In this document: positions 1 to 33,750 of the stretch, in pieces
How positions within the stretch are numbered: the stretch's first letter is position 1
How the letters are laid out: the number at the start of each line of letters is the position of its first letter
From: a virus
Taxonomy: Duplodnaviria; Heunggongvirae; Uroviricota; Caudoviricetes
Direction: 5' to 3' (one strand)
DNA: 33,750 nucleotides
IMG/VR virus record: IMGVR_UViG_2778261166_000006
Location: 1-33,750 of that record
Translations under genes and position numbers: made by a program
Notes under the pieces: generated by a model
Databases searched by the model: none
Told to the model about the DNA's origin: nothing
The model's input: only the letters and a program-made list of their open reading frames with translations

Positions 1-6866: not shown

Positions 6867-7681
6867 GTATGGAGCTGATGGTTAAAGCGATGAAAATTCG
6901 AGTGGGTAATCCATTGCGAAAACTGGTTCTGATCAAGCTGGCTGATAATGCCAGCGATCAGGGTGAGTGCTGGCCCAGCTACCAGCATATTGCTGACCAG
7001 TGCGAGATTAGCAAACGTTCTGTGATGAATCATATTGCGGCCCTTTGTGAGTCCGGGCTGGTAAAAAAAGTCACCCGGAAAGGTGAAAAAGGTAACTCAA
7101 GTAATATCTATCTCCTTCATCTGGATGGTGCAGGAGATTCACTAGGGGGTAGAGCAAATAATTCACTATCTGGTGCAGCAAATTCACCATGTAGTGCAGG
7201 AGTTGCACTAGGGGGTAGTGCAGGAGATTCACCCAGAACCAGTCACTCTTTTGAACCAGTCAAAGAACCAGTCAATGAACCAATAGCTGTTGGTGCATCA
7301 GCTGATGAGTCCGTGCGAGTTCGTTCAAACCGACCGGAATACTCTCCGGAGTTTGAGCAGGCATGGCTGGTATATCCCAAACGTGCTGGTGGCAATTCAA
7401 AATCTGCAGCCTTCAAAGCCTGGAAAGCCCGTTTGAATGAGGGGGTAAACCCCGAAACCATGCTGGAAGGTGTGAAACGCTACGCGGGCTGGGTATCTGC
7501 GATGGGTAACAGCGGCACACAATTTGTGAAACAGGCTGTCACGTTCTTTGGCCCGGATCGTCATTTCGAAGAACCCTGGGAAGTTCCTGCGGTATCTGCA
7601 GCCAGACGCGAGGACCCGTACTTCAAAGCCAGTTACGACAACGTGGACTACAGCCAGATCCCGGCAGGATTCAGGGGGTGA
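6863..7681 (+). CDS. Replication initiation protein (lambda O-like, N-terminal HTH)
   Basis: GGAGG at 6852-6856; N-terminus LRKLVLIKLADNASDQGECWPSYQHIADQCEISKRSVMNHIAALCESGLV has an HTH; low-complexity middle encoded by repeated DNA; conserved-looking C-terminus. Confidence 0.55.
   Translation: MSMELMVKAMKIRVGNPLRKLVLIKLADNASDQGECWPSYQHIADQCEISKRSVMNHIAALCESGLVKKVTRKGEKGNSSNIYLLHLDGAGDSLGGRANNSLSGAANSPCSAGVALGGSAGDSPRTSHSFEPVKEPVNEPIAVGASADESVRVRSNRPEYSPEFEQAWLVYPKRAGGNSKSAAFKAWKARLNEGVNPETMLEGVKRYAGWVSAMGNSGTQFVKQAVTFFGPDRHFEEPWEVPAVSAARREDPYFKASYDNVDYSQIPAGFRG
7129..7282. repeat. Iteron-like direct repeats inside the O-like gene (candidate origin)
   Basis: GTGCAGGAGATTCAC at 7129 and 7218; CACTAGGGGGTAG at 7140 and 7206; GAACCAGTCA three times at 7237, 7253 and 7265. 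Confidence 0.4.
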
Positions 7682-8172
7682 TTATGAGTCTTTTGAATGA
7701 AGTTCAGAAATTCATTGAAGCCCATCCGGGGTGTACTTCCGGAGACATTGCAGATGCTTTTGCAGGTTACTCACGGCAGCGCGTTCTGCAGTCTGCAAGC
7801 AAGTTACGTCAGAGTGGGCGTGTGGCTCACCGTTGTGAAGGGGATACACGCAGACATTTCCCGCGCCAGACAAAGATATCGCCGGAGGCGGAACGGCAAC
7901 CAGTTCGTGAAACCAGATCTGTGCGCAATTTCTATGTCGGCACTAACGACCCGCGGGTGGTTTTGTGCCTGGCCCGCCAGGCGGAAGAACTGGAGTCCAG
8001 GGGCTTATTTCGTCGTGCTGCAACCGTGTGGATGGCGGCATTCCGTGAAAGCCACTCCCAGCCAGAACGAAACAATTTTCTGGCGCGTCGTGAGCGGTGC
8101 TTACGGAAAAGCAGCAAGCGCGCTGCATCGGGTGAAGAGTGGTATCTGTCAGGGAATTACGTGGGGGCTTAA
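7678..8172 (+). CDS. Phage regulatory protein, possibly PerC-like
   Basis: C-terminal GLFRRAATVWMAAFRES...RRERC resembles my recollection of the PerC-family motif; start overlaps the upstream stop. Confidence 0.4.
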   Translation: MIMSLLNEVQKFIEAHPGCTSGDIADAFAGYSRQRVLQSASKLRQSGRVAHRCEGDTRRHFPRQTKISPEAERQPVRETRSVRNFYVGTNDPRVVLCLARQAEELESRGLFRRAATVWMAAFRESHSQPERNNFLARRERCLRKSSKRAASGEEWYLSGNYVGA

Positions 8173-8498
8173 TGACGACGTTAACTCAATGCCAGCAGCA
8201 GGTGCTGGATATGCTGATTTCTTATCAGAAAGAACGTGGCTTCCCGCCAACCAATCAGGAGGTGGCAACCATGCTGGGATACCGTTCGGTGAATGCAGCG
8301 GTGGAGCATCTTCGTGCGCTGGAGAAAAAAGGCGTCATCACGATAAAGCGTGGCGTGGCCCGGGGGATAACGCTTCATACCGCGGTGAAGGACGACGACA
8401 GCGAGGCGGTCGGGATTATCCGCTCACTGCTTGCCGGTGAGGAAAACGCCAGGCTGCGTGCAGCCCACTGGTTACATGAGAGGGGCCTGAAAGTATGA
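8172..8498 (+). CDS. LexA N-terminal DNA-binding-domain-like protein with no peptidase domain
   Basis: LTQCQQQVLDMLISYQKERGFPPTNQEVATMLGYRSVNAAVEHLRALEKKGVITI parallels the LexA winged-HTH; TAATG stop/start overlap with the upstream gene. Confidence 0.55.
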   Translation: MTTLTQCQQQVLDMLISYQKERGFPPTNQEVATMLGYRSVNAAVEHLRALEKKGVITIKRGVARGITLHTAVKDDDSEAVGIIRSLLAGEENARLRAAHWLHERGLKV

Positions 8499-8884
8499 AG
8501 CTTATTCTGCCTTTTCCGCCCAGCGTGAACACGTACTGGCGACACCCCAACAAAGGGGCGTTTGCTGGTAAGAGCCTGATAAGCACGGCGGGGCGAAAAT
8601 TCCAGAGCGCGGCGTGCGCAGCAATAGTTGAGCAGTTACGTCGTCTGCCGAAACCAACGTCGGCACCTGCTGCAGTGGAGATCGTGTTGTTTCCACCGGA
8701 TAACCGGATCCGCGATCTGGACAACTATAACAAGGCGCTGTTTGACGCCCTGACCCACTCGGGTGTGTGGGAAGACGACAGTCAGGTGAAAAGAATGCTG
8801 GTGGAGTGGGGACCGGTTATCCCGGAAGGGAAGGTCGAGATCACTATCAGTAAGTACGAGAAACCGGCGGGTGCAGCCGCCTGA
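8495..8884 (+). CDS. rusA: RusA Holliday-junction resolvase
   Basis: ILPFPPSVNTYWRH and RDLDNYNKALFDALT parallel the E. coli RusA motifs. Confidence 0.85.
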   Translation: MKLILPFPPSVNTYWRHPNKGAFAGKSLISTAGRKFQSAACAAIVEQLRRLPKPTSAPAAVEIVLFPPDNRIRDLDNYNKALFDALTHSGVWEDDSQVKRMLVEWGPVIPEGKVEITISKYEKPAGAAA

Positions 8885-8903
8885 TTAAGAGGAGAAACGA
8901 AGT

Positions 8904-9701
8904 ATGAATAATCTGATGGTCATTGATGGTATTGAAGTTCGTCGTGATGCTTATGGTCGTTACAGCCTGAACGATCTGCACAGGGCTGCCGGTTCTCTGG
9001 ATAAGCATAAGCCTGCATTCTGGCTCCGCAATGAGCAAACTGAACGTTTAATAAGCGAGTTGCAGATTTGCAACTCGGTCAATATAGAGCCAGTTAACGT
9101 TATTCGTGGCGGAAATAACCAGGGGACGTATGTCTGCAAAGAACTGGTGTATGCCTATGCAATGTGGATCAGCCCGTCATTCCATCTGAAGGTGATCCGT
9201 ACTTTCGACATGGTAACCAGCGCACCTGAAAAATTATCCGGACAGGCTGCTGACAAGATGCAGGCTGGCGTGATTCTGCTGGACTTTATGCGCCGGGAGT
9301 TAAATCTGTCTAACTCTTCAGTGCTTGGAGCCTGTCAGAAACTTCAGGAGGCTGTTGGCTTACCGAATCTGGCACCGCGCTATGCCATTGATGCTCCTGC
9401 TGATGCACACGATGGCTCAAGTCGCCCGACACTGTCACTGAGTGCACTGCTGAAACAGTATGGTATCCGCCTGACGGCTAATCAGGCATATCACCAGATG
9501 GTGAAGCTGGGGATCGTCGAGCAGCGCGAACGATACAGCCGTACCGCGATTAACAACATCAAAAAATTCTGGTCGCTGACAGCGAAAGGTTGCATGTTCG
9601 GCAAGAACATCACCAGTCCCGCAAATCCGCGCGAGACGCAGCCGCATTTCTTCGAATCCCGATTCCCTGAGCTGTTAAAGCTGCTCGATACCGTTCATTG
9701 A
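8904..9701 (+). CDS. KilA-N domain protein (antirepressor-like)
   Basis: N-terminus VIDGIEVRRDAYGRYSLNDLHRAAG...WLRNEQT fits the KilA-N pattern. Confidence 0.65.
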   Translation: MNNLMVIDGIEVRRDAYGRYSLNDLHRAAGSLDKHKPAFWLRNEQTERLISELQICNSVNIEPVNVIRGGNNQGTYVCKELVYAYAMWISPSFHLKVIRTFDMVTSAPEKLSGQAADKMQAGVILLDFMRRELNLSNSSVLGACQKLQEAVGLPNLAPRYAIDAPADAHDGSSRPTLSLSALLKQYGIRLTANQAYHQMVKLGIVEQRERYSRTAINNIKKFWSLTAKGCMFGKNITSPANPRETQPHFFESRFPELLKLLDTVH

Positions 9702-9702
9702 G

Positions 9703-10698
9703 GTGACCGTGAGAGCACTACTGACCCCTGAAATTGCCCCGCGTATGGGGATCGTATTGTTCAGGCCAGGTTCAGAGCTGATGCCCCTGTTTATGCAGGG
9801 GCGTGTCCTGCTGGAGCCTGAGCCGGAACGTTACTCATCTTTCGCCAGTGGTGCCGTTCCGGCGGCATCACAACCGCTGGCGGATGATCCTGCCGTTCGG
9901 GCCGTGTTCCGCAATGAGGCAGTGATCCGTCGTGCTGGTGGCGTGGAATGTCTTGAAAGCTGGTTACTTCGTGAAAAAGGCTGCCAGTGGCCTCATTCCG
10001 ACTGGCACAGCGAGAACATGACCACAATGCGACACGCTCCGGGCGCAATCCGTCTGTGCTGGCACTGCGATAACCAGCTGCGCGATCAGTTCACGGAACG
10101 GCTGGAATCAATGGCAACGGATAACTGTGCCCGCTGGGTGTTGTCTGTTGTGCGTCGGGATCTCGGTTTTGATGACAGTCACGTTGTGACAATGCCGGAA
10201 CTGTGCTGGTGGTTGATTCGTAATGATCTGGCGGATGCCTTACCGGAAAGTGCAGCCCGTAAGGCACTGAGATTACCGAAGCCTGTTGTGCCATCTGTCA
10301 CCCGGGAAAGTGACCTTGTGCCTTCGGTTCCTGCCACCAGCATCATCCAGGATAAAGCGAAAAAGGTGCTGGCGCTGAAAGTGGATCCGGAGTCGCCGGA
10401 GTCTTTTATGTTACGCCCCAAACGTCGCCGCTGGGTTAATGAAAAGTACACGCGCTGGGTTAAGACGCAGCCGTGCGCATGTTGTGGAAAGCCAGCTGAT
10501 GATCCCCACCACCTGATAGGTCACGGTCAGGGTGGAATGGGTACAAAAGCGCATGACCTCTTTGTGTTGCCTTTGTGCAGAAAGCATCACGACGAGCTGC
10601 ATGCGGATACCGTGGCATTTGAAGAGAAGTATGGCTCCCAGCTGGAGCTGATATTTCGTTTTATCGATCGTGCGCTGGCAATAGGCGTGCTGGCCTGA
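9703..10698 (+). CDS. DUF968-like nin-region protein with a Cys/His-rich C-terminus
   Basis: C-terminus CACCGKPADDPHHLIGHGQGGMGTKAHDLFVLPLCRKHHDELH. Confidence 0.5.
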   Translation: MTVRALLTPEIAPRMGIVLFRPGSELMPLFMQGRVLLEPEPERYSSFASGAVPAASQPLADDPAVRAVFRNEAVIRRAGGVECLESWLLREKGCQWPHSDWHSENMTTMRHAPGAIRLCWHCDNQLRDQFTERLESMATDNCARWVLSVVRRDLGFDDSHVVTMPELCWWLIRNDLADALPESAARKALRLPKPVVPSVTRESDLVPSVPATSIIQDKAKKVLALKVDPESPESFMLRPKRRRWVNEKYTRWVKTQPCACCGKPADDPHHLIGHGQGGMGTKAHDLFVLPLCRKHHDELHADTVAFEEKYGSQLELIFRFIDRALAIGVLA

Positions 10699-10700
10699 TT

Positions 10701-11063
10701 TTGTGGAGAAAGTTGATGCGTGATATGTATGAAGTATTGGACCGCTGGGGTGCATGGGCTGCAGCAGACAACAGTGGTGTGGACTGGCAGCCGGTAGCAG
10801 CAGGCTTCAAGGGGCTTTTACCACACGGTAAAAAGTCACGCCTTCAGTGCGATGATGACGAAGGCATTATGATTGATGGTTGTGTGGCTAGACTGCGAAA
10901 GCATAAACCAGAGGAATATGAGCTGATCATTGCACATTTTGTTATCGGGATTTCGCTCCGTACAATTGCGAAGAGGCGTAACTATTCTGATGGTACTGTC
11001 AGAAAAGAATTGCAGGCCGCACTTGGTTTTATTGAAGGTGTTTGTTTTATGCTCAATATTTAA
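10701..11063 (+). CDS. Q: Late-gene antiterminator Q (QuuD / phage-82-type family)
   Basis: ERWGAWAA...AAGFKGL...KSRLQCDDD...GCVARLRK...DGTVRKELQAALGFIEG matches the recalled QuuD-like Q signature; position before the lysis cassette. Confidence 0.8.
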   Translation: MWRKLMRDMYEVLDRWGAWAAADNSGVDWQPVAAGFKGLLPHGKKSRLQCDDDEGIMIDGCVARLRKHKPEEYELIIAHFVIGISLRTIAKRRNYSDGTVRKELQAALGFIEGVCFMLNI

Positions 11064-12280
11064 ATTAGCACGTCATTTATTAATAAAGCTAATATGCCAA
11101 CACATGTTGGCATCCATGATAAGCAGCGCATTAAGTCCAATACTCTTATGCAGAATACTTCATTTTTGTTTAACTCTATTTGAGCTATTTGTAATCTGAG
11201 TTTGAGTTCATTTTGCTCTTCACTCAATCTGTTCATCATAGTATCGAATAAGGTATCTTTTGCATGAATTATGCGTTCAAGTTGACGTTTTTGAGACACT
11301 GCGACTAGATAAGTAATAATAGATGTCAATAAGATCCCTAAAAATGCCACTATAGAAACTAATTCCCCTGTCATTTGAAATATCGATATTGCAGCAACTA
11401 GTGATACAGGGATGGCTAAAGCTTTGTTGGCTATTTCAGATACGACTTTGGATATTTTGTCTGCATAATCAATTTCAGCATCGGCAATCTCTTTTCTTGT
11501 TTTATGGAAAGAGAATGCAGACATATATACAGCAAGGTTGTTGCTATATAACTCATTGATATCGTTCCAGTTTTTTATTATATTGATAAATGAGCCATTT
11601 GTCTTTGAAATATATTCAATCAGTGTATTTCTGAATGTGTTCAGTTTTTCAAGATAGTGATTATCTTTGCTTGCATCGGATTTAGATAAATTGGCTATAA
11701 GATTGATATTTAGGTCTTCAATATCAAGGACCTCCTCTGTTAAATTAGTTTCAATTACTGCTGTTGTTGATTTCGATTCTGAATGTAGTACAAAAACAAG
11801 GCGATAGAAGCTGGTGTTTCTATCACTTTTGGTATCGTGGAAATGAGCTATGTTCGATAAACATGAAATTAATTGACAAATTTTTTCAATTGTCATTATA
11901 TAGTCAGGCTTTTGGGCATCATAAGAATAAAAATCACTTTCTGCAATGTAATAGTTCTTAGGCATTACGCCTTTTCGAAGAGTATTAATTTCTATAAACT
12001 CTCTTTTTGAAGCATAAAATCTATCTGCACTTCTACGTGCGACTTTAAATGAATATGTTAAAGTGGTTCCTGAATTAGGCAGATCATTTCCATCGTAAAT
12101 CTCGCAACCATCAATTTCAATTTCATCGAATGAACCTTCGTTGAAATTATCATCTAGCATAGTAGTCAACAGCATTTTAATATCTGTTGTATAATCTATT
12201 GACGCCGAAAACTTAACACCGTCGAAATGGGGTGTTTTAGATTTTCTAAATAAATCTACTACAATTTTCAACTGATTCAT
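11060..12280 (-). CDS. Membrane protein (406 aa) with a soluble N-terminal domain and C-terminal hydrophobic segments; downstream gene of the cargo operon
   Basis: Visibly AT-rich. Hydrophobic stretches ALAIPVSLVAAISIFQMTG and LVSIVAFLGILLTSIITYLVAV, plus a hydrophobic C-terminal tail; coiled-coil-like segment between. Start lies 19 nt after the upstream gene's stop. Confidence 0.6.
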   Translation of the reverse strand: MNQLKIVVDLFRKSKTPHFDGVKFSASIDYTTDIKMLLTTMLDDNFNEGSFDEIEIDGCEIYDGNDLPNSGTTLTYSFKVARRSADRFYASKREFIEINTLRKGVMPKNYYIAESDFYSYDAQKPDYIMTIEKICQLISCLSNIAHFHDTKSDRNTSFYRLVFVLHSESKSTTAVIETNLTEEVLDIEDLNINLIANLSKSDASKDNHYLEKLNTFRNTLIEYISKTNGSFINIIKNWNDINELYSNNLAVYMSAFSFHKTRKEIADAEIDYADKISKVVSEIANKALAIPVSLVAAISIFQMTGELVSIVAFLGILLTSIITYLVAVSQKRQLERIIHAKDTLFDTMMNRLSEEQNELKLRLQIAQIELNKNEVFCIRVLDLMRCLSWMPTCVGILALLINDVLI

Positions 12281-12299
12281 TTTATTTTTCTTTTATAAC

Positions 12300-13430
12300 T
12301 CAGTTTAACAAATTCATTTCTTTTAAGGCATCTTTTATTTTTTTTTGCGCTTCTATAGGGAGTCTGTTAAATGTAAGATTCCCATGCTCAGCGTCATAGA
12401 AAATTGTAGCATCAGTAGTTATGCCAAGCAAATCTTTGTCGAAATTAAAACTATATTGATCTGCTTTGAAAATAACATTCCTTAATTTGTCAAGAGATGT
12501 TTTATTTATGACGAACTCCGAAGGAACTCTAACCTCCTCGCTGTTTAAATATTGCATGAGCTCTCTTACTAGGGGGGCTTTTTTATCATCATCTAAAAAT
12601 GCCATGTGAGTTGCAGAAATAGATTCAATATCTGTAAGCTTTGCAGAGCAATTGTTTCCGAACTGGGATTCTAAATATTTTATTACTGCGTTTCTTACTG
12701 CATTTGCATGAGGGCGTAATTCTTTGTGTTTTTTAAAAAACTTTTTTACCTCATTTGGAAGTTTGCGGGTTGCTCCAGCTGATGCGATCCCCTTATCACA
12801 CCCAAGAGCTGCGATGAAATATGCAGCAGCAGACTGTCCCGTAGTTTTGTTGATGAAGCTTAAGTAGCTTAATTCTGTTTTTTGAACATCATCAGCTTGG
12901 TGATATTGATAGTATAAGTGAAAATTTATTTTTGCAGCTTGGTTAATATTATTTAACTCCAGATGTATCATTTCTTCTGGCTCGAGTTTTTCGCTAATTG
13001 TTACTCCATTCGTTTTTTTTATCATAGCTACAAGAAAATATCTGATGCCTGCTGAAATATAATCAGTAAAAACAATGTATCCTCCAGAAGACCAAGATTG
13101 AGATTTGGCTGAATGATACATTTGTTCCATTATTTTCTTTGTTAAGTTAATAAAGTCAATAGATTGAGAAGTTGCTGTTTGGTGATACTGATCAAATAAT
13201 ACCGGGATTGGACCTTGTTCTTTTGGGGCGCTTTTGAATACACCGTAATGTGCTGAGTTGCCTTTAGAGCCATAAAGAGCAACGACCCCTTCAACAAGGG
13301 AAATTACAACAGCGTTTGTTTTATCAAGTTCAGAATCACGCAGGTTGTATCGTTTCGAGTGGTCAAAATCTTTATCTTTCTCTTTTAATAGCTCGTGAAC
13401 AATAACGTGGTTGATTTTTAGGTTTGGCAT
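12300..13430 (-). CDS. NdpA/YejK-like (NA37 family) nucleoid-associated-protein homolog; upstream gene of the cargo operon
   Basis: MPNLKINHVIVHEL, GGYIVFTDY...YFLVAMI, YLSFINKTTGQSAAAYFIAALG and the C-terminal KDLLGITTDATIFYDAEHGNLTF parallel blocks I recall from E. coli YejK. The first in-frame codon of the listed ORF (13454) is TTG, so the start is set at the ATG at 13430. Confidence 0.5.
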   Translation of the reverse strand: MPNLKINHVIVHELLKEKDKDFDHSKRYNLRDSELDKTNAVVISLVEGVVALYGSKGNSAHYGVFKSAPKEQGPIPVLFDQYHQTATSQSIDFINLTKKIMEQMYHSAKSQSWSSGGYIVFTDYISAGIRYFLVAMIKKTNGVTISEKLEPEEMIHLELNNINQAAKINFHLYYQYHQADDVQKTELSYLSFINKTTGQSAAAYFIAALGCDKGIASAGATRKLPNEVKKFFKKHKELRPHANAVRNAVIKYLESQFGNNCSAKLTDIESISATHMAFLDDDKKAPLVRELMQYLNSEEVRVPSEFVINKTSLDKLRNVIFKADQYSFNFDKDLLGITTDATIFYDAEHGNLTFNRLPIEAQKKIKDALKEMNLLN

Positions 13431-13543
13431 TTTTTTCGTTTTTGTTGGGGACAATATAGGTTGTATGAGGATAATAAAAAGTTAACGCGTACGCAAAAAC
13501 TATTGTATCGTGTTAAGAGTGGTTACTTCGCCACACAGCTTAA

Positions 13544-13570
13544 ACCCGCCGTCGAGCGGGTTTTGTCGTT
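13544..13570 (+). terminator. Intrinsic terminator-like hairpin (possible tR' analogue upstream of the lysis genes)
   Basis: ACCCGC-CGTCGA-GCGGGT followed by TTTTGTCGTTT. Confidence 0.4.
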
Positions 13571-13715
13571 TCTGGGGCTGGGGATTCGTTGGTCCTGGCC
13601 TATTCCGCAGTTGTCCATCGGTTCGGCTTCTTTGACGTTTCCGCTTCTGATTTGCGGTACATGATGTTCCCTCAATTTGCACCTGCTGTATCAGCGAGGT
13701 GAGAGATAACTACAA

Positions 13716-14042
13716 ATGCCTCATAACCCAAATACCTGGCTGGAGTTGGTCCAGAGCTGGTGGCGTGGAGACACACCGCTGGGCGCAGTGATTATGTCGA
13801 TTGTTATGGCTGGTTTACGTATTGCCTATTTTGGCGGTGGTGGCGGCTGGAAGCGAAAAACACTCGAAATTCTACTCTGTGGCGCTCTGACGCTGACTTT
13901 TGCATCCGCTCTTGAGTATGTCGGATGGCCTAAATCACTATCTGTTGCCATTGGTGGTGGGGTGGGGCTGATCGGTGTTGATGCTATTCGTGGGGCTGCA
14001 ATGAGAGTAATCGGTAACAAGTTTGGTGGCTCTAAGGAGTAA
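13716..14042 (+). CDS. S: Holin (lambda S-like, class I)
   Basis: Hydrophobic segments; similarity to lambda S; directly upstream of the endolysin. Confidence 0.8.
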   Translation: MPHNPNTWLELVQSWWRGDTPLGAVIMSIVMAGLRIAYFGGGGGWKRKTLEILLCGALTLTFASALEYVGWPKSLSVAIGGGVGLIGVDAIRGAAMRVIGNKFGGSKE

Positions 14043-14045
14043 TTT

Positions 14046-14522
14046 ATGCAGGTACTAAATTCCCAGCGTAAAGCTTTCCTGGATATGGTGGCATGGTCAG
14101 AGGGAACGGATAACGGACGGCAGAAAACCAGAAATCATGGTTATGACGTCATTGTTGGCGGAGAGCTATTTACCGATTACTCCGATCATCCTCGCAAACT
14201 TGTCACACTAAACCCGAAACTCAAATCAACAGCCGCAGGCCGTTATCAACTTCTTTCACGCTGGTGGGATGCTTACCGTAAACAGCTTGGTTTGAAAGAC
14301 TTCTCCCCCAAAAGCCAGGACGCTGTGGCACTGCAACAGATTAAAGAGCGTGGCGCTTTGACGATGATTGATCGCGGCGATATTCGTCAGGCAATCGACC
14401 GTTGCAGCAATATATGGGCTTCTTTGCCGGGCGCTGGTTACGGTCAGTATGAACATAAAATTGGTGACCTGATTGCCAGGTTTAAAGAGGCTGGTGGAGT
14501 GATAAATGAAGTTGAGCTATAA
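14046..14522 (+). CDS. R: Endolysin (lambda R-like lytic transglycosylase)
   Basis: Near-identical over most of its length to lambda R as I recall it (NSQRKAFLDMVAWSEGTDNGRQKTRNHGYDVIVGGELFTDYSDHPRKLVTLNPKLKST...). Confidence 0.95.
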   Translation: MQVLNSQRKAFLDMVAWSEGTDNGRQKTRNHGYDVIVGGELFTDYSDHPRKLVTLNPKLKSTAAGRYQLLSRWWDAYRKQLGLKDFSPKSQDAVALQQIKERGALTMIDRGDIRQAIDRCSNIWASLPGAGYGQYEHKIGDLIARFKEAGGVINEVEL

Positions 14523-14970
14523 GCTGGTTATCGCTGCATTCTTCGTTACTGTCATTGGTTCTTTTATCTGTTCAGTGAATCATTACCACAATAAAGCCAT
14601 TGAATACAAAAAGCAGCGTGATGAGAATGCTATGGCATTAGATTCGGCTATGGCGACCATCGCTGATATGCAGAAGCGTCAACGTGATGTAGCAGAACTC
14701 GATGCCAGATATACAAAGGAGTTAGCTAATGCGAAAATCACTATCAGTAATCTGCGTAGGGATATTGATGCTGGCCGTAAGCGGCTGCGGGTCAAAGCAA
14801 ACTGTTCAGCAAACGGAGCGACCGGCACCGGTGGCATGGGCGATGCTTCCTCCCCCAGACTTACTGACTCCGCTGAACGGGATTATTTCGCCCTTAGAGA
14901 GCGAATCGTCACAGTGACGAAGCAAGTCAGCTATCTTCAGAGCTATATCAAGGGACAGTGCCAAAAATGA
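14506..14970 (+). CDS. Rz: Rz i-spanin
   Basis: N-terminal transmembrane segment, then NHYHNKAIEYKKQRDENA...MQKRQRDVAELDARYTKELA...SPRLTDSAERDYFALRER parallels lambda Rz. Confidence 0.85.
   Translation: MKLSYKLVIAAFFVTVIGSFICSVNHYHNKAIEYKKQRDENAMALDSAMATIADMQKRQRDVAELDARYTKELANAKITISNLRRDIDAGRKRLRVKANCSANGATGTGGMGDASSPRLTDSAERDYFALRERIVTVTKQVSYLQSYIKGQCQK
14729..14917 (+). CDS. Rz1: Rz1 o-spanin lipoprotein, embedded in the +1 frame of Rz
   Basis: Signal peptide with lipobox VSGC; Pro-rich PPPDLLTPLNGIISP parallels lambda Rz1; lies entirely inside Rz. Confidence 0.8.
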   Translation: MRKSLSVICVGILMLAVSGCGSKQTVQQTERPAPVAWAMLPPPDLLTPLNGIISPLESESSQ

Positions 14971-15035
14971 TATAGTGGACTATAGCCTTCATTAAAGGAT
15001 AGGATGCTATATTATGTCCTGAAGGAGATGTCAGA

Positions 15036-15938
15036 ATGGGAAATATAGATCCATTATCATTAGTGACTACAATGGTTAGTCTTAATTTGAATGGCGTGCA
15101 AGTTTCACAGGGAACAGGGTTCTTTTATCAATCTATTGAAGAACAACTTTTATTCTTGGTAACAAATTATCATGTTGTCACCGGACATAGCCCACAATCA
15201 AAAGAATCGCCTTTAGGTGACTCAATTTCCTTCAAAGTTAGGGTGAAATCAGGTGGCAGCAAAACCATTGAGATTCCTCTTTTTAAAAACGGCAAACCAA
15301 CTTGGCTTCAGCATGCAAGTAAGAAAAATGCTGATATAGCAGTAATTCCATTGTTTGGAGATAATCTTAAAGATTGCGAATTCGAAGCATTAAACAGTGG
15401 AGTCAAGAACGAGGATGTTTATAAAGGTCCGACAGCACGAGTAACACTAATTGGCTATCCATATGGTTTTCATGATGCTGCAAATATGCTTCCTGTTTGG
15501 AAAACAGGAAGTGTCGCCAGTGAGCCTGAATATGATTTCAATGGTGAAAAAACAATTGTATTAGATATCTCAGCTTTCCCTGGAATGTCTGGATCTCCTG
15601 CCATGATAGTGGCCAAAGGAGGGTATGGTGATAAAGATGGAAATATGTATGCAGGTAATGCTTATCATTTCTTAGGTATATACGCCAGCATGAATATGTT
15701 CAACAGTGAGCTGAATCTTGAGCAAGTTTCAAATGATGCTAAAAAATTTGTTACGCATACCGAGTCATTGCAGCTTGGAATAATTTGGAAGGCGTCATTA
15801 ATTGACGATATAGTTAATAATTTCAACCTAGAATCTTGGCTTCAGGGATTTAGACAGTCTGCATTACAAGCGAATCTGAAATTAGGTAATGGTCTTCAAT
15901 TAAGCGAAGATGGTAAGAGTGTAATATTCAAATTTTGA
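15036..15938 (+). CDS. Trypsin-like (S1/chymotrypsin-fold) serine protease, AT-rich stand-alone cargo gene
   Basis: Candidate catalytic triad in canonical order: His in LVTNYHVV, Asp in KNADIAVIPLF, Ser in FPGMSGSPAM. AAGGAG ribosome-binding site at 15022-15027; own terminator downstream. Confidence 0.7.
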   Translation: MGNIDPLSLVTTMVSLNLNGVQVSQGTGFFYQSIEEQLLFLVTNYHVVTGHSPQSKESPLGDSISFKVRVKSGGSKTIEIPLFKNGKPTWLQHASKKNADIAVIPLFGDNLKDCEFEALNSGVKNEDVYKGPTARVTLIGYPYGFHDAANMLPVWKTGSVASEPEYDFNGEKTIVLDISAFPGMSGSPAMIVAKGGYGDKDGNMYAGNAYHFLGIYASMNMFNSELNLEQVSNDAKKFVTHTESLQLGIIWKASLIDDIVNNFNLESWLQGFRQSALQANLKLGNGLQLSEDGKSVIFKF

Positions 15939-15943
15939 TTACC

Positions 15944-15970
15944 GCCGCCTACGGGCGGCTTTTTATTTTT
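15944..15970 (+). terminator. Rho-independent terminator after the protease gene
   Basis: GCCGCC-TACG-GGCGGC followed by TTTTTATTTTT. Confidence 0.6.
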
Positions 15971-16015
15971 ATCTCCATGGTTTGCTCTATCGTAATAGTT
16001 TAAGGGGAAGCATTA

Positions 16016-16366
16016 ATGCCACCGCGAACCCCAAAAGCCTGCCGTGTTCGTGGCTGCCGCCATACCACCACAGACCCGTCAGGCTACTGCGAAAGCCACA
16101 AAAGCGAAGGCTGGAAGCAATACAAGCCAGGCCAGTCCCGTCATCAGCGCGGCTACGGTTCGAAATGGGATGCTATCCGTGAACGTGTACTGAAGCGTGA
16201 CAAAGGCCTGTGTCAGTTATGTCTGCGTGCCGGTGTGGTGCGTGAGGCGAAAACCGTTGACCACATCATCCCTAAAGCACATGGCGGCACTGATGCCGAC
16301 AGTAATCTGCAGAGTCTGTGCTGGCCGTGTCATAAGGCGAAGACGGCCCGTGAACGGTTAAAGTGA
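16016..16366 (+). CDS. HNH endonuclease (terminase-associated)
   Basis: Cys/His-rich: CRVRGCRH...GLCQLCLRAGVVREAKTVDHIIPKAHGGTDADSNLQSLCWPCHKAK. Confidence 0.85.
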   Translation: MPPRTPKACRVRGCRHTTTDPSGYCESHKSEGWKQYKPGQSRHQRGYGSKWDAIRERVLKRDKGLCQLCLRAGVVREAKTVDHIIPKAHGGTDADSNLQSLCWPCHKAKTARERLK

Positions 16367-16391
16367 TAATAATTCTCAACTGTCTGTGGGG

Positions 16392-16453
16392 GAGGGGCGG
16401 GTCAAATCCCTGTGACCTGACGTCTTCCGGACTGCCCGCCCCATCGTTTTTTT
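16392..16453 (+). terminator. Long GC-rich hairpin (GGGGCGGG...CCCGCCCC) followed by a T7 run
   Basis: Arms at 16394-16401 and 16435-16442, then TCGTTTTTTT; lies between HNH and the terminase small subunit. Confidence 0.4.
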
Positions 16454-16492
16454 ATACCCGCGAAAAATGAAATTTAACCAGGAGTGCCGCAT

Positions 16493-16987
16493 ATGGCTGG
16501 AACGGCGGGGCGTTCCGGGCGTCGCCCCAAGCCAACGGCGCGCAAGGCGCTGGCCGGAAACCCCGGCAAGCGAGCCCTGAATAAAGATGAACCTGTTTTT
16601 ACGCCCATCAAAGGTGTTGAGCCACCGGAGTGGTTCGCTGAAGAAGATCTCCCTCTCGCCACGATCATGTGGCAACTGACAACCAAAGAACTCTGCGGTC
16701 AGGGCCTGCTGTGCGTGACTGACCTCGCGGTGCTTGAGCGGTGGTGTGTGGCCTATGAGTTCTGGCGACGTGCCGTGAAAAATATTGCCAGACAGGGCAA
16801 CACCATCACCGGTGCAATGGGCGGTATGGTCAAAAATCCTGAGCTGACCGCCAAAAAAGAACAGGAGTCCGAGATGAGCAGTACGGGGGCAATGCTCGGA
16901 CTCGACCCCAGCAGCCGCCAGCGTCTGATTGGCCTGGCGGGGCAGAAGAAAGCCACTAACCCGTTTCTGAAAATTATCGAATCATGA
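16493..16987 (+). CDS. Terminase small subunit (P27 family)
   Basis: [30 protein letters not shown] is a P27-family N-terminus; GGAG 8 nt upstream; the ORF-finder start at 16484 is GTG. Confidence 0.8.
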
Positions 16988-18717
16988 GCCGGAAATCTTA
17001 CCCCAACGTAAATGCTGCCAATCAGTATGCCCGGGATGTCGTTCGCGGAAAGATTGTGGCCTGCCAGTTTGTGATTCAGGCCTGCCAGCGCCATCTTGAT
17101 GACCTGATGGCGGAAAAAAGTAAGTCGTTTCGTTACCGCTTCGACAAGGACCTGGCTGAACGGGCCGCCAAATTTATTCAGCTGTTGCCGCATACCAAGG
17201 GTGAGTGGGCATTCAAACGGATGCCCATCACGCTGGAGCCGTGGCAGCTCTTTGTGATCTGCTGTGCGTTTGGCTGGGTCAATAAAGGTACCCGGCTGCG
17301 CCGCTTCCGGGAGGTGTATACCGAAATCCCCCGTAAGAACGGCAAATCGGCAATCTCTGCCGGTGTTGCCCTGTATTGTTTTGCCTGTGATAACGAGTTT
17401 GGCGCGGAAGTGTATTCCGGTGCCACGACAGAGAAACAGGCGTGGGAAGTCTTTCGCCCGGCGCGACTGATGTGTAAACGCACACCCATGCTGACGGAAG
17501 CGTTCGGGATTGAGGTTAACGCCTCAAACATGAACCGTCCGGAGGATGGTGCGCGGTTTGAACCGCTGATCGGTAACCCCGGTGATGGTTCATCACCCCA
17601 CTGTGCGGTGGTGGATGAATATCACGAGCACGCCACAGATGCGCTTTACACCACGATGCTTACCGGGATGGGGGCGCGACGCCAGCCACTGATGTGGGCC
17701 ATTACCACCGCCGGGTACAACATTGAGGGGCCGTGCTACGACAAACGGCGGGAAGTCATCGAGATGCTCAACGGCTCGGTGCCCAACGATGAACTGTTCG
17801 GGATCATCTATACCGTTGACGAAGGCGACGACTGGACCGACCCGCAGGTACTTGAAAAAGCTAACCCGAATATCGGTGTGTCGGTTTATCGCGAGTTTTT
17901 GTTAAGCCAGCAGCAACGTGCGAAAAATAACGCCCGTCTGGCAAACGTCTTTAAAACAAAACACCTCAATATCTGGGTGTCGGCGCGTTCGGCGTATTTC
18001 AACCTGGTGAGCTGGCAGAGCTGCGAGGATAAATCACTGACTCTTGAGCAGTTCGAGGGGCAGCCGTGCATTCTGGCCTTTGACCTGGCGCGTAAGCTGG
18101 ATATGAACAGCATGGCGCGACTTTATACCCGCGAGATTGACGGTAAAACGCATTACTACAGTGTGGCCCCGCGTTTCTGGGTACCGTATGACACGGTGTA
18201 CAGCGTCGAGAAAAATGAAGATCGACGGACAGCCGAACGCTTTCAGAAATGGGTGGAAATGGGCGTTCTGACCGTTACCGATGGTGCGGAGGTGGATTAT
18301 CGCTACATCCTCGAGGAGGCCAAAGCGGCGAACAAAATCAGCCCGGTCAGTGAGTCACCCATCGACCCCTTCGGGGCGACCGGGTTGTCACATGACCTTG
18401 CTGATGAAGACCTGAACCCCATCACTATCATTCAGAACTACACCAACATGTCCGACCCGATGAAAGAGCTGGAAGCGGCAATTGAATCGGGGCGCTTTCA
18501 TCATGACGGCAATCCCATCATGACCTGGTGTATCGGCAACGTGGTCGGCAAAACCATTCCGGGTAACGATGATGTGGTGAAACCCGTCAAAGAGCAGGCG
18601 GAAAACAAAATCGATGGTGCAGTTGCGCTGATTATGGCGGTTGGCAGAGCCATGCTGTACGAGAAAGAAGACACGCTGTCTGACCACATTGAGTCCTACG
18701 GGATCCGCTCGCTTTAA
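16984..18717 (+). CDS. Terminase large subunit
   Basis: 577 aa; Walker-A-like EIPRKNGKS; ATGA overlap with the small subunit. Confidence 0.9.
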
Positions 18718-18728
18718 CTGAGGTAATT

Positions 18729-18911
18729 ATGATCATGCTGATTCTCGCGCCTCTGGTGGGCGTGCTGGGTGCGCTTTTGCTGGCATATGGTGCCTGGCTG
18801 ATTTATCCCCCGGCGGGTTTTGTTGTTGCCGGGGCGCTGTGCCTGTTCTGGTCGTGGCTGGTGGCGCGATATCTCGATCGTACACAGCTGTCTGTCGGCG
18901 GAGGTAAATAG
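18729..18911 (+). CDS. Small hydrophobic protein (60 aa)
   Basis: Two hydrophobic segments; sits between terminase and portal. Confidence 0.4.
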
Positions 18912-20152
18912 TGTTCTTTTCGGGATTATTTCAACGAAAAAGTGACGCACCTGTGACCACGCCAGCAGAGCTGGCGGATGCCATCGGGTTGTCCTACGAC
19001 ACCTATACCGGAAAGCAGATCAGCAGCCAGCGGGCCATGCGACTGACGGCGGTTTTTTCCTGTGTCAGGGTGCTGGCGGAGTCGGTCGGGATGTTGCCCT
19101 GCAACCTGTATCACCTGAACGGCAGCCTGAAGCAGAGAGCCACTGGCGAACGTCTGCATAAGCTGATCTCCACGCATCCCAATGGCTATATGACGCCGCA
19201 GGAGTTCTGGGAGCTGGTGGTCACCTGTCTGTGCCTGCGGGGAAACTTTTACGCCTACAAAGTGAAAGCATTTGGCGAAGTGGCTGAACTGCTGCCCGTC
19301 GATCCCGGCTGTGTGGTACCGAAGCTTAACAGTAGCTGGGAGCCGGTCTATCAGGTCACATTCCCGGATGGCTCCACGGATGTACTGAGCCAGGAAGATA
19401 TCTGGCATGTGCGCACGCTGACGCTGGACGGACTGGTGGGGCTGAATCCCATCGCCTATGCCCGCGAGGCAATATCGCTGGCGGCAGCGACCGAAGAGCA
19501 CGGGGCCAGACTGTTCAGCAATGGCGCGGTGACGTCGGGTGTGTTGCGTACAGAGCAGACGCTGTCAGATCAGGCTTATGAGCGCCTGAAGAAAGATTTT
19601 GAGGAGCGTCACACCGGGCTTGGCAATGCTCACCGCCCGATGATCCTTGAGATGGGGCTGGACTGGAAGTCGATGGCGCTGAACGCCGAGGACAGCCAGT
19701 TCCTGGAAACCCGCAAGTTTCAGCTTGAAGAAATCTGTCGTCTGTTCCGGGTGCCATTGCACATGGTGCAGAACACCGATCGCGCCACCTTCAACAATAT
19801 CGAAGAACTGGGGCTCGGATTTATCAACTATTCACTGGTGCCGTATCTGACCCGCATTGAGCAGCGGATCAACACCGGACTGGTACGAAAAAGTAAGCAG
19901 GGCGTTTATTACGCCAAATTTAACGCCGGGGCCTTACTGCGCGGGGATATGAAGTCCCGTTTTGAAGCCTACGCTACCGGGATCAATTGGGGAATTTACT
20001 CTCCCAATGACTGCCGCGACCTGGAAGATATGAATCCGCGTCCCGGTGGTGATGTCTATCTCACACCGATGAACATGACCACGAAACCCTCCGATGGCAG
20101 TAAAGCCGGTAAGCAGAAGGATAACGCCAATGCAGACGAAACAACGTCTTGA
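18911..20152 (+). CDS. Portal protein (HK97 family)
   Basis: 413 aa, position after terminase; GTG start preceded by GGAGG. Confidence 0.85.
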   Translation: MFFSGLFQRKSDAPVTTPAELADAIGLSYDTYTGKQISSQRAMRLTAVFSCVRVLAESVGMLPCNLYHLNGSLKQRATGERLHKLISTHPNGYMTPQEFWELVVTCLCLRGNFYAYKVKAFGEVAELLPVDPGCVVPKLNSSWEPVYQVTFPDGSTDVLSQEDIWHVRTLTLDGLVGLNPIAYAREAISLAAATEEHGARLFSNGAVTSGVLRTEQTLSDQAYERLKKDFEERHTGLGNAHRPMILEMGLDWKSMALNAEDSQFLETRKFQLEEICRLFRVPLHMVQNTDRATFNNIEELGLGFINYSLVPYLTRIEQRINTGLVRKSKQGVYYAKFNAGALLRGDMKSRFEAYATGINWGIYSPNDCRDLEDMNPRPGGDVYLTPMNMTTKPSDGSKAGKQKDNANADETTS

Positions 20153-20780
20153 TGTACCGCTGAGTCTGAAATCTGTCAGTGACTCCGGTGAGTTTGAAGG
20201 GTATGGCTCCGTCTTTGGTGTAAAGGACAGCCACGATGATGTGGTGATGTCAGGGGCATTTGCCGCTTCCCTGCGGGCGTGGAGTGACAGAAAAGCGTTA
20301 CCTGCGCTGCTCTGGCAGCACCGCATGGATGAACCCATCGGTGTTTACACCGAAATGAAGGAAGACGATGTCGGGCTTTACGTCAGGGGACGGTTGCTTA
20401 TTGATGATGATCCCCTCGCAAAACGCGCACATGCACACATGAAGGCCGGTTCGTTAACCGGCCTTTCTATTGGGTACGTCCTGAAAGACTGGGAATACGA
20501 CCGGACGAAAGAAGCCTTTCTGCTGAAAGAAATCGACCTCTGGGAAGTCAGTCTGGTGACGTTCCCGTCTAACGACGAGGCGCGGATCAGCGACGTCAAG
20601 AACGCGCTGGCCCGCGGGGAAATCCCCGAACAGAAAAAAATCGAAAGAGTCCTGCGTGATGTCGGACTCTCCCGTACCCAGGCCAAAGCATTCATGGCCG
20701 GGGGCTATGGCGCACTGTCCCTGCGCGACGCTGAGGATGTGAGCTCTGCACTGAATGCACTGAAAAATCTGAACTTCTAA
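20130..20780 (+). CDS. Prohead serine protease (HK97 family)
   Basis: ATG at 20130 with GAAGGA Shine-Dalgarno; GYGSVFGVKDSHDDVV...LLWQH has the prohead protease pattern; overlaps the portal 3' end. Confidence 0.8.
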   Translation: MQTKQRLDVPLSLKSVSDSGEFEGYGSVFGVKDSHDDVVMSGAFAASLRAWSDRKALPALLWQHRMDEPIGVYTEMKEDDVGLYVRGRLLIDDDPLAKRAHAHMKAGSLTGLSIGYVLKDWEYDRTKEAFLLKEIDLWEVSLVTFPSNDEARISDVKNALARGEIPEQKKIERVLRDVGLSRTQAKAFMAGGYGALSLRDAEDVSSALNALKNLNF

Positions 20781-20794
20781 TCAGGAGAAATACG

Positions 20795-22000
20795 ATGGCG
20801 GTAGATATTAAAGATGTCGAACAGGTCGCGCAGGAGCTGCAGCAGAAGTTTGACGACTTCAAAGCAAAGAACGACAAGCGCGTGGATGCGATTGAGCAGG
20901 AAAAAGGCAAGCTTGCCGGGCAGGTGGAAACCCTGAACGGGAAACTCAGCGAGCTGGAAAACCTCAAAAGCGATCTTGAAAAAGAGCTGCTTGAGCTGAA
21001 ACGTCCGGCAGGTGGTGCGCAAAATAAACTGGCCACCGAGCATAAAGAAGCGTTTGTGGGCTTCCTGCGTAAAGGCCGTGAAGATGGTCTGCGCGATCTG
21101 GAGCGCAAGGCATTACAGGTGGGCACCGATGAAGACGGCGGCTATGCCGTGCCGGAAGCACTGGATCGCAACATTCTCACCCTGCTGAAAGATGAAGTGG
21201 TGATGCGCCAGGAAGCCACGGTGATCACCGTTGGTGGTTCCGACTACAAAAAACTGGTGAATCTGGGCGGCACGGCTTCCGGATGGGTTGGCGAGACTGA
21301 CGCGCGCTCCCAGACTGCCACCTCAAAACTGGGCCTGATTGAACCTTTCATGGGGGAAATCTACGGTAACCCGCAGGCCACCCAGAAAATGCTGGATGAT
21401 GCCTTTTTCAACGTGGAAGCATGGATCAACAGCGAGCTGGCAACCGAATTTGCCGAACAGGAAGAAATTGCCTTTACTACCGGCGATGGTACCAAGAAGC
21501 CGAAAGGGTTCCTGGCGTATGAATCCACTGATGAAACCGATAAGGTCCGGGCGTTCGGCAAACTTCAGCATATTGTATCCGGCGACGCGACGGCGGTGAC
21601 CGCAGACGCCATTATCAAACTGATTTACACGCTGCGTAAGGCACACCGCACCGGCGCGAAGTTCATGATGAACAACAATAGCCTGTTTGCCATCCGTCTG
21701 CTGAAAGACAGCGAGGGTAACTATCTGTGGCGTCCGGGGCTGGAGCTGGGGCAGCCGTCCTCTCTGGCGGGTTACGGTATCGCTGAAAACGAACAGATGC
21801 CGGATATCGCCGCTGATGCGAAAGCCATTGCATTTGGTAACTTCAAACGGGGTTACACCATCGTTGACCGTATCGGCACCCGCATTCTGCGTGACCCGTA
21901 CACCAATAAACCGTTTGTCGGTTTTTATACCACCAAACGCACCGGCGGCATGCTGGTCGATTCGCAGGCCATCAAACTGCTGAAGATTGCAGTGGCGTAA
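20795..22000 (+). CDS. Major capsid protein (HK97 fold) with an N-terminal coiled-coil delta domain
   Basis: 401 aa; coiled-coil N-terminus then capsid domain; follows the prohead protease. Confidence 0.85.
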   Translation: MAVDIKDVEQVAQELQQKFDDFKAKNDKRVDAIEQEKGKLAGQVETLNGKLSELENLKSDLEKELLELKRPAGGAQNKLATEHKEAFVGFLRKGREDGLRDLERKALQVGTDEDGGYAVPEALDRNILTLLKDEVVMRQEATVITVGGSDYKKLVNLGGTASGWVGETDARSQTATSKLGLIEPFMGEIYGNPQATQKMLDDAFFNVEAWINSELATEFAEQEEIAFTTGDGTKKPKGFLAYESTDETDKVRAFGKLQHIVSGDATAVTADAIIKLIYTLRKAHRTGAKFMMNNNSLFAIRLLKDSEGNYLWRPGLELGQPSSLAGYGIAENEQMPDIAADAKAIAFGNFKRGYTIVDRIGTRILRDPYTNKPFVGFYTTKRTGGMLVDSQAIKLLKIAVA

Positions 22001-22007
22001 TCACTCA

Positions 22008-22027
22008 GGGGCGCGGAACCGCGCCCC
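22008..22027 (+). terminator. Perfect GC hairpin GGGGCGCGG-AA-CCGCGCCCC after the capsid gene
   Basis: 9-bp perfect stem; the downstream T-tract is weak (TGTTCTG). Confidence 0.4.
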
Positions 22028-22048
22028 TGTTCTGACGGGTGAAGAATC

Positions 22049-22249
22049 ATGATCCTGAAACAAGATCTGAAATGGTCACCGGACGGTATGCGTGTTGAGG
22101 TCATTCGGGCCGGTGAGTATGACGACGGGGCGCTTCCTGCCCGGGTGCAGGAGATTGCACTTCAGGCCGGGTTAGCAGAGCGCGGAACCAGTGCAAAAAG
22201 CAGTAAAGCGACAAAAGAGAAAAAAGCCACGACCAGTAAAGAGGGCTGA
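22049..22249 (+). CDS. Small hypothetical head-module protein
   Basis: ORF between the capsid and head-tail connector genes; Lys/Ser/Thr-rich tail. Confidence 0.3.
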   Translation: MILKQDLKWSPDGMRVEVIRAGEYDDGALPARVQEIALQAGLAERGTSAKSSKATKEKKATTSKEG

Positions 22250-22251
22250 GT

Positions 22252-22575
22252 ATGCTTCTGACAATGGAAGAGATTAAAGCCCAACTCCGGCTGGATGAGG
22301 ATTTCGATGCTGATGACCGCCATCTGCAACTGCTGGCCTGTGCGGCACAAAAGCGGACGGAAACGTATCTGAACCGGAAGCTCTATGCACCGGATGAAAC
22401 CATTCCGGACAGCGATCCGGACGGGCTGCACCTGCCGGATGATATTCGTCTGGGGATGCTGATGCTTATCAGCCATTTTTACGAAAACCGATCGTCGGTT
22501 ACGGAAGTGGAGAAACTCGACATGCCGCAGAGTTTTGGCTGGCTTGTCGGCCCGTACAGGTACTTTCCGCAATGA
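22252..22575 (+). CDS. Head-tail connector (gp6-like)
   Basis: MEEIKAQLRLDEDFDADD...LISHFYENR is the typical gp6-like pattern. Confidence 0.7.
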   Translation: MLLTMEEIKAQLRLDEDFDADDRHLQLLACAAQKRTETYLNRKLYAPDETIPDSDPDGLHLPDDIRLGMLMLISHFYENRSSVTEVEKLDMPQSFGWLVGPYRYFPQ

Positions 22576-22982
22576 AAATTCGTCAGGCGCAGACCAGCGC
22601 AACCTACATTCTGCCGGACCCCGGTGAACTGAATAAACGCGTCCTGATCCGCCAGCGGGTGGATATGCCCGCGGATAACTTTGGCGTGGAGCCTCAATAC
22701 CCGGTTACGTTCCGGACATGGGCGAAGGTTATCCAGACCAGTGCCACCACCTGGCAGGAAACCGCGCAGACCGGGGACGCCATCACCCATTACATCACCA
22801 TTCGTTACCGCCGGGGGATCACTGCTGATTATGAGGTGGTCTGTGATGACAGTGTGTACCGGGTGAAACGTCAGCGTGATCTGAACGGGGCGCGGCGCTT
22901 TCTGCTGCTGGAGTGTACGGAGCTGGGCGAATTTACGCAGAGTCACGGAGGCAGCAATGGCGACTCCCTTTTTTCACGTTGA
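22572..22982 (+). CDS. Head-tail joining / head closure protein
   Basis: Position and size; ATGA overlap with the upstream gene. Confidence 0.65.
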   Translation: MKIRQAQTSATYILPDPGELNKRVLIRQRVDMPADNFGVEPQYPVTFRTWAKVIQTSATTWQETAQTGDAITHYITIRYRRGITADYEVVCDDSVYRVKRQRDLNGARRFLLLECTELGEFTQSHGGSNGDSLFSR

Positions 22983-23463
22983 TGTTCAGCAGCCCGCCGA
23001 GATGCGCTTTAAACGTGCCCGTGTCCGGCGGGCGTTTGTCACGATTGGGCAGCGTCATATGCGTGATGCCCGTCGGCTGGTGATGCGCCGTGCGCGGTCG
23101 GCACCGGGTGAAAACCCCGGTTATCAGACCGGACGCCTGGCTCGTTCGATTGGTTACATGGTACCCAGAGCCAGTAAACATCGCCCTGGTTTTATGGCAC
23201 GTATAGCCCCTAACCAGCGTAATGGAGAGGGAAACCGCCGTATCACCGGTGATTTTTATCCGGCTTTTTTGTTCTATGGCGTGAGGCGAGGGGCAAAGCG
23301 TCGTCGCAGCCATCATCGTGGTGCATCCGGTGGCAGCGGCTGGCGACTGGCTCCACGTAATAACTTCATGGTGGAAACGCTTGAAAAGAACCGCAGTTGG
23401 ACACGCTATTTTCTGGCGCGGGAATTGCGTAAATCACTGAAGCCGGAGCGACGACACAGATGA
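22957..23463 (+). CDS. HK97 gp10-like tail completion protein
   Basis: Arg-rich, position in the head-tail module. Confidence 0.6.
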   Translation: MATPFFHVDVQQPAEMRFKRARVRRAFVTIGQRHMRDARRLVMRRARSAPGENPGYQTGRLARSIGYMVPRASKHRPGFMARIAPNQRNGEGNRRITGDFYPAFLFYGVRRGAKRRRSHHRGASGGSGWRLAPRNNFMVETLEKNRSWTRYFLARELRKSLKPERRHR

Positions 23464-24020
23464 AACTGACGCCTGTTATTGCTGCACTGCGTGCCCGCTG
23501 TCCGTATTTTGAAAACCGGGTTGCAGGCGCGGCCCAGTTCAAAAATCTGCCGGAGGTCGGAAAGCTGAAACTCCCGGCGGCATATGTTGTACCGGGTGAT
23601 GATTCTCCGGGAGAAAACAAAAGCCAGACCGACTACTGGCAGGAGCTGAAAGAGGGTTTCTCCGTGGTTGTCATACTGAGTAACGGGCGTGATGAGCGCG
23701 GTCAGTTTGCCTCGTATGATGTGGTGGACGATGTCCGGCAGATGCTCTTTAAGGCTCTGCTGGGCTGGAACCCGGAGGCGTGCGGTAACCCGATTACCTA
23801 TGACGGCGGCACGCTGCTGGATCTGAATCGTCATGAGCTGATTTATCAGTTCGATTTTTCGGTCATCAGCGAGCTGACTGAAGACGATACCCGCCAGCAG
23901 GATGATCTGAACAGTCTGGATGAACTGCAAACGCTGGCGATTGATGTTGATTATCTCGAGCCCGGTAACGGGCCTGACGGCGATATCGAACATCACACCG
24001 AAATAACCCTTCCTTCGTGA
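23460..24020 (+). CDS. Tail component protein
   Basis: Position upstream of the sheath gene; coupled starts. Confidence 0.5.
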   Translation: MKLTPVIAALRARCPYFENRVAGAAQFKNLPEVGKLKLPAAYVVPGDDSPGENKSQTDYWQELKEGFSVVVILSNGRDERGQFASYDVVDDVRQMLFKALLGWNPEACGNPITYDGGTLLDLNRHELIYQFDFSVISELTEDDTRQQDDLNSLDELQTLAIDVDYLEPGNGPDGDIEHHTEITLPS

Positions 24021-24199
24021 GGATCCTCATGTTTGTTAAACCTGTTAAAGGGCGGTCAGTGCCTGACCCTGCCCGCGGCGACCTTTTGCCCGCCGAAGGG
24101 CGAAATGTTGACGAGAACAACTACTGGCTGCGCCGTGAAGCAGCGGGTGATATCCGGCGCGTGAATAAAAAGGTGAATACCGATGACGATAAGCTTTAA
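24017..24199 (+). CDS. Small hypothetical tail-module protein
   Basis: Coupled ORF directly upstream of the sheath gene. Confidence 0.4.
   Translation: MRILMFVKPVKGRSVPDPARGDLLPAEGRNVDENNYWLRREAAGDIRRVNKKVNTDDDKL

Positions 24200-33750: not shown

What the first reader, a model, noticed from the sequence alone, without database searches (positions are those of the whole stretch)
11060..13454. AT-rich two-gene cargo operon (NdpA/YejK-like protein plus membrane protein) wedged between antiterminator Q and the lysis cassette: candidate undescribed anti-phage system
Two co-oriented minus-strand genes, 19 nt apart, sit antisense inside the late region between Q and holin, where lambdoid phages often carry cargo. 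Both are visibly AT-rich against GC-richer phage DNA. The upstream protein shows blocks I recall from the nucleoid-associated protein YejK/NdpA. The downstream protein has a large soluble N-terminal domain, two hydrophobic helices and a hydrophobic C-terminal tail. A nucleic-acid-binding sensor paired with a membrane effector is a classic abortive-infection layout. I cannot match this pair to any named defense system from memory.
Basis: partly seen in the sequence, partly recalled or inferred. Interest (0 to 1): 0.85.

Follow-up and report, generated by a model that had tools for sequence, protein, structure and literature searches.

The report
Prophage-borne DS-1 / PANGU-type anti-phage gene pair
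The two AT-rich genes are real and almost certainly an anti-phage system, but this type (a YejK-like DNA-binding sensor plus a membrane effector) was already published in 2025-2026 as DS-1 and type II PANGU, so this is an untested, divergent relative and not a new kind of system.

Summary
Two co-oriented minus-strand genes lie 19 nt apart. Their GC is 0.31-0.37, against 0.50-0.56 in the flanks. They sit between the antiterminator Q gene and the lambda-family holin of an E. coli/Shigella lambdoid prophage.

Gene 1 is a full-length NA37/YejK-family protein (Pfam E=3.7e-46). Gene 2 has an acidic N-terminal domain, a transmembrane hairpin and a hydrophobic C-terminal helix.

The pair is not undescribed. 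Both proteins are distant homologues (22-25% identity; NCBIfam E~1e-29; profile-profile probability 99.3%) of the two proteins of DS-1. DS-1 was validated experimentally in the DefensePredictor study. It occupies the same prophage slot, convergent with Q. The architecture also matches type II PANGU (bioRxiv, April 2026). In that model a nucleoid-associated sensor leaves the phage-degraded chromosome, binds the effector's acidic DNA-mimic domain and aborts infection.

The NA37-to-partner order is kept in 11 of 11 species-representative loci and in 4 distant loci. The two proteins co-diverge (Spearman 0.93).

Both window proteins score far below NCBIfam's DS-1 equivalog cut-offs. PADLOC v2 has no match for either. 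RefSeq calls gene 2 'hypothetical'.

Verdict: a new, untested member of a known kind. Interest is modest.

The parts
12300..13430 (-). Gene 1: NA37/YejK-family nucleoid-associated protein, 376 aa (DS-1A-like, Pag2A-like sensor).
   Evidence: Pfam PF04245, E=3.7e-46, full length. NCBIfam DS1_1_antiphage scores 101.5 bits and YejK scores 132.6 bits, both below their cut-offs. phrog_3767, E=1.6e-80. PDB YejK 9be2_A, E=8e-13. RefSeq start and homologue N-termini support the ATG.
12281..12299 (-). 19-nt intergenic spacer; the two genes form one operon.
   Evidence: Estimated spacers in 9 homologous loci range from -8 to 39 nt. The spacer is 2 nt in DS-1, and the genes overlap by 4 nt in L002.
11060..12280 (-). 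Gene 2: 406-aa membrane effector candidate (DS-1B-like, Pag2B-like).
   Evidence: NCBIfam DS1_2_antiphage, E=1.6e-29, 103 bits against a cut-off of 315. phrog_5023, E=1.6e-126. hhalign against the DS-1B family gives 99.3%, E=2.5e-20, over 303 columns. The AF2 model has pLDDT 87.4.
11426..12280 (-). Codons 1-285 of gene 2: soluble, acidic N-terminal region (alpha/beta domain 1-205 plus helices to 286). Candidate docking or 'DNA-mimic' domain for the NA37 protein.
   Evidence: Net charge -11, pI 5.08. The family median is -12, and -9 in the DS-1B family. Secondary structure is from the model. The docking role is inferred from PANGU Pag2B.
11291..11425 (-). Codons 286-330 of gene 2: transmembrane hairpin opened by the conserved KAL[AT]IP motif. 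This is the best-conserved block shared with DS-1B.
   Evidence: Hydropathy up to 2.54. Family-mean hydropathy supports it. See also the invariant columns and the alignment.
11063..11134 (-). Codons 383-406 of gene 2: hydrophobic C-terminal helix (tail anchor). The stop codon (11060-11062) overlaps the 3' end of Q.
   Evidence: The Q CDS ends at 11063.
10716..11063 (+). Antiterminator Q gene, convergent with gene 2 and overlapping it by 4 nt. It forms the left boundary of the cargo slot.
   Evidence: PF06530, E=8.5e-45. RefSeq annotation. A Q homologue is convergent and immediately downstream in 10 of 11 related loci.
13431..13487 (.). Divergent control region. The pair's own promoter should lie here or just upstream on the minus strand, but it was not pinpointed. 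A + strand promoter-like site at 13448-13475 is the candidate late promoter PR'.
   Evidence: Promoter scan and sequence. The minus-strand promoter was not detected by the consensus scan.
13488..13564 (+). Conserved 77-nt element ending in a terminator hairpin (13542-13563) plus T-run. Candidate late leader / tR' unit, and the right boundary of the cargo slot.
   Evidence: This segment matches on its own in E. coli genomes that lack the cargo, at about 90% identity (e.g. H48-H51). Terminator scan.
13716..14042 (+). Lambda-family holin, the first gene of the lysis cassette.
   Evidence: PF05106, E=5.7e-25. RefSeq annotation.

Best explanation
The pair is a prophage-carried, two-gene anti-phage system of the DS-1 / type II PANGU kind. 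It protects the lysogen against other phages.

Gene 1 makes a YejK-like nucleoid-associated protein that sits on the host chromosome. Gene 2 makes an inner-membrane protein. Its acidic N-terminal domain faces the cytoplasm, and its C-terminal part (a TM hairpin, a long helical stalk and a tail helix) is the effector.

The proposed course of events is as follows. An infecting phage degrades or remodels the host chromosome. The NA37 protein loses its DNA substrate and becomes free. It binds the acidic N-terminal domain of the membrane protein. This switches on the membrane part, which damages or depolarises the membrane. The infected cell stops supporting phage growth (abortive infection).

Shown here:
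- homology of both proteins to both DS-1 proteins;
- the same gene order, protein sizes and prophage slot;
- conserved pairing and co-divergence of the two proteins;
- the acidic N-domain and the TM segments.

Taken from the literature for relatives:
- phage protection by DS-1;
- for PANGU-Ecu, the need for both genes, an Abi-like phenotype, NAP relocalisation and 19 nM binding of the NAP to the effector's N-domain.

Inferred only:
- that this divergent lineage behaves the same way;
- that the effector acts by membrane damage. Even for PANGU type II, effector activation is unresolved.
For: NA37 domain over the full length. Both proteins hit the two NCBIfam DS-1 models end to end, at E=4.6e-29 and 1.6e-29. 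BLASTP to the published DS-1 sequences gives 25% identity over 221 aa (E=4e-13) and 22% over 234 aa (E=4e-8). Profile-profile comparison of the two partner families gives 99.3%, E=2.5e-20, over 303 columns.

DS-1 has the same order (NA37 then partner), similar sizes (391 and 404 aa) and a 2-nt gap. It lies in the same KilA-N/DUF968/Q slot, convergent with Q.

DS-1 was cloned with its predicted native promoter. The -log(EOP) values were 7.6 on Bas1, 2.7 on Bas26, 1.7 on Bas3 and T3, and 1.0 on T5.

Type II PANGU is described as a YejK-like NAP plus a partner with an N-terminal acidic DNA-mimic domain and a C-terminal TM domain. It is reported to need both genes, to behave Abi-like, and to be escaped by T4 denA mutants. 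The NAP is reported to leave the nucleoid on infection.

The window partner has net charge -11 and pI 5.08 before the TM hairpin at 283-330, plus a C-terminal helix. The family medians are -12 and -9.

Pairing is kept in 11 of 11 genome loci and 4 of 4 distant loci. Identities of the two proteins co-vary across 9 loci (Spearman 0.93, p=2e-4).

The same slot carries other defence-like cargo elsewhere: caspase+TIR and a KAP NTPase. The exact window proteins are seen on 357 and 353 contigs respectively.
Against: No experiment exists for this lineage. Both proteins score about 100 bits against DS-1 equivalog models whose cut-offs are 330 and 315, so function cannot be transferred automatically.

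PADLOC v2 has no hit.

The identity of DS-1 with type II PANGU rests on architecture, not sequence.

The 'DNA-mimic' property of the N-domain is only supported by a moderate net negative charge. Surface electrostatics and binding were not tested.

Fold searches gave only generic helical-hairpin matches, so they say nothing about the effector chemistry.

The PANGU mechanism comes from a preprint. It leaves activation of the TM effector open.

No minus-strand promoter was detected by the consensus scan.
Confidence: 0.75

Rival explanations
1. Superinfection exclusion rather than abortive infection. The membrane protein blocks DNA entry of incoming phages at the inner membrane, and the NA37 protein plays a regulatory or scaffolding role. 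The infected cell survives.
For: The pair is prophage cargo with an inner-membrane protein. DS-1 abolished plaques of Bas1 completely, which is compatible with an entry block. DefensePredictor did not study the mechanism of DS-1.
Against: PANGU-Ecu showed growth arrest at high MOI and needed phage nuclease EndoII. This places sensing after DNA entry and early gene expression. A cytoplasmic DNA-binding partner that co-diverges with the membrane protein is not expected for a simple entry block.
Confidence: 0.1
2. A prophage housekeeping function. A phage-encoded nucleoid protein, tethered to the membrane by its partner, organises or silences prophage or host DNA (for example to stabilise lysogeny or control induction) and has no role against other phages.
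For: NA37 proteins are nucleoid-associated, and cellular YejK is a housekeeping protein. The pair is tightly linked to the Q gene in 10 of 11 loci across several genera.
Against: The slot is empty or holds unrelated cargo in closely related prophages, so the pair is dispensable for the phage. Only 6 of 5426 complete E. coli genomes carry it. It is strongly AT-rich cargo in nearly every host. Distant members sit in integrase islands beside AbiEii/AAA_21 or BstA-like genes. The homologous DS-1 protects a prophage-free construct host.
Confidence: 0.07
3. An addiction (toxin-antitoxin-like) module that stabilises the prophage. The membrane protein is a toxin held in check by the NA37 protein.
For: It is a two-gene operon with a potentially toxic membrane protein, and the two components co-evolve.
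Against: For PANGU, neither single gene was toxic, and the NAP is an activator, not an antitoxin. In the pseudogenised copies (L006, L015) both genes are broken, and not only the putative toxin.
Confidence: 0.05
4. A lysis-timing accessory (antiholin- or spanin-like membrane protein), because it lies next to the lysis cassette.
For: Adjacency to holin, endolysin and Rz, and a membrane protein with a TM hairpin.
Against: It is on the opposite strand and upstream of the candidate late promoter/terminator unit, so it is not co-transcribed with the lysis genes. The same pair occurs next to a CI-type repressor in Shewanella and in non-phage islands. The slot is empty in related prophages that have the same Q region.
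Confidence: 0.03

Closest known systems
DS-1 of DefensePredictor (DeWeirdt et al., Science 2026, PMC13092281): WP_000355468.1 (NA37, 391 aa) plus WP_000150292.1 (404 aa)
   Same: Both proteins are homologous. The gene order, protein sizes and short gap match. DS-1 is also AT-rich (GC 0.35). It occupies the same prophage slot, convergent with Q behind KilA-N/DUF968. Hydrophobic segments fall at equivalent positions, and both share the KAL[AT]IP motif and an acidic N-domain.
   Different: Identity is only 25% and 22%. Scores of 101.5 and 103.1 bits fall far below the equivalog cut-offs of 330 and 315. DS-1A has an N-terminal Zn-ribbon-like extension (NinF-like hit in the paper's table) that the window protein lacks. 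DS-1 is in 106 of 5426 complete E. coli genomes, the window type in 6. DS-1 has been tested; this lineage has not.
Type II PANGU (Pag2A NAP plus Pag2B TM effector; Li et al., bioRxiv 10.64898/2026.04.06.716658)
   Same: A YejK-like NAP is encoded in a bicistronic operon (gap under 40 bp). Its partner has an acidic N-terminal domain and a C-terminal TM region. The published examples come from E. coli.
   Different: No sequence comparison was possible, because the sequences are in a supplementary table not held. I did not show that the window's N-domain is a DNA mimic. The PANGU clusters were defined by linkage to defence islands, whereas this lineage is tied to a prophage Q/late-promoter slot.
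Cellular YejK/NdpA (NCBIfam NF001557; PDB 9be2)
   Same: Same NA37 fold family, with a full-length alignment.
   Different: It is not the orthologue: 132.6 bits against a cut-off of 341. It is prophage-borne, AT-rich, and always paired with a membrane partner.
Other defence or moron cargo of the same Q/late-promoter slot (caspase+TIR pair, KAP NTPase, methyltransferase cassettes; stx genes lie nearby in Stx phages)
   Same: Same insertion slot, same antisense orientation, and AT-rich cargo.
   Different: The proteins are unrelated.

Membership tests
NA37 / YejK superfamily (Pfam PF04245) | Full-length match to the NA37 profile above Pfam's gathering score | tested here: met
   158.4 bits against a cut-off of 24.6, residues 18-365 on profile 1-320 of 325. 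PDB YejK 9be2_A, E=8e-13.
Housekeeping YejK orthologue (NCBIfam NF001557 equivalog) | Score at or above the curated equivalog cut-off (341 bits) | tested here: not met
   132.6 bits. It is a paralogue on a prophage, not the cellular yejK.
DS-1 (NCBIfam NF053868 DS1_1 and NF053869 DS1_2, equivalogs) | Each protein scores at or above the curated equivalog cut-off (330 and 315 bits) | tested here: not met
   101.5 and 103.1 bits. Both are homologous but outside the equivalog range.
DS-1 (wider homologous family) | Both proteins are significantly and near end-to-end homologous to DS-1A and DS-1B | tested here: met
   E=4.6e-29 (profile 25-367 of 369) and 1.6e-29 (profile 31-335 of 337). BLASTP E=4e-13 and 4e-8. 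hhalign 99.3%, E=2.5e-20.
DS-1 (wider homologous family) | Operon layout: NA37 gene first, a partner of about 400 aa second, with a short or no gap | tested here: met
   376 aa, then 19 nt, then 406 aa. DS-1 is 391 aa, then 2 nt, then 404 aa.
DS-1 (wider homologous family) | Confers phage resistance when expressed in a naive host | not testable with these tools
   Shown only for DS-1 itself.
Type II PANGU | YejK-like NAP encoded in a bicistronic operon (neighbour less than 40 bp away) | tested here: met
.
Type II PANGU | Partner carries a C-terminal transmembrane domain | tested here: met
   Hydropathy segments at 283-330 and 383-406, kept across the family. Helices in the AF2 model.
Type II PANGU | Partner N-terminal domain is an acidic DNA mimic (DMK) that binds the NAP | tested here: inconclusive
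   Net charge -11, pI 5.08, family median -12. No surface electrostatics, complex model or binding test was done.
Type II PANGU | Sequence membership in the authors' Cluster 2 HMMs, or similarity to PANGU-Ecu | not testable with these tools
   Sequences and HMMs are not in the held text.
Type II PANGU | Both genes required; Abi-like phenotype; NAP leaves the nucleoid on infection; escape by phage nuclease (denA) mutants | not testable with these tools
   Reported for PANGU-Ecu only.
Any system in PADLOC-DB v2.0.0 (2023) | Match to a PADLOC protein model | tested here: not met
   No family at E<=1 for either protein.

The most novel reading that the evidence does not exclude
This lineage may be a functionally distinct branch of the NAP-plus-membrane-effector systems, with its own trigger and phage range. 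Its near-invariable convergent, stop-codon-overlapping junction with the Q antiterminator gene runs from Escherichia to Proteus and Providencia. That junction may reflect regulatory coupling. For example, read-through from the early/Q transcript during the prophage's own induction could silence the defence operon by transcriptional collision, so the prophage does not abort its own lytic cycle.
Probability: 0.12. Interest if true: 0.5.

Novelty: new member of a known kind. Interest (0 to 1): 0.3.

Why it matters
It shows that the DS-1 / type II PANGU family is broader than current annotation captures. This lineage is missed by PADLOC v2. It falls below NCBIfam's DS-1 cut-offs, and RefSeq labels gene 2 'hypothetical'. 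A profile of the partner family nevertheless finds about 1000 cluster representatives at 50% identity.

At least three allelic lineages of the pair share one prophage slot in E. coli: DS-1 in 106 genomes, an L002-type in 30, and this type in 6, out of 5426. That makes a natural series for asking how sensor and effector co-evolve, and whether phage range differs between alleles.

The effector step of type II systems is still unsolved. A confident model of a divergent member helps define what is conserved: the KAL[AT]IP motif, the TM hairpin and the stalk.

It does not open a new category.

Tried and rejected
- PADLOC v2 scan of both proteins: nothing.
- Megablast of the pair against 50,697 phage records: nothing. 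tblastn found only one close phage homologue, Klebsiella phage P7641 (47% identity), and a few weak ones.
- Foldseek against BFVD: no hit at E<=0.001.
- The afdb50 library was unavailable.
- PDB sequence search with the partner profile: nothing meaningful.
- Looked for the window's accessions in the DefensePredictor supplement: not found, but those tables are truncated in the held copy.
- Tried to obtain PANGU-Ecu sequences: no supplement is held.
- The consensus promoter scan found no minus-strand promoter upstream of gene 1. The minus-strand 'terminator' at 11113-11094 lies inside the coding sequence of gene 2 and was rejected.
- Rfam found no RNA family in the region.
- I considered and rejected the idea that the pair lies within the late transcript.
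Full report
**The observation**

The two ORFs exist as described. 12300..13454 (-) and 11060..12280 (-) are separated by 19 nt. The block is AT-rich: GC is 0.31-0.37 in 500-nt windows from 11001 to 13500. The neighbouring windows are 0.50-0.56 to the left and 0.52 to the right.

A Q antiterminator (PF06530, E=8.5e-45) ends at 11063. A lambda-family holin (PF05106) starts at 13716, followed by a lysozyme and Rz. The whole window is an integrase-bounded lambdoid prophage of E. coli/Shigella.

Two details need correcting. First, the start of gene 1 is most likely the ATG at 13430 (376 aa), as in RefSeq. Nine homologues begin 3-6 residues before the conserved IxHVIVHE motif.

Second, the 285 nt between gene 1 and the holin hold a + strand promoter-like site (13448-13475). 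They also hold a 77-nt element (13488-13564) ending in a GC hairpin plus T-run (13542-13563). This element recurs in other E. coli genomes, sometimes as the only match to a 3.8-kb query around the pair. I read it as the late promoter/terminator (PR'-tR') unit. The cargo therefore lies between the Q stop codon and the late promoter, not inside the late transcript. This reading is inference from the pattern, not a demonstrated promoter.

**The proteins**

Gene 1 is a full-length NA37/YejK-family protein (Pfam 158 bits, E=3.7e-46; phrog_3767; PDB YejK 9be2, E=8e-13). It is not the cellular YejK orthologue: it scores 132.6 bits against an equivalog cut-off of 341.

Gene 2 has no Pfam family but belongs to phrog_5023 (E=1.6e-126). 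An AlphaFold2 model built on 50 homologues is confident (pLDDT 87.4). It shows:
- an alpha/beta domain (residues 1-205);
- helices to residue 286;
- a hairpin of two hydrophobic helices (about 289-330) that continues as a long helix;
- a further long helix;
- a hydrophobic C-terminal helix (390-405).

Kyte-Doolittle analysis agrees, giving segments at 283-330 and 383-406. The region before the hairpin is acidic, with net charge -11 and pI 5.08. Basic residues follow the second helix (QKRQLERIIHAK). By the positive-inside rule this places the N-domain and the stalk in the cytoplasm.

**Link to published systems**

NCBIfam gives the decisive lead. Gene 1 hits NF053868 'DS1_1 nucleoid-associated anti-phage protein' (E=4.6e-29). 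Gene 2 hits NF053869 'DS1_2 anti-phage protein' (E=1.6e-29). Both alignments are nearly end to end. Both are far below the equivalog cut-offs: 101.5 against 330 bits, and 103.1 against 315 bits.

DS-1 comes from the DefensePredictor study (PMC13092281). It is a two-gene unit, WP_000355468.1 (NA37, 391 aa) then WP_000150292.1 (404 aa), 2 nt apart. [quoted passage not shown] The screen data give -log(EOP) of 7.6 on Bas1, 2.7 on Bas26, 1.7 on Bas3 and T3, 1.0 on T5 and 0.9 on T7.

I used the sequences printed in the supplement. BLASTP gives 25% identity over 221 aa (E=4e-13) for the NA37 proteins and 22% over 234 aa (E=4e-8) for the partners. A profile-profile comparison of the two partner families gives 99.3% probability, E=2.5e-20, over 303 columns. 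The strongest shared block is the juxtamembrane helix and the start of the first TM helix (KAL[AT]IP).

A second paper (bioRxiv 10.64898/2026.04.06.716658) defines 'PANGU' systems. [quoted passage not shown] Type II PANGU pairs the NAP with a protein that has an N-terminal acidic DNA-mimic domain and a C-terminal TM domain. The paper reports that:
- both genes are needed;
- the phenotype is Abi-like;
- T4 escapes through denA mutations;
- the NAP binds the N-domain with a KD of 19 nM;
- how the TM effector is activated is left open.

The window pair has this architecture. I could not compare sequences with the PANGU examples. The equation of DS-1 with type II PANGU therefore rests on architecture.

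**Context and relatives**

DS-1 itself sits in the same slot. It lies behind KilA-N, DUF968 and Q, with its partner gene convergent with Q and overlapping it by 21 nt.

Three allelic lineages of the pair occupy this slot in complete E. coli genomes:

| Lineage | Genomes (of 5426) |
|---|---|
| DS-1 | 106 |
| L002-type (68% / 53% identical to the window proteins) | 30 |
| Window type | 6 |

In other prophages with the same flanks, the slot is empty or carries other cargo. Examples are a caspase+TIR pair, a KAP NTPase, a methyltransferase cassette, unnamed genes or ompC. It is therefore a cargo hotspot, and the pair is dispensable for the phage.

A scan of one genome per species found 11 loci, in Shigella, Pantoea, Ewingella, Xenorhabdus, Pectobacterium, Proteus and Providencia.
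- An NA37 gene lies immediately upstream of the partner in 11 of 11 loci. Two of these are pseudogenised.
- A Q homologue is convergent and immediately downstream in 10 of 11.
- Identities of the two proteins to the window pair fall together (Spearman 0.93, p=2e-4, n=9). This is what is expected of an interacting, co-evolving pair.

The pair is AT-rich (GC 0.29-0.36) in nearly every host.

More distant members keep the NA37-then-partner order in other mobile contexts:
- an integrase island with AbiEii and AAA_21 genes (Pseudoteredinibacter);
- an integrase island (Pseudoalteromonas);
- next to a CI-type repressor in a Shewanella prophage;
- next to a BstA_C-domain gene in Serratia.

A profile of the partner family finds 1007 cluster representatives at E<=1e-3, of which 192 are at E<=1e-30. 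Most are about 400-430 aa. The acidic N-domain is a family trait, with a median net charge of -12 here and -9 in the DS-1B family.

**Mechanism**

Best-supported reading (confidence about 0.75 for 'anti-phage system of this kind'; lower, about 0.5, for each mechanistic step):
1. The NA37 protein coats host DNA.
2. Phage-induced loss or fragmentation of the nucleoid frees it.
3. It binds the acidic cytoplasmic N-domain of the membrane protein.
4. The TM hairpin, stalk and tail module is then activated and compromises the membrane, which aborts the infection.

What is shown here: homology, layout, slot, pairing, co-divergence, charge and TM features. What is taken from the literature for relatives: protection, the need for both genes, relocalisation and binding. 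What is inferred: that this lineage behaves likewise, and that the effector damages the membrane.

**Rivals**

I considered four alternatives: superinfection exclusion (0.10), a prophage housekeeping NAP (0.07), an addiction module (0.05) and a lysis accessory (0.03). They are weakened by several points.
- The pair is dispensable and sporadic.
- It has a defence-type context in distant relatives.
- Its strand and position are outside the late operon.
- The published PANGU work found that neither single gene is toxic.

**Novelty and score**

The kind is known: DS-1 (2025/2026) and PANGU type II (2026). This is a divergent, untested lineage that current catalogues miss or leave unnamed. I file it as a new member of a known kind, with interest 0.3.

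The claim of an undescribed system is not.

**Dead ends**

- No phage-record DNA match.
- Only generic fold matches.
- afdb50 unavailable.
- No PDB relative for the partner.
- No Rfam hit in the region.
- No detectable consensus promoter for the pair.

Noticed in passing
window 15036..15938 (+): A second AT-rich cargo gene (GC 0.376) sits between Rz and the HNH/terminase genes. It encodes a 300-aa trypsin-like S1 peptidase (PF13365). It matches PADLOC's phage-defence candidate PDC-S45 at E=9.4e-45, with weaker hits to the LmuA and RT-Protease protease domains. This prophage may therefore carry two defence cargos flanking its lysis cassette.
   Followed up: partly
window 13488..13564 (+): A 77-nt element ends in a terminator hairpin plus T-run. 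It recurs in other E. coli genomes, often with no annotation and sometimes as the only matching segment (about 90% identity). It is probably the lambdoid late leader / tR' unit that Q acts on.
   Followed up: partly
window 11063/13431 slot; loci L003, L004 and hits H14-H23: The Q-stop to late-promoter junction is a cargo hotspot in prophages that share the DUF968/Q/holin flanks. Across these prophages it holds a caspase-family plus TIR-domain pair, a KAP NTPase, a methyltransferase cassette, pairs of hypothetical genes, ompC, or nothing.
   Followed up: partly
L006 (Shigella flexneri SFBU0723, second copy) and L015 (Pantoea symbiont of Euschistus servus): These are pseudogenised copies of the pair. 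The NA37 gene is split into several frames and the partner is truncated or fragmented. The same Shigella genome also holds an intact copy identical to the window (L005).
   Followed up: no
window 6161..6237 and 6262..6349 (+): Rfam finds an isrK Hfq-binding sRNA (63 bits) directly followed by a C4 antisense RNA (82 bits). This is the P1/P7-type immunity RNA pair, and it lies in the early region of this prophage.
   Followed up: no
window 353..1297 (-): An AT-rich (GC 0.34-0.38) 314-aa ORF lies just outside the integrase end of the prophage. It has no Pfam family and only a marginal PADLOC hit (PDC-S14, E=0.0075). The left end of the window also differs by an indel from the otherwise near-identical TUM1880 locus.
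   Followed up: no
L002 (E. coli PS1Phumofeces1) and hit H61 (strain UPEC85): A third allele of the NA37 pair (382 aa plus 408 aa, genes overlapping by 4 nt) occupies the same slot in 30 of 5426 E. coli genomes, including a strain named UPEC85. It could be the 'E. coli upec' source of PANGU-Ecu, but this could not be checked.
   Followed up: partly

What the first reader, a model, noticed from the sequence alone, without database searches (positions are those of the whole stretch)
15036..15970. Stand-alone trypsin-like serine protease gene with its own terminator, inserted between the lysis genes and the packaging module
An AT-rich 300-aa ORF with a complete His/Asp/Ser arrangement in trypsin order, a strong ribosome-binding site and a strong terminator interrupts the otherwise contiguous Rz-to-HNH-terminase late region. 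Its composition and insulation mark it as acquired cargo rather than a virion gene. A free protease carried here could act in superinfection exclusion or abortive infection.
Basis: partly seen in the sequence, partly recalled or inferred. Interest (0 to 1): 0.6.

Follow-up and report, generated by a model that had tools for sequence, protein, structure and literature searches.

The report
Stand-alone serine protease prophage cargo
An E. coli prophage carries a rare, recently acquired, intact trypsin-type protease gene in the swappable slot between its lysis and DNA-packaging genes. It belongs to a catalogued but untested candidate anti-phage family, so it is a reasonable defence candidate rather than a new kind of system.

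Summary

It is cargo. GC is 37% against 55-58% in the packaging genes. Homology to related SfV/e14-like phages stops at the Rz stop codon and resumes at the HNH start codon. The same slot is empty or holds other genes in relatives, and the phage has its own HK97 prohead protease. Only 7 of 5426 complete E. coli genomes have any detectable relative.

Homologues at 46-53% identity sit in the same lysis-terminase slot of many enterobacterial prophages with at least five terminase types. The gene evolves under purifying selection (dN/dS 0.05-0.11).

The protein matches PADLOC candidate PDC-S45 (E 9e-45) and phrog_7688. I found no experimental validation and no conserved partner gene or sensor domain.

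A defence role is plausible but unproven. Contexts outside phages are mixed, including a conserved protease-ECF sigma-kinase cluster in Acidobacteriota, and no convincing promoter of its own was found.

Verdict: a real, well-bounded moron and a new member of a known candidate family, of moderate interest.

The parts
14971..16015 (+). Variable cargo slot between the Rz stop codon and the HNH start codon; its only gene is the protease
   Evidence: blastn against seven related phages and prophages: homology ends at 14970 at the latest (L093) and resumes at 16012-16017 in all. Slot GC is 0.375.
15005..15013 (+). Possible extended -10 promoter element TGcTATATT (weak, unverified)
   Evidence: Read by eye. 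It was not reported by the consensus scan, which requires a -35 element. It is not conserved in the closest relative cassette L069, which has TGCTCCATT.
15022..15027 (+). Shine-Dalgarno AAGGAG, 8 nt upstream of the ATG
   Evidence: Sequence; the same GAAGGAGATGTCAGAATG leader is present in L069.
15036..15938 (+). CDS for a 300-aa cytoplasmic chymotrypsin-fold serine protease (PDC-S45 / phrog_7688 family)
   Evidence: annotated 'S1 family peptidase' WP_063121955.1 in RefSeq.
15171..15173 (+). Catalytic His46 codon (motif TNYHV)
   Evidence: Invariant in alignment A1.
15333..15335 (+). Catalytic Asp100 codon (motif ADIAVIP)
   Evidence: Invariant in alignment A1.
15588..15590 (+). Catalytic Ser185 codon (motif PGMSGSP)
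   Evidence: Invariant in alignment A1.
15858..15935 (+). Disordered C-terminal tail (residues 275-300) ending in F-K-F, specific to the enterobacterial prophage clade
   Evidence: pLDDT below 50 for residues 275-300. The tail and its terminal aromatic-x-K/G-F motif are present only in the enterobacterial sequences of A1.
15944..15969 (+). Intrinsic terminator: 6-bp all-GC stem, 4-nt loop, T-run
   Evidence: analogous hairpin plus T-run follows most homologous cassettes (L069, L070, L072, L074, L079, L081, L008).
14506..14970 (+). Left anchor: Rz i-spanin, with the embedded Rz1 lipoprotein ORF at 14729-14917
   Evidence: Pfam Phage_lysis E 3.4e-43; the Rz1 ORF has an LAVSGC lipobox.
16016..16366 (+). 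Right anchor: HNH endonuclease that starts the packaging module
   Evidence: Pfam HNH E 2.3e-16; 91-95% nucleotide identity to relatives from its start codon onward.

Best explanation
The gene is a horizontally acquired accessory cassette (a 'moron') sitting at the lysis-packaging junction of an e14/SfV-like E. coli prophage. It encodes a catalytically competent, cytoplasmic, single-domain chymotrypsin-fold serine protease of the PDC-S45 / phrog_7688 family. Its most likely role is in phage-phage conflict: made at a low level in the lysogen, it would protect the lysogen, and so the prophage, from other phages. Because it has no sensor domain and no partner gene, specificity must reside in the protease itself. 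My preferred mechanism is that it stays harmless until a protein of an incoming phage appears. That protein would either be the substrate (direct inactivation) or would complete a substrate complex with a conserved host protein, as the Gol peptide does for Lit and EF-Tu (abortive infection). Shown here: the gene, its boundaries, the fold, the triad, cargo status, purifying selection, recurrence in the same slot of unrelated prophages, and membership of the candidate family. Inferred: expression in the lysogen, anti-phage activity, the trigger and the target.
For: Cargo status: the slot is bounded exactly by the Rz stop and the HNH start. Relatives have it empty (720R4) or filled with a 168-aa orphan, a DUF6236 protein, a small ORF, Rha or an IS911-disrupted 47%-identical homologue (SfII). 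GC is 0.371 against 0.55-0.58. Only 7 of 5426 complete E. coli genomes have any detectable relative.

It is not the maturation protease: a separate HK97 prohead protease is annotated between portal and capsid.

Cytoplasmic: the maximum 19-residue hydropathy is 1.37 and the N-terminus is part of the fold.

Defence lead: PADLOC PDC-S45 at E 9.4e-45 covering positions 18-283 of 293, with weaker matches to the protease effector domains of LmuA and the retron type XI RT-protease. There is no conserved neighbour. All 150 best representatives are 98-365 aa with no fused sensor domains.

Recurrence: homologues in Serratia, Citrobacter and more than 20 IMG/VR prophages sit between lysis genes and terminases of at least five families.

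Some non-phage homologues lie next to a TIR protein and HNH, AAA_15/21, zeta and ParE, or a HerA-like ATPase and DUF4062.

The other AT-rich slot of the same prophage (11060-13454) holds a distant relative of the DS-1 nucleoid-associated anti-phage pair.
Against: I found no experimental validation of PDC-S45 or of any stand-alone S1 protease as a defence. There was no NCBIfam anti-phage model hit.

No convincing sigma-70 promoter lies upstream. The only candidate, an extended -10, is lost in the closest relative cassette. The gene may therefore be transcribed mainly from the late promoter during lytic growth, which a defence gene would not need.

Other occupants of the slot gave no PADLOC hit.

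Neighbourhoods of 34 non-phage homologues are mostly not defence-like. Five Acidobacteriota loci show a conserved protease-ECF sigma-Ser/Thr kinase arrangement that points to signalling.

How a sensor-less protease would be kept harmless is unexplained.
Confidence: 0.5

Rival explanations
1. A late-expressed phage fitness factor. The protease is transcribed with the late operon from pR' (Q-modified polymerase reads through its terminator) and acts during the prophage's own lytic cycle. It could degrade host proteins, tune lysis, or damage competitors at the end of infection. It would have no role in the lysogen.
For: The gene is co-oriented with the late operon and lies directly after Rz/Rz1. 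No solid promoter of its own was found. Homologues in more than 20 prophages keep the same position after the lysis cassette.
Against: The same slot holds unrelated cargo or nothing in close relatives, so the lytic cycle does not need it. The family is widespread in non-phage chromosomal contexts. One distant homologue is on the opposite strand to the flanking lysis and terminase genes (L091). A terminator directly after the gene is typical of insulated morons.
Confidence: 0.2
2. A counter-defence or host-manipulation protease that cleaves a host immune or regulatory protein for the benefit of the carrying phage.
For: It is a cytoplasmic active protease carried by a phage. The high conservation of the core across phyla (mean column identity 47%) would fit a conserved cellular target.
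Against: Known counter-defence genes are usually expressed early, whereas this gene lies at the very end of the late lysis cluster. Chromosomal homologues in non-phage contexts are hard to reconcile with an anti-host role.
Confidence: 0.1
3. A regulatory protease of a signalling pathway, of the DegS / anti-sigma type, that has merely hitch-hiked on phages.
For: The closest structural neighbours are DegS, Deg1 and the RsgI9 anti-sigma S1C domain. Five Acidobacteriota loci from two classes keep the order protease, ECF sigma (PF07638), Ser/Thr kinase.
Against: No sigma factor, anti-sigma factor or kinase lies next to the E. coli, Serratia or Citrobacter prophage copies. The protein has no PDZ domain or membrane anchor. 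The Acidobacteriota proteins are only 38-41% identical.
Confidence: 0.1
4. A lysogenic-conversion or virulence protease released from the cell, like the phage-borne exfoliative toxin A or the Spl proteases of S. aureus.
For: The best sequence matches among solved structures are exfoliative toxin B (E 0.0015) and a staphylococcal-type serine protease. Spl proteases appear among the Foldseek hits. The gene lies next to the lysis genes, so the protein could be released at lysis.
Against: There is no signal peptide or transmembrane segment. The family is spread through soil and water bacteria such as Nitrospira, Acidobacteriota and Bacteroidota. The PDB sequence matches are marginal and cover only part of the domain.
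Confidence: 0.05
5. A virion maturation (prohead) or other structural protease.
For: It is a protease gene close to the packaging and head module.
Against: A dedicated HK97-family prohead protease lies between portal and major capsid. The gene is absent from close relatives that are complete phages (720R4, SfIV, SfV). Its base composition is foreign. It lies outside the portal-protease-capsid block.
Confidence: 0.01

Closest known systems
PADLOC phage-defence candidate PDC-S45 (also PHROG phrog_7688, function unknown)
   Same: Near full-length HMM match (E 9.4e-45, profile positions 18-283 of 293; phrog_7688 E 2.5e-103). It is a single gene of about 280-300 aa with one Trypsin_2 domain.
   Different: Nothing structural differs. 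The family is only a computational candidate, and I found no published test of it.
Lit protease of the e14 element (abortive infection; cleaves EF-Tu when the T4 Gol peptide is present)
   Same: It is a single-gene, sensor-less cytoplasmic protease carried by an e14-family prophage integrated at icd. That makes Lit a working model for how a lone protease can act as an immune system (Lit mechanism as summarised in 10.1101/2024.10.26.620412).
   Different: Lit is a zinc metalloprotease (Peptidase_U49, my own knowledge). This protein is a chymotrypsin-fold serine protease with no homology to Lit, and it sits in a different slot of the prophage. Its target and trigger are unknown.
Trypsin-like effector domains of multi-component defence systems: LmuA-protease of Lamassu, retron type XI RT-protease, and the trypsin-MBL module of Hachiman, pAgo and AVAST
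   Same: The protease domain is weakly but significantly similar (LmuA E 6.6e-8; RT-Protease_XI E 2e-7). In those systems the protease is the executing arm (10.1101/2025.09.03.673762).
   Different: Those proteases are fused or coupled to a sensor (SMC-like LmuB/C, RT plus msDNA, HamAB) and, in the MBL module, to a nuclease substrate. Here there is no partner, no fusion and no MBL gene.
HtrA/DegS family (MEROPS S1C)
   Different: There is no PDZ domain, signal peptide or membrane anchor; sequence identity is 14-20%; and the protein is cytoplasmic.
Classical lambdoid morons at the lysis-cos junction (for example lambda bor; morons as defined for HK97/HK022)
   Same: It is an extra gene of foreign composition between conserved neighbours, at the right end of the late lysis cluster, with its own terminator.
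   Different: The product is a protease rather than a lipoprotein or other conversion factor, and a promoter of its own is not established.

Membership tests
Chymotrypsin-fold serine peptidases (clan PA, family S1; Pfam Trypsin_2) | Profile match above the curated threshold | tested here: met
   PF13365, 40.8 bits against a cutoff of 27.6, E 4.8e-10, residues 26-189.
Chymotrypsin-fold serine peptidases (clan PA, family S1; Pfam Trypsin_2) | His-Asp-Ser triad in that order, conserved among homologues | tested here: met
   H46, D100 and S185 are invariant in 26 sequences from several phyla.
Chymotrypsin-fold serine peptidases (clan PA, family S1; Pfam Trypsin_2) | Double beta-barrel fold | tested here: met
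Chymotrypsin-fold serine peptidases (clan PA, family S1; Pfam Trypsin_2) | Proteolytic activity | not testable with these tools
   Needs purified protein with an S185A control.
PADLOC candidate PDC-S45 | Near full-length match to the family HMM | tested here: met
   E 9.4e-45, 150.8 bits, protein residues 5-263 against profile positions 18-283 of 293.
PADLOC candidate PDC-S45 | Single gene with no conserved partner | tested here: met
   Neighbours differ between loci and show no mutual similarity. The top 150 representatives are all single-domain, 98-365 aa.
PADLOC candidate PDC-S45 | Association with defence islands | tested here: inconclusive
   Defence-like neighbours occur in Nitrospira, Echinicola and one metagenomic lineage. 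Most of the 95 neighbours of 34 genome loci are not defence-like, and five loci show an ECF sigma/kinase cluster. No background rate was computed.
PADLOC candidate PDC-S45 | Demonstrated anti-phage activity | not testable with these tools
   No validation was found in the paper library.
Phage moron | Present or absent between otherwise homologous flanking genes | tested here: met
Phage moron | Base composition different from the host phage | tested here: met
   GC 0.371 and GC3 0.279, against 0.47-0.58 and 0.44-0.68 in the flanking genes.
Phage moron | Own transcription terminator | tested here: met
   Hairpin at 15944-15959 plus a T-run; the feature recurs in homologous cassettes.
Phage moron | Own promoter active in the lysogen | tested here: inconclusive
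   The scan found no consensus promoter. An extended -10, TGcTATATT at 15005-15013, was seen by eye but is not conserved in L069.
Lit-type abortive-infection protease | Zinc metalloprotease domain (Peptidase_U49) | tested here: not met
   The only significant Pfam hit is Trypsin_2.
Lit-type abortive-infection protease | Phage-triggered cleavage of an essential host protein | not testable with these tools
   Needs infection and proteomics experiments.
Prohead maturation protease | Encoded between portal and major capsid and conserved in all related phages | tested here: not met
   A separate HK97-family prohead protease occupies that position. The S1 gene is absent from 720R4, SfIV and SfV.
HtrA/DegS (S1C) | C-terminal PDZ domain(s) and export signal or membrane anchor | tested here: not met
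   No PDZ hit; no hydrophobic segment; the C-terminal 26 residues are disordered.
Lamassu LmuA-protease, retron XI RT-protease, trypsin-MBL modules | Protease fused or adjacent to a sensor (LmuB/C, RT, HamAB) and/or an MBL nuclease | tested here: not met
   The neighbours are Rz and HNH-terminase. The protein is a single domain. Only the protease domains are similar, at E about 1e-7.

The most novel reading that the evidence does not exclude
A 300-residue chymotrypsin-fold protease with no sensor domain and no partner is by itself a complete anti-phage immune system. It would be the first stand-alone S1 serine-protease defence, working like Lit by substrate-assisted recognition: a phage protein creates or is the cleavable substrate. 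The clade-specific disordered C-terminal tail (ending F-K-F) would serve as an autoinhibitory pseudo-substrate or docking peptide. Its strong conservation across phyla would then reflect a universally conserved target.
Probability: 0.3. Interest if true: 0.65.

Novelty: new member of a known kind. Interest (0 to 1): 0.4.

Why it matters
If the defence role is confirmed, this would validate the PADLOC candidate family PDC-S45. It would also add a minimal one-domain serine protease to the few protease-based bacterial immune systems; a 2024 survey of 132 defence systems counted only four (Lit, Borvo, Gao_Iet, PD-Lambda-2). That would raise a clear mechanistic question: how does a sensor-less protease tell infected cells from healthy ones?

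The work also marks the Rz-to-terminase junction of SfV/e14-like and other lambdoid prophages as a defined cargo-exchange slot worth mining. Together with the Q-to-holin slot of the same prophage, which holds a DS-1-like pair, it gives two such sites in one element.

As it stands, this is a well-characterised example of a known phenomenon, namely morons in temperate phages, and not a new principle.

Tried and rejected
1. Conserved partner gene. Three homologue loci each had an adjacent ORF of about 210 aa, which suggested a two-gene system. All-against-all BLASTP found no similarity between them, so I rejected the idea.

2. Maturation protease. Rejected because of the separate HK97 prohead protease and the empty sites in close relatives.

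3. Secreted toxin-like protease. Rejected for this protein on hydropathy and fold grounds. A few homologues have hydrophobic N-terminal extensions (P0037, P0070, P0097, P0116), which may be miscalled starts; I did not resolve this.

4. Search for a validated identity. Literature searches for PDC-S45, Trypsin_2 with phage defence, 'S1 family peptidase' with anti-phage, Uzume (which turned out to be GIY-YIG) and the DefensePredictor systems found no validated stand-alone trypsin-like defence. NCBIfam gave no hit.

5. Defence-island test on 34 genome loci by bulk Pfam and PADLOC scans of the two neighbours on each side. The PADLOC list was dominated by PD-T4-6 hits, which are just Ser/Thr kinase homology in the Acidobacteriota ECF sigma/kinase cluster, so it is not evidence for defence.

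6. Own promoter. The consensus scan found none. The by-eye extended -10 is not conserved.

7. Solved-structure sequence search. It gave only marginal hits to exfoliative toxin B. BFVD gave only generic viral serine proteases.

8. Other cargo in the slot (168-aa orphan, DUF6236 protein, 220-aa ORF, HEPN-like 184-aa protein). None gave a PADLOC hit.

Full report
**1. What is there**

The window has an ATG-initiated ORF at 15036-15938 on the + strand, 300 aa long. No in-frame start codon lies further upstream. AAGGAG sits at 15022-15027, 8 nt before the ATG. Five bases after the stop codon comes a six-pair all-GC hairpin (15944-15959, GCCGCC-TACG-GGCGGC) followed by TTTTTATTTT.

The ORF has 37.1% GC and 27.9% GC at third codon positions. 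The flanking genes differ clearly: Rz 46.7%, HNH 57.0%, small terminase 58.1%, large terminase 54.5%.

- Upstream: holin (13716-14042), endolysin (14046-14522), and Rz (14506-14970) with an embedded Rz1 lipoprotein ORF (14729-14917).
- Downstream: HNH endonuclease (16016-16366), P27-family small terminase and large terminase.

**2. The protein**

Family matches:
- Pfam Trypsin_2 is above threshold (E 4.8e-10).
- PHROGs places it in phrog_7688, function unknown (E 2.5e-103).
- PADLOC places it in the single-gene candidate family PDC-S45 (E 9.4e-45, nearly full length). Much weaker matches go to the protease domains of LmuA and of the retron type XI RT-protease.
- NCBIfam has no model for it.

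A search of 5.8 billion proteins found 527 homologues. There is an identical cluster on 255 contigs, a few relatives at 83-90% identity, and then a jump to 53% and below. The more distant group spans Serratia, Citrobacter, Leclercia, Enterobacter, Klebsiella, Nitrospira, Echinicola and many metagenomic lineages.

In a 26-sequence alignment, His46 (TNYHV), Asp100 (ADxAxIP) and Ser185 (PGMSGSP) are invariant. So are further blocks, such as LPxWKTGxxASEP and SLxLGxxWK.

The protein has no hydrophobic segment, and its N-terminus is part of the fold, so it is cytoplasmic.

An exhaustive profile search of 1.84 billion cluster representatives found 316 at E <= 1e-30 and 4353 at E <= 1e-10. The best 150 are all 98-365 aa with one matched domain. 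The protease therefore does not occur fused to sensor domains.

Against the 92%- and 83%-identical relatives, dN/dS is 0.11 and 0.05, so the gene is under purifying selection.

**3. It is cargo in a defined slot**

Over 14400-16500 the window is 100% identical to the chromosome of E. coli TUM1880. There the region belongs to an e14/SfV-like prophage integrated next to icd (intE, xisE, ymfK/T/L, Q antiterminator, HK97-type head genes, contractile tail). That prophage has its own HK97-family prohead protease between portal and major capsid. The S1 protease is therefore not the maturation protease.

blastn against seven relatives shows that homology ends by the Rz stop codon (14970) and resumes at 16012-17, the HNH start codon. 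Other occupants of the slot are:
- nothing (vB_EcoM-720R4, SfIV, SfV);
- a 168-aa orphan (vB_EcoM-689R6);
- a DUF6236 protein (E. coli LH09-a);
- a small ORF (strain O18);
- Rha regulators (strain 210221272);
- in Shigella phage SfII, a 47%-identical homologue of this protease truncated by IS911.

Only 7 of 5426 complete E. coli genomes have any blastn-detectable relative of the gene. Three of them carry this allele, one of those truncated.

**4. The same slot in unrelated prophages**

Homologues of 46-53% identity in Serratia and Citrobacter, and in about 20 IMG/VR prophage contigs, also lie directly after the lysis cassette and before the terminase.

Bulk Pfam scans of the three genes on each side show two patterns. 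Upstream are holins, lysozymes, Rz and LysC. Downstream are terminase families of at least five kinds: Terminase_2/3, Terminase_4 with TerL, GpA, Sf6-type, and DUF2280/DUF1441.

Most of these cassettes end in their own hairpin plus T-run. A 26%-identical relative (L091/L092) sits at the same junction but on the opposite strand, next to a weak HEPN-like ORF.

The cassette therefore moves between phage backbones and lands at the lysis-packaging junction, which is the classical moron position.

**5. Contexts outside phages are mixed**

Some contexts suggest defence:
- Nitrospira: the gene lies beside a TIR-domain protein and an HNH protein.
- Echinicola: beside an AAA_15/AAA_21 ATPase, a zeta toxin and ParE.
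- A metagenomic lineage: beside a HerA/TraG-like ATPase and a DUF4062 protein.
- Ketobacteraceae: beside an SDH-type protease and IS elements.

No neighbour is conserved between these loci.

Other contexts do not. Among 34 genome loci, the commonest neighbours were ECF sigma factors (5), Ser/Thr kinases (4) and RND efflux components (4). Five Acidobacteriota loci share the order protease, ECF sigma, kinase. The many PADLOC 'PD-T4-6' hits in that set are simply kinase homology.

Distant relatives (29% identity, still best matched by PDC-S45) occur on about 69 Klebsiella plasmids. In one of these the gene lies beside a dGTPase.

The guilt-by-association evidence for defence is real but modest, and one clade points to signalling instead.

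**6. Literature**

PDC-S45 appears in one paper in the library, as a PADLOC hit in Sinorhizobium prophages, with no functional test.

A 2024 survey of 132 defence systems lists four protease-related systems: Lit, Borvo, Gao_Iet and PD-Lambda-2. None of them is a stand-alone S1 protease.

Trypsin-like domains are known as effector arms, for example the trypsin-MBL module of Hachiman, pAgo and AVAST. There a sensor releases the protease to activate a nuclease. No MBL gene or sensor is present here.

DefensePredictor's validated systems do not mention a trypsin-like protease.

**7. How it most likely works**

Shown:
- an intact, selected, cytoplasmic S1 protease;
- on an insulated cassette;
- in a cargo slot of a temperate phage;
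- belonging to a catalogued defence-candidate family.

Inferred: it is made at a low level in the lysogen and acts against other phages. With no sensor or partner, discrimination must be built into substrate recognition. Either the substrate is a phage protein, or a phage protein completes a cleavable complex with a conserved host protein, as in Lit, Gol and EF-Tu.

Two features might contribute to keeping it quiet. One is the clade-specific disordered tail ending F-K-F. The other is H-NS silencing of the AT-rich cassette, a general phenomenon reported in the abstract of bioRxiv 10.64898/2026.09.05.749240. Both ideas are speculation.

I put this reading at about 0.5. The main weakness is the lack of a convincing promoter. 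The scan finds none. The extended -10 I see at 15005-15013 is lost in the closest relative cassette. That leaves room for a late-expressed lytic-cycle function (0.2), counter-defence (0.1) or a regulatory role (0.1). A secreted toxin (0.05) and a maturation protease (0.01) are essentially excluded.

**8. Novelty and verdict**

The gene is annotated in RefSeq as 'S1 family peptidase'. It belongs to existing PHROG and PADLOC families, and it sits where morons are expected. It is a new, well-delimited member of a known candidate kind, not a new kind.

Interest is moderate at 0.4. A cheap experiment (wild type against S185A on a phage panel) could convert an untested candidate family into the first stand-alone serine-protease defence. 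If positive, it would pose a clear mechanistic question.

Noticed in passing
window 11060-13454 (- strand): A second AT-rich cargo island (GC 0.336) lies between the Q antiterminator and the holin. It holds a 406-aa protein (phrog_5023; NCBIfam DS1_2_antiphage E 1.6e-29, below cutoff) and a 384-aa NA37/YejK-like nucleoid-associated protein (NCBIfam DS1_1 'nucleoid-associated anti-phage protein' E 4.6e-29, below cutoff). Neither has a PADLOC hit. The pair is probably a divergent relative of a two-gene system with a YejK domain validated in the DefensePredictor study (PMC13092281). In E. coli LH09-a the same slot holds a KAP-family NTPase.
   Followed up: partly
L035, L042, L044, L049, L057 (Acidobacteriota genome contigs), about 5.5-9 kb in each locus: Homologues of the protease (38-41% identity) sit in a conserved arrangement: protease, ECF sigma factor (PF07638), Ser/Thr protein kinase. 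The cluster lies beside an RND efflux pair, in two classes of Acidobacteriota. This suggests a signalling role for that clade.
   Followed up: partly
window 15858-15935 (protein residues 275-300): The enterobacterial prophage clade carries a disordered C-terminal tail. It ends in an aromatic-x-K/G-F motif (FKF, TKF, CKF, FGF), which is absent from the environmental clade. Its function is unknown; it could be an autoinhibitory or docking peptide.
   Followed up: no
L003 (Shigella phage SfII, record 39323-41049); E. coli 20A24 NZ_CP147044.1 near 2224040: Disrupted copies exist. The SfII homologue has lost its first ~44 residues to an IS911 insertion. One of the three E. coli genomes with this allele has only bases 296-903 in one piece. 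The gene is therefore dispensable for the phage.
   Followed up: partly
L097 (Klebsiella pneumoniae plasmid pKp2177_2), 5920-6792: A distant relative (29% identity, PDC-S45 E 1.4e-18), annotated 'serine protease', is present on about 69 Klebsiella plasmids. On this plasmid it lies downstream of a dGTP triphosphohydrolase and next to an IS110 element.
   Followed up: partly
window 353-1297 (- strand): A 314-aa orphan ORF in an AT-rich stretch (GC 0.34-0.38) lies directly beside the integrase gene at the prophage end. It has no Pfam or PADLOC hit. In K-12 e14 this end of the element carries lit (my own knowledge), so this may be a third cargo position.
   Followed up: partly
window about 1-13000 compared with L004: Gene coordinates show a ~591-bp offset between the window and E. 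coli TUM1880. IntE maps with an offset of 4192, whereas the lysis genes map with an offset of 3601. The window therefore differs from TUM1880 by an indel in the early region, even though 14400-16500 is 100% identical.
   Followed up: no
alignment A1: P0037, P0070, P0097, P0116: Four environmental homologues are annotated with hydrophobic N-terminal extensions of 20-40 residues that look like signal peptides or anchors. Three of them have a Met at the canonical start, so the extensions may be miscalled starts in AT-rich DNA. This was not resolved.
   Followed up: no
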